Assembly: GCA_036229005.1 (NCBI GenBank)
Contig: JAZAMN010000031.1
Location: 128,001 to 192,000, forward strand
Length of the DNA: 64,000 nt
Reading direction: 5' to 3'
Source of the DNA: Myxococcota bacterium
GTDB taxonomy: Bacteria; Myxococcota_A; UBA796; CAJQPC01
This document shows, in pieces, positions 1 to 64,000 of this stretch. Each line of letters starts with the position of its first letter. The first letter of the stretch is position 1. A program made the position numbers and the translations under genes. Under the pieces are notes generated by a model. It made no database searches. It was not told the DNA's origin and was given only the letters and a program-made list of their open reading frames with translations.

Positions 1-2
1 GC

Positions 3-3000
3 GTGGTCCGCAGCCTCTTCTTCGGCAACACCGCCACCGACGACGGCGGCGCCGCCGTCGACCTGGACAACCAGGACGCCCAGTGGACCAACACCGTGTT
101 CGCCGAGAACGAGGCGGGACAGGGCGGCGGACTCCTGCTCAGCGGCGCGGTGGACGCTGTGCTCGCCAACAACAACTTCCTGGCCAACAAGGGCAAGGCC
201 TCCGCCGGCGGACACCTGCGCCTGGAGAGCAGCACCGCCGAGGTGGTCAACAACATCTTCCTCCAGGCCTCCCGCGGCGGCGCCATCTACGAAGACGGCA
301 GCGGCGGCAGCACCGTCTCCTACAACAGCTTCAAGGACAACGTCAGCGCCGACGACGCCAACACCTGGGGATTGGACACCAGCAGCGCCGGGAACATCGC
401 TGGCACCGACCCCGGGCTGGTCGCGTGGACCGCGGACGGCAACTACAGCAACGACGACCTGCACCTGAGCACCACCTCGCCGCTGGTGGACACCGGGGAC
501 CCCACCCGCTTCGACCCGGACGGCAGCCGCTCGGACATCGGGGTCTACGGCGGCACGGACGCCGAGGTCTACGACGACGACGGCGACGGCTACTTCGACA
601 CCCAGGACTGCGACGACGCCGACGCGAGCATCAACCCGGGCGCCAGCGAGGTCCCCTACGACGGGATCGACCAGGACTGCGACGGGGCCGACCTGACCGA
701 CGTGGACGGCGACGGCTTCGACGGGGACGACGACGACTGCGACGATGAGGACGCCGAGGTCAACCCGGACGCCACCGAGATCTGGTACGACGACACCGAC
801 CAGGACTGCGACGGCTCCAGCGACTACGACGCCGACCTGGACCTCTTCGACGACCAGCGCTACGGCGGCACCGACTGTGACGACAGCGACCCGGCCGTCA
901 ACCCCAGCGCCATCGAGATCTGGTACGACGGCGTGGACCAGGACTGCCTTGCGGACTCCGACTTCGACGCCGACAAGGACAGCTTCGAGTCGGACGCCTG
1001 GGGCGGGCTGGACTGCTTCGACCAGGACCCCAACATCTACCCCGGCGCGCCCGAGGTCCCCTACGACGGCCGCGACCAGGACTGCGACAACACCGACCTG
1101 ACGGACGTGGACCAGGACGGCTGGGACGCCCGCGAGGCCGGCGGCCTGGACTGCGACGACAGCGACCCCGGCATCAACCCCAGCGCGCCGGACGTGCCCT
1201 ACGACGGCATCGACCACGACTGCGATTCGGCCCCCGAGTACGACGCGGATCTGGACGGCTTCGAGGCGGACTTCGCTGGCGGCACCGACTGCGACGACGA
1301 CGACCCCAGCGTCAACCCTCTGGCCCCCGAGACCTGGTACGACGGCGTGGATCAGGACTGCGCGGGCGACGACGACTTCGACGCCGACAAGGACTCCTGG
1401 CAGTCCGACCAGCACGGCGGCCAGGACTGCGACGACAACGACCCCACCGCATTCCCCGGGAGCTGGGAGACCTGGTACGACGGGCGCGACCAGGACTGCG
1501 CGGGCGACGACGACTACGACCGGGACGGCGACGGCTTCCAGTCCGACGCCTGGGGCGGGACCGACTGCGACGACAACCGGGCCGAGGCCTACCCCGGCGC
1601 GACCGAGCTGCGGAACTACCTGGACGACGACTGCGACGGCTACACAGAAGACGCCGACCGCGACAAGGACCAGGCCATCGACTGGGCCGAGTGGCAGGTG
1701 GGCAGCGACCCCCTGGACCCGGACTCCGACGACGACGGCATGTCCGACGGGTGGGAGATCGGCCCCGCCTGGCTGGAGCCCTTCGACTCCGACATGGACG
1801 GCGTGCTGGACGTCTTCGACACCGACGACGACAACGACGGCATCCCCAGCCTGGAGGAGAACACCCAGGACATCAACGACGACGGGGTGCGGGACTTTGA
1901 CGTGGACGCAGATGGGATCCCCAACTCCCGGGATCGGGACTCCGACAACGACGGCTACCCGGATGCAGACGAGGGCACCGAGGACCGCGACTACGACGAC
2001 ATCCCCGACTTTGTGGACTACACCGGCGACCTGGCCGGCGGCGGCTGCGCCGGCGGGGGCGTGAACTGGATGGTCCTGCTGGGCGTCCCCCTGCTCTTCC
2101 GCAGGCGTAGGCAGCGCACAGAGCGCGGTCCCCTCCCCTGGACCGCCCTGGCCGCGCTGGCTGCTGTTGTCCTCGCTGGGGGGGCAGAGGCTCAAGCGGG
2201 TGTGGATGCCCACGGATACCAGGTGATGGGGACGACTGGTGACTTGCGGGCCTCCAGCCGCTTGCTGACCCCCTCCCGCTCCCTCCAGGGCGACTACGAC
2301 GTGGCGATCATCGCCGACAACGCCGTGCGCCCCCTGGTCGAGGTCTTCCCCGAGGGCCGCGCGCCCGTGCTCTCCAACCTGGCCACCTCCAACCTGGTCG
2401 TGAGCGGCGCGCCCATGCGCTACCTGCGCCTGGAGGCCGTCCTGCCCGTGCACATGTACGGCGTCGGGCCCGCCCAGGGTGCCTTCGTCGCGCTCGGAGA
2501 CGCCCGCCTGGGCGCTGTGATCCCCGTGCTCCCCGCCGCCGGCATCCGCCCTGGTGTGGCCCTGGGTCCCTCCGTGTGGCTGCCCACCGGCAACGAGGAC
2601 CGCATGGTCGGCAACCCCGGCATCTCCGCGGGCGGCGTGCTGGCCGTCAACCAGGAGCTGGGCCGCTTTGGCTGGAACGCCAACCTGGGCGCCCGGGTGG
2701 GTCGATTCGAGCCCGAGCGCAACCTCCAGGCCGGCGCGGGTCCCCTGGTGGGCGTGGGCGGACACGTCCTGCTCAACCCCGACGTAGCCGTGGGCGTGGA
2801 GCTCGTCAGCCAGGGCGCCACCGGCTTTCGGAACTGGCCCCTGGAGGCCATGGCGACCTCCCGCGTGAACCTGGACGGGGGCCTCTGGGCAACCGCCGGG
2901 CTGGCCGTGGGCCTCAATGACGCCCCCGGCGCCTCCACCGCGCGCGTGGTCCTGGGCGTGGGCTGGCAGCAGCGCCCGCAACCCGCCCAGACCGTGCTGG

Positions 3001-3650
3001 TCCACCGCATCGAGCCCGAGATCGACCCCAACGCCGACCGGGACGGCGACGGCATCGTGGACATCGAGGACCTCTGCCCCGACCAGGCCGAGACCTTCGA
3101 CGGCTTCGACGACGAGGACGGCTGCCCCGAGCTGGACGGCGACCAGGACGGCGTGCCCTTCGAGCGCGACGCCTGCCCCAGCGAGCCCATCTACCCCGAG
3201 CAGGACCCCCGCCACTCCGACGGCTGTCCCCACCTGGCCGAGCTCGCCGGCGACAAGATCGTCCTCACCCAGTCCATCTTCTTCCGGGAGGGCAGCGCCA
3301 AGATCATGCGCAAGTCCTACCCCGTGCTGGACGAGGTCGCGGAGATCATGCTCAGCGACGCGGCCGGTGACACCGTGCTCATCGAGGGTCACACCAACAA
3401 CAACGGCTCGGCCGAGTACAACTACCGCCTCTCGGAGGACCGGGCGCGGGCGGTCATGCGCTACCTCATCGACGCGGGCGTGCCTCGAGAGCAGCTCGCC
3501 GCGCAGGGCTACGGCTTCGACGTGCCCCTGGTGCCCCACGACGACCCCATGGCCCAGGCCATCAACCGCCGGGTGGAGTTCACGCTGGTCGAGCGCAGCG
3601 AGGAGGACGAGCCCCCCAGGCTCCCCACGGAGGAGGAGCTGCCGGAGTGA
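3..3650 (+). CDS. Large surface protein, 5' partial: beta-helix region, 8 MopE-type metal-binding repeats, Asp-rich TSP3-like repeats, internal CTERM-like anchor, predicted beta-barrel, TSP3 repeats and C-terminal OmpA domain
   Basis: Eight DCDDxDxxxxPxAxExxYDGxDQDC repeats; GGGCAGGG-hydrophobic-RRRR at about 2037-2111; OmpA motifs IEGHT, YNYRLSEDRARAV and NRRVEF. Frame is open to the window edge. Confidence 0.85.
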   Translation: MVRSLFFGNTATDDGGAAVDLDNQDAQWTNTVFAENEAGQGGGLLLSGAVDAVLANNNFLANKGKASAGGHLRLESSTAEVVNNIFLQASRGGAIYEDGSGGSTVSYNSFKDNVSADDANTWGLDTSSAGNIAGTDPGLVAWTADGNYSNDDLHLSTTSPLVDTGDPTRFDPDGSRSDIGVYGGTDAEVYDDDGDGYFDTQDCDDADASINPGASEVPYDGIDQDCDGADLTDVDGDGFDGDDDDCDDEDAEVNPDATEIWYDDTDQDCDGSSDYDADLDLFDDQRYGGTDCDDSDPAVNPSAIEIWYDGVDQDCLADSDFDADKDSFESDAWGGLDCFDQDPNIYPGAPEVPYDGRDQDCDNTDLTDVDQDGWDAREAGGLDCDDSDPGINPSAPDVPYDGIDHDCDSAPEYDADLDGFEADFAGGTDCDDDDPSVNPLAPETWYDGVDQDCAGDDDFDADKDSWQSDQHGGQDCDDNDPTAFPGSWETWYDGRDQDCAGDDDYDRDGDGFQSDAWGGTDCDDNRAEAYPGATELRNYLDDDCDGYTEDADRDKDQAIDWAEWQVGSDPLDPDSDDDGMSDGWEIGPAWLEPFDSDMDGVLDVFDTDDDNDGIPSLEENTQDINDDGVRDFDVDADGIPNSRDRDSDNDGYPDADEGTEDRDYDDIPDFVDYTGDLAGGGCAGGGVNWMVLLGVPLLFRRRRQRTERGPLPWTALAALAAVVLAGGAEAQAGVDAHGYQVMGTTGDLRASSRLLTPSRSLQGDYDVAIIADNAVRPLVEVFPEGRAPVLSNLATSNLVVSGAPMRYLRLEAVLPVHMYGVGPAQGAFVALGDARLGAVIPVLPAAGIRPGVALGPSVWLPTGNEDRMVGNPGISAGGVLAVNQELGRFGWNANLGARVGRFEPERNLQAGAGPLVGVGGHVLLNPDVAVGVELVSQGATGFRNWPLEAMATSRVNLDGGLWATAGLAVGLNDAPGASTARVVLGVGWQQRPQPAQTVLVHRIEPEIDPNADRDGDGIVDIEDLCPDQAETFDGFDDEDGCPELDGDQDGVPFERDACPSEPIYPEQDPRHSDGCPHLAELAGDKIVLTQSIFFREGSAKIMRKSYPVLDEVAEIMLSDAAGDTVLIEGHTNNNGSAEYNYRLSEDRARAVMRYLIDAGVPREQLAAQGYGFDVPLVPHDDPMAQAINRRVEFTLVERSEEDEPPRLPTEEELPE

Positions 3651-3712
3651 AGGCCCTGTGTGGGCCACCTCAGGACCCCGCAGGTCCCTCGCCAGCGTGC
3701 TAGACTGCGTGC

Positions 3713-4315
3713 ATGAGTCGAGGACAACAGACCCGCGAAGAGATCCTGAACGAGGCGCTGGACCAGGCCACCAAGAAGGGCCTGGAGGCGCTGTCCATCG
3801 GGACCCTGGCCAAGGCAGTCGGCATGTCGAAGTCCGGCCTCTTCGGCCACTTTGGCTCCAAGGAGAACCTCCAGACCTCCGTGCTCGAGGTCTGCAGCGT
3901 GCGCTTCATCGACGCCGTGGTGCGCCCCGCCATCAAGCTCCCCCGCGGGATCGCCCGCCTGCGCTCCATGCTGGACCTCTGGCTAGCCTGGGCCGGTCGG
4001 GATGACGGCGGCTGCCTGTTCGTGTCCACCGCGGCCGAGTTCGACGACCGCCCCGGCCCCGTCCAGGACGAGGTCGCCCGCCAGGTCCGCGACTGGCTCA
4101 CCACCTTGGAGCGCGCGACCGCCATCTCCATCGCCGCCGGGGACCTGCGAGAAGACACCGACCCCGAGCAGTTCGCCTTCGAGCTCCACGGCCTGATGCT
4201 CAGCTACCACCTGCGCGCCCGCCTGCTGGGCTCCGATGTGGCCGAGCAGCGCGCCCGCGTGGGCCTGGAGCGGCTGATCCGCGACTACAGCGTGAGCCCC
4301 GAGATCGCCGCCTGA
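3713..4315 (+). CDS. TetR/AcrR family transcriptional regulator
   Basis: N-terminal HTH (LSIGTLAKAVGMSKSGLFGHFGSKENL) and GGCLF motif in the C-terminal domain. Confidence 0.92.
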   Translation: MSRGQQTREEILNEALDQATKKGLEALSIGTLAKAVGMSKSGLFGHFGSKENLQTSVLEVCSVRFIDAVVRPAIKLPRGIARLRSMLDLWLAWAGRDDGGCLFVSTAAEFDDRPGPVQDEVARQVRDWLTTLERATAISIAAGDLREDTDPEQFAFELHGLMLSYHLRARLLGSDVAEQRARVGLERLIRDYSVSPEIAA

Positions 4316-4319
4316 GCGC

Positions 4320-5000
4320 TCAGACCTTCTGCTTGCAGCTCGCGCAGATGGTGGCCAGCCGCAGCATGTCCTCGCCGCAGTGCGGGCAGTGCTTCCAGGG
4401 CTCGGAGGCGTACTCGGCCGCGGTCATGACGAAGGGCTCCTGCTCCACGAGCGCCTCCTCGCAGACCTCGCACATGTCGTCCTCTTCGTCCACCTCGGAA
4501 AGGCAGTAGGGGCAGAGGACGAGCTCGCTCTCCCGCTTGATGCCGGGCCCATCCTCTGACCCCTTGTCGGCCCCTGAACCTCTGCGCTCCCGCATGGTGT
4601 CGGCGAGGTCCAAGAGGGTGTTCCCCAGAAGGGACAGGCCCTTCTCCACCTGGGGCGTGGCCAGCACACCGCCCAGCCGGTCGGCCAGAGAACGCACCGC
4701 GCCCCCGCCCGGCATCTCGCGATCTTCCGCCATGCGGGCGGCGTCGTCCAGCACACGCTCGAAGGCCCGCCGGGCCCCCCCAGCGGCGCCACCCAGGCGC
4801 TCTCCGATGATCTCCCGGGCTTGCTCCTGGTCGATCGCGAAGGGCTCGATGCCGGCGCGGGCGACCTCGCGGGAGATGGGCCAGCGGCGCTCGGGGCCGG
4901 GCACCTGGATGACGAAGTAGACCCCGTCGTCCAGAGGGGCGTCCGCGGGCACCAGGTAGAACTGCTGCCGGGCGGGGTTCAGGTAGAGGGTGCCTTCCAT
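4320..5000 (-). CDS. Hypothetical protein with C-terminal double zinc ribbon
   Basis: Four CxxC motifs (CPYC, CEVC, CPHC, CASC) at the C-terminus. Confidence 0.7.
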   Translation of the reverse strand: MEGTLYLNPARQQFYLVPADAPLDDGVYFVIQVPGPERRWPISREVARAGIEPFAIDQEQAREIIGERLGGAAGGARRAFERVLDDAARMAEDREMPGGGAVRSLADRLGGVLATPQVEKGLSLLGNTLLDLADTMRERRGSGADKGSEDGPGIKRESELVLCPYCLSEVDEEDDMCEVCEEALVEQEPFVMTAAEYASEPWKHCPHCGEDMLRLATICASCKQKV

Positions 5001-5021
5001 GTCCCCCCAGCTAACCCGGCA

Positions 5022-6329
5022 TCAGAAGAGGTTGTAGATGTCGATGTAGACGGAGGGGCTGTAGTCCTCGAGGGGGGAGACGCCCACGTCGGCCCGGATG
5101 ATGAAGTTCTTGTTGAAGGCCAGCCGCAGGCCGCCGCCGGTGCCCCAGACGAAGGCCTCGTTCTGGCCGGTGCCCAGATCGGACCACTCGCTGGCCCAGT
5201 AGCCGGAGTCCAGGAAGACCACCGGGGTCACGTCGATCTGCGCGGGGCCCACCTGCGGGGACCACACGGTGGCGCGGATCTCGGTCTGGTTCATGAAGCG
5301 GGCCTTGCCGATGACCCGGCGCAGGCGCACACCACGGCCGGCCCGCTGGCCGCCGTAGAACTCGTAGATGGTGGCGCCGCCGGCCCGGGACATGCCCATG
5401 GTGGGCGCGTCTCCGATGATGCCGTCGGCGACGAAGCGGTCGGCCAGGATCACGCGCTCGGTGCCCAGGGGGGTGTAGCCGCGCAGGGTGGTGTTGAAGC
5501 CCCAGTAGTCCCAGTCGGACACGCCCGGGATCGAGGTCCGCAGGGAGCCCTCCACCCAGTAGCCGCGCTTGGGGCTGGGCTCGTTGTCGCGGTTGTCCAG
5601 CATCAGGCCGGCCTGCACCATCGTGTCCAGGCCCTGCTCGCCGCCCGGGAAGTCCATGCCGTAGAGCGAGTAGTCCCAGGGGGAGTCCTCCTGGAAGTCG
5701 CCGGGCAGGATGTATTGGGCGAACACCGTACCGAAAGCCTCCAGCCGCGGCGGCCCCTTCTTGAGCCCGTAGCGCGCGTTGAAGAAGAACAGCGGGGTCT
5801 TGAAGCGGGTCTTGTAGAAGCGCCGCTCGGCGTCCTCCAGCTCGGTGCCGCTCAGGTTGTACTGCTCCAGCAAGGTGTCCCGCTGTTCGATGGAGCAGTC
5901 GCCGGGCACCGAGGTGCCGCAGTAGTTGCCCGAGCGGGTCAGGGAGAACTCCGCGCGCGTGGTGATGCGCAGGGGCAACCCGCCGACCTCCAGCATGTCA
6001 AGCTGCACCCGGTGGGTGTGGACCTGCTTGGTGGTGACGTAGAACAGGAAGTAGATCTCGGCCTTGTACGGCGCGGTGATCCCGTCGTAGCGGTAGATGT
6101 TGCCCACCACGCCGCCGCCCAGGCCGTCGTCCGAGTTGTAGGCGACGGCGGGCAGCCCGCCGAAACCCCAGCCCTGCTTCTGCCAGGGTTCCGCGGCGGG
6201 GGCCGTGGCGGGATCGCCCGGCTCAGCGTCCTCCTGGGGGGCCTCCGCGGCGCTCTGGGCGGCTGCGGGGGCCTCGGCGTCCTGGGCGTGCGCGGACCCC
6301 AGGGTCAGCAGCAGAGCGATCGGCAGCAT
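5022..6329 (-). CDS. Omp85/BamA-TamA family outer-membrane beta-barrel protein without obvious POTRA domains
   Basis: Signal peptide ending AHA; DNRDNEPSPKRG, WGTGGGLR and IIRADVG motifs; terminal Phe. GAGGT SD favours ATG 6329 over GTG 6335. Confidence 0.8.
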   Translation of the reverse strand: MLPIALLLTLGSAHAQDAEAPAAAQSAAEAPQEDAEPGDPATAPAAEPWQKQGWGFGGLPAVAYNSDDGLGGGVVGNIYRYDGITAPYKAEIYFLFYVTTKQVHTHRVQLDMLEVGGLPLRITTRAEFSLTRSGNYCGTSVPGDCSIEQRDTLLEQYNLSGTELEDAERRFYKTRFKTPLFFFNARYGLKKGPPRLEAFGTVFAQYILPGDFQEDSPWDYSLYGMDFPGGEQGLDTMVQAGLMLDNRDNEPSPKRGYWVEGSLRTSIPGVSDWDYWGFNTTLRGYTPLGTERVILADRFVADGIIGDAPTMGMSRAGGATIYEFYGGQRAGRGVRLRRVIGKARFMNQTEIRATVWSPQVGPAQIDVTPVVFLDSGYWASEWSDLGTGQNEAFVWGTGGGLRLAFNKNFIIRADVGVSPLEDYSPSVYIDIYNLF

Positions 6330-6405
6330 GGTCACCTCGACTGAGCCCGGATGCTACCTGAGGTGGCTGCCTGGCACTCCGGTCCAAGAGGTGGGCCGCG
6401 ATCGC

Positions 6406-7146
6406 TCAGCGGAAGCTGATCAGCTCCACATCAAAGACCAACGTGCCCTGGGGAGCGCCAGAGACGCCCTTGTAGGCCAGGGTGTCGGGGATCCAGAAGC
6501 GGGTCTTCTCGCCGGCGACCATGAGCTGCAGGCCCTCGGTCCAGCCGGGGATCACGCGGTTCAGGGGGAAGGAGATGGTCTCTCCGCGCATGATGGAGGA
6601 GTCGAAGAGCTGCCCGTCGGTGGTCCACCCGGAGTAGTGCACGGTCACGGTGCTCGTGGGGCCGGGGCGCGCGGCGCCGGTGCCGGCCTGGAGGACGCGG
6701 TAGGCCAGCCCGCTGTTGGTGCGGTTGGCGCTTGCGGGGGCGGCGGCGACGTCCTCGGGGACGGCGGGGGGCTTGGGGGCGGCCTGGACGGAGAAGAGCT
6801 CCACGTCGAACACCAGCATGCCGTAGGGGCGGCCGGGCTGACCGCGGTAGGCCAGCTCCATGGGGATCCACAGGCGGGCCTTCTGGCCGGGAGCCATGAG
6901 CTGCAGGCCCTCGGTCCAGCCGGGGATGACCTGGTTGAGGCCGAAGGTGATCTTCTCGCCGCGCATGACGGAGGAGTCGAACATCTTCCCGTCGGTGGTC
7001 CAGCCGGTGTAGTGCACGGTCACGCGGTCCTGGGGGCCGGGCTGCTCGCCCTGGGCTGCGCCCTCGAGGATCTTGAAGGCCAGGCCCGAGGCGGTGGTCT
7101 GGGCGTCTGCGGGGGGGGCGGCGACATCTGCGGGAGCGGGGATCAC
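6406..7146 (-). CDS. Tandem two-domain FKBP-type peptidyl-prolyl cis-trans isomerase
   Basis: Two copies of VTVHYxGWTTDG..FDSS..RG..VIPGWTEGLQLM..LVFDVEL; AGGAG SD 5 nt before GTG 7146. Confidence 0.93.
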   Translation of the reverse strand: MIPAPADVAAPPADAQTTASGLAFKILEGAAQGEQPGPQDRVTVHYTGWTTDGKMFDSSVMRGEKITFGLNQVIPGWTEGLQLMAPGQKARLWIPMELAYRGQPGRPYGMLVFDVELFSVQAAPKPPAVPEDVAAAPASANRTNSGLAYRVLQAGTGAARPGPTSTVTVHYSGWTTDGQLFDSSIMRGETISFPLNRVIPGWTEGLQLMVAGEKTRFWIPDTLAYKGVSGAPQGTLVFDVELISFR

Positions 7147-7236
7147 GGGGACTCCTGGTGTGGGATTCTGGCGACCCCCGTAACCGCGGGAGCACCCCCG
7201 GCATACCCGAGCCCGAACCACCCCCTGGAGTCCCCC

Positions 7237-8028
7237 ATGCTCATGCTCGCCCTGATCGCCTGCGGCCCCGACGGCTACGACATCGACACTTGGAACAGCC
7301 CCCTGGCCCAACAGGCCGCCGAGCCCGGTGACGCCGCCCGCGGAGAGGAGATCTACTTCAACGAGCACTGGGAGGACGCGTCCTACGGGCTGACCTGCGT
7401 GAGCTGCCACAGCGCGGACCCCGGCGACAGCCTGGCCGACGACGCCGACGACTACACCCGCCCCGCCCACACCACCTGGAACGCCGCCTACCGCGAGACC
7501 TGGAAGGCCAGCCACCCCTGGGACCGCGAGGACAGCGACGTCAACGGCGCCTACGGGGGGCAGGTCTGCGTGCGGGCCTACTTCCCCGCGGGCTCGGCCA
7601 TGACCGCCCAGCAGGCCGCCGACCTGGAGGCGTGGATGCGGGACAACCGGGACGCCGACAACAGCGCGGAGACAGCGAGCGAGCTGGACTATGGCTTCAC
7701 ATCCTGGGACACCCAGGAGGACTTCATCGCCAGCCTGGACGACGGAGCGGGCGGGGTGCTCGCCGGCGAGGACATCGGGGATCCCAGCGCCGGCGAGGCC
7801 AAGACCCTGCAGTACTGCGGGAGCTGCCACAGCCAGGACGGCGCCACGGTCACCCTCTACAGCGTGGGCAACCTGGACGCCGTCGCGCTGACCCAGCGCA
7901 TCCGAAAGGTCGAGATCGATGGCGTCGAGGCGCCCAACGACCGTATGCCCCGGGTGCCGGAGGACCGCCTCTCCGATGAGGACCTGGCGGACATCCTTGC
8001 CTTCCTCACCACCCCGGACCAGACGTGA
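7237..8028 (+). CDS. Diheme c-type cytochrome lipoprotein, possibly TsdA/SoxA-like
   Basis: GGAG SD; MLMLALIAC lipobox; CVSCH and CGSCH heme motifs; additional Cys (QVCVRAY) and distal RMP Met. Confidence 0.8.
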   Translation: MLMLALIACGPDGYDIDTWNSPLAQQAAEPGDAARGEEIYFNEHWEDASYGLTCVSCHSADPGDSLADDADDYTRPAHTTWNAAYRETWKASHPWDREDSDVNGAYGGQVCVRAYFPAGSAMTAQQAADLEAWMRDNRDADNSAETASELDYGFTSWDTQEDFIASLDDGAGGVLAGEDIGDPSAGEAKTLQYCGSCHSQDGATVTLYSVGNLDAVALTQRIRKVEIDGVEAPNDRMPRVPEDRLSDEDLADILAFLTTPDQT

Positions 8029-9443
8029 ACACCCTCTCCACCGACGTCGCCATCCTCGGAGCCGGCACCGCCGGCCTCAACGCCCGCCGCGGCGCCGAAG
8101 CCCGCGGGGCCCGCGCCGTGATGGTGGATCCCGGCCCCTTCGGGACCACCTGCGCCCGGGTGGGCTGCATGCCCTCCAAGCTGCTGATCGCCGCCGCCGA
8201 GCGCGCCCACTCCGCCCAGGAGGCCGCGCCCTTCGGCGTCCAGATCCCCCAGGTGCGCGTGGACGGCCCCGCCGTGATGCGCCGGGTGCAGGCCGAGCGG
8301 GACCGCTTCGTGGGCTTTGTGCTGGAGGCCATCGACGAGCACCTGGAGGCCGGCCGGCTGATCAAGGGCCGCGCCCGCTTTGTGGGGCCCAACACCCTGC
8401 AGGTGGACGAACACACCCAGCTCACCTTCCGCTCCGCCGTCATCGCCACGGGCACCACCCCTTTCGTGCCGCCGCCCTTTCGCGGCCTGGGCGACGCGCT
8501 GATCGACAACAGCGGCATCTTCGAGCTCCCCGACCTCCCCGAGTCCGTGCTCGTGGTGGGCGCCGGCGTCATCGGCCTGGAGCTGGGGCAGGCGCTGCAC
8601 CGCCTGGGGGTGCGCGTGACCATCGTGGGCCTGGGCGGCCAGATCGGCCCCCTCAGCGACCCCAAGGTGCTGCAGGTCGCCCGCGAGGTCTTCTCCCAGG
8701 AGCTGGACCTGCGCCCCGACTATCAGCTCGAGTCCATCACTCGGCTGCCCGACGGCCAGGTCGAGATGCGCGCCGACGGCCGCGTGGACCGCTACCAGCG
8801 CGTGCTCATCGCCTCCGGTCGCCTCCCCAACCTGGGCAACCTGGGCCTGGAGGAGGTGTTCGGCTGGGACCCCAAGGCCCTGCCCCCCGTGGACCCGCGC
8901 ATGGGGCAGATCGGCGACAGCCACATCTTCCTGGGCGGCGACGTCAGCAGCTTCCGCCCCCTGCTCCACGAGGCCGCCGACGAGGGCCGCATCGCCGGTG
9001 AGAACGCCGGGCGCTACCCCGCCATCGAGGCCCGCCCCCGCCGCACCGCCCTGGGCGTGGTGTTCACCGACCCCCAGATCGCCGTGGTCGGCAAGCCCTA
9101 CAGCCAGACCGGGGCCTGCGGCTGCTGCGCCGGCGAGGTCGACTACAGCCGCCAGGGCCGCGCCCGGGTCATGGGCCGGAACAAGGGCTGGGTGCGCATC
9201 TACGCCGAGTGCGACCAGGGCGTGCTCCAGGGCGCCGAGATGTTCGGCCCCGACGTCGAGCACACCGCCCACCTGCTGGCCTGGGCCATCCAGCGCCGCC
9301 TGAGCGTCCACGAGGCCCTGGAGCTGCCCTTCTACCACCCCGTCGTCGAAGAGGGCATCCGCACCGCGCTGCAGGACCTCCGCAAGAACCTGCACTTCCG
9401 CGCCCGCACCCCCGGCTGCGCGGACACCAGGGGGCTTCTGTAG
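8025..9443 (+). CDS. Dihydrolipoamide dehydrogenase-like pyridine nucleotide-disulfide oxidoreductase
   Basis: GAGTAG FAD motif, CARVGC redox disulfide, GAGVIGLE NAD motif, FYHPVVEE; GTGA overlap with the cytochrome gene. Confidence 0.92.
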   Translation: MNTLSTDVAILGAGTAGLNARRGAEARGARAVMVDPGPFGTTCARVGCMPSKLLIAAAERAHSAQEAAPFGVQIPQVRVDGPAVMRRVQAERDRFVGFVLEAIDEHLEAGRLIKGRARFVGPNTLQVDEHTQLTFRSAVIATGTTPFVPPPFRGLGDALIDNSGIFELPDLPESVLVVGAGVIGLELGQALHRLGVRVTIVGLGGQIGPLSDPKVLQVAREVFSQELDLRPDYQLESITRLPDGQVEMRADGRVDRYQRVLIASGRLPNLGNLGLEEVFGWDPKALPPVDPRMGQIGDSHIFLGGDVSSFRPLLHEAADEGRIAGENAGRYPAIEARPRRTALGVVFTDPQIAVVGKPYSQTGACGCCAGEVDYSRQGRARVMGRNKGWVRIYAECDQGVLQGAEMFGPDVEHTAHLLAWAIQRRLSVHEALELPFYHPVVEEGIRTALQDLRKNLHFRARTPGCADTRGLL

Positions 9444-9470
9444 CGCGCCTGCGGGTGTTAGACAGAGGGG

Positions 9471-11327
9471 GTGAACTCCCGTCAGCTCCCCCTCCGTCTG
9501 CTCGCAGCCCTCCCCCTGGTCCTGCTCCCCATCGGCCTCGCCGCCAAGGCCGCCCCCAGCGGCGTCTGGACCCGCATCCCCGGCGCCCCCGACCACATGG
9601 CCACCTGGTCCATGGTCTACCTGGACGCGCTGGGCCAGGGCAGCCCACAGCTCTACAGCGTCACCCACGCCGGCCCGGCCTATGGCTGGACCTGGGAAGA
9701 GGGCGCCTTCCGCGCGCTGGAGCAGACCCCCTGGGGCGAGATCAAGGGCGACCGCCACGCCGTGACCCCCTGCGACATCGACCGGGACGGTGACCTGGAC
9801 CTGATCCAGGCCTGGGGCGGCGGAAAGGGCGGCGGCGGAGAGGGCGCGCGGGTCCTGCTCCGGGAGGGAGAGGGCTATGAGCGCGTGTTCATCCCGGGGA
9901 CCACCGCTCTGAGGATGCGGGGCGCCTCCTGCCTGGACGTGGACTTTGATGGCACCGTCGAGGTCTATCTGCCCGGTCACGGCACCTCTGCCGCCGACCA
10001 GCTCTACAGCGTGGCCTTCTCGGCCCAAGGCGGCCTGGACTTCGTGGAGCGGAGCCAGCAGTTTGGCCTCGCTCGGGGGGAGAGCACCTACGGGGGTCTG
10101 TTCGGGGACCTGGACTCGGACGGTGATCTCGACCTGTTGAGGCTCCAGGAGGGCGCCGCTGTCCTCCTCCTGCAGCAGGACGGGCGCTTCTCCGAGGCCC
10201 CCTGGCAGCCCGACCAGAAGCGCGTGCGGGACATCGCGCTGGACGACGTCAACGGCGACGGGCACCTGGACATCCTGCTGGGACGGGCCGGCTACTTTGG
10301 CGACGCGGCCGGGGACGGTGGGGCCTTCCTGCGCCTGGACTCCGGAGACAGCGACAGCCTGGTCTGGCGGGTCCCCGAGCAGTGCACAATGGTGCGGGCC
10401 GAGGCCAACGGCACCTTCGCGGGCAAGCCGGCCCTGATCACCCTGCCCGACGGGAGCCGGGACAAGCGGGTCTACCTGCGCATGGACCAGAGCGCCCTGG
10501 AGACCCAGCCCGAGCAGAACCAGGGGCTGCTGCTGTGGACCACCCCCGAGCTCGGCCTGCTGCACCTGAGCGCACAGGGCGTGAAGGGCCGGGTGCAGCT
10601 CGGCGTGGACTGCCCCAAGGAGGGCGGCCTGCGCCCCGAGCTGGTGCACGCCGACATCGACACCCGCAAGCCCATGGAGGTCGCCGACCGGCTCTACCTG
10701 GGGGACGGCCAGGGGGGCTTCACCGAGCACCCGCTGCCCCCTGAGATCGCCGCGCTGGAGACCCAGGACCTGCTGCTCCTGGACGTGGATCTGGACGGCG
10801 ACCTGGACCTGTTCATCGTCAGCGAGAACGCCCCGGGCACCTACGACAACCAGCCGGACATGCTGCTGCTCAATGACGGCGCGGGCGGCTTCTCTCCGGC
10901 CCCGGGCTTCCCCACCGAGGGCCCGCAGGAGGACCTGTACGGCCACACCGTGCTCCCCCTGGACCTGAGCGGCGACCGCTACCCTGAGCTGCTGGTCTCC
11001 AACGGCGAGTACCTGGGCCCTCTGGCCGGCACCCCCGCGCTCTGGCTCAACCCCGGTGGCACCAACCACTGGCTGCAGGTGGACGCCCGGGACGCGGACG
11101 GACACCCCGCCCTGCACGCCCGGGTCACCGTCATCGCCGGGGGCCGCAGACAGACCCGCAGCAGCAACCCCTTCCCAGACTTCCGCAACCACAGCGCGGG
11201 CGTGGCGACCACCTTTGGGCTGGGAGACGCCAGCCGCGCCAAGGTCATCGTGGAGTGGCCAGACGGCAGCCGCCGGGTGAAGCGCTTCGTGACCGCCGAC
11301 CAGGTCCTCACCGTGGAGCACCCGTGA
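9471..11327 (+). CDS. CRTAC1-like protein with FG-GAP/VCBS repeats and C-terminal ASPIC/UnbV domain
   Basis: Repeated DxDxDGDLDL motifs; C-terminal NHWLQV..TFGLG..VEWPDG; signal peptide. Confidence 0.85.
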   Translation: MNSRQLPLRLLAALPLVLLPIGLAAKAAPSGVWTRIPGAPDHMATWSMVYLDALGQGSPQLYSVTHAGPAYGWTWEEGAFRALEQTPWGEIKGDRHAVTPCDIDRDGDLDLIQAWGGGKGGGGEGARVLLREGEGYERVFIPGTTALRMRGASCLDVDFDGTVEVYLPGHGTSAADQLYSVAFSAQGGLDFVERSQQFGLARGESTYGGLFGDLDSDGDLDLLRLQEGAAVLLLQQDGRFSEAPWQPDQKRVRDIALDDVNGDGHLDILLGRAGYFGDAAGDGGAFLRLDSGDSDSLVWRVPEQCTMVRAEANGTFAGKPALITLPDGSRDKRVYLRMDQSALETQPEQNQGLLLWTTPELGLLHLSAQGVKGRVQLGVDCPKEGGLRPELVHADIDTRKPMEVADRLYLGDGQGGFTEHPLPPEIAALETQDLLLLDVDLDGDLDLFIVSENAPGTYDNQPDMLLLNDGAGGFSPAPGFPTEGPQEDLYGHTVLPLDLSGDRYPELLVSNGEYLGPLAGTPALWLNPGGTNHWLQVDARDADGHPALHARVTVIAGGRRQTRSSNPFPDFRNHSAGVATTFGLGDASRAKVIVEWPDGSRRVKRFVTADQVLTVEHP

Positions 11328-11635
11328 ACCTGAGCCCCACCCACCAGGCCCGCTTTGACGCCCTGCTGGTGGCCCCCCTGGAGTCCAACCGCAAGGTCAA
11401 GCGCGGGCTGGAGGCCTTCGTGAAGGGCCTGCCCGACAGCGAGCAGCGCCGCGTCGCCCAGGGCGCACTGGACCTGGTCGACTGCCTGGAGCGCAAGACC
11501 TCGCCGCTCTACGTGCGCCTGACCCACGCCTGCGCCGCCTTCGTCCAGGAGGTCGCCGACCCCGCCCCCTGCCTGGAGGTCGTCAACAGCGTGGCCCGTC
11601 AGTGCAAGCGCTTCGAGCGGGTGCTCCCCGAGTGA
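11324..11635 (+). CDS. Hypothetical protein
   Basis: GTGA overlaps with both neighbours; GC3-biased codons. Confidence 0.6.
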   Translation: MNLSPTHQARFDALLVAPLESNRKVKRGLEAFVKGLPDSEQRRVAQGALDLVDCLERKTSPLYVRLTHACAAFVQEVADPAPCLEVVNSVARQCKRFERVLPE

Positions 11636-13263
11636 CCGGTCCCGGCCGCACCCAGCTCCTGGCCCTTGCGGCGGTGCTCCTGCTCCTGCCGATGCTGCTG
11701 GCGTGGCCCCTGCCCCAGGTCTTCGCGACCGAGGTCCTCACCCACCCCGAGCGCGAGGCCGCCGCGCACATCTGGGGCTTGTGGGCAGGCGGGCACCTGG
11801 GCCAGCCCCTGCTCGTCCAGACCTCCGCGACCGGCTACCCCGACGGCTTCTCCCTGGTGCTCGTCGACCCCGGGCAGCTCCCCCTCTACTGGCTCTTTGG
11901 CTGGATCTCCCCCGCCGCCGGCTACAACGGCCTGATCTGGGGCAACCTGGTCCTGGCGGGGGTCTCCGGCGCGCTCCTGGCCCACCGCCAGCGGGCCTCA
12001 TTGCCCCTGGGCGCCGCCCTCGCGATGGCCTGCCCCACCCTGCTGGCCTCCACCGCCGAGGGCACCACCGAAGACTTCGCCGCCCCCTGGGTCCTGCTCC
12101 AGCTCGTCCTGCTCCTGCGGCTGGTCGACAAGCCCTCCACCGGGCGCTTGCTGTCCTTCGCCCTGGCCTTCGCGTGGACCTCCTGGTGCGGGCCCTACAA
12201 CGCCGTGTGGTCCGCGTTCGTGGACGGCGCCATCGGGGTTGGGCTCCTGCTCCAGAGGCGCTGGCGGCCCGCCGGATTCGCGGTCGCGGGCGCTGGACTC
12301 GGTGGCCTGCTCATCCTCCCCCAGCTCTGGTCCCTGGGGCAGCGCAGCCCTGGACTCCCGGGCACTTCGGAGCGGGCAGGTCTCCCGGAGGTGTTCGAAT
12401 CGGCCTCCTTTCGCGGGGGACTGCACCACGGCGCCGACTTGATGGACCCCCTCGTGCCGGGGCTTCTGACCACCGGCGAGGGCATCGTCTCGCACACCGC
12501 CTACCTGGGGCTCGCGGCCGTCCTGCTGGCGGGCTGGGCCGTCGCCCAGGACCGCCGCCTCTGGCCCTGGCTGGTGGGCGCGCTGCTGATGTCCTCGCTG
12601 TCGCTGGGGCCCTACCTGTACTTCAAGGGCCAGGTTGTCGAGGCGTTGGGCCACATCGCCTTGGGGCCCGCTGGATTCCTCATGCAGGCCCTCCCTCCCC
12701 TGGCGCGCCTGACCCGCTGGTACCGGGCAGGGGCCGTGGCGAGCTTCCTGCTGATCGTCCCCCTGCTGGAGCTGGCCAAGGGAGCCCGCTGGCGCGCCCC
12801 GGTGATCGCGGCGTTGATCCTGGCGGATCTCCTCTTCTCCGCGCCGCTGCAGTGGCCCCTGCACCACCACCCTCTGCCCACCGCCCTGCCCCCGGGGGGG
12901 CCCCTGCTGGAGTTCCCGGCCTTCACCACCATGACCCCGCCTCCGGGGAGCTGGCGGGACCACAGCGCCCTGTCCCAGACCCAGCACGGCCGGCCCATCC
13001 CGGGGACCTTCATGGAGGCGCCCGGGAGAGAGGCCTCCGCGGCCATCCGCCACACCCAGGAGCTCGCGCTGCGCGGCAGCCTCCCCGCGTCCGCCATCCG
13101 CAAGCTGCGCGCCCAGGGCTGGGAGGCGCTGGTGGTGCACCCCGACCTGCTGCCCCCGCACTCGGGCTGGGAGCGCACTCTGAGCTGTCTGGGAGAGCCC
13201 ACCCTGCGCGCGGACGACGCGGTGCTCTACTCGCTGGAGGCGCTGGAGTCCTGCACCCGATAA
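11632..13263 (+). CDS. Polytopic membrane protein, probable GT-C/YfhO-like glycosyltransferase
   Basis: Many hydrophobic segments, HIWGLW and YPDG..GYN-type luminal loop, soluble C-terminal domain; function inferred. Confidence 0.6.
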   Translation: MTGPGRTQLLALAAVLLLLPMLLAWPLPQVFATEVLTHPEREAAAHIWGLWAGGHLGQPLLVQTSATGYPDGFSLVLVDPGQLPLYWLFGWISPAAGYNGLIWGNLVLAGVSGALLAHRQRASLPLGAALAMACPTLLASTAEGTTEDFAAPWVLLQLVLLLRLVDKPSTGRLLSFALAFAWTSWCGPYNAVWSAFVDGAIGVGLLLQRRWRPAGFAVAGAGLGGLLILPQLWSLGQRSPGLPGTSERAGLPEVFESASFRGGLHHGADLMDPLVPGLLTTGEGIVSHTAYLGLAAVLLAGWAVAQDRRLWPWLVGALLMSSLSLGPYLYFKGQVVEALGHIALGPAGFLMQALPPLARLTRWYRAGAVASFLLIVPLLELAKGARWRAPVIAALILADLLFSAPLQWPLHHHPLPTALPPGGPLLEFPAFTTMTPPPGSWRDHSALSQTQHGRPIPGTFMEAPGREASAAIRHTQELALRGSLPASAIRKLRAQGWEALVVHPDLLPPHSGWERTLSCLGEPTLRADDAVLYSLEALESCTR

Positions 13264-13287
13264 GCCCACCCCAAATGGAGCTTTGCC

Positions 13288-13716
13288 ATGTTTGCCTTGT
13301 TTGTCTTGTCCATCGCCTGCGGCGCCCCTGACGCCCCGGCTGCCAGCAGCAGCGCCCCGAGCAGCGAGCCGGCCGCGGCGCAATCGGTCGAGAGCCTGAT
13401 CCCTGGCGGCCAGCGGATCGACGACAAGCTGGTCGTCGGCGGTCAGCCCAGCCAGGACGCCCTCCAGGCCTACAAGGACGCCGGGTTCACCACCATCATC
13501 AACCTGCGCACCCCCGGCGAGATGCGCTTTGACGAGGCCGGCGTGGTCCAAGGGCTCGGCATGACCTACGTGAACATCCCCGTGGGCGGCGCCTCGGACA
13601 TCAACCCGGAGAACGCCGCCAAGGTGCAGGAGCTGATCGCCAGCTCCCAGGGCCAGGTCCTCCTGCACTGCGCCAGCGGCAACCGGGTGGGCCAGCTCCG
13701 CGCGGTCATGAACTGA
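13288..13716 (+). CDS. DUF442/Blh-type sulfurtransferase or PTP-like lipoprotein
   Basis: GGQP, IINLR and HCASGNR active-site loop; lipobox SIAC; GGAG SD. Confidence 0.82.
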   Translation: MFALFVLSIACGAPDAPAASSSAPSSEPAAAQSVESLIPGGQRIDDKLVVGGQPSQDALQAYKDAGFTTIINLRTPGEMRFDEAGVVQGLGMTYVNIPVGGASDINPENAAKVQELIASSQGQVLLHCASGNRVGQLRAVMN

Positions 13717-13723
13717 GGCTGCG

Positions 13724-14302
13724 ATGACCCTGCTCCCCCTGCTGCTCGCGTGCTCGGACCCGGTGACCTCGCCTGGGTCCGATGGCGTGGACAGCGGCGG
13801 GGGCCAGGATTCGGTGGGGTGGGCCACGCTGCACGGCGAGCCCATCAGCCCCGCCATCCCCCTGCCGGACTTTGACGGCGTCCGGGACTCCAGCGGTGCG
13901 GTCGTCGGCCCCGAGGACCTGAAGGGACACGCCACGGTGATGTGGTTCTACCCGGCAGCGGGGACCTACGGCTGAACGGCCGAAGGTTGCGGGTACCGCG
14001 ACCTCTACGCAGACTTTCAGGCCCTGGGCGTCGAGATCATCGGCGTGAGCTTCGACACGCCCCAGGACAACGCCGGCTTCATCCAGGCGGAGGGCTTCCA
14101 GTACGCGCTGTGGAGCGACCTGGAGCGGGAGCTGGCGCTGGTCTACGGCGCGGCCGACAGCGCGGATCAGGCCAGAGCGGACCGCCGAACGGTGCTCCTG
14201 GATGCCCAAGGCGCCGCGATCCTGCGCTACAGCCCCGGTCTCAGCGTCGGCGCACACCCCCAGGAAGTGCTGGAGGACTGCCAAGCGCTGTTTGGGGACT
14301 GA
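13724..14302 (+). CDS. BCP/PrxQ-type peroxiredoxin lipoprotein, probable selenoprotein (TGA 13973-13975 as Sec84)
   Basis: Reading through the TGA gives WFYPAAGTYG-U-TAEGCGYRD..GVEIIGVSFD..LWSD..R, the BCP YPxxxTxGCTxExC motif. It joins track ORFs 13724..13975 and 14045..14302 in one frame (192 aa). Confidence 0.9.
13984..14004 (+). promoter_or_regulatory. Putative bacterial SECIS hairpin
   Basis: AGGTTGCG-GGTAC-CGCGACCT stem-loop starting 8 nt after the in-frame TGA; resembles the E. coli fdhF upper stem GGUUGCAGGUCUGCACC. Confidence 0.75.
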
Positions 14303-14409
14303 GCGCCCAGCCGACCGAGCGGACCTGTCCCCCCAGCGTTTCAGAGCTGTCACAGCCGGGCCCGACTTTGGTGAGCAGACTCTCCGCTCACCCAAGCCTG
14401 GAGCTCCCC

Positions 14410-14508
14410 ATGTACGACCCGATGGTCCTTGTCGACTGCATGCTGCGCCCTGGCTTTGCTGAGATCGAGCTGGTCTCCAATCCGACCCTGACCGGACGGA
14501 CCGCCTAG
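14410..14508 (+). CDS. Possible 32-aa small ORF or leader peptide upstream of the MATE gene
   Basis: GGAG SD 6 nt before ATG; MYDPMVLVDCMLRPGFAEIELVSNPTLTGRTA; no recognised homology. Confidence 0.35.
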   Translation: MYDPMVLVDCMLRPGFAEIELVSNPTLTGRTA

Positions 14509-14601
14509 CCAGGCCGCACAGCCCCGCGGTCCCCGACCGCCCGCCGCCGGAGCCGAGCGCGCTCCGCCTGCCCCAGCTCCATCGAACACTGGAGGTGTGC
14601 C

Positions 14602-15990
14602 GTGTCGGCACGCCATGGCAGCAGCCTGCTGCCCGTACATCGCGAAATTTCCGTCTCCGACGTCTTCATCCTCGCCTGGCCGATCATGGTCAGCATGCTC
14701 TCCCGCACCGCCATGACCACGGCGGACTCCCTGTTCGTGGGCCAGCTCGGCACCACGCCCATGGCCGCCGTGGGCCTGGGCGGCGTGGCCACCTGGTTCG
14801 GCCTCTCCTTCGGGATGGGCCTGCTGTCCTCGGTACAGGTCTCCGTCGCAAAGCGTGTGGGTGCCGCCCGCTTCGAGGTGGTGCGCCGCCTGCTGTGGCA
14901 GGGCCTCTGGCTCGCTCTGGCTGTCGGCGTCCCCGTGGCGCTCGCCGGCTACAGCGGTCCCCTGCTCTTCCCCCTGATGGGCGCGGGCCCCGAGGCCACG
15001 GAGCTGGCCAGCAGCTACTTCTCGATCACTATGCTGGGCGCGCCCCTGACCTTCGTGAACGTGGCCCTGATGGGCTGGTTCCAGGGCCGCGGGGACACGC
15101 GCACGCCCATGGTCGCCACGGTGGGCGCCAACCTGCTGAACATCGCCCTGGACCCCCTGTTCATCTTTGGGTGGGGGCCCGTCCCGGCCGGTGGGATGCC
15201 CGGCGCGGCCATCGCGACGGTGCTCTCGGTGGGCGTGTCCGTGGCCTTCCTGGCCTGGCGGGCCTGGCCCATGGCCGGCGCCCTGGTGCGTCCCATCCCC
15301 GCCCTGCTGCGCTCCATGTGGCGGGTCGGGTTCCCGGTGGGCGTGCAGTGGACCCTGGATGTCGCCAGCTTCCTGGCCTTCGTGTCCGTGCTCGCGCACG
15401 CCGGAGAGGCCCACCTCGCCGCCCACGTGATCGCCATCCGCATCGTCTCGATCAGCTTCCTGCCGGGCCACGCCGCGGGGGAGGCCGCCGGGGTGATGGT
15501 GGGGCAGGCCCTGGGCTCCAAGCGTCCCGAGAAGGCGCGCGAGGCCTGGCGGGCCGGGACCCGACTGGCGGTGCTGGTCATGGCCAGCGCGTCCCTGTTC
15601 TTTGTCATCTCCCCCACCACCCTGGTGTCCCTGTTCGGCGCCGAAGAGCAGGTGCTCTACATCGGCGGCAGCCTCGTGCTCGTGGCCGCGGGCTTCCAGA
15701 TCTTCGACGGCGTCGCGATGGTGGCGCTCTCCGCACTGCGCGGGGCCGGGGACACGCGCTGGCCCATGGTCGTGTGCGCCCTCAGCTCCTGGCTGATCAA
15801 GATCCCCGCGGGGGTCCTGTTGGCCCTGCCCCTGGGTCTGGGCGCGGCCGGCGCCTGGATGGGGCTGACGGTGGAGATCGCGGTGCTCGCGGCCCTCGCG
15901 GTCTGGCGGATCCAGGGCACGCGCTGGCTGACGGTGTCCTCGCCGGCGCCCAGAAAGCGCACCCGAGTGAAGGCGGTAGCCGCCGCGTGA
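14602..15990 (+). CDS. MATE family efflux transporter
   Basis: LAWPIM, DSLFVGQLG, FQGRGDTRTPM, NIALDPLFIFG and LRGAGDT motifs; GGAGG SD. Confidence 0.95.
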   Translation: MSARHGSSLLPVHREISVSDVFILAWPIMVSMLSRTAMTTADSLFVGQLGTTPMAAVGLGGVATWFGLSFGMGLLSSVQVSVAKRVGAARFEVVRRLLWQGLWLALAVGVPVALAGYSGPLLFPLMGAGPEATELASSYFSITMLGAPLTFVNVALMGWFQGRGDTRTPMVATVGANLLNIALDPLFIFGWGPVPAGGMPGAAIATVLSVGVSVAFLAWRAWPMAGALVRPIPALLRSMWRVGFPVGVQWTLDVASFLAFVSVLAHAGEAHLAAHVIAIRIVSISFLPGHAAGEAAGVMVGQALGSKRPEKAREAWRAGTRLAVLVMASASLFFVISPTTLVSLFGAEEQVLYIGGSLVLVAAGFQIFDGVAMVALSALRGAGDTRWPMVVCALSSWLIKIPAGVLLALPLGLGAAGAWMGLTVEIAVLAALAVWRIQGTRWLTVSSPAPRKRTRVKAVAAA

Positions 15991-16025
15991 AACAAAGGCT
16001 TGTAGGAGGGGGTTAGCTTGGGTGC

Positions 16026-17381
16026 ATGCTCAAGCTCCTCCTCCTCACCCTCTCCCCCGCTCTGCCCCTCTTCACGGCCAAGACCCCGCCCGCAAGCGAG
16101 GACACCACGGCCGCTGAGAAGGGCCCGCCCGCCCTGGTCTACGTGACCACCAAGGACGGCGCGCAGGTCAGCCCGGGCAAGGTGAACATCGTCCTGGAGT
16201 TCGATCGCCCCATGGACGCCCGGAGCATGTCCTGGGTCCCCCTGGACGACGTGGCCTTCCCCCCGCACGAGCAGGCGCCCCACTGGGTGCACGGGCGAGT
16301 GTGCAGCTTCGTGGCCGAACTTGAGCCCGGCGTGGAGTACGGGTTCGGGCTGAACACCGGCGGACAGACAGGCTTTGTGGATCTGGACGGCACCCCCCTG
16401 CCGGCCATCGAGATCCGCTTCACCGCAGCCACCGAGGCCTTGGGCCCCGAGAACCTGGCCGTGCAGGAGGCCGCCGCGGCGGTGCTCATGCAGTACATGC
16501 GGGATGACTACGCCTTTCGCGCGCAGCGGGACGTGGACTGGGCGGCGTGGGAGCAGGAGACCCGACAGGCGCTCGCAGCCACCCGCGACGTGGCCCCCTT
16601 CATCGAGGTCGCCAAGCAGCAGCTCGCCCAGCTCCAGGACCTGCACATCCGCGTGGGCCGGCAGGACAAGCTGCAGCCCACCTACATCCCCAAGGCCTCG
16701 CTCAACCGGCACCCCACGCGGCTGCTGGCCCAGCTCGAGGCCCCGACCACCCACAGCCGGGACGTGATGACCGCGCGCGCAGGGGAACTCGGCTACCTGT
16801 ACGTGGGCGCGCTGTTCAACGGCGACGAGGGCGAGGACGAGAAGGGCAACCCCAAGCCCGATCTGGAGCGGGAGGCGCTGGAGGCGGCCCTCAAGGCGCT
16901 CAAGGGCAGCGCGGGCGTCGTGGTGGACCTGCGCGCGGCGATGGGGGGGGACATGGCCCTGGCCGAGCTGATCGGCAGCCACTTCGTCTCCGAGCCCGTG
17001 ACCTGGGGGATGCTCCTGCCCACCGGGGGCGAGGCCAGCCCGTTGGTGCTCGAGCCCGCACGGCCCACCATCGACGGTCCCGTGGCCGTCCTCCAGTCGG
17101 GCCGGAACATGGACGAGAGCGAGCGCCTGCTGATGATGTTGAGGCAGGCCCCCGTGACCCGCAGCTTTGGCGAGACCAGCTTCGGCAGCATCGCCGAGCC
17201 GGAGCTGCTGGACCTGAGCAACAACGTGCACGTGGCGCTGCCCACCCGGGCGACCCTGACCCCCGAGATGGGCGTGGTCGAGGGCGTGGGCCTGGTCCCC
17301 GACGAGCCCGTGGCCTGGACCCAGAGCGGCCCGGACCCTGTGCTGGCGGCGGCGCTGGAGTGGCTCAAGAGCCAGGGCTGA
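16026..17381 (+). CDS. S41-peptidase-like protein with N-terminal Ig-like domain; catalytic Ser apparently lost
   Basis: LEFDRPMD Ig-like motif; LQDLHI, GYL, VVDLR..GGD, FGETSFG and EGVGLVPD; NMDESE where S41 has xxSxxE. Confidence 0.75.
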   Translation: MLKLLLLTLSPALPLFTAKTPPASEDTTAAEKGPPALVYVTTKDGAQVSPGKVNIVLEFDRPMDARSMSWVPLDDVAFPPHEQAPHWVHGRVCSFVAELEPGVEYGFGLNTGGQTGFVDLDGTPLPAIEIRFTAATEALGPENLAVQEAAAAVLMQYMRDDYAFRAQRDVDWAAWEQETRQALAATRDVAPFIEVAKQQLAQLQDLHIRVGRQDKLQPTYIPKASLNRHPTRLLAQLEAPTTHSRDVMTARAGELGYLYVGALFNGDEGEDEKGNPKPDLEREALEAALKALKGSAGVVVDLRAAMGGDMALAELIGSHFVSEPVTWGMLLPTGGEASPLVLEPARPTIDGPVAVLQSGRNMDESERLLMMLRQAPVTRSFGETSFGSIAEPELLDLSNNVHVALPTRATLTPEMGVVEGVGLVPDEPVAWTQSGPDPVLAAALEWLKSQG

Positions 17382-17467
17382 GGGGCGGGATCGGCCTTTG
17401 GCTAGGAAGCCGCGGGGATTCCGGGGAGGCGATTCGCGGGCACCTTGGGGCTCCAACTGGAGACCCC

Positions 17468-18694
17468 ATGCTGCTGCTTCTCGCAATGTTCGCCTGCACC
17501 GACGACCCCACCGGAGACAGCGGACCTCTGTCCACTGACGACACCGCCAGCGAGGACACCGGTCCCCAGGACACCGGTCCCCAGGACACGGGACCCCAGG
17601 ACACGGGTGACGGCCCGGTCGACGCCGACGGGGACGGCTACACCGAGGGCGAGGACTGCGACGACAGCGACCCCGCGGTACACCCCGGCGCGACCGAGGT
17701 CTGCGACGGGCGGGACAACGACTGCGACGCCAGCACCACCGAGAGCGGCGTGTACCTGGAGCTCGCCAGCGGCGGCATCGACTACAGCGCCGAGTTCTCC
17801 GCCGCGAGCCCGGCCAACATCGCGCTCTTGGAGTCGGCCACCCTGCATGTGTGCCCCGGGCGCTGGACGGGCCGCCTGCTCACCGCCAGCGACCTGAGCG
17901 TGGTCGGCCACGGCGGCACCCCCGAGGAGATCGTGCTGGACGCCGTGGCCGCCGGGACCCTCCTGAGCCTGCGGGGCGCGGGGAGCACGGTGCAGCTCAG
18001 CGGGCTGACCCTGGAGAACGGGGCCACCTCTCCCCAGGACAGCCAGGAGTTCGGCGGGGGCGCCTACCGGGGCGCGGGGGGCATCGGCTGCCTGTCCAAT
18101 GGGGCGCGGCACAGCCTGACCCTGGACAACGTGCGCCTGGACGACAACCTGGGGGAGGCCGGCGGCGCGATCACCCTGGAGTCCTGCGACCTGAGCGCCA
18201 CCGGCGTGGAGATCAACGGCTCGCAGGCCACCGTGGGCGGCGCCATCTTCGCCTTGGACTCGAACGTGGAGCTGACGGACAGCAGCCTGCAGGAGAACAG
18301 CGCCAACACCACCGGCGGCGCGATCCACATGGAGGCCGGCGGCAGCGCCGACACCCTGATCTTGACGGGGGTGACGATGGCCTTGAACACCGCCGTCGGC
18401 CAGGGCGGCGCCGTGCGCATCGCCGGCGGGGTCAACCTGGACTGCAGCGACAGCAGCTTCACGTACAACCTGAGCAGGACCAGCCTGGCGTCCACGGTCA
18501 TCAGCAACCAAGGCGGAGGCATCCTCTCGGCCGGCTGCAGCCTGGGACAGGCCGGGGCGCTGGGGGACAACGGCGTGGTGGAGGTCCACCTGGAGGACTC
18601 GGGCAAGCTCTACCAGGGCGGCGACAACGTCGACTTTGCCTGCGACGCGGACGCGTGCACCGGGGACCTGAGCGAGGTGCGGGTCAAGGGCTGA
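17468..18694 (+). CDS. Lipoprotein with MopE-type metal-binding motif and beta-helix repeats (paralog 1)
   Basis: MLLLLAMFAC; DCDDSDPAVHPGATEVCDGRDNDCD; GGAI repeats; GGAG SD. Confidence 0.85.
   Translation: MLLLLAMFACTDDPTGDSGPLSTDDTASEDTGPQDTGPQDTGPQDTGDGPVDADGDGYTEGEDCDDSDPAVHPGATEVCDGRDNDCDASTTESGVYLELASGGIDYSAEFSAASPANIALLESATLHVCPGRWTGRLLTASDLSVVGHGGTPEEIVLDAVAAGTLLSLRGAGSTVQLSGLTLENGATSPQDSQEFGGGAYRGAGGIGCLSNGARHSLTLDNVRLDDNLGEAGGAITLESCDLSATGVEINGSQATVGGAIFALDSNVELTDSSLQENSANTTGGAIHMEAGGSADTLILTGVTMALNTAVGQGGAVRIAGGVNLDCSDSSFTYNLSRTSLASTVISNQGGGILSAGCSLGQAGALGDNGVVEVHLEDSGKLYQGGDNVDFACDADACTGDLSEVRVKG
17554..17607 (+). repeat. 15-bp coding tandem repeat encoding (DTGPQ)x3
   Basis: ggacaccggtcccca twice plus variant ggacacgggacccca, then a partial copy. 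Confidence 0.85.
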
Positions 18695-19151
18695 GCGGGC
18701 GCTCCAGGCGGACCATGCCCTTGTCGGGCACCCGCAGGACGATCTGGAATCCGCGGGCCTCGAAGAGGCGGATCAGAGGGGTGTTGTCCTGGTCGGTGTT
18801 CGTGGCCAGGACGCCGGCCCCCTGTGCGCTCAGCCAGTCCTCGCCGGCGTCGAGCAGTGCAGAGGCTGTGCCGCGCCGACGGGCGAGGGGGTGGACCCAG
18901 GTGGTGGCATAGAGCCCCACCTCCTCCTCCTCCATCCGGAGCTGGGTGTAGCCGAGCAGCTTGTCGCCTTCGAGGGCCAGCAGCACGCGCCCGTGCTCGA
19001 TGTGCCAGCGCACCCGGTCCTGGAGCCAGGCGGGGGTGTACATGTCAGCGCCGCGCTCGCCCAGCACCTCGAGCAGGGTGTCGGCCATGCGCTCGGCGAT
19101 GGTGGGGACATGGGGGGAGCCCGGGTCGACAAGCGACGTGATTTCAAGCAC
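18684..19151 (-). CDS. GNAT family N-acetyltransferase
   Basis: WVHPLARRRGTASALL acetyl-CoA motif; NTPLIRLFEARGF. Confidence 0.88.
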   Translation of the reverse strand: MLEITSLVDPGSPHVPTIAERMADTLLEVLGERGADMYTPAWLQDRVRWHIEHGRVLLALEGDKLLGYTQLRMEEEEVGLYATTWVHPLARRRGTASALLDAGEDWLSAQGAGVLATNTDQDNTPLIRLFEARGFQIVLRVPDKGMVRLERPLSP

Positions 19152-19231
19152 TTGATTTCCATGTGGGACGGGCGAAGGGTGCGCGGAGGGCGGCCATCGG
19201 GTCAGATGGAGGCATCAACCGAGGTCGACAA

Positions 19232-20473
19232 ATGCTCCTTCTCCTCTCCCTTATCGCGTGCACCAAGGACTCCGGCGACACCGCCGACACCGGCTGCGAG
19301 GCCCCCCTGACCCTGTTCACCGACGCGGACGGCGACGGCTTCGGCGACGACGCGACCCAGGTGGAGGCCTGCGAGGCGGCCGCGGATCAGGTCGAGCAGG
19401 GCGGCGACTGCGATGACGGCGACGGGGCCGTGAACCCCGATGCCACCGAGTTCTGCGACGGGATCGACAACGACTGCGACGGCGCCCCCGAGGCCGGCGC
19501 CGCCTGGGAGGCCGCCGACGGCACCTGGACCGACTGGAGCGACACCCTGGCCGCCGGCACCGAGGCCAGCCCCGCAGCCATCACCTTGAGCGAGGCGGGC
19601 ACCCTGCACGTCTGCCCCGGCACCCACTACGTGAACCTGAGCTCCGGCGTCTCCACCGGCGTGGTCGGCCACGGCGCCAGCGCATCGGACGTCGTCCTCA
19701 ATGGCGGCGGCGTGGGTCGGGTCCTGGACTTGGAGGGCAGTGGCTTGACCCACAGCGTCCAGGGCGTGCAGCTCACCAACGGTACCAACCCAGACGAGTT
19801 TGACGACGAGAAGCCCAGCGCGGGCGGCATCAGCTGCAACGCCGACGACCTGGACACAACCCTGACGCTGGCCCAGGTCGAGCTGACCGACAACCAGGGC
19901 TACCTGGGCGGCAACCTGGCCCTCATGGGCTGCGACACCACGGTCGACGACAGCACTCTGAGCGGTGGTGAGGCCGAGATCGGCGGCGGTGTCGCGCTGC
20001 TCGCCGGAGACCTGACCCTGAACAACAGCAGCATCACCGGCAACAGCGGCGCTGAGGGCGGCGGCGGGATCCTCGCCCTCCCCTACACCTCGGAGGCCCC
20101 CGTCGTGACGCTGAACGACAGCCTGGTGGCGGACAACACCACCGAAGAGGTGGGCGGCGGCGCCATGCTGCTCAGCGCCGAGCTGGTCTGCACCAGCAGC
20201 GATGGGGGAGAGCACGGCCTCCTGCGGAACAGCGCGGGGACCGGCTCCGCCATCTTCGGTGCCGCGGGGTTCGTCGGGAACGAGGACGGGCCGGTCTATG
20301 CCGCTGTGGACAGCCAGGGCTGCGACTTCGGCGTCGACAGCAGCGACAACACCCAGAGCTTCGACATCTGGTTCGAGGGGCTGCAGTACACGGCCGAGGA
20401 CAACGCCGACTTCAGCTGCGCCGAGACCAACTGCTCCGGCGACGTCGAGATCGTCAAGGAGGTCAAGAAGTAG
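19232..20473 (+). CDS. Lipoprotein with MopE-type motif and beta-helix repeats (paralog 2)
   Basis: GAGGT SD; MLLLLSLIAC; DADGDGFGD and DCDD..EFCDGIDNDCDG; TLHVCPG shared with paralogs. Confidence 0.85.
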   Translation: MLLLLSLIACTKDSGDTADTGCEAPLTLFTDADGDGFGDDATQVEACEAAADQVEQGGDCDDGDGAVNPDATEFCDGIDNDCDGAPEAGAAWEAADGTWTDWSDTLAAGTEASPAAITLSEAGTLHVCPGTHYVNLSSGVSTGVVGHGASASDVVLNGGGVGRVLDLEGSGLTHSVQGVQLTNGTNPDEFDDEKPSAGGISCNADDLDTTLTLAQVELTDNQGYLGGNLALMGCDTTVDDSTLSGGEAEIGGGVALLAGDLTLNNSSITGNSGAEGGGGILALPYTSEAPVVTLNDSLVADNTTEEVGGGAMLLSAELVCTSSDGGEHGLLRNSAGTGSAIFGAAGFVGNEDGPVYAAVDSQGCDFGVDSSDNTQSFDIWFEGLQYTAEDNADFSCAETNCSGDVEIVKEVKK

Positions 20474-20608
20474 CGGGGGCGCAGAACCCGCATCGCAACG
20501 CGCTGGGGAAGCCCCCCTTTCCCCAGCACAACCCCACGGTGAGAGATGGCCGTAGGGTGCGACGTGGGCAGGCGGCGGCAATTGGTGGGGTCAAAGGAGA
20601 CCCCAACC

Positions 20609-21839
<1,231 letters not shown>

Positions 21840-21841
<2 letters not shown>

Positions 21842-21893
21842 GCCCCGAGACCGAGCCCAAGGCTGAGCCCCAAGGCTGAGCCCCAAGGCTCGG
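21840..21893. repeat. 12-13-bp tandem repeat (GAGCCCCAAGGCT) with hairpin potential
   Basis: Units at 21840 (degenerate), 21853, 21865 and 21878; CCGAGCC at 21851 can pair with GGCTCGG at 21887. Confidence 0.8.
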
Positions 21894-21923
21894 TGGAACG
21901 CAGAGGGGGCGCGGTCGAGATAG

Positions 21924-21951
21924 GGAACCGCACTCCCCCTTGGACCGTGTA
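21924..21951 (+). promoter_or_regulatory. Putative ECF-type autoregulatory promoter GGAACCG-N14-CCGTGTA
   Basis: Typical ECF -35 AAC and -10 CGT elements ending 9 nt before the sigma ATG; identical motif and spacing recur at 22955-22982. Confidence 0.75.
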
Positions 21952-21960
21952 CCCCTCTGC

Positions 21961-22482
21961 ATGTCCGCATCCCCCGCCCTACTGCTGGCCCAACAGGGCA
22001 ACCAGGCCGCCCGCGCCCAGCTCCTGCGCGAGCACGGCCCCGCCGTCTGGGGCCTCTGCCGCCGCCTGAGCGCCGAGCCCGAAGACGACTACCAGGCCAT
22101 CTGGCTCCACGCCCTGGCCCAACTGGACCGCTTCGACCCCGCCGGCCGCGCCAGCTTCCGCACCTGGCTGCTCACCCTGGCGCACCGCAAGCTCATCGAC
22201 GCCCACCGCAGCGCCGTCGTCCGCGGCCCCACCCTGGAGCCCGTCGAGCCCGCCCACGCGCCTGACCCCGAGCAGGATCTGGACCGCGCCCGCCAGCGCG
22301 CCCGCCTGGAGGCCGCCATCGCACAGCTCCCACCAGACCAGGCCCGCGTCGTCCTGCTGCACCACCTGCACGGCCAGCCCCTCTCCGCCATCGCCAAGGA
22401 GGAGGAGGTGGCTGTGGGCACCCTCAAGTCCCGACTGCACCGCGCCCGCGCCCGCCTGCTCACCCTCCTGGAGGACGCATGA
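21961..22482 (+). CDS. ECF RNA polymerase sigma factor
   Basis: Region 2 (EPEDDYQ..RFDP..SFRTWL) and region 4 (LPPDQARVVLL..GTLKSRLHRAR). Confidence 0.92.
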   Translation: MSASPALLLAQQGNQAARAQLLREHGPAVWGLCRRLSAEPEDDYQAIWLHALAQLDRFDPAGRASFRTWLLTLAHRKLIDAHRSAVVRGPTLEPVEPAHAPDPEQDLDRARQRARLEAAIAQLPPDQARVVLLHHLHGQPLSAIAKEEEVAVGTLKSRLHRARARLLTLLEDA

Positions 22483-23687
22483 CCCCAAGCGAGGACACCC
22501 TGGCCCAGCTCTCTGCGCTCCTGGACGGCGAGCTGCCCATGGATCAAGCGGAGGCCCTGCGCGCCCGCATCCAGGCGGAGCCCGAGCTCGCGGCTGCCTG
22601 GAACGCGCTGATGGATCTGGACGCCGGCCTGGCCGACCTGGAGCAGGCACCCCCGCCTCTGGAGCTGGACGCCCGGGTGCTGGAGCAGGCCAAGGGCCTG
22701 GAGCCCAAGCCGCTCAAGACCGGTCCCCTGCTGGACGTGCCCGCCGCGAAGGGCGCCCCCAAGTGGGCCTGGGGACTGCTCGCGGCCGGGCTGCTGCTGG
22801 CCGCCACGCCCCTGCTGGCCCTCACCGACTGGGCCCAGCCCGCCCCCCCCACCCTGCACCAGGCCAGCGGCCAGCAGGTGGTCCACGGCCCCGCGCTGGT
22901 GCTGCTCCCGGACGGGCGCGAGCTGGCGGTCTCGGGGCGCGTCTCGATCTCGGTGGAACCGCCGGCCCCCCTGCCCCGTGTAGAGGGTCAGGAGGTCGAG
23001 ATGAACCCGAAGATGTTGCTCGCTGCGGCCGCTGGAGCCGCGATCACCGTCGCTGTGTACGAAGGCAGCGCCACCCTGTCCGGACCCGAGGGCACCCAGG
23101 TGCTGGAGGCTGGAGACAGCAGCCGCGTGGGCCCGGATCGGGCCAGGGTGACCTCGCCTGTGCCACGGGGTGCAGAGCTTGCGGAGGGGACCCCGCAGGC
23201 GGAGCCGGAGGGCGCACCGGAGAGCACCGAGGCGCTCAAGGGTGAGCTGGAGCGTCTGCAGCTCCAGAATGACTTCCTCCAGGGACAGCTCACGGCGATG
23301 GGGGCCACCCCGAACCCCTGGCCCGAGGCGCTGGACGCCGCGTTCACGCCGGAGGCCTTCGAGGACACGGTCAGCGGGGCGCTGGCGGACTTCCCGGACG
23401 TGGAGCTGTTGGACGTGGACTGCAGCGAGTACCCCTGCGTGGCCATCTTCGAGGACCAGGGCGTGGAGAAGGGGCGCGAGAGCATGGAGGCCTTCCGGAC
23501 GGCGACCACCGACGCGCTGGGCGGCGACCTGAACTCCAGCGCGTGGGGCGCGCAGATCGAGACGGACCAGGGCTCCCGCTACGTCGAGGTCTGGGCGCTG
23601 ACGCCGGACACGGACATGAACAGCGGCAACGCGCGGCTGGACCTGCGGGCCAAGGACCTGCTGCAGGAGGAGCTGGACCGGGAGTAG
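22479..23687 (+). CDS. Membrane-anchored anti-sigma factor with FecR-like extracytoplasmic part
   Basis: ATGA overlap with the sigma gene; N-terminal LSALLDGEL anti-sigma domain; one TM segment; VAVYEGSATL..LEAGD FecR-like motif. Confidence 0.82.
   Translation: MTPSEDTLAQLSALLDGELPMDQAEALRARIQAEPELAAAWNALMDLDAGLADLEQAPPPLELDARVLEQAKGLEPKPLKTGPLLDVPAAKGAPKWAWGLLAAGLLLAATPLLALTDWAQPAPPTLHQASGQQVVHGPALVLLPDGRELAVSGRVSISVEPPAPLPRVEGQEVEMNPKMLLAAAAGAAITVAVYEGSATLSGPEGTQVLEAGDSSRVGPDRARVTSPVPRGAELAEGTPQAEPEGAPESTEALKGELERLQLQNDFLQGQLTAMGATPNPWPEALDAAFTPEAFEDTVSGALADFPDVELLDVDCSEYPCVAIFEDQGVEKGRESMEAFRTATTDALGGDLNSSAWGAQIETDQGSRYVEVWALTPDTDMNSGNARLDLRAKDLLQEELDRE
22955..22996 (+). promoter_or_regulatory. 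Intragenic ECF promoter copy plus AGGAGGT Shine-Dalgarno inside the anti-sigma gene
   Basis: GGAACCG (22955-61), N14, CCGTGTA (22976-82); SD 22990-96; in-frame ATG at 23001. Confidence 0.7.
23001..23687 (+). CDS. Putative nested in-frame isoform of the anti-sigma factor (228 aa, from Met175)
   Basis: Has its own promoter motif, a strong SD and a signal/anchor-like N-terminus MNPKMLLAAAAGAAITVAV. Confidence 0.55.
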   Translation: MNPKMLLAAAAGAAITVAVYEGSATLSGPEGTQVLEAGDSSRVGPDRARVTSPVPRGAELAEGTPQAEPEGAPESTEALKGELERLQLQNDFLQGQLTAMGATPNPWPEALDAAFTPEAFEDTVSGALADFPDVELLDVDCSEYPCVAIFEDQGVEKGRESMEAFRTATTDALGGDLNSSAWGAQIETDQGSRYVEVWALTPDTDMNSGNARLDLRAKDLLQEELDRE

Positions 23688-23697
23688 ACTCCCCGCC

Positions 23698-25770
23698 ATG
23701 AGCACCATCTCCCCCCCCGCGGTTCACGTCGCCGTCGCCTCCCTCAACCAGACCGTCGGCGACTGGGCCGGCAACCGGGACCGCATCCTGCGCGTGCTGG
23801 AGAAGGCCCGCGCGCGCGGCGTGCGGCTGATCGGCTTCCCCGAGATGTGCGTGTCGGGCTACTCGCTGGGGGACCGGCTGATGCGGCGCGGCACCCTGGA
23901 CCGGAGCTGGCGCGTGCTGGAGGAGGTCGCCCCCCACACCCGCGGCATGGTGGCCTGCCTGGGCCTGCCCGTGCGGCACCGGGGGGTGGTCTACAACGCG
24001 ACGGCGGTGATCGCGGACACCCGCATCGTGGGCCTGGTCTGCAAGGAGCACCTGGCCACCGGCGACGTCCAGTACGAGAACCGCTGGTACCACCCCTGGC
24101 CCCACGGCCAGGTCGACGAGTTCATCACCCACGACAACCAGCGGATCCCCATCGGGACGCTGTTCTTCCAGGCCCGCGGGCTGGGGCGCTTCGCCCTGGA
24201 GATCTGCGAGGACGGCTGGAAGGGCATCCGCCCGGGCTCCATCTACGCCCTGGCCGGCGCCGAGGTCATCCTGAACCCCTCGGCGAGCTGGTTCGTCATC
24301 GGCAAGCACCGCACCCGGCGCGCCCTGGTCGAGCAGCTCTCCCGCGAGGACCACTGCGCCTACCTCTACACCTCGCTGCTGGGCTGCGACAGCACCCGGC
24401 TGGTGTTCGACGGCAGCGTGTTCATCGGCCTGGACGGGCGCATCGACCAGGAAGGTCGGCGCATGCTGTTCACGGAAGACCACGAGCTCATCGACCAGAT
24501 CGTGGACCTGGACCAGCTCCGGCTGGTGCGCATGGAGGAGGGCTCCTGGCGCGAGCAGGTGCAGAGCTACACCAACGGGAACTACGGCCCCAAGCCGACG
24601 CTGATCGAGATCCCCGGGGACTTCACCTGCGCTGGCCACCCGCCCCCGGTGGGCCCCTACTGGGAGGCGGCGGCGCCCTCGCACATCGACCCCTCGCTGC
24701 AGTGGCTGGAGGACGCCGGCCTGGTCCCCACCATCACGCCGGCCGACCTGCCCCACCTGGAGCTGGAGCTGGCCCTGGCCCTGGGCATGCGCGACTACGT
24801 GGAGAAGTCCCACATCCGCGCACTGGCCCTGGCGCTCTCCGGCGGGCGCGACTCCGCGATGGTGGCCGTGCTGGTGCACCGCATGTTCCGCTACCACAAG
24901 CCCGAGCTCTCGGAGTCGGAGCTGCGGGACTACGTCCGCGCCCGCTTCGTGACCGCGTACCTGGCCACCGAGAACTCCGGGCCGGTCACGGAGAACGCCG
25001 CGCAGGTCCTCGCCGAGGCCACGGGAGCCAAGCACCATGTCTCGCGCATGCAGGACGCGGTCGATGTACACGTCCGGCTGGCGGGAGAGATGATCGGCTC
25101 CCCCCTCTCCTGGGACGACCCCGCGCACGACATCCCCCTGCAGAACGTGCAGGCACGGCTCCGGGGCAGCCTGATCTGGATGCTCGCGAACCTCCACGGC
25201 GCGCTGCTGCTGACCACCTCCAACAAGTCGGAGGCGGCGGTGGGCTACACGACCATGGACGGCGACACCAGCGGCGGCATCTCCCCCATCGCGGACGTGC
25301 CCAAGTCCCTGGTCTCCCTGTGGCTGACCTGGGCGCGGCGCTTTCATGGGCTCACCGCTCTGGACCCTGTGCTGGTCCAGCAACCCACCGCAGAGCTCCG
25401 TCCCCCCGGCGAGGAACAGACGGACGAGGGCGACCTGATGCCCTTCGGCATCCTGGACCGGCTGATGTACCAGTTCGTCCAGGCCGGGCAGGACCCCGTG
25501 GAGATCTTCCAGTCCCTGTGGCCCGCCCTGCAGGTGCACTACGGCCCCGAGCACCCCGAGCGCCTGGCCGCGGACATCCGGCGCTTCGTCACCCTGTTCT
25601 GCCGGGCCCAGTGGAAGCGCGAGCGCTTCGCCATCTCCTTCCGCGTCACCGCCTTTGACCTGGACCCCAAGACCGGCTTCCGCTTCCCGCCGGTCCAGGC
25701 CCCCTTCACCGAAGAGCTCGCCGAGCTGGACGCCCACGTCGCCCGCCTCGCCACCCAGGAGCAGTCATGA
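23698..25770 (+). CDS. nadE: Glutamine-dependent NAD+ synthetase
   Basis: Nitrilase domain (FPE, K, EICED) fused to synthetase domain (LSGGRDS, QNVQARLR, TSNKSEAAVGYTTMDGD). Confidence 0.96.
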   Translation: MSTISPPAVHVAVASLNQTVGDWAGNRDRILRVLEKARARGVRLIGFPEMCVSGYSLGDRLMRRGTLDRSWRVLEEVAPHTRGMVACLGLPVRHRGVVYNATAVIADTRIVGLVCKEHLATGDVQYENRWYHPWPHGQVDEFITHDNQRIPIGTLFFQARGLGRFALEICEDGWKGIRPGSIYALAGAEVILNPSASWFVIGKHRTRRALVEQLSREDHCAYLYTSLLGCDSTRLVFDGSVFIGLDGRIDQEGRRMLFTEDHELIDQIVDLDQLRLVRMEEGSWREQVQSYTNGNYGPKPTLIEIPGDFTCAGHPPPVGPYWEAAAPSHIDPSLQWLEDAGLVPTITPADLPHLELELALALGMRDYVEKSHIRALALALSGGRDSAMVAVLVHRMFRYHKPELSESELRDYVRARFVTAYLATENSGPVTENAAQVLAEATGAKHHVSRMQDAVDVHVRLAGEMIGSPLSWDDPAHDIPLQNVQARLRGSLIWMLANLHGALLLTTSNKSEAAVGYTTMDGDTSGGISPIADVPKSLVSLWLTWARRFHGLTALDPVLVQQPTAELRPPGEEQTDEGDLMPFGILDRLMYQFVQAGQDPVEIFQSLWPALQVHYGPEHPERLAADIRRFVTLFCRAQWKRERFAISFRVTAFDLDPKTGFRFPPVQAPFTEELAELDAHVARLATQEQS

Positions 25771-26147
25771 ATCGCCTGAGAGTCGCCCTGCTGCTGGGCG
25801 CCGCCTTCACCGCCGGCCTCCTGGTCCGCGGCCCCGTCGCCGCCCACGCCCAGTCCATGTTCGACGCCCCCAAGCAGGCCGCCGCTGACGGCAAGATCCC
25901 CGACCGTTCCGGCAGCATCGTGCGCTACGAGCTCCCCCCCGGGGCGGCCGGCGCCTCGCGCTTTGCCTGGGTCGATCTGAGCAAGGTCGCCGCCGTCGAG
26001 GGCGGCAGCGGCAGCATGAACACCTGGCGCACCGTGCTCTACCTGCCCGGCGGCCCGCTCGAGGTCACCGCGCGACACCAGGACGTGATGCGGGAGCTGC
26101 TGGCGCTGCAGGAGAGCGAGGAGCCGGCGGTTGAGGCGGCGGAGTAG
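25767..26147 (+). CDS. Hypothetical secreted protein
   Basis: ATGA overlap with nadE; signal peptide ending AHA. Confidence 0.65.
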   Translation: MNRLRVALLLGAAFTAGLLVRGPVAAHAQSMFDAPKQAAADGKIPDRSGSIVRYELPPGAAGASRFAWVDLSKVAAVEGGSGSMNTWRTVLYLPGGPLEVTARHQDVMRELLALQESEEPAVEAAE

Positions 26148-26169
26148 CGGGTTGTCGGGGCGCCGTGCG

Positions 26170-26425
26170 GGCTACGCCACCTGAATGAGCGAAGGGGTGA
26201 GGCTACCCACTCCGAACGAGCGCTTCGCCGAGGCTACGGCAACTCAGTGAGCGCTTTCCCCACCGAATCGCCCCAATCCGGCTCCAAAACACCCGAAAAT
26301 CGCTCAGATCCCGCCCTCAGCGCCCAGATCGGTGGCCAGATCGCTCACCGGTGGGCGGTAGCCTCAGACAAGCGCTCATTGGCGGGCCGTAGCCACAGGC
26401 GGGCGCTCACCCAAGCCCCGTAGCC
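26170..26425. repeat. Mirror-symmetric array of 31-bp-period repeats (GGCTAC-N10-YGAGCG three times, then three inverted copies)
   Basis: Forward units at 26170, 26201, 26232; inverted CGCTCA-N10-GTAGCC units at 26342, 26373, 26404; 88-bp centre. Confidence 0.85.
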
Positions 26426-26529
26426 ACGCCATCCCTTGCATTCACCCCCCGTAGCCACCCAGACTGCGGCCCCAGCCCAGCCCGTGGCCACTCCCGGCCC
26501 CAGAGCCTGGGCGGAAACGGGAGTCAGGG

Positions 26530-26787
26530 ATGCAGAGGACCCTTCTGGTCGGTGTGGGCGTGTTGTTGGGGGCGGTCGGCCTCATGCTCGGAACGGAGCT
26601 GCAGGCCCAGGCCCAGGACGCGGAGGTGCAGGAGCCCGTCAAGCCCAACTGCAAGCGCTGGAAGCTCATCACCGGAGCGGACGCGCAGACCATCGAGGGC
26701 TGGATGGTCGCCCAGCAGGCCAAGGGCCGCACCCAGTTCGTCGTCCCCGTCGCCGACCCCGGCTACTCCATCATGTGCGCCTACTGA
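26530..26787 (+). CDS. Small hypothetical secreted protein
   Basis: GGGAG upstream; signal peptide ending AQA; two Cys. Confidence 0.65.
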   Translation: MQRTLLVGVGVLLGAVGLMLGTELQAQAQDAEVQEPVKPNCKRWKLITGADAQTIEGWMVAQQAKGRTQFVVPVADPGYSIMCAY

Positions 26788-26884
26788 GCACACGGAGGCC
26801 CCCTCAACGTGGAGGTCAACGGCGACTCCAGAAGGCCCGCTTCACCCCCGGGTGTAGACTCCCGAAAACCCCGGGAGTCCCCCC

Positions 26885-28033
26885 ATGAAGTTCGTCGCAA
26901 TCGGCCTGGGCGTGGTCGGACTGGCAGCCGCCGGCACCGTCATCGGCGCGATGGCCAGCGAGTACAACCCCGCCCCCATCGAGCCCGCCGAGCAGACCTG
27001 CGAGAGCCCCAAGCGCAGCATCCAGAAGGATGTCCCCTTTGAGATCCTGAGCTGGAACCTGCAGTACGGCGCCTCCCGAAAGTACCAGTTCTTCTACGAC
27101 GGCGGCGACGCCGTGCACGTCGCCCCAGAGGACGTGCAGTGGACCCTGGACGCCGCCTCCAAGGTCATGGAGGAGATCGACCCCGAGCTCTACCTGCTCC
27201 AGGAGGTCGACCGCGGCTCCAAGCGCACCGGCAAGGTCGACCAGCTCCAGGACTACTTGGCCGCCGCCGACACCGACTGCTGGGCCGCCGCGCCCTACCA
27301 CAAGAGCCCCTACGTGCCCGTCCCCAGCGGCGACGCCCTGGGCAAGGTCGACATGGAGCTCGCCCTGCTCTCCCACGCCCCCATGTCCCACGGGGAGCGC
27401 ATCCAGCTCGCCATGCTGGACGAGGCCCGCGTGCGCCGCATGTTCAACCTCAAGCGCGCCCTCCTCTGGGCCGAGGTCCAGGTCGAAGGCCTCGATCAGC
27501 CCCTGGCCATCGCCAGCACGCACCTGAGCGCCTTCTCCTACGGCGACGGCACCCTGGAGAAGCAGGTCCAGCAGCTCAACGACTGGATGGCCGCTCGGCC
27601 CCCCGGCCAACCCTGGATCCTCGCCGGCGACATGAACCTGCTGCCCCCCGGCGACGACAAGGACCGCCTCACCCAGGAGGCCGACCTCTACGCCGACGAG
27701 AGCAACCCCATCGAGCCCCTCTTCCAGGCCGGCTGGCAGGAGGTCTTCGGCGACGCCCAGCTCGACCCCGAGAACCGCACCTACGTGTCCTTCGGCCAGG
27801 CCGAGCCCGACCGCAAGATCGACTACATCTTCTACGGCGGCCCCATCCATGTCCTGGAGGCCGAGGTGGTTCGGGGGGAGGCCCTGGAGATCTCGGACCA
27901 CCTCCCCATCCGCGCCCAGTTCGTCATCGGGGACAAGCCCCAGCCCGCCAGCGAGGACACCCTGGCGCCGACCGAGCCCCCCGCCGATCCCGTGGAGCTC
28001 CCCGTCGACCCCGAAGCCCCCCTCAGCGAGTAA
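26885..28033 (+). CDS. Endonuclease/exonuclease/phosphatase (EEP) family protein, membrane-anchored or exported
   Basis: SWNLQY, LLQEVD, THL, AGDMN, IDYIF and SDHLP motifs. Confidence 0.92.
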   Translation: MKFVAIGLGVVGLAAAGTVIGAMASEYNPAPIEPAEQTCESPKRSIQKDVPFEILSWNLQYGASRKYQFFYDGGDAVHVAPEDVQWTLDAASKVMEEIDPELYLLQEVDRGSKRTGKVDQLQDYLAAADTDCWAAAPYHKSPYVPVPSGDALGKVDMELALLSHAPMSHGERIQLAMLDEARVRRMFNLKRALLWAEVQVEGLDQPLAIASTHLSAFSYGDGTLEKQVQQLNDWMAARPPGQPWILAGDMNLLPPGDDKDRLTQEADLYADESNPIEPLFQAGWQEVFGDAQLDPENRTYVSFGQAEPDRKIDYIFYGGPIHVLEAEVVRGEALEISDHLPIRAQFVIGDKPQPASEDTLAPTEPPADPVELPVDPEAPLSE

Positions 28034-28037
28034 GCAC

Positions 28038-29066
28038 GTGGACCTGCCCGAAGACTGGTGGCTGGAGCTGGACTGGACCGAGTCCGGCGACCTGGAGCCC
28101 CTGCTGGTGGCCCTCTACGCCGACCAGCCCGTCGAAGACGATGACGTCCGCGTCACCCTGGACCGCGCGCAGGCCTACGCCTGGCTGGACGCCTGCGTGG
28201 ACGCCGAGGCCCAGGACAAGGAGCACCCCGACCCCCTCAACGTCCTGCTCCCCGAGCAGCGCCGGGCCCTGCTGGCTCTCCACGAGCACGGCGAGGCCAT
28301 CGTCGCCGAGGCCACCCGCCAGTCCGCCGCGCTGTGGCGCGCCAAGGGCCAGAGCTCCCGCCCCGAGCACCTCACCCTGATGAGCGCCCAGGTCACCGAC
28401 CGGTGCGCGGACGGCCTGGCCTACGTCCTGCTCCAGTTCAGCTCCGTGCTGCACGTCGAGCACGGGCTCCAGGCCCTCTTGCTGGGCGACCAGGTCCAGC
28501 GCGTCGCCCATGAGATCCCGGAGCACAACCTCCCCGGCACGCCCCCCGCGCCCGTCCCCGCGCGGAAGGCCGAGACCCTGCCCGACTACATGCGGATCAG
28601 CGGCGGCGCCCCCGAGATGGGCGGCCTGCTGGACGACCTGCTCGCGATGGGCCTGCGCCCCAAGGCCACCGCTGCCGCCGCTGACGACTCCCCCCGGGCC
28701 TCCGATGACGACCCCCTCAAGGCCCTGCTGCGCGCCATGGCCGGCACCATGCCGCCTCCCGCCAAGCGTCCTCCGGCCCCTGAGCCCATCGGCGAGCCCA
28801 TCAGCGAGCCCATCCACGACCCCGAGCCCGTCGGCGAACCCGAGCCCGAGGGCCTGCTCCCCGAGGGGCTGCTCACCATCTGGGAGGAGCGCGAGTGGAT
28901 CGAGCTCACCCCAGACGCCGATCGCGCCAAGGTCCGGGCGGCGCTGGAGGCCCTGGTCGAAGAGCTGCCCGCGTCCAAGGTCGCCGACGCCGTGTGCGAG
29001 CTGGAGGGCGTCGAGGAGCTCTACGCCAGCGACGACGAGCTCGAGGAGTTCCTGGAGCTCTGGTAG
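28038..29066 (+). CDS. Hypothetical acidic two-domain protein with Pro-rich linker
   Basis: GTG 4 nt after the EEP stop; GC3-biased codons; start uncertain. Confidence 0.65.
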   Translation: MDLPEDWWLELDWTESGDLEPLLVALYADQPVEDDDVRVTLDRAQAYAWLDACVDAEAQDKEHPDPLNVLLPEQRRALLALHEHGEAIVAEATRQSAALWRAKGQSSRPEHLTLMSAQVTDRCADGLAYVLLQFSSVLHVEHGLQALLLGDQVQRVAHEIPEHNLPGTPPAPVPARKAETLPDYMRISGGAPEMGGLLDDLLAMGLRPKATAAAADDSPRASDDDPLKALLRAMAGTMPPPAKRPPAPEPIGEPISEPIHDPEPVGEPEPEGLLPEGLLTIWEEREWIELTPDADRAKVRAALEALVEELPASKVADAVCELEGVEELYASDDELEEFLELW

Positions 29067-29109
29067 CGCCTGGCACGCCCCCTGCAACCAGCCCCCGCAG
29101 GAGGTCCCC

Positions 29110-29634
29110 ATGTTTCTCACCCTGCTGATGTCCACCGCCCACGCCACCGTCGGCGCCGACATTGAGCTCCGCGTGCTCGGCTACGAGCCCGTCGACCAGA
29201 AGGTCTACCTGCTGGAGTCCGGCGGGGAGCGCGAGCGCCTGCTCTTCCGCAGCCCCGAGAGCCCCGACTGGGTCTGGGCCCAGAGCTGGAGCGGCCTGGA
29301 CGACGCGGTCTTCTACGAGCGCTTGGTGTCGCTCCAGGCCCGCTTGGAGCCCCTGGCCGAGGCGGACCTCAGTGGCCTCGCTGTCACCGAGATCCACACT
29401 GCGCAGGTCCCCTGCCCCCAGGTGCCCGAGGGGTGGGGCTGCCAGGCCTGGAGCATGCAGGTCCACCTCTCCCTGGGCTCCCGTCAGACCCAGTGGACGC
29501 AGGTCAGCAAGGGCCGCTCCGGGGTGGTCGGCGGCTGGTCGCTGCCCACCGGCGAGCTGCTGGTGATGTACCGGCATCTCGGTTTGATGTACGAGGGCGG
29601 CTACTTTGTGGATCGGGCCGCGCTGCTCAAGTGA
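29110..29634 (+). CDS. Hypothetical secreted protein
   Basis: AGGAGG SD; short signal MFLTLLMSTAHA. Confidence 0.7.
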   Translation: MFLTLLMSTAHATVGADIELRVLGYEPVDQKVYLLESGGERERLLFRSPESPDWVWAQSWSGLDDAVFYERLVSLQARLEPLAEADLSGLAVTEIHTAQVPCPQVPEGWGCQAWSMQVHLSLGSRQTQWTQVSKGRSGVVGGWSLPTGELLVMYRHLGLMYEGGYFVDRAALLK

Positions 29635-29672
29635 CAGGGGCCTTGCCCCCTCACCCCGCTTCAAGCTATTCT

Positions 29673-29698
29673 CTTGACAAGTCAACCCCGCTGTCAAG
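29673..29698. promoter_or_regulatory. Nested inverted repeats upstream of the ParA-family gene (putative operator)
   Basis: CTTGACA-N12-TGTCAAG containing TTGAC-AA-GTCAA; includes a TTGACA -35 hexamer. Confidence 0.55.
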
Positions 29699-29708
29699 GG
29701 ACTCCCCC

Positions 29709-30572
29709 ATGCGCAAGCTCCTCCGCTCCGGTCTGCGCCGCATCGTCGGCGAGGAGACCGCCCCCAAGCGCCCCACCCGGGCCAAGGGCCAGCGCCAGGC
29801 GATGGTCCTGGCTGTGGCCGCCCAGAAGGGTGGCGTCGGCAAGACCACCACCTCCGTCAACCTGGCCGCCGCCATCGCCCGATTCCACGGCAAGCGCGTG
29901 CTGCTGGTCGACCTGGATCCCCAGGGGCACGTCAACACCGCCCTCTCCGACATGGTCCGTGTGGGCGGCGGCTGCCTGAGCGACGCCCTGCTCTCCGAGG
30001 GCGCCATGGAGGTCATGGACGTCGCCACCGCCACCAGCCTCCCCGGCCTGGACGTCACCCCCGTCGACGCCTCCCTGGGCCACACCGAGGACCTGCTGGG
30101 CACCCGCATCGGCAAGGAGTTCGTGCTCCGCGACGCCCTGGCGACCACGCGCACCTGGTACGACCTCATCGTCATCGACTGCCCCCCCAACCTGGGCAAC
30201 CTGACCCTCAACGGGCTGGTCGCCGCCGACCAGGTGCTCATCCCCTGCGACCCCTCGCCCCTGGCCCTGTCCGGCGTGGACAAGCTGGTCGACGCCATCA
30301 CCCAGGTCGCCGCCCGGCTGAACCCCGAGATCGACGTCTCCGGCGTGCTCCTGACCCGCGTCGACGGCCGCAACACCACCCTGAACAACGCGGTCATCGA
30401 GCAGATCCACCAGACCTACGACGACGCGCTGCTGCCCGTGCAGATCGGGATCAACAACGCGCTCGCCAAGGCCCAGCACGCCGGCCAGGACATCTTCTCC
30501 TTCGACCAGAGCTCCCGCGGCGCGCAGCACTACAAGGCCCTGGCCGACCACTTCGTGGATCAGCTCCAGTAG
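29709..30572 (+). CDS. ParA/Soj family ATPase, no parB in the window
   Basis: Deviant Walker A KGGVGKTT, DLDPQG, IDCPPNLG. Confidence 0.93.
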   Translation: MRKLLRSGLRRIVGEETAPKRPTRAKGQRQAMVLAVAAQKGGVGKTTTSVNLAAAIARFHGKRVLLVDLDPQGHVNTALSDMVRVGGGCLSDALLSEGAMEVMDVATATSLPGLDVTPVDASLGHTEDLLGTRIGKEFVLRDALATTRTWYDLIVIDCPPNLGNLTLNGLVAADQVLIPCDPSPLALSGVDKLVDAITQVAARLNPEIDVSGVLLTRVDGRNTTLNNAVIEQIHQTYDDALLPVQIGINNALAKAQHAGQDIFSFDQSSRGAQHYKALADHFVDQLQ

Positions 30573-30592
30573 CGCCCAGCCTGACCTCGCTG

Positions 30593-31552
30593 GTGGGAGA
30601 CCGTCCCGACAGAGCCCTCCCCAAGCTGGCGTTGGTCAGCGGTGGGGCCGGGTTTGTTGGGCATCAGGTCGTCCTCGCCCTCCACCGAGAAGGCGTCCGC
30701 GTCCGCGTGTTGGATCCGGCGCCAGCACACCCGGACTGGCCCCCCGGCGTCGAGCACGTCCGCGGCGATCTCTTGGACCCAAAGGTCCTCCACGAGGCCG
30801 CCAAGGGGGTCGAGGGGATCTTTCATGTCGCGGGCATCTGGGACCACCGCCCGGGCGGTCATGCCCGCATGCACGCTCTGAACGTGGGCGGCAGCGAGGT
30901 CATGCTGGCGCTGGGCATCCCCACGCTCTGCACCAGCTCCTCCATCACCTGCGGCTTTGGCCCCCTCCACAACCCTGGACACGAAGACCAGCCCAGCGAG
31001 GACCCCGCCAACCCCATCCGCGGCACCGGCAAGGTCTACCGACAGACCAAGCTGGCCATCGAGGCCCTGGCCCGCGACCACGGCGCGCTGCTGGTGAACC
31101 CCGACTACGTGGTGGGCCCCGGGGACCTGCACGGGGTGGTGACCGGCCCGCTGCTCCGGGCCTCCAGGATGCCCCTGATTCCGGCCCCGCGCGGCGGCAA
31201 GTGCTTTGTGTCGGCGCGGGACGTGGGCATCGGGCACGTGCTGGCGTGGCGGCACGGACAGCCCGGCCGCAAGTACCTGCTGGGCAGCGAGAACCTGCCC
31301 TATCTGGATGTCCTCCGCACCCTGGCCGAGCTCCAGGGGCGTCGCCTCCGCACCCTGCGCCTGCCCCGACGCCTGCCCGGCCTGCTCTCCCACCTGCCCG
31401 TCATCGGCGGGACCGCAGGGGCCATCGAGCAGATGAACCTGGCGCGCTACCGCAGCAACCAGCGGGCGCGAGAGGAGCTGGGCTTTGCCCCCGAGCCGGT
31501 GATCGGCGCGCTGCGGGCGATGGTGGCGGAGGACCGGGCGATCCGGCGCTGA
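30593..31552 (+). CDS. NAD-dependent epimerase/dehydratase
   Basis: SGGAGFVG, FHVAG, YRQTK, NPDYVVGPGD. Confidence 0.88.
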   Translation: MGDRPDRALPKLALVSGGAGFVGHQVVLALHREGVRVRVLDPAPAHPDWPPGVEHVRGDLLDPKVLHEAAKGVEGIFHVAGIWDHRPGGHARMHALNVGGSEVMLALGIPTLCTSSSITCGFGPLHNPGHEDQPSEDPANPIRGTGKVYRQTKLAIEALARDHGALLVNPDYVVGPGDLHGVVTGPLLRASRMPLIPAPRGGKCFVSARDVGIGHVLAWRHGQPGRKYLLGSENLPYLDVLRTLAELQGRRLRTLRLPRRLPGLLSHLPVIGGTAGAIEQMNLARYRSNQRAREELGFAPEPVIGALRAMVAEDRAIRR

Positions 31553-31666
31553 CCCAGCGGGGACACTGGCGGGGGCCCTACAGATTTTCTCGCTCAGATT
31601 CCGCGCCGCGCAACGGAGCCGCCGGCTGACACGTGGGAGGGGTGCACACAGACTGGAGGTGCACCC

Positions 31667-32821
31667 ATGGCCCGGGCCTTTGACTCCTGGCGCGCGCTCT
31701 CGCTCTCTCTCTACATGGTCCTGACCGGCTACGCGGTCCTGGTCGGAATCCCCGTCGTCAGCGCCGCCTGGGTGGGCAAGCTGGGCTTCACCGAGGCCCA
31801 GGTCGGACAGCTCGCGGCGGCTGATCTGGGCGGCCTGTCCCTGGGGGCCGTGCTCTGCGCCTGGGTGCTGCCCAAGGTCAACCGCCGCCACGTCGTCCTG
31901 GGCGCCGCGGCGCTCGCAGTCGGCGCGAACCTGGCCTGCATGGCCACCCAGGACTTCGGCCCGGTGCTCGCCCTCCGCGCCACCGCCGGCGTCGCGTCCG
32001 GTGCCTACACCGCCATCGCGGTCGCAGCGCTGGGGGCCACCTCCCGCCCGGAGCGGACCTACGCCTGGGTGCTCTTCGCCTTCGCCCTCGCGCAGGCCCT
32101 GGAGCTGTCCCTGCTGCCGATGCTCTCCATGAACGGCATCTACCTGGCGCTCGCCCTCGGCTTCGCTGGGGCGCTCCCCTTCTTCCACTGGATGCCGTCC
32201 CACGCCGAGCCGCAGCCAGACAGCCAGGCCGCCCACCCGGCCCTCCCCAAGTGGGTCCCCTGGCTCGTCATGGCCGCGGTGCTGTTCAGCTACGTGAACA
32301 TCGGCACCTACTGGACCTACATCGAGCTGGCCGCACAAGACGCGGCCCTGCCCAGCGGCTGGATCCGCGGGGTCCTGATCGGGGCCTCGGCCGCCTCCCT
32401 GCTGGGCTGCCTGGTCTCCACCACCCTCAGCCGCCGGCTGGGCCTCGGGCGCGCCATCCGCTGGACCCTGGCCGCGCAGGCCGCGGTCGTGCTGCTCTTG
32501 GTCGGGGGCCTACAGACCGGCCGCTTCCTCGCCAGCGTCAGCGCGTTCAGCGCCCTGTGGATGCTCTCGGACATCTTCCAGCTCTCCGGCATCGCCCGCA
32601 TCGACGCCAGCGGGCGGCTCGCCGCGCTGATCCCCGGCGCCCAGGGGCTGGGGCAGATCCTGGGCCCCAGCAGCGCCGCCGCCCTCCTGGGCTCCGGGGC
32701 GGGCTACCGCGGCGTCTTCGCCCTGGCCGCCGCAGCCTCCGGCGTCGCGCTGGCGCTGCACCTCTTCCTCCACTGGACCCGCGCCGCCGACCGGGCGCTG
32801 GCCACCGATGACCTTTCCTGA
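31667..32821 (+). CDS. MFS transporter
   Basis: About 12 hydrophobic segments; GGAGGT SD. Confidence 0.85.
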   Translation: MARAFDSWRALSLSLYMVLTGYAVLVGIPVVSAAWVGKLGFTEAQVGQLAAADLGGLSLGAVLCAWVLPKVNRRHVVLGAAALAVGANLACMATQDFGPVLALRATAGVASGAYTAIAVAALGATSRPERTYAWVLFAFALAQALELSLLPMLSMNGIYLALALGFAGALPFFHWMPSHAEPQPDSQAAHPALPKWVPWLVMAAVLFSYVNIGTYWTYIELAAQDAALPSGWIRGVLIGASAASLLGCLVSTTLSRRLGLGRAIRWTLAAQAAVVLLLVGGLQTGRFLASVSAFSALWMLSDIFQLSGIARIDASGRLAALIPGAQGLGQILGPSSAAALLGSGAGYRGVFALAAAASGVALALHLFLHWTRAADRALATDDLS

Positions 32822-32834
32822 CTCTGGAGCGACC

Positions 32835-33509
32835 ATGTCCGCTACCGCACGCCGCGTGTTCCCCCCCGCCCCCACCACCCCCAGAGCCCTGCTCCTGCGG
32901 GCGCACCCCCTGCCCGACAGCTTCAACTCCGCCCTGGCGGACGCCTGGCAGGCCGGCGCCGAGTCCGCGGGCGCGACCGTCCAGACCCTGGATGTCCACG
33001 AGCTGCGCTTCGACCCGGCGCTGTTGATGGCCCACCGCGAGTCCATGCCCTTGGAGCCCGACCTCCAGCGCGTCCAGCGCGAGCTCGCGGCCTGCGCCCA
33101 CCTGACCATCGCCTACCCGGTCTGGTGGGGGAGCACGCCCGCCCTGCTCAAGGGCCTGTTCGACCGGGTGCTGCAGCCCGGGTGGGCCTACGCGATGGGC
33201 GCCGGCGTGTTCCCCGACAAGGGCCTCTCCGGGCGCACCGGCCGCCTGCTGGTCACCATGGACACCCCCGGCTGGTACGCCAGCCTGGTCTACGGCGCGT
33301 CCGCCCGAAAGCAGGTCCAGCGCGCGACGCTCCACTTTGTGGGCATCGCCCCCACGCGGGTGGATCTCTTCGCCCCCATCGAGAAGACCACCCCCGCCCA
33401 GCGCGACAAGATGCTCAAGCAGGCCCAGGCGGCCGGGCGAAAGGACGGCGCGCGCCTGCTTGCGCGCTTCCCCGGACAGCGGCAGGCTCTGGGCTCCAAT
33501 GACTGTTGA
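32835..33509 (+). CDS. NAD(P)H-dependent oxidoreductase, flavodoxin-like fold
   Basis: AHPLPDSFN, YPVWWGSTPALLKGLFDRV, TMDTP; GGAG SD before ATG 32835. Confidence 0.9.
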   Translation: MSATARRVFPPAPTTPRALLLRAHPLPDSFNSALADAWQAGAESAGATVQTLDVHELRFDPALLMAHRESMPLEPDLQRVQRELAACAHLTIAYPVWWGSTPALLKGLFDRVLQPGWAYAMGAGVFPDKGLSGRTGRLLVTMDTPGWYASLVYGASARKQVQRATLHFVGIAPTRVDLFAPIEKTTPAQRDKMLKQAQAAGRKDGARLLARFPGQRQALGSNDC

Positions 33510-34389
33510 AGACCACGAACTGGAGCCCCACCGCCCCACCCTGGAGGCCCTGGCCTTCCGGATGCTCGGGTCCGCAAGCGAGGCAGAAGAGGTGGTCCAA
33601 GAGGCCTTCATCCGAGCCCTCCTGCAGCCCCCGGTCCTGGACGGTCGCCCCCTGCGCTCCTGGCTGGTGCGGGTGACCTGCAACCTGGCCCGCGACCACC
33701 TCCGCAAGCGCAAGGTCCGGGCCTACCACGGCCCCTGGCTGCCCGAGCCCGTGCGCTCCCCGCCCAGCGACCCCACCCTGGACGCCGAATCCCAGCTCCG
33801 CCTGTCAGAGACGGCCACCCTGGCCTGGCTGGTCGCCGCCGAAGCCCTCACCCCCGAACAGCGCGCGGTCTTCCTGCTCCGCGAGGTCCTGGAGTGGGAG
33901 GTGCAGGAGGTCGGCCAGGCCCTGGAGCGCTCCCCCGGCGCCGTCCGCAGCCTGCACCTGCGCGCCCGCAGAGCGCTCGTGGACGCCCCCATCCCCAGCC
34001 CGGACCCCTCCACCCTGCGCGCCCACCGCCGCGCCCTCCACGCCATGCTCACCGCGCTGGCCAGCCGAGACCTCGGGGCGGTCCAGGCGCTGATGACCCC
34101 CGACGTCACTCTGCTGTGCGACGGGGGTGGAGAGGTCTACGCCGCCGGCAAGGCCCTGCGCGGCGCGGAGCGGGTGGCCCGGGTCCTGCTGAACCTCAGC
34201 GCGGCGTCCATCCAGCTCGACATCGAACACATCAACGGCCTCCCCGCCGTGGTCGAGCGCTCTCCCCCCCAGCCCGGCTGGCCCAGCGTGAGCGTGACCG
34301 CCATCGCCCTGGGACCGGATGGCCGGATCTGCGCGCTCTACAACGTCGTCGCCCCCTCCAAGCTCCGCGGCTTCACCGCCAAGCCCTGA
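33499..34389 (+). CDS. ECF sigma factor of ECF41/SigJ type with SnoaL-like C-terminal extension
   Basis: GPWLPEP linker motif, CDGGG motif in the extension, regions 2 and 4; adjacent oxidoreductase gene is typical of the group. Confidence 0.9.
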   Translation: MTVEDHELEPHRPTLEALAFRMLGSASEAEEVVQEAFIRALLQPPVLDGRPLRSWLVRVTCNLARDHLRKRKVRAYHGPWLPEPVRSPPSDPTLDAESQLRLSETATLAWLVAAEALTPEQRAVFLLREVLEWEVQEVGQALERSPGAVRSLHLRARRALVDAPIPSPDPSTLRAHRRALHAMLTALASRDLGAVQALMTPDVTLLCDGGGEVYAAGKALRGAERVARVLLNLSAASIQLDIEHINGLPAVVERSPPQPGWPSVSVTAIALGPDGRICALYNVVAPSKLRGFTAKP

Positions 34390-34403
34390 GCTGGATCACC
34401 CCC

Positions 34404-34427
34404 CTCCCCCTGCGCCCACAGGGGGAG
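34404..34427. terminator. GC-rich hairpin after the ECF41 gene
   Basis: CTCCCCCTG-cgccca-CAGGGGGAG; no U-tract. Confidence 0.4.
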
Positions 34428-34466
34428 GTCCCCAGGGCGATACCTTGACCCACCCCTGGAGCGCCC

Positions 34467-35324
34467 ATGTCCGAGCAGATTCAGCCCCCCGTCTACACCA
34501 AGTCCGGCAAGCTGGCCAAGCGCTACTACGAGGCCGAGCTGGCCCGCCTCCAGGAGGAGCTCGTGCGGCTCCAGTACTGGGTCAAGGCCACCGGCAAGCG
34601 CGTGGTCATCGTGTTCGAGGGCCGGGACGCCGCCGGCAAGGGCGGCACCATCAAGCGCATCACCGAGCGCCTGAACCCCCGCGGCGCCACCGTCGTCGCC
34701 CTGGGCGTGCCCACCGAGCGGGAGAAGACCCAGTGGTACTTCCAGCGCTACGTGCAGCACCTGCCTGCGGCCGGCGAGATCGTGCTCTTTGACCGGTCCT
34801 GGTACAACCGCGCGGGCGTCGAGAAGGTCATGGGCTTCTGCACCGACGCCCAGTACCAGCAGTTCATGCGGAGCTGCCCGCAGTTCGAGCGCATGCTGGT
34901 CCGGGACGGCATCACCCTGATCAAGTACTGGTTCTCCGTGTCCTCGCAGGAGCAGGAGCGCCGCTTCCAGAGCCGCATCCACAACCCCCTCAAGCGGTGG
35001 AAGATCAGCCCCATGGACCTCGAAGCCCGCAGCCGCTGGTCCGAGTACTCCCAGGCCAAGGACGCGATGTTCGAGCACACCGACATCAAGCAGGCCCCCT
35101 GGTTCGTGGTGCCCAGCGACGACAAGAAGCGCGCCCGCCTCAACTGCATCAACCACCTGCTCTCGCAGTTCGAGTACCAGGACCTGATGCCCGGCCCCAT
35201 CGCGCTCCCCGCCCGCACCGAGGACATCGGCTACGTGCGCCCGCCCTTGGACGAGCAGACCTTCGTGCCCGATGTCTACGGGCCGCCCGCAGGCAGTGAC
35301 ACGCCAGAAACCCCCGAAGCCTGA
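34467..35324 (+). CDS. ppk2: Polyphosphate kinase 2, single domain
   Basis: FEGRDAAGKGGTIK, FDRSWYNRAGVE, SDDKKRARLN. Confidence 0.96.
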   Translation: MSEQIQPPVYTKSGKLAKRYYEAELARLQEELVRLQYWVKATGKRVVIVFEGRDAAGKGGTIKRITERLNPRGATVVALGVPTEREKTQWYFQRYVQHLPAAGEIVLFDRSWYNRAGVEKVMGFCTDAQYQQFMRSCPQFERMLVRDGITLIKYWFSVSSQEQERRFQSRIHNPLKRWKISPMDLEARSRWSEYSQAKDAMFEHTDIKQAPWFVVPSDDKKRARLNCINHLLSQFEYQDLMPGPIALPARTEDIGYVRPPLDEQTFVPDVYGPPAGSDTPETPEA

Positions 35325-35409
35325 TCGCTTCGTTCTGCCGGGCAGAAGTTCCAAACAGGCCCGTCCGGCAGAACCCGGGCCCGAGTGTCGGAACTCATGC
35401 TTCGGAGAA

Positions 35410-35745
35410 CTACCCGTCGCACCGCTCGACGGACAGGTCCTGCTCGGCGCCCTCGCAAGACAGCGCCACCGTGGTGATGTCCCCCTGACAGCCCGGGGTG
35501 CTCTCCGACCACAGGGTCCACGAGCCGGGGGCCAAGGTCATCGTGTAGTGCCCCTCTCCATCCGCGACGGCCTGCAGTGGGGTCTGCTCCCTCTGCTGCG
35601 CGAACACCGCCGCGCTCCCCAAGGTGGCCGTGCCCAGGTCGACATACACCGTCCCGGAGACCTCCGCGTTGGGGCAGCCGCTGTCCGCGGAGCGTGAATC
35701 GGGGGACCCGCCGGCGCAGGCCAGCAACAGAAGTACGACAGTCAT
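35410..35745 (-). CDS. Small lipoprotein with carboxypeptidase-regulatory-like beta-sandwich
   Basis: MTVVLLLLAC; ADGEGHYTMTLAPGSWTL. Confidence 0.65.
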   Translation of the reverse strand: MTVVLLLLACAGGSPDSRSADSGCPNAEVSGTVYVDLGTATLGSAAVFAQQREQTPLQAVADGEGHYTMTLAPGSWTLWSESTPGCQGDITTVALSCEGAEQDLSVERCDG

Positions 35746-35800
35746 GCCCTGGTTTTACCCCACGGGCGGGCGGGGTATCTTGCACCCAACGGAGAACGTG

Positions 35801-36187
35801 ATGCCCCTGCAGCGCCTGTTGACCCCCTTGCTCAGCCTGTGGCTCCTGGCCGCCTTCGTGTTCACCCCGGTGGCCCGCGCCCAGGCCGTCGCCGGGAGCA
35901 CCTCCGTCCAGTCTGTCCCCGCACAGACTCTCCCCGCGCAGCCCGCCAATGGCGCCGCCCTGCGCCTGAGCGAACACAGCGCGCCCGTCCCCGAGTCCAC
36001 CGCCCTGCTGGCCTCCGCGCCCGTCTACGAAGAGTCCCCCGGCGTCCCCGGCGGCGTGGGCATGCCGGGTGACCGCGTCGGCTCCGACATCCTGCTCGTG
36101 AGCCTCGCGGCCTTCGCGGGCGCCTTCCTGGGCGGCTTCACGGCGGGCACGATCTGCTGCGCCGTCTTCTTCGTGTACTACTACTGA
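35801..36187 (+). CDS. Hypothetical membrane protein
   Basis: GGAG SD; signal peptide and C-terminal TM segment. Confidence 0.6.
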   Translation: MPLQRLLTPLLSLWLLAAFVFTPVARAQAVAGSTSVQSVPAQTLPAQPANGAALRLSEHSAPVPESTALLASAPVYEESPGVPGGVGMPGDRVGSDILLVSLAAFAGAFLGGFTAGTICCAVFFVYYY

Positions 36188-36195
36188 GGACGGCG

Positions 36196-37044
36196 ATGTT
36201 CTGGGTCCTGGCGGCCTTGGCCTGGCAGGCCCCCAACGCGGAGACCGGCGTCTCCCTCAGCCCCCAGTGGCAGCCCGACCAGGCCCCCGTCACCGACGCC
36301 GCGCACGCCGTGAGCTGGCCCTCTCTGGGCGTCCACCTCTGGCTTCGGCCCGTCCCCGCCCCCAAGCTCGCCCTCGGTGAACAGGCCCTGCTCGACAGCG
36401 AAGAGGCCACCCTCGCCCTCTCCCCCGACCGCCTCGCCCGGGCCATGCAGCGCGAGCGCCCAGAGCTGTCCACCCACTACATCGGCCCCTCCGAGCAGGG
36501 AGCCCACGTCGGCCGCTGGGTCTTCGAGCACCAGGACGCCCACGGCACCTGGCTGAGCTGGCAGCTCCTCTGGCAGGCCGGCTCCGGGCAGTGGTACCAG
36601 CTCCTGGCCCAGGCCCCCCGCGAGCATGCCGCCCCCGTCGCCACCCTCATGCGCCAGGTCGAGTCCCAGGTCTGGGTCAGCACGCCGCCGCCCCCCGCTC
36701 TGATGGTCAAGAAGATCCGCAGCACCTGCCCACCGGATCGCCACCTCACCCGCTCCCAGGTGCTCTCCGGCTCCTCTGCACTGCAGACCGCCAGCGAGGT
36801 GCTCGGGTCCGCGACCGACCCCACCCACAAGACCTTGGCCGAGCTGCGCCTGATGGGCCTGCTCTACCGCAACACCGAAGGCTGCCTGCGCCAGGTCTCC
36901 GAGGCCTCCCCCCTCTGCCGCGTGGTCGAGTCCCCCGCCCAGAGCCCCCAGGACCACCTGCTGGTCGAGCAGGTGCGCGCCTGCGTGGACGCCGACCCCG
37001 AGCTGCGCGCCACCCTGGAGCAGGTCGTGGAGGGGGCGAGGTGA
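36196..37044 (+). CDS. Hypothetical protein, probably exported
   Basis: GAGGA SD; operonic spacing; short hydrophobic N-terminus. Confidence 0.6.
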   Translation: MFWVLAALAWQAPNAETGVSLSPQWQPDQAPVTDAAHAVSWPSLGVHLWLRPVPAPKLALGEQALLDSEEATLALSPDRLARAMQRERPELSTHYIGPSEQGAHVGRWVFEHQDAHGTWLSWQLLWQAGSGQWYQLLAQAPREHAAPVATLMRQVESQVWVSTPPPPALMVKKIRSTCPPDRHLTRSQVLSGSSALQTASEVLGSATDPTHKTLAELRLMGLLYRNTEGCLRQVSEASPLCRVVESPAQSPQDHLLVEQVRACVDADPELRATLEQVVEGAR

Positions 37045-37526
37045 TCTGGCTGCACGCCTGGCTGTCGTGCACACCGCCTGAACCTCTGCCCCCCGGCACC
37101 CTCTCAGGCCGCCGCTTCACCAGCGAGGACATGGCGCTGCAGCTCGACTTCGGGCCCGGCTGGTCCCTGGTCACCGACCCCGCCCTCTTCCGCTCCGGGC
37201 TCCCCGCCACCCAGCTCGAGGCCCGCAACGGAGACCTCAAGGTCGCCCTCACCTTCACCCAGCTCTCCGGCCTGGCCATGCAGGGCGGCAGCGCCGTGGA
37301 CCTGCTCCACGAGCTCTCCCCCGCCCCTAATGGCACCGCCCAGGACCCCAGCTACCGCTACGGCCGCCTCCCCCGCTGCGGCGACGCCGCCTTCCGCAGC
37401 CTCCAGGAGCACCACTGGCTGGCCCGCCGCACCGACACCGGCCTGGCCATCCTCCACGCCTGGGGCGCCGACCCCGCCCCCGCCCGCGTCCTCCTCTGCG
37501 GCCCCTCCACCGGACCCACCCCGTGA
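37041..37526 (+). CDS. Hypothetical lipoprotein
   Basis: GTGA overlaps on both sides; MIWLHAWLSC. Confidence 0.55.
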   Translation: MIWLHAWLSCTPPEPLPPGTLSGRRFTSEDMALQLDFGPGWSLVTDPALFRSGLPATQLEARNGDLKVALTFTQLSGLAMQGGSAVDLLHELSPAPNGTAQDPSYRYGRLPRCGDAAFRSLQEHHWLARRTDTGLAILHAWGADPAPARVLLCGPSTGPTP

Positions 37527-39010
37527 GGGCCGCCACCGCCCTGCGCTGGGCCGCGGCCTGTATCGCCGCCGCCATGCTCCTGGCCCTGACCGAGAACGCC
37601 GCCAGCGCCCACCCCGAGCGCCTGCGCTTCTTCTGGGGCGTCGACCTGCTCGCCGCGCTCCCCCTCGCCCTCACCGCCGCGCTGCTCGGCGCCCTCCGCC
37701 CCCGCCCGCGCCCCTGGCCCTGGACCCTGGCCGCACTCAGCCTCCTCGTCGGCGCCCTGCTCAGCGGCGTGGCCGTGTTCGCCGGCGGCGTCGACAGCGG
37801 CTTGCAGACCGCCACCCAGTGGCGCCGCGCCAGCCCCCTGCCCTACCTGCGCGCCGACGATGCCCGCCCCATCGTGCTCATCAGCGTGGACACCTGGCGC
37901 CACGACAGCCTGGAGCACATGCCCCTGCTGGCCGCCCGCGCCCAACACGCCGCCCACTACACCCGCGCCCGCAGCACGGCCCCGTGGACCCTGCCCAGCA
38001 TGGCCTCGCTGGTGACCGGGCAGTCCGTGCACAGTCACGGGGCGGGTCGCAGAGCCCACGCGGTGGAGACGGGTGTGCGCAGCGGGATCCAGCCCAACCT
38101 CCCCCTGCTCGCCGAGTCCCTGCAGGACCGCGGCTACGTCACCGTCGGCGTGCTCTCGAACCCCTACCTGGGGGCCTCCCTGGGCTTCCACCGCGGCCTG
38201 GACCGCGTCAGCGACGCCACCCGCGAGGCCCTGATGCGCGACCAGCTCCGCGAGAGCCTGCTCCTGCGCGCCCTGCTGCCCCCCGTGAGCGACGACGCCG
38301 AATCCCAGGTCGACCGCGCCCTCCAGCGCTGGGGCCGCATCCACGAAGGGCAGGGCTTTCTGTGGGTGCACCTGGTCGACGCCCACGTCCCCTACGGCGG
38401 CCCGCGCGAGGGCTGCCACCTGCCCGACTGCTTCCCGAGCTGGGTCCCGGTTCGGAGGGGGGAGGCGGATCCCGACCGCGACCACATCGAGTCCCTCTAC
38501 CGCCGGGACCTCTCAGCCCTGGACGCTGCGCTCGACCGCCTGCTCACTCAAGTCCAAGGCGAGGACACGCTGGTCATCCTGGTCGGAGACCACGGCGAGG
38601 CCTTCGGCCCAGGCACCCAGGTCGAGCACGGCCACAGCTTCGCGGACCCGGTCATGCGCGTCCCCCTGCTGGTCTGGGGGCCCGGCGTGCAGCCCGGCGA
38701 GATCGGCCGCCCCGTCGACCTGCGCACGGTCCACGATGCCCTGCTGGACTACGCGGACACCGGCGCGCTGGCGGCCCTGGACCCCGGTCTCCCCGGGGTG
38801 GTCACCCCCATGGCCAGCCTGCTCTACGGACCGGAGGGCAGCGCCTGCAGCGACGGCTGGAACACCGTCCAGGACCGCGGCCAGGGCCCCGAGGCGGTGG
38901 AGGGCCAGCTCACCCCCGAGCTCGTGGGCTGCCTGCCGGGCCCCCTCCCCCTCGCCACCGGCGCTCTGGAGATCGACGCGGCGCTGCGCAGCCTGGGGTA
39001 CGTGGACTGA
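37523..39010 (+). CDS. Membrane-anchored sulfatase-like hydrolase/transferase
   Basis: ISVDTWR, PWTLPSMASLVTG, HLVDAHVPY, GDHGE, HGH and terminal LRSLGYV. Confidence 0.88.
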   Translation: MRAATALRWAAACIAAAMLLALTENAASAHPERLRFFWGVDLLAALPLALTAALLGALRPRPRPWPWTLAALSLLVGALLSGVAVFAGGVDSGLQTATQWRRASPLPYLRADDARPIVLISVDTWRHDSLEHMPLLAARAQHAAHYTRARSTAPWTLPSMASLVTGQSVHSHGAGRRAHAVETGVRSGIQPNLPLLAESLQDRGYVTVGVLSNPYLGASLGFHRGLDRVSDATREALMRDQLRESLLLRALLPPVSDDAESQVDRALQRWGRIHEGQGFLWVHLVDAHVPYGGPREGCHLPDCFPSWVPVRRGEADPDRDHIESLYRRDLSALDAALDRLLTQVQGEDTLVILVGDHGEAFGPGTQVEHGHSFADPVMRVPLLVWGPGVQPGEIGRPVDLRTVHDALLDYADTGALAALDPGLPGVVTPMASLLYGPEGSACSDGWNTVQDRGQGPEAVEGQLTPELVGCLPGPLPLATGALEIDAALRSLGYVD

Positions 39011-39029
39011 CAAGCATCACGATCTCACC

Positions 39030-39044
39030 TGCGACTGAGTTGCA
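39030..39044. promoter_or_regulatory. Fur-family (Fur/Zur/Mur-like) 7-1-7 operator
   Basis: TGCGACT-G-AGTTGCA palindrome with one mismatch in an AT-richer intergenic region before a TonB-receptor operon. Confidence 0.65.
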
Positions 39045-39094
39045 ATTACTTTGAACGACAGCTAAGTCGGATGGGCTGCCTGTGGAGGCCCTTG

Positions 39095-40018
39095 ATGACT
39101 GGCTTGTTCTTGCTCCTGTCCGCCCTGACCGCCTGCGACACCACCGACGACCCCGTCTGCGACGTCGAGTCGAACGGGGACACCCACTGCAGCGGAACGC
39201 TGGTCGTGTCCTGCCACGCCGAAGAGGACATGGCCGGGCACTTCCACAGCACCGACTGCGGCGCGGACGGGTACACCTGCGTCGAGTTGGACGACAGCAC
39301 CGCGACCTGCGCGGACGAGACCGCGACCTGCACCGAGGGCGAGGCCACCTGCTCCGAGGACGGAGGCGCCTCCGGGAACTGCGTGGACGGGCTGTTGCAG
39401 ATCGCGCTCTGCGAGAGCGGCTCTCTGTGTGAGGTCGGGGACGACGGCTTCGCGAGCTGCGAGCGCACCTCCGCCGACGAGTGCGCCGGACACGGCCAGA
39501 TGACCGACGACGGGTGCGCCTGCGAGGACGGCTACACGCAGGAGGACGGGCACAGCGACAACTGCGTGATGGACCCGGAGGCCATGTGCGCGCTCTTCGC
39601 TGACACGGACCACATCCACCAGACCACCGCCGCTGAGATCGCGGGCTCCTCATCGGAGGGCACCGGGGCCTTCACCTCCGCGAGCCACGCCCCCACGATG
39701 GAGGTCGTCGAGGTCCAGCTCACGGCCGGCGCCCCCGGCTACGTCCACTTCCCCGTCGTCCTGGACGGCAGCTACGCGGTCATGCTGGACAGCGCGGATC
39801 GCTTCGGCGGCTTCCAGCACCGAGACGGCTCTGTGGTGGAGAGCAGCGCGCTCGGACCGGTCTCCGAGTGCTCAGCCCTGTTGCTGGAGCACCACCAGGG
39901 CGAAGGCTTCGAGAACGACGGGGACGAGAAGGTCCCCTACGTCCTGGAGCTGCAGGGCGGAGAGAGCGACGCCGCCGTCCGATTCCTGCTCGCGCACGTC
40001 CCCGACGCGCACCACTGA
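39095..40018 (+). CDS. Cys-rich lipoprotein with EGF-like motif, first gene of a metal-uptake operon
   Basis: GGAGG SD; LTAC lipobox; CAGHG..CACEDGY..C; His-His C-terminus. Confidence 0.75.
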   Translation: MTGLFLLLSALTACDTTDDPVCDVESNGDTHCSGTLVVSCHAEEDMAGHFHSTDCGADGYTCVELDDSTATCADETATCTEGEATCSEDGGASGNCVDGLLQIALCESGSLCEVGDDGFASCERTSADECAGHGQMTDDGCACEDGYTQEDGHSDNCVMDPEAMCALFADTDHIHQTTAAEIAGSSSEGTGAFTSASHAPTMEVVEVQLTAGAPGYVHFPVVLDGSYAVMLDSADRFGGFQHRDGSVVESSALGPVSECSALLLEHHQGEGFENDGDEKVPYVLELQGGESDAAVRFLLAHVPDAHH

Positions 40019-42487
40019 GTGATGGGACACCTCCGGATTCTGCTGCCCCTGGGGCTGGCTTGGTGGGCTCCGAGCCTGGCGCCAGGGGTGGCTCTGGAGC
40101 CCGCCCAGGTCCGAGAGGTCGACGAGCCCCTGGAGCCACAGGACCCCACCATCCAGGCACCAAGGCTCCTCCACACCGTCGCGCTGAGCTACCCAAGCGA
40201 GGCCCTGGAGAGCGGCCTCCACGGAGACGTGAGCCTGCTCGTGCGGGTGGGGACGGACGGCGCGGTCCTCTGGGTGTCCTTCGAGTCGGGGCCCCAGGTC
40301 TTCGAGGCCGCCGCGCTGGACGCCGCCCAGCGCCTTGAGTTCGCCCCGGCCCTCCGCGCCGGCGTCCCCTTCGAGGCCACCACCCGGATCTGGTTCCACT
40401 TCGCCCCCCCTGAGCTCGCGCCCAGCCCGGAGACCAGCGCGGTGGTGCTCGTCCACGCCGAAGACCCCGACCGGGAGTCCATCCAGGCCCAGACCACCCT
40501 GGACCAGCAGACGCTGGACAGCCGCAGCGGAGAGGGGCTGGCCGACACCATCGAACAGGTCCCTGGGGTCTACACCGCGCCGACCACCTCCGACACCGCC
40601 AAGCCCATCATCCGGGGCCACCAGGAGCGCCGCCTGCTCGTGCTCTACGACGGCGTCCGACACGAGAGCCAGAGCTGGGGCCCGGACCACGCCACGGAGA
40701 TCGACCCCTTCTCCGCGGGCAGCATCCGCGTCATCCGGGGGCCCGCCGGGACCCGCTACGGCGCAGACGCCATCGGCGGGGTGGTCCTGGTCGAGCCCCC
40801 AGTCCTCTCCACTCAGGTCGGCCTCCACGGGAAGGCGCTGGCTGCCTTCGAGACCAACGGCGCGCGCCCCTACGCCGCCCTGCGCCTGGACGGCGTCTCC
40901 GCGGCCCACCCCGACTGGTCCTTCCGCGTCGAAGGCAACGGCAGCTACGGCTCCAGCCTCAAGGCCCCCGACTACGTCTTGGGCAACACCGCCTCCCGGA
41001 GCTGGAACCTGGGCGGCGCCGTCGGGCGGCGGACGGAGCGGGGCGGGGTGGTCGCCTCCTGGCACCACAACGCGCTCAAGGCGGGGGCCTTCTACGGGGT
41101 CTCCACCGCCACCCCCGCCGAGTTCCTCCAGCAGTACGAGAACGGCCGCCCCGTCAACGCCGAGAGCTGGACCGCCGACCCGGAGATCGATCGGCCCTAC
41201 CAGCAGGTCAGCCACGACGTCGGGATCGTGAAGGCGGACCGCAGCGGCCCCTGGGGCAGCGTCGTGGGCCGCTACGCCTTCCAGCGCAACCACCGCCAGG
41301 AGTTCAGCACGGTCCGGACCACCGTCACCGGCCCCCAGTACGACTTCATCCTGCGCACGCACTCCCTGGACCTGCTGTACATGCCTGCGGCGCGGCCCCT
41401 GGGCGAGCACGAGCTGCAGAGCACGCTGGGCCTGCAGGGCAGCTTCCAGGAGAACGTCTACCGGGGCTACTCCCTGCTCCCCAACTACCGGGCCTTCGCC
41501 GGCGGGCTCTTCACCACGCAGCGGGTCACCCTGCGGCGGGTGGATCTGGAGGCCGGGGCCCGGATGGATGGGCTGTTCCGGGCCACCTACCTCTCGGAGG
41601 CCGACTACGGAAAGCACGAGCGCCGCGACACCCTCAGCACCAAGGTCTGCGAGCTCTACAGCTCAGGCGCCCGCTGCCCGGCCAGCTACCACGCCGCCTC
41701 CGCCTCCCTGGGCGCCCAACTCCACGTGGTGCCCCAGCTCCTGGATCTGAAGGGGGAGCTGTCCAGCACCGGGCGCTTCCCGGACGCCGACGAGCTCTTC
41801 CTGATCGGCGCCGCCCCCTCCTTCCCGGTGTTCGCCTTGGGCGCCCCGGATCTGGAGACCGAGCGCGCCTGGACCGCCACCCTGACCTCGACCCTGCTGC
41901 TGAGCTGGCTGCGGCTGGAGGTCAGCGGGTACGCCCAGCGCATCCAGGACTACATCTACTTCGCGCCGGATCTGAACGCCGACGGGGCGCCTCGCTACGA
42001 GGTCACCATCCAGGGCACCTGGCCCCGCTACGCCTACCAGGCCGTGGACGCCAACTTCCGGGGACTCGACGGCGCCTTCACGCTGCTCCCGGACCGGGCC
42101 CTCTCTCTGGAGGCCACCGGAGCGCTGGTCCGCACCGCCGACGCGAGCACCGGCGCGGGCCTCATCGGCACCCCGCCAGACAACCTCCGCCTCACCCTCG
42201 TCGGTCGTCCACCTCCTGTAGGCCCCTTCAAGGCCCCGGAGCTGGAGCTCGGCACCCTGCTGGTCGCAGAGCAGACCCGCGTCGACCCCTCCGCTGACTT
42301 CGCCCCACCCCCCGAGTCCTACGCGCTGTTGAACGCCGGACTCAGCGCGGAGGTGGGCCCCACCCGCGTGAGCGTCCAGGGCCGGAACCTCCTGGACACC
42401 GCCTACCGCGACTACACCAGCCTGCTTCGCTACTACGCCGACCAGCCGGGGCGTTCCGTCCACGTGCGGGTGGGCGTCGACTTCTGA
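40019..42487 (+). CDS. TonB-dependent receptor with N-terminal TonB-C-like domain
   Basis: YPSEALESGLHGDV..FAPA TonB-C-like segment; plug motifs KPIIRG, WGPDHATEIDP, YGADAIGGV; NLLDTAYRDY..PGRS; terminal Phe. Confidence 0.92.
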   Translation: MMGHLRILLPLGLAWWAPSLAPGVALEPAQVREVDEPLEPQDPTIQAPRLLHTVALSYPSEALESGLHGDVSLLVRVGTDGAVLWVSFESGPQVFEAAALDAAQRLEFAPALRAGVPFEATTRIWFHFAPPELAPSPETSAVVLVHAEDPDRESIQAQTTLDQQTLDSRSGEGLADTIEQVPGVYTAPTTSDTAKPIIRGHQERRLLVLYDGVRHESQSWGPDHATEIDPFSAGSIRVIRGPAGTRYGADAIGGVVLVEPPVLSTQVGLHGKALAAFETNGARPYAALRLDGVSAAHPDWSFRVEGNGSYGSSLKAPDYVLGNTASRSWNLGGAVGRRTERGGVVASWHHNALKAGAFYGVSTATPAEFLQQYENGRPVNAESWTADPEIDRPYQQVSHDVGIVKADRSGPWGSVVGRYAFQRNHRQEFSTVRTTVTGPQYDFILRTHSLDLLYMPAARPLGEHELQSTLGLQGSFQENVYRGYSLLPNYRAFAGGLFTTQRVTLRRVDLEAGARMDGLFRATYLSEADYGKHERRDTLSTKVCELYSSGARCPASYHAASASLGAQLHVVPQLLDLKGELSSTGRFPDADELFLIGAAPSFPVFALGAPDLETERAWTATLTSTLLLSWLRLEVSGYAQRIQDYIYFAPDLNADGAPRYEVTIQGTWPRYAYQAVDANFRGLDGAFTLLPDRALSLEATGALVRTADASTGAGLIGTPPDNLRLTLVGRPPPVGPFKAPELELGTLLVAEQTRVDPSADFAPPPESYALLNAGLSAEVGPTRVSVQGRNLLDTAYRDYTSLLRYYADQPGRSVHVRVGVDF

Positions 42488-42506
42488 ACCCCCAAAGGAG
42501 ACCCCC

Positions 42507-43151
42507 ATGAAGACCCTCAAGCGCCTCGCTCCCCTGACCCTGCTCGCCCTCTTCGGAGCGGCCTGCTCCGACGTCGAGGACCACGACGACGGCCACGGCC
42601 ACGACCACGGTCAGATCACCACCATGGTGCTCAACTTCACCCCCACGGACGGCGGAGAGACCCTCAGCTTCACCTGGGCCGACCCGGAGGCCGACGGCTC
42701 GCCCGTCGCCGACGACATCCTCCTGCCCGACGGCTCGGACCACGACCACCACGACGCCCAGAGCTACACCCTGGACATCGTGCTCTACAACGAGCTCGAG
42801 GACCCGATGGAGGACGTCACCCCCGAGATCGAGGAGCTCCCCGATGAGCACCAGTTCTTCTTCACCGGCTCCGCGGTCGAGAGCGACGCCACCGGCGCCA
42901 ACGCCGACGCCATCATCAGCCATGAGTACGGCGACCAGGACCCCGAAGGCCTGCCCATCGGCTTGACCAACAGCGTCGACACCCTGGCCTGGGGCAGCGG
43001 CGAGCTCATCGTGACCCTGCGCCACATGGCCTACGAAGAGGACGCGCCCACCAAGACCGAGGGCCTCGCCGAGGACGTCGCGGCCGGCGGCTTCGCCTCC
43101 ATCCCGGGCGACAACGACATCCAGGCCACCTTCAACATCGAGGTCGAGTAG
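42507..43151 (+). CDS. His/Asp-rich lipoprotein associated with the TonB receptor, probable metal binder
   Basis: AAGGAG SD; lipobox GAAC; DHDDGHGHDHG, DHDHHD, EHQFFF and TLRH. Confidence 0.8.
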   Translation: MKTLKRLAPLTLLALFGAACSDVEDHDDGHGHDHGQITTMVLNFTPTDGGETLSFTWADPEADGSPVADDILLPDGSDHDHHDAQSYTLDIVLYNELEDPMEDVTPEIEELPDEHQFFFTGSAVESDATGANADAIISHEYGDQDPEGLPIGLTNSVDTLAWGSGELIVTLRHMAYEEDAPTKTEGLAEDVAAGGFASIPGDNDIQATFNIEVE

Positions 43152-43252
43152 GCCAGCGCCGCCGCTGCCTGCGCCAGATGCGGGCGGCGGCGCCCCCTGT
43201 GTGGATCCGCCCCCATTCAGGCGCTACACTCCCCCTCAAACCGGGGGTTCTC

Positions 43253-43720
43253 ATGTCCACCATCCTGCTCGCCGCCAGCCTCGCCCAAGCCGCCGACAGC
43301 TCCGGGCTACAGGTCGCTGCCGTCGCATTCGGAGGCGCTGCGGTCGGGACCGGCGTCGGCTTCGCCACCGGAGGCGCCCTCCAGATGGCCACCTGCCAGT
43401 CCGCCTGCACGTGGAGCTTCGTGGACGGCGGCCTCAAGGGCATGGCCATCGGCTACCCCGTGGGCGCCCTGCTCGCCGGGGGCGCCGCCGCCTGGACCTG
43501 GGGCCTGGACACCCCCCGCGCCATGCTGGTCGGCGGCCTGGTCTCCGTGTTCACCTTCGGCATGATGCCCCTGGTCGTCGAGCAGGGCTTCGCCGCCCCC
43601 TTGCTGGCCGTCGGCGCGATCGCCGTGCCTGCCTCCATCGGCCTGGCCGCCACCGACTGGGGCCTGACCCCCAGCTTCTCCGCCGCGGGCACCGGCCTCA
43701 CCCTCAGCCGCCGCTTCTGA
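43253..43720 (+). CDS. Hypothetical Gly/Ala-rich membrane protein
   Basis: Hydrophobic segments; C-terminal GLTLSRRF. Confidence 0.6.
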   Translation: MSTILLAASLAQAADSSGLQVAAVAFGGAAVGTGVGFATGGALQMATCQSACTWSFVDGGLKGMAIGYPVGALLAGGAAAWTWGLDTPRAMLVGGLVSVFTFGMMPLVVEQGFAAPLLAVGAIAVPASIGLAATDWGLTPSFSAAGTGLTLSRRF

Positions 43721-43737
43721 GCGCCACCGGAGTCGCC

Positions 43738-44409
43738 ATGCTCGCCCTGACCCTCTTGGGCTGCACCCACAGCGCCGCCGTCAACACCGCCCCGGTGCGC
43801 TTCGCGATGGTCGACCTCTTCCCGACCCAGGGCCGGCTGACCGCCAGCTTCCACTTCCTGCACCGCACCCGCTGCCAGAACATCACCGGCCTGGAGGAGG
43901 CCGACCTGGAGGGCTTCGCGCCGGTGTCCGTCAGTGAGGGCGGCCACACCAATCCCCTGGACCCCGACAGCTGCGAAGAGCAGGCCCAGGTCGCGTTCGA
44001 GGGCCTGGAGGCGCTGGCCGACCAGGAGTGGATCACCCTCACCCTCCCCGGCTTCCTGGGCGAGGAGCGCATCGACATCGGCGGGTACCCTCTGGCGCCG
44101 CGGGCCCTCCAGCCCAACACCCCCGTCCTGGACGACCACGGCGTGGAGTACCGCTGGCTCTTCCAGGGGGACACCCCCACCGACCGGGCCGTGATGGAGG
44201 TGCAGATGCTGGACTACACCGCCACCTTCCCTCTCCGGCAGGAAGACGACCGGCTCTACTTCGACGGCGAGATCTTCATCGTCGATCTCCCGGACGGGGC
44301 GGACGTGGACGCCGAAGCCCGCCTGGTCAACGCCTACGAGACCCCCGTCACCTGCACCCTGCCCAAGTGCCAGGCCGCGAACGTCAACTTCGTCGACCTG
44401 AACCCTTGA
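43738..44409 (+). CDS. Hypothetical lipoprotein
   Basis: GGAG SD; MLALTLLGC. Confidence 0.65.
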   Translation: MLALTLLGCTHSAAVNTAPVRFAMVDLFPTQGRLTASFHFLHRTRCQNITGLEEADLEGFAPVSVSEGGHTNPLDPDSCEEQAQVAFEGLEALADQEWITLTLPGFLGEERIDIGGYPLAPRALQPNTPVLDDHGVEYRWLFQGDTPTDRAVMEVQMLDYTATFPLRQEDDRLYFDGEIFIVDLPDGADVDAEARLVNAYETPVTCTLPKCQAANVNFVDLNP

Positions 44410-44419
44410 GCGGGGGCCC

Positions 44420-45763
<1,344 letters not shown>

Positions 45764-47155
45764 TCAGGAACCCTGGAGGTAGTGGGGGCCCGCCGACTCG
45801 AAGCTGTGGCGGTCCCGCTTGGAGATGGTGTAGCGGCCGGCGAAGTCGGCCATGCGCTCGGAGGTCGCGGGATCGCGCTCCAGCAGGTGGGCGATGTCGT
45901 AGGCCAGCTCGATGGGGCCTTGGGCGGGAACGCGCGTGCCCTTGGGGAGCACCACCCGCCCGGCCTCGGACCAGAAGGGGAAGCGCTGCCGGTCGGCCAC
46001 CAGGTCGTGGCCCACCTGCGCGCCGGCCTCGAAGCTGCAGTTCTTGTCGCAGAGCACGCCCTTGAGGGACACGCCCTCGCCCACGTCGCAGCCCGACAGC
46101 AGGATGCTCTGCTCGATCCGGGCGCCGCTGTGCACAAAGCAGTCGTAGCCCAGCATCACCTCGACCAGGGTGGCGCCCTGGACGATGCTGCCCTCGCAGA
46201 CCAGGGAGTCCACGACCTCGCAGGGCCGGTCTCCGGCGCGCACGAAGCGGGCGGGGGGGTGGTCGCGCTGGGCGGTGCGGATGGCCCACTCGCGGTTGTA
46301 GAGGTTCAGCGCCGGCATGGGGGAGCGCAGCTCCATGTTCGCCTCGAAGTAGGCGTCCAGGGTCCCCACGTCCTTCCAGTACACCGGCGCGCCCATGGGC
46401 TCCCCGGGCACCCGGTTGGTGGCGAAGTCGTAGGCGAACAGCTCCATCCCCTGCTGCAGCATCCAGGGGATGACGTCCTTGCCGAAGTCGTGGCTGGAGC
46501 CGCTGCGCTCGTTGTCGATGTCCAGGGCCCGCTGCATGGAGCGCGCCTTGAAGAAGTAGTTGCCCATCGACACAAGGCAGCGCTCGGGGTCGCCGGGCAG
46601 CGGCGCGGGATCCGCGGGCTTCTCCTGGAAGCCGACGATGCGGCCGGCCTCGTCCACCTGGATCACCCCAAAGGTGTTCGCCGCCACGCTGCGCAGCACG
46701 GGGATCGCCGCGATGGTCAGGTCCGCGCCCTTGGCCCGGTGGAAGTCCTCCATCTGGTCCAGGGCGAACTTGTAGACGTGGTCGCCGCCCAGCACCGCGA
46801 CGTGCTCGCAGCGGGCGTCCCAGACCAGGTTCATGTTCTGGAGGATCGCGTCGGCCGTGCCGCGGTACCAGTGCTCGCCCATGCGCATCTGCGCGGGGAC
46901 CACCTCGATGAACTCACCGGGGGTGGACAGGTGCCACTGGCGGTTCAGGTGCCGGATCAGCGAGCTGGCCATGTACTGCGTGAGCACGTGCACCTGGCGG
47001 TAGCCGGAGTGGATCACGTTGCTGAGCACAAAGTCGATGATCCGGTACCGCCCCCCGAAGGGGGTGGCCGGCTTGGCGCGGTGAACGGTCAGGGGGCCCA
47101 GGCGACTGCCCTTGCCCCCGGCCAGGATCATCACCAGGCTGTCTCGCGATGCCAT
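45764..47155 (-). CDS. glgC: Glucose-1-phosphate adenylyltransferase
   Basis: LAGGKGSRLGPLT..RAKPA, WYRGTADA, GDHVYK, HDFGKDVIP, YWKDVGT; GGAGG SD before ATG 47155. Confidence 0.96.
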   Translation of the reverse strand: MASRDSLVMILAGGKGSRLGPLTVHRAKPATPFGGRYRIIDFVLSNVIHSGYRQVHVLTQYMASSLIRHLNRQWHLSTPGEFIEVVPAQMRMGEHWYRGTADAILQNMNLVWDARCEHVAVLGGDHVYKFALDQMEDFHRAKGADLTIAAIPVLRSVAANTFGVIQVDEAGRIVGFQEKPADPAPLPGDPERCLVSMGNYFFKARSMQRALDIDNERSGSSHDFGKDVIPWMLQQGMELFAYDFATNRVPGEPMGAPVYWKDVGTLDAYFEANMELRSPMPALNLYNREWAIRTAQRDHPPARFVRAGDRPCEVVDSLVCEGSIVQGATLVEVMLGYDCFVHSGARIEQSILLSGCDVGEGVSLKGVLCDKNCSFEAGAQVGHDLVADRQRFPFWSEAGRVVLPKGTRVPAQGPIELAYDIAHLLERDPATSERMADFAGRYTISKRDRHSFESAGPHYLQGS

Positions 47156-47280
47156 CAGGGCCTCCATCGGTGAAGCTGCCTAATGACTGGACCGGTGTCT
47201 GCGACCTCAAGTCACAGGATGTCCGCGCGAATGGATCGCGGGGGCCGCAAAGCCCCCCGATGCGGCCCCGGGAGCGGGCC

Positions 47281-47646
47281 CTACTCGGCGCCGATCTTCA
47301 CGTCGATGTTCACCGACCCGCGGGTATCCGAGGGCTGACCGGGCATCGGAGCGACCAGCTCATCGCGGATGCAGCGCACCACCGCGCGGCTCTCCAGCTT
47401 GGTGGGCTCGATCAGGGTGACGGTGTTCTGCTCGGGCCCAAAGCGCACGTTGAAGGTCAGGAGATCGAACTCGCTCTCGGAGTACTTCTCGGCGCAGAAG
47501 GCGGTCTTGGCCTTGACGTGCTTCTCGACGGAGGGCGCGGCGAGGCCGGGCGCGTAGGCCATCCAGGCGGTGATGGTGGCGCTGACTTGGGCTTCCTCGC
47601 CGGCGCCGGCCGGGCTGGCAAACAGCAGGGGGATCAGGCTGAACAT
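47281..47646 (-). CDS. Hypothetical secreted protein, possibly TonB-C/AgmX-C-like fold
   Basis: Signal MFSLIPLLFASPAGA; paired Cys (AFCAE, VVRCI). Confidence 0.55.
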   Translation of the reverse strand: MFSLIPLLFASPAGAGEEAQVSATITAWMAYAPGLAAPSVEKHVKAKTAFCAEKYSESEFDLLTFNVRFGPEQNTVTLIEPTKLESRAVVRCIRDELVAPMPGQPSDTRGSVNIDVKIGAE

Positions 47647-47792
47647 GGGAACAATCCTCGGACGGAAGTGGGACAGCGGGGTGCTCCGCTGGCGGCATCC
47701 GAACGCGGCGCCCGGCCCGGCGCTTACAGCGCAGCAGGGACTTCCACGACTCGGTGCCAAGAGTCAAGCACCAATAACCCTTTCTGCATTCC

Positions 47793-47820
47793 GGAACCTT
47801 TTGGTCCGTACAGGGTCATA
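47793..47820 (+). promoter_or_regulatory. Putative RpoE-like ECF promoter
   Basis: GGAACCT-N16-TCATA upstream of the Sel1-repeat gene. Confidence 0.5.
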
Positions 47821-47856
47821 GGACCACAGCGGTCTGGGGTGGGGCAGGAGGGCCAG

Positions 47857-49167
47857 ATGCAGCACAGAACCGGCACCAGAGCGACCCTCGCGGCTTCACT
47901 TGGCGCGCTCACGATCCTGGCCGGGGCGATCACCGGCGCCGCCCGCGCCACCGAGATCCCCAGCGCCGACCCCCTGCTCTCGGGCCTGGCCTTCTCCTTC
48001 GGTCACGGCGGCATGGCCCGCGACTACGCCCGCGGCAAGGAGCTCTTGGAGCAGGCCTGCCTGGACGGCGAGTCCCTGGCCTGTGGGAGCTGGCAGTGGC
48101 GCGATCCCGCGGGCCCCTCCACCCAGGCAGTGGTCGCCCACTTCGAGCCCGCCTGCCTGGAGGGAGCCCCCGTCGCCTGCCTCCCCGCCGCGTGGGCCCT
48201 GCTGGATCCCAGCGTCGGCGCCCCCCAGCCCGACCGCGCCAAGGCCTTGCTCGAGCGCGCCTGCGAAGGTGGCCTGCCCCAAGGCTGCACCGAGCTCGCC
48301 TTGGCTGGCCTCTCCGAGCAGGTCCAGGTGGAGGAGGCGCAGTCCTGGGCCCTCTTGGAGTCCGCCTGCACCGCTCAGGACGGAGCGGCCTGCGCCACCC
48401 TCGCTGAACACCGCCCCGCCGACGAGGCCATGCTGCTCGCCCAAACCGCCTGCGCTTTGGAGTCCTCTCGGGGCTGCGCCGTGCTGGCCGAGCTCCAGCT
48501 CGGCGCCCAGCAGATCGAGCAGGGTCTGGCCCTCCACCAGGCCGCCTGCGAGGCCGGCTACCTGGGCTCCTGCCAGGCCCTCGGCGAGCGCTACCGCCGC
48601 GGCCAGGACGTCAAGCAGAGCCCCAAGACCGCCCTGCGCCTCTTCGAGAGCGGCTGCCGCGGCGGCCTGGCTGACGCCTGCGAAGAGGCCGGCGAGATGC
48701 TGCTGGCCGGCGCCCAGGTCCCCCCGGATCCCCAGGCCGGCTGGGCCTACATCCACCAGGGCTGCCTGCTGGGTGACCAGGCCCTCTGCCACGCCGTCAT
48801 CGAAGACGCCCGCCCCCAGGACCTCAGCGGGCCCGCCCTGCTCCAGGTCGGCCAGCGCCTCACCCAGGACTGCTCCGAGGGCGACGACGCCGCCTGCGGC
48901 ACCCTGGGCCTGGCCACCGTGTTCGGCGCCGGCGTCCACCAGGACATCGCCTGGGGCCTGCAGATCATGGCCCGAAGCTGCGCCGCCGGAGACCCCATCT
49001 CCTGCTATGACCTCGCGCGCTTGGAAGACCAGGGCGTGCTGGATCGGGAGAACCCCCGCGCCGCGCGCGTCTGGTACGGGCGAGCCTGCACTTTGGGCCA
49101 CGCCCCCTCCTGCGCAGCTCTGCCCCGTCGCCTGCGCCCCGTGGCGGACACCGCCCGATTGGAATAG
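47857..49167 (+). CDS. Sel1-like/HcpB-type Cys-rich repeat exported protein
   Basis: AGGAGG SD; signal peptide; repeated ACxxGxxxAC..LG motifs. Confidence 0.88.
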   Translation: MQHRTGTRATLAASLGALTILAGAITGAARATEIPSADPLLSGLAFSFGHGGMARDYARGKELLEQACLDGESLACGSWQWRDPAGPSTQAVVAHFEPACLEGAPVACLPAAWALLDPSVGAPQPDRAKALLERACEGGLPQGCTELALAGLSEQVQVEEAQSWALLESACTAQDGAACATLAEHRPADEAMLLAQTACALESSRGCAVLAELQLGAQQIEQGLALHQAACEAGYLGSCQALGERYRRGQDVKQSPKTALRLFESGCRGGLADACEEAGEMLLAGAQVPPDPQAGWAYIHQGCLLGDQALCHAVIEDARPQDLSGPALLQVGQRLTQDCSEGDDAACGTLGLATVFGAGVHQDIAWGLQIMARSCAAGDPISCYDLARLEDQGVLDRENPRAARVWYGRACTLGHAPSCAALPRRLRPVADTARLE

Positions 49168-49185
49168 TTCCGCACTCCGCTCGGA

Positions 49186-50040
49186 GTGAACGTGCCCGTC
49201 AAGATCCACACGGCCAATGAGATCGAGGCCATGCGCCGCGTCGGCAAGCTCGCCGGCGACCTGCTCTACGCCGTCGGCGAGATGATCAAGCCTGGCGTCA
49301 GCACCAACGAGATCGACGCTCTGGTCCACAAGCTCACCACCGAGCGCCACGGCATCAGCGCGCCCCTCAACTACGGCGGCGGCGGCGCTCGCCCCCCCTT
49401 CCCCGGCCACTGCTGCACCAGCGTGAACGAGGTCGTCTGCCACGGCATCCCCGACGACCGCGTCCTGGTCGACGGCGACATCGTCAACGTGGACGTCACC
49501 CCCATCCTCCCCAAGAAGCGCGGCTGGCACGGCGACACCAGCATCACCTACTACGTGGGTGAGCCCTCCGCGGCCGCCCGCAAGGTGGTCGAGATCGCCC
49601 GCGAGGCCCTGGAGATCGGCCTCCAGCAGGTGCGCCCCGGCGCCTACACCGGCGACATCGGCGCGGCCATCCAGGAGTTCGTCGAGGCTCAGGGCTGCAC
49701 CGTCGTCCGCGACTACACCGGCCACGGCGTCGGCCAGGTCTTCCACACCGCCCCCACCATCCACCACTACGGGCGGCGCGGGACCGGCGTGAAGCTCAAG
49801 CGCGGCATGATCTTCACCGTCGAGCCCATGGTGAACCTGGGCGGCTACGAGGTCGACCACCTGGACGACCACTGGACCGTCGTCACCGCGGACGGCGCGC
49901 TCACCGCCCAGTTCGAGCACACCGTGGTCGTCACCAAGCGCGGGGTCGAGATCCTCACCAAGCGCCCCGGCCTGGTCAAGAACAGCGAGGACAAGCCCTG
50001 GTCCAAGCTCGGCGCCCTCTCGACCTACCCCTTCGAGTAG
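49186..50040 (+). CDS. map: Methionine aminopeptidase type I
   Basis: CTSVNEVVCHGIP, DIVNVDVT, HGDTS, GHGVG..FH, FTVEPMVN, AQFEHT. Confidence 0.96.
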   Translation: MNVPVKIHTANEIEAMRRVGKLAGDLLYAVGEMIKPGVSTNEIDALVHKLTTERHGISAPLNYGGGGARPPFPGHCCTSVNEVVCHGIPDDRVLVDGDIVNVDVTPILPKKRGWHGDTSITYYVGEPSAAARKVVEIAREALEIGLQQVRPGAYTGDIGAAIQEFVEAQGCTVVRDYTGHGVGQVFHTAPTIHHYGRRGTGVKLKRGMIFTVEPMVNLGGYEVDHLDDHWTVVTADGALTAQFEHTVVVTKRGVEILTKRPGLVKNSEDKPWSKLGALSTYPFE

Positions 50041-50045
50041 GGGCC

Positions 50046-50786
50046 CTACCAGGGCAGCCGCGCCGCCCCCTCCCAGCCCTGGGGGTGGTGCACCAGCGCC
50101 TGGATCTCCAGCGCAGCGCCGATCGCCACCAGTTGCGTGATGCGGTCGCCAAAGTCCGGGTGCCACTGCGCCTGGATCCGCGCCAGGTGCGCCGGGTCCG
50201 TCGGCCAGTGCGAGCGCCGCGTGCCTATCCACCAGGTGCCCGCCCGGCTCAGGCTCCAGCCCTGCTGCGTCCAGCTCAGGTGCAGGACCGCGTCCGGGTG
50301 CTCCGTGCTCCACCCAAAGCCCGCGACACGCAGTCCCTCGTAGGCGCCCAGAGCGTCTTGGAGCTTGGAGGGGTCCAGGGGGAGGGAGGTGTGGAGCAGC
50401 GCTGCAGACACCGCGTCCTCACCTCTCAACACCCGCTCCCACGTGGCCTGACTGCGCTGATGGCGCCGGCGAGGACACCCTTCCGCCCACCGCTCCAGGC
50501 CCACCACCGGGGCGGAGGTCAGCGCATGTGGCAGCGCGGGGTCAGCGCCCTGCAGGCAGAGCACCCGGTCGGCGGCCTCGATGGCGGCGGCCAGCTCCAG
50601 GCTCAGGGGGCCACCGTCCCAGAGCACCAGCAGCTCCTCGCCGGCGCGCACCCGTGGCAGAGCAGCCCCGGGCTGGAGCGCGACCCAGGACCTTGGGCCC
50701 ACAGGCTCCGCAGAGAGCGGCACCTCGCTGACCTGAACGAAACGCTGGAGCGCAGACAGATCCCGAGCTTTGAGCCAGTGAATCAC
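50046..50786 (-). CDS. CobW/COG0523 C-terminal-domain protein lacking an intact GTPase domain
   Basis: LRVAGFGW..AGTWW..WP..WHPDFGDRITQLVAIG; GTG start overlaps the upstream stop (GTGA). Confidence 0.7.
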   Translation of the reverse strand: MIHWLKARDLSALQRFVQVSEVPLSAEPVGPRSWVALQPGAALPRVRAGEELLVLWDGGPLSLELAAAIEAADRVLCLQGADPALPHALTSAPVVGLERWAEGCPRRRHQRSQATWERVLRGEDAVSAALLHTSLPLDPSKLQDALGAYEGLRVAGFGWSTEHPDAVLHLSWTQQGWSLSRAGTWWIGTRRSHWPTDPAHLARIQAQWHPDFGDRITQLVAIGAALEIQALVHHPQGWEGAARLPW

Positions 50787-51517
50787 GACCGCGCCGCCTT
50801 GGGCGAGGTGATGGGCCGCAGCGACGCGGGCACCTGAGCGCCCAGGGTCCCGGTGAGCACGACCCGCTCCAGAGGGGGACTGCGCAGGGCCCCCAGATCG
50901 ACGGGACCACAGCGCGCCGCCCGGAGGCTGCGGAGCAGGGGGCACTCCGAGAGGGCCGAGAGCTGAGCCAGGGCCGGGCAGTGCTCCAGATCCACGGACG
51001 CCAGCGTCGGAGCGCGAAGGCCATCCAGGGAGACCAGGGCCGACAGGCGCTCGATCCGAAGCTCCGTGAGGGCCGGCAGCTCCAGGCCCACGCCGTCTAC
51101 GCGCTGCGTCCAGCCGTTCAGGTGCAGGGTGCGCAGGCGCTCGTGCCGAATCGGGCCGCGGCCCAGGTCCACCTGCAGGGACTCCAGCCCCACCGGCAGC
51201 GCAGGCACCTGGGTGTCCGCCAGGGAGAGGCGCAGCGTCCGCAGCTTGGGCATCGCGTGCAGCCAGGGCGCATCCAGCGGCACCCCCGGATCCGTGCGCA
51301 GCCAGGCCGACCTGACCTGCTTCAACAGCGGGTGGTCCAGCGCATACAAAAAGGCGTAGACCCCCGCGCTGCGCCAAGCCGAGCGCAGCGGCTTGCCCCG
51401 CCAGCAGAGCTGCCCCTTGTCCACGCTCAGGGACTCGGCGGCGTGCTCCGGGAGCTCTGCGGCCTGGCTCAGGGAGGCCTGCTCGGAGGAGGAGAGGAGG
51501 ACGGGCTCCAAGGACAT
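50783..51517 (-). CDS. Leucine-rich-repeat-like hypothetical protein
   Basis: Repeated LxxLxL patterns (LRTLRL, LTELRI, LRSLRA). Confidence 0.6.
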   Translation of the reverse strand: MSLEPVLLSSSEQASLSQAAELPEHAAESLSVDKGQLCWRGKPLRSAWRSAGVYAFLYALDHPLLKQVRSAWLRTDPGVPLDAPWLHAMPKLRTLRLSLADTQVPALPVGLESLQVDLGRGPIRHERLRTLHLNGWTQRVDGVGLELPALTELRIERLSALVSLDGLRAPTLASVDLEHCPALAQLSALSECPLLRSLRAARCGPVDLGALRSPPLERVVLTGTLGAQVPASLRPITSPKAARS

Positions 51518-51533
51518 CGGCTCACCGCTCCGG

Positions 51534-52151
51534 CTACTGGGGCCCCGGAAATCTCTGGGGATCCGCCGCCGCCGAGGACAGCACGGCCGCGAAGATGGCG
51601 TGGAAGTTGCGGGCCATGCGGGCGCGATCGTCGGGCGCCAGAGGGCCCCCTCGGCGCAGGTGCAGGACGGCGTCTTCGAGCCCCAGGAAGAGCGTGCGGT
51701 ACAGGAGCGGGTCCAGGGCCGGCCCCCGGTTCGCGGCCACGGCCCGGCGGGTCAGGTTCACCAGCTCATCCATGACGTGCTCGCGCTCGGCGAAGAGGCG
51801 GGACTCAGGGTTGACGGCCTCGGCCTGGAGCAGCCCCAGCAGCTTGCCGCCCCGCTGCTGGAACTCCAGGTAGGCGTCGACCGGGGCGCGCAGGCGCTCG
51901 GCGTCGGTGCTCGCGGCGCGCACGGCCTCGGACACGTCCTGGACCAGGGTGGCGTGGTGCTGCTCGTAGAGCACCAGGACCACGTCCTCCTTGTCGCCGA
52001 AGTACTGGTAGAAGGTCCGCCGCGAGACGCCGGCGGCCGCGACGATGTCCCGAACGGTGACCGGCCGGATGCCCACGCGCGCGATGGCCCGCGCTGCGCC
52101 TTCGAGGATCCGCGATCGGGTGGGGAGGCTGCTGTCCATGAACGGGAGCAT
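51534..52151 (-). CDS. TetR/AcrR family regulator
   Basis: TVRDIVAAAGVSRRTFYQYFGDKEDV; start at 52151 or 52139. Confidence 0.9.
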   Translation of the reverse strand: MLPFMDSSLPTRSRILEGAARAIARVGIRPVTVRDIVAAAGVSRRTFYQYFGDKEDVVLVLYEQHHATLVQDVSEAVRAASTDAERLRAPVDAYLEFQQRGGKLLGLLQAEAVNPESRLFAEREHVMDELVNLTRRAVAANRGPALDPLLYRTLFLGLEDAVLHLRRGGPLAPDDRARMARNFHAIFAAVLSSAAADPQRFPGPQ

Positions 52152-52193
52152 AGCCCGCAGATCGCCTGTGGGGGCGGTTCTGGAGGATTTCAC

Positions 52194-52208
52194 TACACAC
52201 AATGTGTA
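52194..52208. promoter_or_regulatory. Palindromic operator, copy 1 (TACACA-CAA-TGTGTA)
   Basis: Perfect 6-3-6 dyad in the divergent TetR/amidase intergenic region. Confidence 0.65.
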
Positions 52209-52259
52209 ATCGGTCCGAAAGAGCCTCCAGGAGCGTCACTCTGCCGCCTCAGAAAAGCG

Positions 52260-52304
52260 CTTGACTGAAATAAATGCACACTATGTATACTTTGTTCAGT
52301 CGAG
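52260..52304. promoter_or_regulatory. Long dyad with operator copy 2 overlapping a sigma70-like promoter
   Basis: Core TGCACA-CTA-TGTATA; arms CTTGACTGAA and TTCAGTCGAG; TTGACT at 52261 and TATACT at 52286. Confidence 0.6.
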
Positions 52305-52348
52305 CCCATTCCTGACCGAACGGCCGGCCCCCACTCGGAGATCCCCCC

Positions 52349-54130
52349 ATGCGCAACGCCTTCGCTGCCGCCCTCGCCATCCCCCTCGCCCTGGTCGCCT
52401 GCACCGACGCAAGCAGCAGCAGCCCGGTCGATCTGGACCCCGCCTTCTCGAGCGCCGCGCGCCAGTCCGATGTCCCCCGGGACCTGCTGGTCGCCATCGC
52501 CTTCTCGCAGAGCCGGCTGGACGACCGCGGGGGTGAGGCCGCCGAGGACGGCTCCGTGGGCATCATGGGCCTGCCCGAGTACCAGCCGGTCTCCGGTCCC
52601 CACCTGGCGCACGGCGCGGAGCTCATCGGCGCGGACATCGCCGATGTGGCCATCGACCCCGAGCTGAACATCCAGGCCGCCGCCGCCGAGCTGCGCTGGC
52701 GCGGAGACGCCTGGGAGGCCGAGACCGGCCTGGAGCTGGAGGACGTGGCCGACTGGGCCGAGGTCGTGGGCTGGTACGCCGGCGGCGAGGACGCGGGCAT
52801 GCAGCGCAGCTTCACCATCGAGGTGATGAGCTGGATCGAGCGCGGCCTGGTGGCCGAGACCCCCGCTGGCGAGACCATCGCCATCGAGCCCCGCGAGGTC
52901 GACGCCCCCTGGCTGAGCTTCTCCCCCGTGGCTGGCGTGAGCGGCGACTACTCCGGCAACGCCAACTTCGTGCAGGCGCACAGCTCCAACTACACCAACC
53001 AGTCCCGGAACAGCGGCGACATCGACATGATCGTCGTCCACACCGCCCAGGGCAGCTACTCCGGCACCGCCAACTGGTTCGCCAACAGCGCCGCCAACGC
53101 CAGCGCCCACTACGTCATCCGCAGCAGCGACGGCGAGGTCACCCAGATGGTCTGGGAGGAGGACAAGGCCTGGCACGCCGGCCACTCCTCCACCAACTCC
53201 CGCGCCGTGGGCATCGAGCTGGAGGGCTACATCGAGAAGCCCTCCACCTACTACACCGACGCGATGTACAGCTCCCTGGCCGCCCTGATCGTGGACATCA
53301 GCGACCGCCAGGGTGTGCCCCTGGACCGCAGCCACATCATCGGCCACAACGAGGTCCCCGGCTGCGCCTACTCCGGCGGCGGCGGCGCCTCCTGCCACAC
53401 CGACCCCGGCAGCGGCTTCGACTGGGACAAGCTGATGAACGAGGTCAACGCCCTCGCCACCGGTAGCAGCTCCAGCGACAGCAGCTCCAGCGGGTCCTCG
53501 ACTGGGTCCTCCGGCGGCAGCAGCTCCAGCGGGGGCTCCAGCTCAAGCGGTGGGGGCTCCAGCTCTTCCACGGGCGGCAGCTCCTCCTCCACCGGAACCC
53601 TCATCGGCTTCGTCCGCGACGGCGACATCTACTCCGGCGCCGCCATCTCGGGCGCCACCGTCACCACCTCCAGCGGCCAGAGCGCGACCACCAACTCCGA
53701 CGGCCTCTACCAGATCACCGGCGTGCCCAGCGGCTACCTGACCCTGAGCGTCAGCGCCTCCGGCTACAGCGACGGCAGCGCCGAGGAGGAGATCACCGCC
53801 GGCGCCCAGAACTGGGAGAGCGTGGCCTTGAACGCGACCGGCTCCAGCGGCGGCGTGCCCAGCAGCGCGACCCCCACCGGCTGGCAGACCGTCTACGGCC
53901 CCAGCGTCACCATGGACTGGGCCGAGGTCAGCGGCGCGACCTACGAGGTCAAGATCTACTTCTACAACGGCAGTAGCTGGAACTACTACTACGCCTACAC
54001 CACCAGCGACTCCGAGAAGACCTTCTGGCCCGCCATCGACGACACCTACTACGCGTTCAGCGTGCGAGCGAAGGGTGGCTCCGGGAGCGGGGAGTGGAGC
54101 GATAAGAACTACTTTTACTTCAACAACTGA
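52349..54130 (+). CDS. Multidomain N-acetylmuramoyl-L-alanine amidase (Amidase_2) lipoprotein
   Basis: LVAC lipobox; SLT-like N-domain; IVVHT, SAHY, AWHAG, GIELEG, IIGH, HTDPG; Ser/Gly linker; two C-terminal beta-sandwich domains. Confidence 0.92.
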   Translation: MRNAFAAALAIPLALVACTDASSSSPVDLDPAFSSAARQSDVPRDLLVAIAFSQSRLDDRGGEAAEDGSVGIMGLPEYQPVSGPHLAHGAELIGADIADVAIDPELNIQAAAAELRWRGDAWEAETGLELEDVADWAEVVGWYAGGEDAGMQRSFTIEVMSWIERGLVAETPAGETIAIEPREVDAPWLSFSPVAGVSGDYSGNANFVQAHSSNYTNQSRNSGDIDMIVVHTAQGSYSGTANWFANSAANASAHYVIRSSDGEVTQMVWEEDKAWHAGHSSTNSRAVGIELEGYIEKPSTYYTDAMYSSLAALIVDISDRQGVPLDRSHIIGHNEVPGCAYSGGGGASCHTDPGSGFDWDKLMNEVNALATGSSSSDSSSSGSSTGSSGGSSSSGGSSSSGGGSSSSTGGSSSSTGTLIGFVRDGDIYSGAAISGATVTTSSGQSATTNSDGLYQITGVPSGYLTLSVSASGYSDGSAEEEITAGAQNWESVALNATGSSGGVPSSATPTGWQTVYGPSVTMDWAEVSGATYEVKIYFYNGSSWNYYYAYTTSDSEKTFWPAIDDTYYAFSVRAKGGSGSGEWSDKNYFYFNN

Positions 54131-54186
54131 TTTTCCAAGTAGTTCAAGCTACTTAGAATCAAGCGTGTACATACACACGCCCCGAT

Positions 54187-54227
54187 GACCCCCGAAGCCT
54201 GGAGCTCCCCCTCCGGACTCGGGGGTC
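54187..54227. terminator. Hairpin between convergent genes, probable terminator
   Basis: GACCCCCGA...TCGGGGGTC stem with an inner stem. Confidence 0.55.
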
Positions 54228-54242
54228 TTCACGTTGGCGGGC

Positions 54243-55130
54243 TCAGGCCAGCTCGGAGTTCAGCGCGGCCTTGATCGTCGGGTAGCCAAAGGCAAAGCCC
54301 GCGTCCTCCAGCACCCCCGGGACGACGTTCTGGCCGGAGAGCAGCAGGGCATCGCCCATCTCGCCCAACACCAGCTTGACGGGGCCCTTGGGCACGCGCA
54401 TGAACGCGGGTCGGCGCAGGGTGCTGGCCAGGGTCTCGGTGAAGGTGCGGTTGTCGATGCGCTCGGGGGCCACGACGTTCACCGCCCCAAGGTGTTGGCC
54501 GTCGAGCGCCCACAGAAAGGCATCCGCGGCATCGGCGAGGTGAACCCAGGCGAAGGGCTGCCGTCCGCTCCCGATGGGGCCGCCGAGTCCCAGCTTGAAG
54601 GGCAGCAGCATGGCCTCCAGAGCGCCGCCCGAGGCCGAGAGCACCACGCCCAGGCGCATGTGGCAGACGCGCGCGCCCGCCTCCCGGGCCGGGTCCGCGG
54701 CGGCCTCCCAGTCCACGCAGACCTGGGCCAGGAAGTCGCTGCCGGGGGCGTCGTCCTCGCGCACGGGCTCGGGCCGATCCGCCCCGTAGTAGCCGACCGC
54801 CGACGCGCAGATCAGCGCAGGGGGCTTGTCCTGGGCCGCCACCGCCTTGGCGATGCTCGCGGTGCCCAGGGCGCGGGAGTCGTGGATGCGCTTGCGGGCG
54901 CCGTCGGTCCAGCGCTGGTTGATGCTCTCGCCGGCCAGGTGGATCACCGCGTCCACGCCCTCCAGCGCCTTGGGATCGGTCTCCCCCTGGGGGTTCCACT
55001 GGCGCTCCCGGGGTCCCTTGGGGCTGCCGCGGCGCAGCCGGATGACCTGGTCTCCCCGTCCGCGCAGGGCTTCGCGAAGCTGCGTGCCGACGAGCCCCGA
55101 GCTCCCGGTGATGGCGATGACGCGTCCCAA
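54243..55130 (-). CDS. TIGR01777/YfcH family NAD-dependent epimerase
   Basis: ITGSSGLVG, HLAGESI, SAVGYYG, GLGGPIGSGRQ; GGAGGT SD before TTG. Confidence 0.93.
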   Translation of the reverse strand: MGRVIAITGSSGLVGTQLREALRGRGDQVIRLRRGSPKGPRERQWNPQGETDPKALEGVDAVIHLAGESINQRWTDGARKRIHDSRALGTASIAKAVAAQDKPPALICASAVGYYGADRPEPVREDDAPGSDFLAQVCVDWEAAADPAREAGARVCHMRLGVVLSASGGALEAMLLPFKLGLGGPIGSGRQPFAWVHLADAADAFLWALDGQHLGAVNVVAPERIDNRTFTETLASTLRRPAFMRVPKGPVKLVLGEMGDALLLSGQNVVPGVLEDAGFAFGYPTIKAALNSELA

Positions 55131-55188
55131 TCAAACCTCCTGGCGGTGTGGGCCCCGGTACCCGATTAGGGACGCGGGCACCTGTTCC

Positions 55189-55905
55189 ATGCGCGTGACC
55201 CTGACCCGCGGTGAAGCCTCACCCCTGTTGCAATCCCCGGCTGAGGCCGCACCTCGGGCGGTGGCGGAGGCCGTGCTGCGCGCCTGGCCCAAGCTGCAGC
55301 GCTGCACGGTGATCCTCACCAACAACCGCACCCGCGTGCTGTCCTGGCGGGCCCCGACCAAGAGCAGCCTGGAGCTGCGCGTGGCCCGCACCGTGCTGGA
55401 GCGCCCCCAGGACATCGCCGCGGTGGTCACCCGCAAGGACGAGCGCGCCTGGGCCCGACTGGCGGCCCTGCACCAGACCGAGCGCCCCGCCGCCAAGGCC
55501 CCCGTGGACGCCCCCCAGGGCCAGTTCCACGACCTGGCCCCCCTCTGCGAGCGCGCCCGCGTCCACACCCCGGAGCTCTCCGGCCCCATCCCCGTGCGCT
55601 GGGGCCGCTGGCCCTCTCGGGCGCCCCGGCGCCGCATCCAGCTCGGCGCCTGCGACGGCGTCGGCATCCGGGTGCACCCCGTGCTGGACCACCGCAGCAC
55701 CCCCGATTGGTTCCTGGCCGTGCTGCTGCACCACGAGCTGCTGCACCTGGTCATCCCCCCCACCCGCGGCCCCAGCGGCCGCCGGATCGTCCACCCCCGC
55801 GCCTTCCGGCTGCGGGAGCGCGCCCACCCCGACCACGCCCGCGCGTTGGCCTGGGAGCGCGCCAACGTCCCCACTCTGCTCCGACGCATCCAACGCAGGA
55901 TCTGA
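55189..55905 (+). CDS. SprT-like zinc metallopeptidase-domain protein
   Basis: VHPVLD..P.W....LLHHELLH (HExxH)..H..AF. Confidence 0.72.
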   Translation: MRVTLTRGEASPLLQSPAEAAPRAVAEAVLRAWPKLQRCTVILTNNRTRVLSWRAPTKSSLELRVARTVLERPQDIAAVVTRKDERAWARLAALHQTERPAAKAPVDAPQGQFHDLAPLCERARVHTPELSGPIPVRWGRWPSRAPRRRIQLGACDGVGIRVHPVLDHRSTPDWFLAVLLHHELLHLVIPPTRGPSGRRIVHPRAFRLRERAHPDHARALAWERANVPTLLRRIQRRI

Positions 55906-55908
55906 ACG

Positions 55909-56502
55909 ATGCCCCACAGCTTCCGCCGCCTCACCGTCTACTGCGGCTCTTCGAGCAACGCCGCCCCCAAGTACTACGAGCTGGCCCGCCACGTGGGCCG
56001 CAGCCTCGCTCAGCGCGGCATCGGCATCGTCTACGGCGGCGGCCGAGTCGGCCTGATGGGCGCCATGGCCGACGCCGCCCTGGAGGCCGGGGGCGAAGTC
56101 ATCGGCATCATCCCCCGCCGCCTGCAAGGCCGCGAGGTCGGCCACGAGGGCCTCACCCAGCTCTACGTCGTGGACGGCATGCCCCTGCGCAAGTCCATGA
56201 TGATCCAGCTCTGCGACGGCTTCCTGGCTCTGCCCGGCGGCTTCGGCACCTGGGAGGAGATCCTGGAGGCCGCCACCCAGGGCATGCTGAACTACCACCG
56301 CAAGCCCATGGGTGTGCTGGACCTGGACGGCTACTACGCCCCCCTCAAGGCCATGATCGAGCAGGGCGTGAAGGAGCGCTTCGTGCGGGCCCACCACGCG
56401 GAGATCATCCTCTTCGACCAGCAGCTCGACGCCCTGCTCGCGCGCATGGAGCAGGCGGAGATCCCCACCATCGAGTGGCTGCAGGGCGGCGGCCGCGGCT
56501 GA
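55909..56502 (+). CDS. LOG family nucleotide phosphoribohydrolase (TIGR00730)
   Basis: VYCGSS, VYGGGRVGLMG, RK, PGGFGTWEE. Confidence 0.94.
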   Translation: MPHSFRRLTVYCGSSSNAAPKYYELARHVGRSLAQRGIGIVYGGGRVGLMGAMADAALEAGGEVIGIIPRRLQGREVGHEGLTQLYVVDGMPLRKSMMIQLCDGFLALPGGFGTWEEILEAATQGMLNYHRKPMGVLDLDGYYAPLKAMIEQGVKERFVRAHHAEIILFDQQLDALLARMEQAEIPTIEWLQGGGRG

Positions 56503-56586
56503 GCGCACCGGGCCCCGGAAGCGTGAGATCGCCGCAGGGTCACGGCCGCTTGAGGCGGTGTGAGGGTGCTTGTCCAAGGAGCCCCC

Positions 56587-57456
56587 ATGCACATCCTCCT
56601 CACGTGGCTGACTGCCTGCACCGCTGACACCGTCGACACGGCTACCCAAGACAGCGCCCCTGACAGCGCGACCAGCAATGAAGCCCCTCCTGCGCCGGTC
56701 CTGAGCTGGTCCAACAGCGCCGCCGTGGGCGGCCTGGACGTGCTGGTCTGCCAGGTGGACGAGGCCGCCAGCGCCGACCCCAACGGCGATCCTCTGAGCG
56801 TCTCGTTCCGCTGGCAGCTTGATGGCCAGGACCACAGCCCCGCGGCCACCCAGACCGTCCATCCCGGTGACACTCTGCCCGCGTCCGAGACCTCCCCGGG
56901 CGAGGTCTGGACCTGCCTGGCCGTGTCCAATGACGGGCAGCTCGACAGCCCCGAGGCCTCCATCTCCCAGACCCTACAGCAGCGGGAGTGCGACGCCAGC
57001 GACCCGCTCGCGGTCTGCACCTCGATCAACGAGGGCGCCACCCCGCTGGACGCCTACACCTCGGACGCGGGCTGGCTGGCCTTCCAGCTCAGCGCTGACG
57101 GCGACCAGGCCATCCAAGGCGTGGAGTTCTACACCGGCGAGGCGACCAGCCTGACGGCCATCGAGATCTGGACCCACGACAGCAGCTCCGGGCTGCCCGG
57201 GACGCCCATCGCGGGGGCGGCCTTCACCCCCACGACCGCTCGCGGCTATCAGGGCGTGCAGTACGACGACGCCGTGGAGCTGGCCGACGGCACGCCCTAC
57301 TGGATCGTGTGGAAGCCCACGCAGGCGATGCTGGCCTCCTATACCCGAGATGACGGCGCGACGCGGCTCCCCACCACCGTGAGCTGGGACGAGGGGGCGA
57401 GCTGGAACCAGCCCTCCGACGCCCCCTACATGCTCCGAGTGAGCTGCTGCGAGTAG
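56587..57456 (+). CDS. Hypothetical lipoprotein with Ig-like domain
   Basis: AAGGAG SD; MHILLTWLTAC; DPNGDPL..W..GEVWTC..SNDG. Confidence 0.7.
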   Translation: MHILLTWLTACTADTVDTATQDSAPDSATSNEAPPAPVLSWSNSAAVGGLDVLVCQVDEAASADPNGDPLSVSFRWQLDGQDHSPAATQTVHPGDTLPASETSPGEVWTCLAVSNDGQLDSPEASISQTLQQRECDASDPLAVCTSINEGATPLDAYTSDAGWLAFQLSADGDQAIQGVEFYTGEATSLTAIEIWTHDSSSGLPGTPIAGAAFTPTTARGYQGVQYDDAVELADGTPYWIVWKPTQAMLASYTRDDGATRLPTTVSWDEGASWNQPSDAPYMLRVSCCE

Positions 57457-57463
57457 CCGGACC

Positions 57464-58660
57464 TCACACCCGCTTGGTCGCCTGCTCCGGCCGGTCGATC
57501 TTCAGGTAGATGCGCAGCGCCTCGGCGATGGCCTGGGCGATGGCCCGCGCCGAGGGCAAGGGCTCGCCGGTGGGCCGGCCCAGCTCGTCGTAGTCGAAGA
57601 TGAGGTCCTTGCGGACCTCGATGGCCACCGCGCTGGGCCGCGAAGGAGCGTACCGGTACGCCTGCACCACGCGCCCATCGCCTGCGTCCACGAACGCCCG
57701 CACCCGCTCGTAGGCGCGCTGGGACGCCGCGAACTCCTGCTCCTTGCCCAGGGGCGCGCGCTGGAAGTGGTGGATGTAGGCCCGCAGCATCTGCGCCTGG
57801 GCGTCCCGCCGGTTGGTGTCCAGCAGCATGTCCCACACCGCCAGGAAGGCCGGGTCACCCTGGGTCTCCGGGTGGGCCTTGGAGAAGCTCTCCTCCAGGA
57901 AGGCGAAGAAGCGCCAGACCTGGGAGCGCACCTCGATGCTGCCCTCGGGCAGGGTGTAGGGGAAGTTGTGGGCCACGCCAAAGCCCGCCTTCTCCACAGT
58001 CAGGCTGACCCGGTTTCGCAGGATCCGGTCGCAGGTCCACTCCCCAAGCTGCGGCGGGTAGAGCGGGTCGAAGGCCTCGGTGACCTCGTCCTTGTGCAGC
58101 CCGTCCACCCGCGTGATCAGGCTCACCGGTGCCCGCAGGGTCCCGTTTGAGTTGTAGGGGTCGTAGGTGTGCATGGCCAGCTTGAGCCGCCGGGGCTTGA
58201 CCACCCGGTCCATCTCGTCGGAGATGGTGTCGTAGTAGCGCTCCAGCAGCGCCCGCTTCTGCCCGAAGTCCAGCAGCTCCGAGAAGGGGTAGTTGATCGC
58301 GAAGCGCTGCAGGTGCGGTGCCGCCCGCGGCGTAGAGCCCGGGAAGCGGCCGAAGTCCATCAGCACCCGGGCCAGGTTCACCCGGTAGAAGGCCGGCAGC
58401 CCCAGCGCCTGCGCCAGCTCGCGGGCCATCACGGCGGCCCCCCAGTCGCGCTCGCTCACGTAGTGGTCCATGTACAGGGACTCGGGGAACTCCTCCCCCA
58501 TCCGCCCCACGCGGAACTCCTGCGGGATCACCGCGCCGTCGTGCACCACGTCGACCAGGATGCGCTCCAGGTCCCGCGCGGCGATGTCCACGGTGGGCGG
58601 GCCGCTGACCGGCACGCGCTCGAAGAGGCCACCTGGGCCGAACTCTCGCTCAAAGTGCAT
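57464..58660 (-). CDS. N-formylglutamate amidohydrolase-like protein
   Basis: VHDG, ERDWGA, RVLMDFGR, YYD, MHTY and AIEVRKDL motifs. Confidence 0.7.
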   Translation of the reverse strand: MHFEREFGPGGLFERVPVSGPPTVDIAARDLERILVDVVHDGAVIPQEFRVGRMGEEFPESLYMDHYVSERDWGAAVMARELAQALGLPAFYRVNLARVLMDFGRFPGSTPRAAPHLQRFAINYPFSELLDFGQKRALLERYYDTISDEMDRVVKPRRLKLAMHTYDPYNSNGTLRAPVSLITRVDGLHKDEVTEAFDPLYPPQLGEWTCDRILRNRVSLTVEKAGFGVAHNFPYTLPEGSIEVRSQVWRFFAFLEESFSKAHPETQGDPAFLAVWDMLLDTNRRDAQAQMLRAYIHHFQRAPLGKEQEFAASQRAYERVRAFVDAGDGRVVQAYRYAPSRPSAVAIEVRKDLIFDYDELGRPTGEPLPSARAIAQAIAEALRIYLKIDRPEQATKRV

Positions 58661-58809
58661 GCCTCTGGCCTAATCGGATTCTGGCGCGGCGCGCGTTCAA
58701 GGCCGTGTGAATCCGCAGACACTGCCCGCCGCTCCCCTGCCGCCGCGGCCCCTGCCCCGCGCGGATAGCCCCCCTCCGCAGGGCATCCCCGCGCCACCGC
58801 GCGGGCGAC

Positions 58810-59919
58810 CTATCCAGACACCCCCGACGGGATCAGGTCCACCACCAGCGCCAGGTGCGCGGAGCCCGACAGCCGCAGGGTCTGCACCCGCGCCACGCGC
58901 CAGCCCGCCCCCGCCCACGCCCGGTCCACCTGGTAGATGGGCAGCGCCGGAAGAGGCCCCAGGCGCGCCGGCCAGCTCGCGCCCCCCCCGACCCAGGCCA
59001 GCCCGCCGCCCCGCATCCGCGCCCGGGAGTTCCGGAAGGTCCCGTGGCTGTTGCTGTCCCCGACCACCACCACACCGGGCTCCTCCAGGGCCGCCGCCGT
59101 CCGCGCGAGCTGAGCGCTCGTCCCAGCCAGCGTGCCGGGCCAGTCCAGCGCCTCGCCCAACCCCCGCGGCCGGTCCGCGTGGAAGGTGATCAGCGGCAGC
59201 ATCCCCACCCCCTCGACCGTCGGGAAGCTCAGGGCCGAGAGCGCGCTGCGGTCCCCCTGAGCGGGCAGCTCCTGCACCCAGATCTCCGTCTGCTCCGCCC
59301 CACAAACCCCGAACCAGCCGTCGGTGACCAGCACCCCGGAGCCCACATCGCCCACCGCCGGGACAAAGAGGCTGCCCGTGTCCTGCTCCGGGGCGCGGGT
59401 GATGGCCTGGTGTTCCAGCTCCGCCAACGCCTGCCAGTCCAGCTCCTGGAGCACGTAGATCTGCGCGTCAAGCTCCAGCAGCGCCGGCATGGCGTCCACC
59501 AGCGCGCCCTCCGTGTTCCAGCTCACCAGGCGCAGCGGCCCCGCGGGCGCAGAGGCGTGGGACGCGCAGGAGCGCAGGGTCGGGGTCGGTCCCTCCAGCC
59601 CAAGGTCCACCGCGATGGGCGCCGCGTGGGTCCGCAGCCCGACCGCCACCGCCATCAGCCCCGAAGCGCTCGCCGTCGCGACCAGCCAACGCCGCCGGGT
59701 CAGCGCGCGCAGAAAGGCCAGCGCCAGCCCCATCCACAGCAGCGGCTCGGCCAACAGCAGCCCCAGCCCCAGCGGCGAGTCCTCTCCCCGCGCAATCACC
59801 CAACCCAGCCCCAGCGCCACGCTCAGCGTGATCCCGGCAGCCGACCGCAGCCCCAGGCGCCGCAGCAGCTCCGGTGCGGTCTCAGGCCCAGCGGGCTCCG
59901 GCGTCGGTGTGTCCAGCAG
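58810..59919 (-). CDS. Membrane-anchored EEP family protein, start uncertain
   Basis: Three TM segments then VSWN, LQE, VGDSN, QVDR and SAH; GGAGG precedes CTG codons near 59916-59919. Confidence 0.7.
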   Translation of the reverse strand: MLDTPTPEPAGPETAPELLRRLGLRSAAGITLSVALGLGWVIARGEDSPLGLGLLLAEPLLWMGLALAFLRALTRRRWLVATASASGLMAVAVGLRTHAAPIAVDLGLEGPTPTLRSCASHASAPAGPLRLVSWNTEGALVDAMPALLELDAQIYVLQELDWQALAELEHQAITRAPEQDTGSLFVPAVGDVGSGVLVTDGWFGVCGAEQTEIWVQELPAQGDRSALSALSFPTVEGVGMLPLITFHADRPRGLGEALDWPGTLAGTSAQLARTAAALEEPGVVVVGDSNSHGTFRNSRARMRGGGLAWVGGGASWPARLGPLPALPIYQVDRAWAGAGWRVARVQTLRLSGSAHLALVVDLIPSGVSG

Positions 59920-59988
59920 GGCCTCCGAGCACAGGCGGGATGCCGATAGGATAGGCCAACCGCGGTCATCCGCCCCCGAGAGCTGCCC

Positions 59989-61401
59989 ATGCCCCTGCTT
60001 CCCCTCAGCCTGCTGCTGGCCTGCCCCAAGCCCGGCGAGAGCCCCTCCGATCCCTTCGGCGGCGCGCCTCCCCCCAATCTCAGCGAGCTGGAGGACCGAG
60101 GACATCGGGCGGTCGAACACCCCGCCTCCACCTCCCCGCAGACCCTGGTGCTCGCCGGCGCGACAGTGCTCACGGCCGCCGGCGAGGTCTACGAGCCCGG
60201 CTGGGTACGCATCGACAAGGGCCGCATCCAGGACCTGGGCCCCGGCGCACCGCCATCAGGCAGCGACCCCGTGCTCGAGCTCCCCGGGCGCGTGCTCACC
60301 CCCGGACTCATCGACACCCACTCCCACATGGGCGTCTACCCCAGCCCAGGCGCCCACGCGCACAGCGACGGCAACGAGGCCACCAACCCCACCACCCCCG
60401 GCGTCTGGGCCGAGCACTCCTTCTGGCCCCAGGACCCCGACCTGGAGCTGGCCGTGGCCGGCGGCGTGACCACCATCCAGGTGCTCCCCGGCTCCGCGAA
60501 CCTCATCGGCGGGCGCGGCGTCACCCTGCACATGGTCCCCGCCCGGGGCAGCCGCGCCATGCGCTTCCCCGGCGCCCCCGACGGCGTGAAGATGGCCTGC
60601 GGCGAGAACCCCAAGCGGGTCTACGAGAGCAGCGGCCCCAGCACCCGCATGGGCAACCTGGCTGCCCAGCGCACCGCCTTCGCCCGGGCCCAGGAGCACC
60701 AGCGCGCCTGGGAGGCCTACGAGCGCGAGGTCGCCGCCTGGGACGGGGTCGGCGCCGGCCCCCAGCCCCCCAGCCGGGACCTCGCCCTGGAGACCCTGGT
60801 CGGCGTTCTGGAGGGCGAGCTGCTCGTCCACGTCCACTGCTACCGGGCCGACGACATGCTCAGCTTCATGCAGGTGGCCGACGAATTCGACTTCCAGGTG
60901 CGCAGCTTCCACCACGGCCTGGAGGCCTACAAGATCGCCGGCCTGCTGGCCGAGAGCGACATCGCCGTCTCCACCTGGGCCGACTGGTGGGGCTTCAAGA
61001 TGGAGGCCTACGACGGCATCCCCTACAACGCCGCCCTGCTCGAGGCCGCCGGCGCCCGCACCATCATCCACTCGGACTCCAGCGTGGACGTGCGCTGGCT
61101 GAACCAGGAGGCCGCCAAGGCCTGGCGCTACGCCGACGAGGCGGGCGTCCCCTTGACCCAGGACCAGGTGCTGCGCTGGCTCACCGCCAACCCCGCGTGG
61201 GCCCTGGGCATCGCCGACCAGGTGGGCACCCTGGAGCCCGGCAAGCGCGCCGACATCGTGGTCTGGGACGGCGACCCCTTCTCCGTATACACCCACGCGG
61301 AGCTCGTGTTCGCCGACGGCGGGCTGCTCTACGACCGACAGCAGACCACCGCCCCGTGGTCCGATTTCATGCTGGGCCAGGCCCTCCAGGAGCGCAAGTG
61401 A
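59989..61401 (+). CDS. Amidohydrolase family lipoprotein, imidazolonepropionase-like
   Basis: PGLIDTHSH, KMACGENPK, HVHCYR, HH, HSD, GTLEPGKRAD. Confidence 0.92.
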   Translation: MPLLPLSLLLACPKPGESPSDPFGGAPPPNLSELEDRGHRAVEHPASTSPQTLVLAGATVLTAAGEVYEPGWVRIDKGRIQDLGPGAPPSGSDPVLELPGRVLTPGLIDTHSHMGVYPSPGAHAHSDGNEATNPTTPGVWAEHSFWPQDPDLELAVAGGVTTIQVLPGSANLIGGRGVTLHMVPARGSRAMRFPGAPDGVKMACGENPKRVYESSGPSTRMGNLAAQRTAFARAQEHQRAWEAYEREVAAWDGVGAGPQPPSRDLALETLVGVLEGELLVHVHCYRADDMLSFMQVADEFDFQVRSFHHGLEAYKIAGLLAESDIAVSTWADWWGFKMEAYDGIPYNAALLEAAGARTIIHSDSSVDVRWLNQEAAKAWRYADEAGVPLTQDQVLRWLTANPAWALGIADQVGTLEPGKRADIVVWDGDPFSVYTHAELVFADGGLLYDRQQTTAPWSDFMLGQALQERK

Positions 61402-62657
61402 CCCTGCTTCTGCCCCCCCTTCTGAGCCTCGGCGCGGCCCTGATGGGCTGCCTCTCCAGCCCCACCCAAGCCCAGGAAACCCCGCAGTGCACAGAGCTCA
61501 CCGGCGCGCGCGTCTGGACCCCGAAGGGGGTGGTTCAGCAGACCGTTGTCCTCGCTGGTGAGCGCATCGTGCAGGTCGGTGAGCAGCGAGCAGCAGGCTG
61601 GGGAGGTGGGGACTGCGTGTCCGTCGACCTCTCGGCCCACCTCCTCACCCCTGGGCTCATCGACAGCCAGAGCAGCGTCGGCCTCGTCGAGGTCAGCGCG
61701 GAGCACGGCGCACACCGCTCCGGCGGCCGCCCCGCGGTCGAGGTCGTCTGGGACTACAACCCCCAGTCGGTCGTGGTCCAGTCCACCCGGCACCACGGCG
61801 TGACCGCGGCGATTCTCACCGGGCGCGGGCAGTGGTCCGGCGCGATGGGGCTCGTGGAGCTGGGCGGCGCCACCCTCAACCAGGCCGTCGTGCAGCCCGC
61901 GGTCGCCCAGGGCTTCCGGCTCGGACACCCCGCCACCGACCTCTTGACCCTCTCCGAGATCCTGGCCGACGTGGACGCCTACCGCGCCGATCCCCGGGCC
62001 CACGCGCGCGGCGAGAGCCGGGAATACCTGCTCCCCCCGGCCGATCTCCTCGCCCTGCAGCCCGTCGCCGACGGCCGCGTCCCCCTGGTCGTGACCGTGA
62101 ACAAGGCCAGCCACATCGAGGCCCTCTTGGCCTGGCACGCCGAGCACCCCAAGCTGCGGCTGGTCCTGAGCGGCGCCAGCGAGGCCTGGGTGCACGCCCA
62201 AGCCCTGGCCCAGGCCGACATCGCGGTCATCCTGAACCCCCAGGTGCAGTCGGCGGAGTCCTTCCACACGCTGCAGGGGCGCCCGGACAACGCGGCGCTG
62301 CTGGCCCAGGCGGGCGTCGCCGTCATCATCGCGAGCAGCTCCGGCCACGAAGGGCGCGAGCTCACGCAGCTCGCCGGCCTCGCGGTGCGCGCCGGGATGG
62401 ACCACAGCCAGGCGCTGGCGGCCCTCACCCAGACGCCCGCCCAGGTCTTTGGCCTGGAGGGTCAGGGCGCCCTGCGCCCCGGTGCGCGCGCAAACCTGGT
62501 GGCCTGGACCGGGGATCCCCTGGAGCTCCGGACGCGCGCCGCGGCCGTGTGGATCGCGGGCGAGCAGCAGGCTCTGGTGGGCCGCCAGGAGCTGCTGATG
62601 GAGCGCTACAGCCAGCCGGAGCCCCCCACGCTCACGCCAGTGTTTCGCGAGCCTTGA
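61398..62657 (+). CDS. Amidohydrolase family partner protein with degenerate metal site
   Basis: GTGA overlap; PGLIDSQSS replaces DxHxH; GALRPGARANLV. Confidence 0.82.
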   Translation: MTLLLPPLLSLGAALMGCLSSPTQAQETPQCTELTGARVWTPKGVVQQTVVLAGERIVQVGEQRAAGWGGGDCVSVDLSAHLLTPGLIDSQSSVGLVEVSAEHGAHRSGGRPAVEVVWDYNPQSVVVQSTRHHGVTAAILTGRGQWSGAMGLVELGGATLNQAVVQPAVAQGFRLGHPATDLLTLSEILADVDAYRADPRAHARGESREYLLPPADLLALQPVADGRVPLVVTVNKASHIEALLAWHAEHPKLRLVLSGASEAWVHAQALAQADIAVILNPQVQSAESFHTLQGRPDNAALLAQAGVAVIIASSSGHEGRELTQLAGLAVRAGMDHSQALAALTQTPAQVFGLEGQGALRPGARANLVAWTGDPLELRTRAAAVWIAGEQQALVGRQELLMERYSQPEPPTLTPVFREP

Positions 62658-62701
62658 CCCCGCGCGCGCTACACTCTGTGTGAACTTGCGCGTTGAGCAG
62701 C

Positions 62702-63631
62702 ATGAAAGACGACGCTGAGAAGACCCAGGTCCGGAAGCTGGACAGGAACATGCTGGCCGAGGGCCAGCCCAGGCACGCCTACCTGATCGTGCTCTCCGGG
62801 TCCGAGATCGGCCGCATGCTGCGCCTGAGCACCGGAAAGACCAGCATCGGCCGCTCCCGCCAGTGCACCTTCCTGCTGGAAGAAGAGGGCATCTCCCGCC
62901 TGCACGCGGAGCTGCTGATCGACAACACCGGCGCCCCCTTCATCCGCGACAACCACTCCACCAACGGCACGCTGCTCAACGGCCGCCCCGTCGGTGAGCT
63001 GCCCACGCCCGTGAACGACGGCGACCGCATCCAGATCGGCGGCGCGGTCATCCTCAAGTTCTCCTACCAGGACCACCTGGAGGAGAGCTTCCAGAAGCGC
63101 CTGTACTCCAGCGCCGTGCGCGACCCCCTGACCGGGGCCTACAACAAGCGCTACCTGACCGAGCGCCTGGAGCAGGAGTTCGCCCACGCCGAGCGCCGCG
63201 GCATGCCCCTGTCCCTGGTCGTGCTGGACCTGGACCACTTCAAGCGCATCAACGACGGCTACGGCCACGCCTGCGGCGACGAGGTCCTGCGCTCCGTCGC
63301 CCAGCACGTCGAGAAGCACCTGCGCCGCGAGGAGATCTTCGCCCGCTACGGGGGAGAAGAGTTCGTGGTGCTGATGCGCGAGACCTCGCTCGATGCCGCC
63401 ATGCGCGCCGCCGAGCGCATCCGCCGCCTGGTCGAGGGCCTGCCGATCACCTACGGCTCCCGCACCCTGAGCGTGACCGCCAGCCTGGGTGTGGCCAGCA
63501 CCGACGGCGCCTGGCACAAGAACGCCCTGCGGCTCTTCATCGCGGCCGACCGCCAGCTCTACCGGGCCAAGAACCTGGGCCGCAACACGGTCTGCGGGCC
63601 CGAGCGGGACAACGGCGGCTCCACGCTCTGA
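62702..63631 (+). CDS. FHA-domain diguanylate cyclase
   Basis: IGRS..ISRLHA..STNGT FHA motifs; DPLTG, DLDHFKRIND, RYGGEEF. Confidence 0.94.
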   Translation: MKDDAEKTQVRKLDRNMLAEGQPRHAYLIVLSGSEIGRMLRLSTGKTSIGRSRQCTFLLEEEGISRLHAELLIDNTGAPFIRDNHSTNGTLLNGRPVGELPTPVNDGDRIQIGGAVILKFSYQDHLEESFQKRLYSSAVRDPLTGAYNKRYLTERLEQEFAHAERRGMPLSLVVLDLDHFKRINDGYGHACGDEVLRSVAQHVEKHLRREEIFARYGGEEFVVLMRETSLDAAMRAAERIRRLVEGLPITYGSRTLSVTASLGVASTDGAWHKNALRLFIAADRQLYRAKNLGRNTVCGPERDNGGSTL

Positions 63632-63684
63632 GGCTCGCCGATGCGGGGGGATGAGCGGCTGGGAGCTTCAGCGGCTGCCTGGGC

Positions 63685-63999
63685 TCACCACCAGGCCTGA
63701 GAGGCCCCCCGCAGCGCCAGCAGCCGCTCTGTCTCCATCGGCGAGGTCCCCACGGCGTCCAACACCTGCTGGACGTGCTCGTCCTCGTCGAACTCACCCA
63801 GGCCGTAGCGCGCCATCAGGATGCCCCGCTGGCGGTCGAAGACCCGCCAGGTGCACATCAGCAGGACCTCGTCGGCGGACGCGAGCTTCAGGCGTTGCGC
63901 GCACTGCCCGATCGCGGCGGTGAGCTCCTGCATGTAGCCGTCCTCGACCTCCTCCGTCCCCCAGCTCGGGTCCCGGGAGTACTCGTCCTCTTCGCGCTC
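63685..63999 (-). CDS. Hypothetical protein, 5' partial
   Basis: Frame stays open upstream of ATG 63933 to the window edge. Confidence 0.5.
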   Translation of the reverse strand, partial: EREEDEYSRDPSWGTEEVEDGYMQELTAAIGQCAQRLKLASADEVLLMCTWRVFDRQRGILMARYGLGEFDEDEHVQQVLDAVGTSPMETERLLALRGASQAWW

Positions 64000-64000
64000 G

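Follow-up and report, generated by a model that had tools for sequence, protein, structure and literature searches.

A Myxococcota BCP/PrxQ-type peroxiredoxin gene with a lipoprotein-type signal and an in-frame UGA predicted to encode selenocysteine

Introduction

The stretch of Myxococcota DNA analysed here (64,000 nucleotides, referred to as the window) contains a locus that a list of open reading frames splits into two pieces of 83 and 85 amino acids, although both belong to one frame in which a single TGA stands at the place of a catalytic residue. This raises the questions of whether the gene is broken or intact, how the UGA is read, what kind of enzyme is made and where in the cell it would act. 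Selenocysteine (Sec)-containing peroxiredoxins (COG1225 Bcp / PF00578, motif TxxU) are a catalogued and experimentally confirmed family, according to the accessible text of the respective publications (PMC9312934, PMC13188914, PMC1088965). The original prediction for this locus, made from the nucleotide sequence, was a Sec-containing BCP peroxiredoxin that is also a membrane-tethered lipoprotein. The reading that we favour, and as a whole consider likely, is that of an intact BCP/PrxQ gene in which UGA would specify Sec and whose product is a predicted lipid-anchored peroxide reductase of the envelope.

A single reading frame for a BCP/PrxQ-type peroxiredoxin

The gene consists of one frame of 192 codons that begins with ATG 13724, ends with the stop codon TGA 14300-14302 and contains only one internal TGA (Table 1). 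Its start codon is fixed because an in-frame TGA lies four codons upstream. Frame reading therefore agrees with the original prediction of one frame with a single TGA exactly at the peroxidatic site (YPAAGTYG-U-TAEGC), and the N-terminus MTLLPLLLAC is present as described, followed by a linker that contains Asp in addition to Ser and Gly.

Table 1. Coordinates of the peroxiredoxin gene and its parts (positions in the window) and of further Sec candidates in the same genome (contig positions).
Feature	Position	Strand	Basis or remark
RBS-like GAGG	13715..13718	+	5 nt upstream of ATG, overlaps stop of upstream gene; from sequence, predicted function
Whole gene, BCP/PrxQ peroxiredoxin, 192 codons + stop, one in-frame TGA	13724..14302	+	frame reading, PF00578, homologues
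Ultra-short uncharged lipoprotein-type signal ending in LLAC	13724..13753	+	sequence and homologues; predicted lipidation
Cys10, predicted lipid anchor	13751-13753	+	predicted lipidation
Ser/Gly/Asp-rich linker, residues 11-33	13754..13822	+	length and sequence vary between homologues
Peroxiredoxin domain, residues 34-192	13823..14299	+	model pLDDT 93, peroxiredoxin fold
In-frame TGA, predicted Sec84, peroxidatic position of P77-x-x-x-T81-x-x-U84	13973..13975	+	alignment
Predicted bacterial SECIS hairpin	13984..14004	+	apical G 13993 is wobble base of Gly90
Cys89, candidate helix-2 resolving residue (UxxxxC)	13988..13990	+	codon within SECIS stem
Arg154, conserved peroxiredoxin active-site Arg	14183..14185	+	invariant in 29/29 rows; aligns with Arg of solved BCPs
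Cys186, C-terminal helix	14279..14281	+	in 37/51 clade loci
Further Sec candidates, TGA positions	C20:145132(+), C59:15418(-), C46:17998(-), C4:17214(-)		contigs of genome G000
Further Sec candidates, TGA positions	C16:73480(-), C39:50285(+), C14:65058(-)		contigs of genome G000; the seven candidates include loci L049-L053

The translated frame matches PF00578 (AhpC/TSA) with 80.6 bits against a cut-off of 26, and the match spans the TGA. In the active-site motif P77-A-A-G-T81-Y-G-U84, the Pro and the Thr (or Ser) are present in 57 of 58 loci, and the distal Arg154 is found in every aligned homologue. Every Foldseek match listed for the predicted structural model is a peroxiredoxin, although the fold search cannot tell PrxQ from Prx1/AhpC. 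In a sequence-profile search of the PDB, the best 14 of 22 matches were BCP-type or plain peroxiredoxin/AhpC-TSA chains and ranked above chains of the Prx1 type. A short C-terminus, the spacing between U84 and C89 and a BCP model as the best NCBIfam match are further features of BCP/PrxQ. None of the NCBIfam peroxiredoxin models was matched above its cut-off (PRK09437, 56.8 of 140 bits; NF053650, 45.1 of 260 bits; the PrxU model NF040737, 24 of 270 bits) and we therefore place the protein in a divergent BCP/PrxQ clade outside these equivalogs. The top profile matches (E about 1e-22) were BcpB from Mycobacterium tuberculosis (5EPF), a Burkholderia protein (5ENU) and Bcp4 from Sulfolobus (3HJP), which also appeared among the top fold matches with TM of about 0.77 and in which PxxxTxxC and the Arg align; these are Cys enzymes of 24-32% identity that have no lipoprotein signal. 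The protein is thus very likely a BCP/PrxQ-type peroxiredoxin with predicted Sec at the peroxidatic site. By analogy with the peroxiredoxin family, the selenolate of Sec84, held by Thr81 and Arg154, would attack H2O2 or an organic hydroperoxide.

The in-frame TGA and the hairpin behind it are conserved together

A search of 61 genomes from the same order gave 53 matches at E <= 2.2e-30, spread over 49 genomes. One TGA is contained in 49 of these matches; the four matches lacking it all come from one genus. When 301 genomes of the phylum were searched, 75 matched the profile at 1e-28, and a single TGA was present in 58 of the 64 matches at E <= 1.3e-40. For the aligned column of codon 84, 59 loci were read and the duplicate L047 was left out; the remaining 58 distinct loci have TGA in 50 cases, TGC in seven and TCC in one, and neither TAA nor TAG occurs. 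Homologues with TGA and homologues with Cys at this site, for which the original prediction proposed a search, are therefore both present.

In a quick tree of 70 rows, 58 N-terminally extended forms are split from short BCPs with an SH-aLRT support of 99, and the Cys forms fall in two separate groups among the TGA forms. The simplest reading is an ancestral Sec with repeated reversion to Cys. The expectation that Cys forms would occur in genomes lacking Sec machinery had to be discarded, as selA is retained in the genomes with Cys forms: it is present in G194, G221, G303 and G173, and in the four genomes of genus g3 with Cys forms a selA match was found each time (three above cut-off, one split), together with a tRNA-Sec in three of them. 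The clade also includes paralogues with lipoprotein-type signals and Ser or another residue at position 84 (L075 in G303, P0033 and P0036), which are probably non-catalytic peroxiredoxin-like proteins. Elsewhere in the phylum, short Sec-BCPs that lack a signal and have the SECIS element at the same position were observed (L088-L091), three of the four without Cys89.

Folding with RNAfold predicts that positions 13984-14004 form a hairpin of 9 bp with a 3-nt GUA loop and -13.5 kcal/mol. For this 21-mer a z of -3.5 was obtained and one of 200 shuffled sequences was equally stable. Folding energy alone is weak evidence, because longer windows only give z = -0.5 to -1.8. According to the accessible text of PMC13188914, bacterial SECIS elements have a loop of 3-9 nt with a G within its first two positions, a stem of 4-16 bp, a distance of 16-37 nt from UGA and an MFE <= -7.5; the hairpin, with a 3-nt loop starting with G, 9 bp, 17 nt and -13.5 kcal/mol, lies within all of these limits, as the bSECIS check suggested in the original prediction would have it. 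The proposed resemblance to the E. coli fdhF element at SECIS distance also holds against the fdhF sequence: both share a GGUUGC 5' arm, a G-G-U apex and an ACC 3' end, whereas the hairpin starts 9 nt past the UGA here and 11 nt past it in fdhF, and the 9-bp stem arises here because a U without a partner in fdhF is able to pair. In the same genome, a hairpin of the same shape with at least 8 pairs occurs 3' of 63 of 3939 terminal TGAs (1.6%, rough gene calls), none is found 3' of the terminal TGA of the peroxiredoxin gene itself, and a genome search for exact copies of the hairpin, allowing up to 2 mismatches, revealed none elsewhere.

The codon usage behind the TGA differs between Sec and Cys forms. 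Gly88 is encoded by GGT in 48 of 50 TGA loci and in none of the seven TGC loci, while GGT accounts for 7% of the Gly codons of the genome; the apical G, a silent third base in codon 90, is present in 49 of 50 TGA loci and again in 0 of 7 TGC loci. Among 39 conserved columns in 26 TGA orthologues, use of a single codon is restricted to the TGA and to codons 88-90, 92 and 93. This constraint on silent sites is the decisive evidence for a SECIS element. Within the closest 30 loci no compensatory change of a pair was found, the stem being invariant and largely dictated by the protein. When the comparison is widened to 29 TGA loci, two pairs are changed on both sides (5 cells in total) and 95.7% of the cells are paired as compared to 40-47% in slid controls; the shuffle controls ignore kinship. 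L088 is an exception, a TGA homologue with a weak hairpin that lacks the apical G. Folding energy was also tried as a means to separate TGA from TGC forms and failed, since a 5-bp core imposed by the protein sequence persists in the Cys forms; some TGC loci fold equally stably by way of other pairings.

The genome (6.4 Mb, 94% complete) possesses tRNA-Sec, selA, selB and selD, all above curated cut-offs, so that the full set of genes that the original prediction proposed to look for is there. Given this machinery, the conservation of the TGA, the silent apical G and the compensatory pairs, it is close to certain that the in-frame UGA is recoded as Sec, as far as sequence comparison can tell. 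Judging from this conservation and from the published bSECIS model, SelB-tRNA(Sec) would bind the hairpin 9 nt past the UGA. SelD (G000:C35, about 32800-35100; L012) is itself a Cys form (CGGCAAK) and not a Sec form, and is fused behind an oxidoreductase-like domain of about 400 residues.

Cys89 as candidate resolving residue

The original prediction included a UxxxxC pair. The U84-C89 spacing is present, and the pair itself is a candidate, as the codon lies in the RNA stem, TGA homologues replace Cys89 and many clade members have a further Cys at 186. In the published survey of PrxQ proteins, about 60% place the resolving Cys at helix 2 (PMC4749874, accessible text). The balance of the sequence comparisons favours Cys89 as resolving residue and, most likely, Cys89 would react with the selenenic acid to form a selenenyl-sulfide, like the resolving Cys in PrxQ of the helix-2 type. 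This role is confounded because the codon is situated in the hairpin stem and because a third Cys (Cys186) exists.

A less probable, though not negligible, reading is that of an envelope 1-Sec enzyme, in which Cys89 either owes its conservation mainly to the RNA stem or takes part in a structural disulfide with Cys186, while a partner protein or Cys186 (helix-5 type) resolves the oxidized Sec; its probability overlaps with that of our preferred explanation, with which it has recoding and location in common. The Cys89 codon does pair within the stem, and five TGA homologues (L048, L085, L088, L089 and L091) have Leu, Lys or Arg in place of Cys89. In 51 loci of the clade, Cys89 and Cys186 occur together in 37 (36 from the initial count and L043 by eye), Cys89 only in 12 and neither in two, and no locus has Cys186 alone; Cys186 is also missing from the two clade members with Leu89. 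Peroxiredoxins with a helix-5 resolving Cys and 1-Cys forms are also described (PMC4749874, accessible text). Against this, all seven TGC forms, which are freed from the SECIS constraint, retain Cys89, Cys89 is present in the 12 loci that lack Cys186, and the distant paralogue P0036 has a C-terminal Cys in the absence of Cys89. The frequency of the helix-2 position in PrxQ also speaks for a resolving Cys89, and residues 76-89 of the structural model are unwound, similar to the locally unfolded form of helix-2 enzymes, with lower confidence in this region.

Predicted location in the envelope

An extracytoplasmic lipoprotein is what the sequence comparisons suggest with good confidence. A canonical lipoprotein signal has 16-26 residues, a positive n-region and the box [LV][ASTVI][GAS]C (PMC8689077, accessible text). 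MTLLPLLLAC has 9 residues before the Cys and neither Lys nor Arg, and therefore falls outside the canonical definition in length and charge; in its LLAC box, the Cys and positions -1 and -3 fit, whereas [ASTVI] does not include the Leu at -2. No box occurs more often in this genome than LLAC (210 of 638). Among the closest 30 loci, a lipobox-type Cys is present in 28 (25 detected by script; L021, L023 and L032 by eye), several of which have n-regions with Lys or Arg, while the signal of the remaining two is hydrophobic but lacks the Cys. L037 and L038, from genus g10, have a hydrophobic signal and no lipobox Cys, and are probably soluble periplasmic forms. In the whole genome, 444 genes combine a fixed start with a hydrophobic, charge-free N-terminus, and 222 of these possess a lipobox-type Cys at residue 8-13, compared to a background of 1% Cys among all residues; a looser count of short lipobox signals gave 512 of 5030 rough gene calls. 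Such short uncharged lipobox signals are found throughout the genome, for example at 13288-13716 and in the 17365 region of the window. Four lgt genes, two lspA genes and one lnt gene are encoded.

The membrane-tethered lipoprotein of the original prediction thus draws support from the canonical signals of orthologues, from the 222 genes with short signals and from lgt, lspA and lnt, and is weakened by the fact that the protein's own signal does not fit the canonical definition. As this signal is uncharged and shorter than defined, export and lipidation are treated here as predictions: the short signal would lead to export, with lipidation of Cys10 and cleavage carried out by Lgt/LspA/Lnt.

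It is improbable that the protein is a selenoperoxiredoxin but not a classical lipoprotein, with an N-terminus of 10 residues that would be too short for Lgt/LspA; in that case it would be cytoplasmic, or held by an uncleaved hydrophobic tip, or exported by another route. The deviation from canonical length and charge and the occurrence in the phylum of short Sec-BCPs of cytoplasmic type that share the SECIS position (L088-L091) would be in accordance with this. However, orthologues swap short signals and canonical Lys/Arg signals while keeping the same Cys, half of the uncharged hydrophobic N-termini with fixed start have a lipobox-type Cys at residue 8-13 against a background of 1% Cys, and the genome has a separate Cys BCP without signal on contig C2. 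We therefore retain the lipoprotein as the preferred prediction.

Other readings of the in-frame UGA

Some bacteria insert Cys in a SECIS-dependent way, and seven homologues do have Cys at this site, so that the UGA might be read as Cys or another residue, either by a reassigned code or by SECIS-dependent insertion of Cys at low selenium. This is very improbable: TGA terminates 3942 of 5030 rough gene calls, among them selA and selB, and since it is the main stop codon, the code is not reassigned; moreover, the only tRNA with a TCA anticodon found in the genome scores as tRNA-Sec, and SelA and SelD are present.

That the locus is a pseudogene, an assembly error or two separate small genes has a practically negligible probability, for although a stop codon lies inside the frame and databases store the halves separately (P0006-P0016), the column never contains TAA or TAG in 58 loci, the downstream frames are intact with none of the decay that the original prediction had named as a refutation, the downstream half on its own has no catalytic motif, and the TGA is unchanged in two other strains. 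The latter are represented by two contigs from other marine runs of different studies that span the gene and differ by 23 and 24 substitutions, none of them in the TGA or in the hairpin. As these contigs keep the TGA, it is no assembly error, and TGC or TGT, which would have spoken against Sec, was not seen. In both contigs, the 27 bases just past the peroxiredoxin stop (14302-14330) are swapped for 1872 others, an extra gene or element absent from the present genome. One contig of 168 bases from an RNA run matches 14094-14261, 3' of the TGA; it possibly derives from DNA and so is no evidence of expression, and no contig over the TGA was found among the RNA contigs searched. The division into two fragments that was foreseen for annotation pipelines is what databases contain: Sec forms are stored as halves, and whole-length entries are only Cys-bearing.

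Relation to known peroxiredoxins and selenoproteins

With the prokaryotic Sec peroxiredoxin family the protein shares the domain, the PxxxTxxU motif, the predicted peroxidatic Sec and an in-frame bSECIS, and the present clade adds an N-terminal lipoprotein-type signal and a linker, whereas reviews, in their accessible text, call peroxiredoxins intracellular. In the searched text of selenoprotein reviews, the term "lipoprotein" (reviews of 2022 and 2026) and the term "BCP" (review of 2026) do not occur. PprX from Caulobacter crescentus (PMC3322552) is, from the accessible description, a BCP/PrxQ protein that is also exported, in a host that like the present one has a DsbD/ScsB-like transporter and exported TlpA-like proteins. 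By the same description PprX is set apart as a Cys enzyme with a signal of 20 residues and a differently placed resolving Cys, whereas the present protein has predicted Sec, a lipobox-type signal of 10 residues and a helix-2 Cys. A precedent for predicted Sec in proteins with signals, occasionally lipoproteins, is given by SaoB/SaoX of the SAO system (bioRxiv 10.1101/2022.07.06.499078, accessible part), which are ABC substrate-binding proteins of anaerobic Firmicutes and not peroxidases.

In the open-access literature searched, at the level of abstracts, no description of a lipoprotein Sec-BCP was found. Sec-peroxiredoxins are known and so is periplasmic PrxQ, while their combination with a predicted lipid anchor was not encountered there. 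The locus represents neither a new enzyme class nor a new recoding mechanism. It would extend a known class of selenoenzymes to the oxidizing envelope, where a selenolate must stay reduced, and it identifies a clade throughout the phylum whose genes are cut in two by gene callers. It also offers a natural experiment, in which at least two lineages appear to have reverted to Cys, lost the silent-site SECIS signature and kept selA. Finally, the gene could serve as a reporter for whether uncharged signals of 10 residues are lipidated and whether insertion of Sec is compatible with co-translational export.

Electron supply and further Sec candidates

In Caulobacter, periplasmic PprX receives its electrons from ScsB via TlpA, or from the DsbD thioredoxin domain (PMC3322552, accessible text). 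The present genome encodes a DsbD/ScsB-like protein of 793 residues. Since the conserved neighbours of the peroxiredoxin gene in 38 loci with short flanks include no redox partner, the electron pathway is proposed by analogy only: re-reduction would most likely come from the DsbD/ScsB-like transporter, either by its own thioredoxin domain or by exported proteins of the thioredoxin fold, several of which are Sec candidates, in analogy with ScsB-TlpA-PprX of Caulobacter. In these 38 loci, the upstream gene is common to only three loci of the same genus and a MATE gene to five. The upstream gene (13288-13716, +) encodes a lipoprotein-like protein with the motif HCASGNR (CX5R) that weakly resembles TIGR01244/Blh sulfur-transferase domains, and its stop overlaps the RBS of the peroxiredoxin gene.

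From the 244, 66 and 17 candidates of three genome scans, seven further Sec candidates were selected by hand: the formate dehydrogenase alpha subunit (FdhA) and a UshA-like CxU protein, whose names were assigned by eye, and five thioredoxin-fold UxxC genes, one of which scores above the cut-off set for NF053656, an NCBIfam (seleno)protein model. In six of the seven, the apex is G-G-U or G-U and lies at +18 to +21, the hairpin of the candidate on C4 being atypical. Six of the seven start with a lipobox-type signal, the exception being FdhA, so that, the peroxiredoxin included, 7 of 8 accepted Sec candidates are lipoprotein-like (the peroxiredoxin, the five thioredoxin-fold proteins and the UshA-like CxU protein). 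For P0017, TGA is present in all four close orthologues.

As a tentative model that leans on the Caulobacter analogy, Sec-PrxQ may be the terminal enzyme of a selenium redox network in the envelope of marine Myxococcota, running from DsbD/ScsB to Sec-TlpA-like proteins and on to Sec-PrxQ, whose members would be delivered by uncharged signals of 8-11 residues. Fusions of a Sec-thioredoxin-like domain were also observed, with an N-terminal (DsbD-alpha-like) domain of DsbD in P0019 and with LVIVD repeats in P0021.
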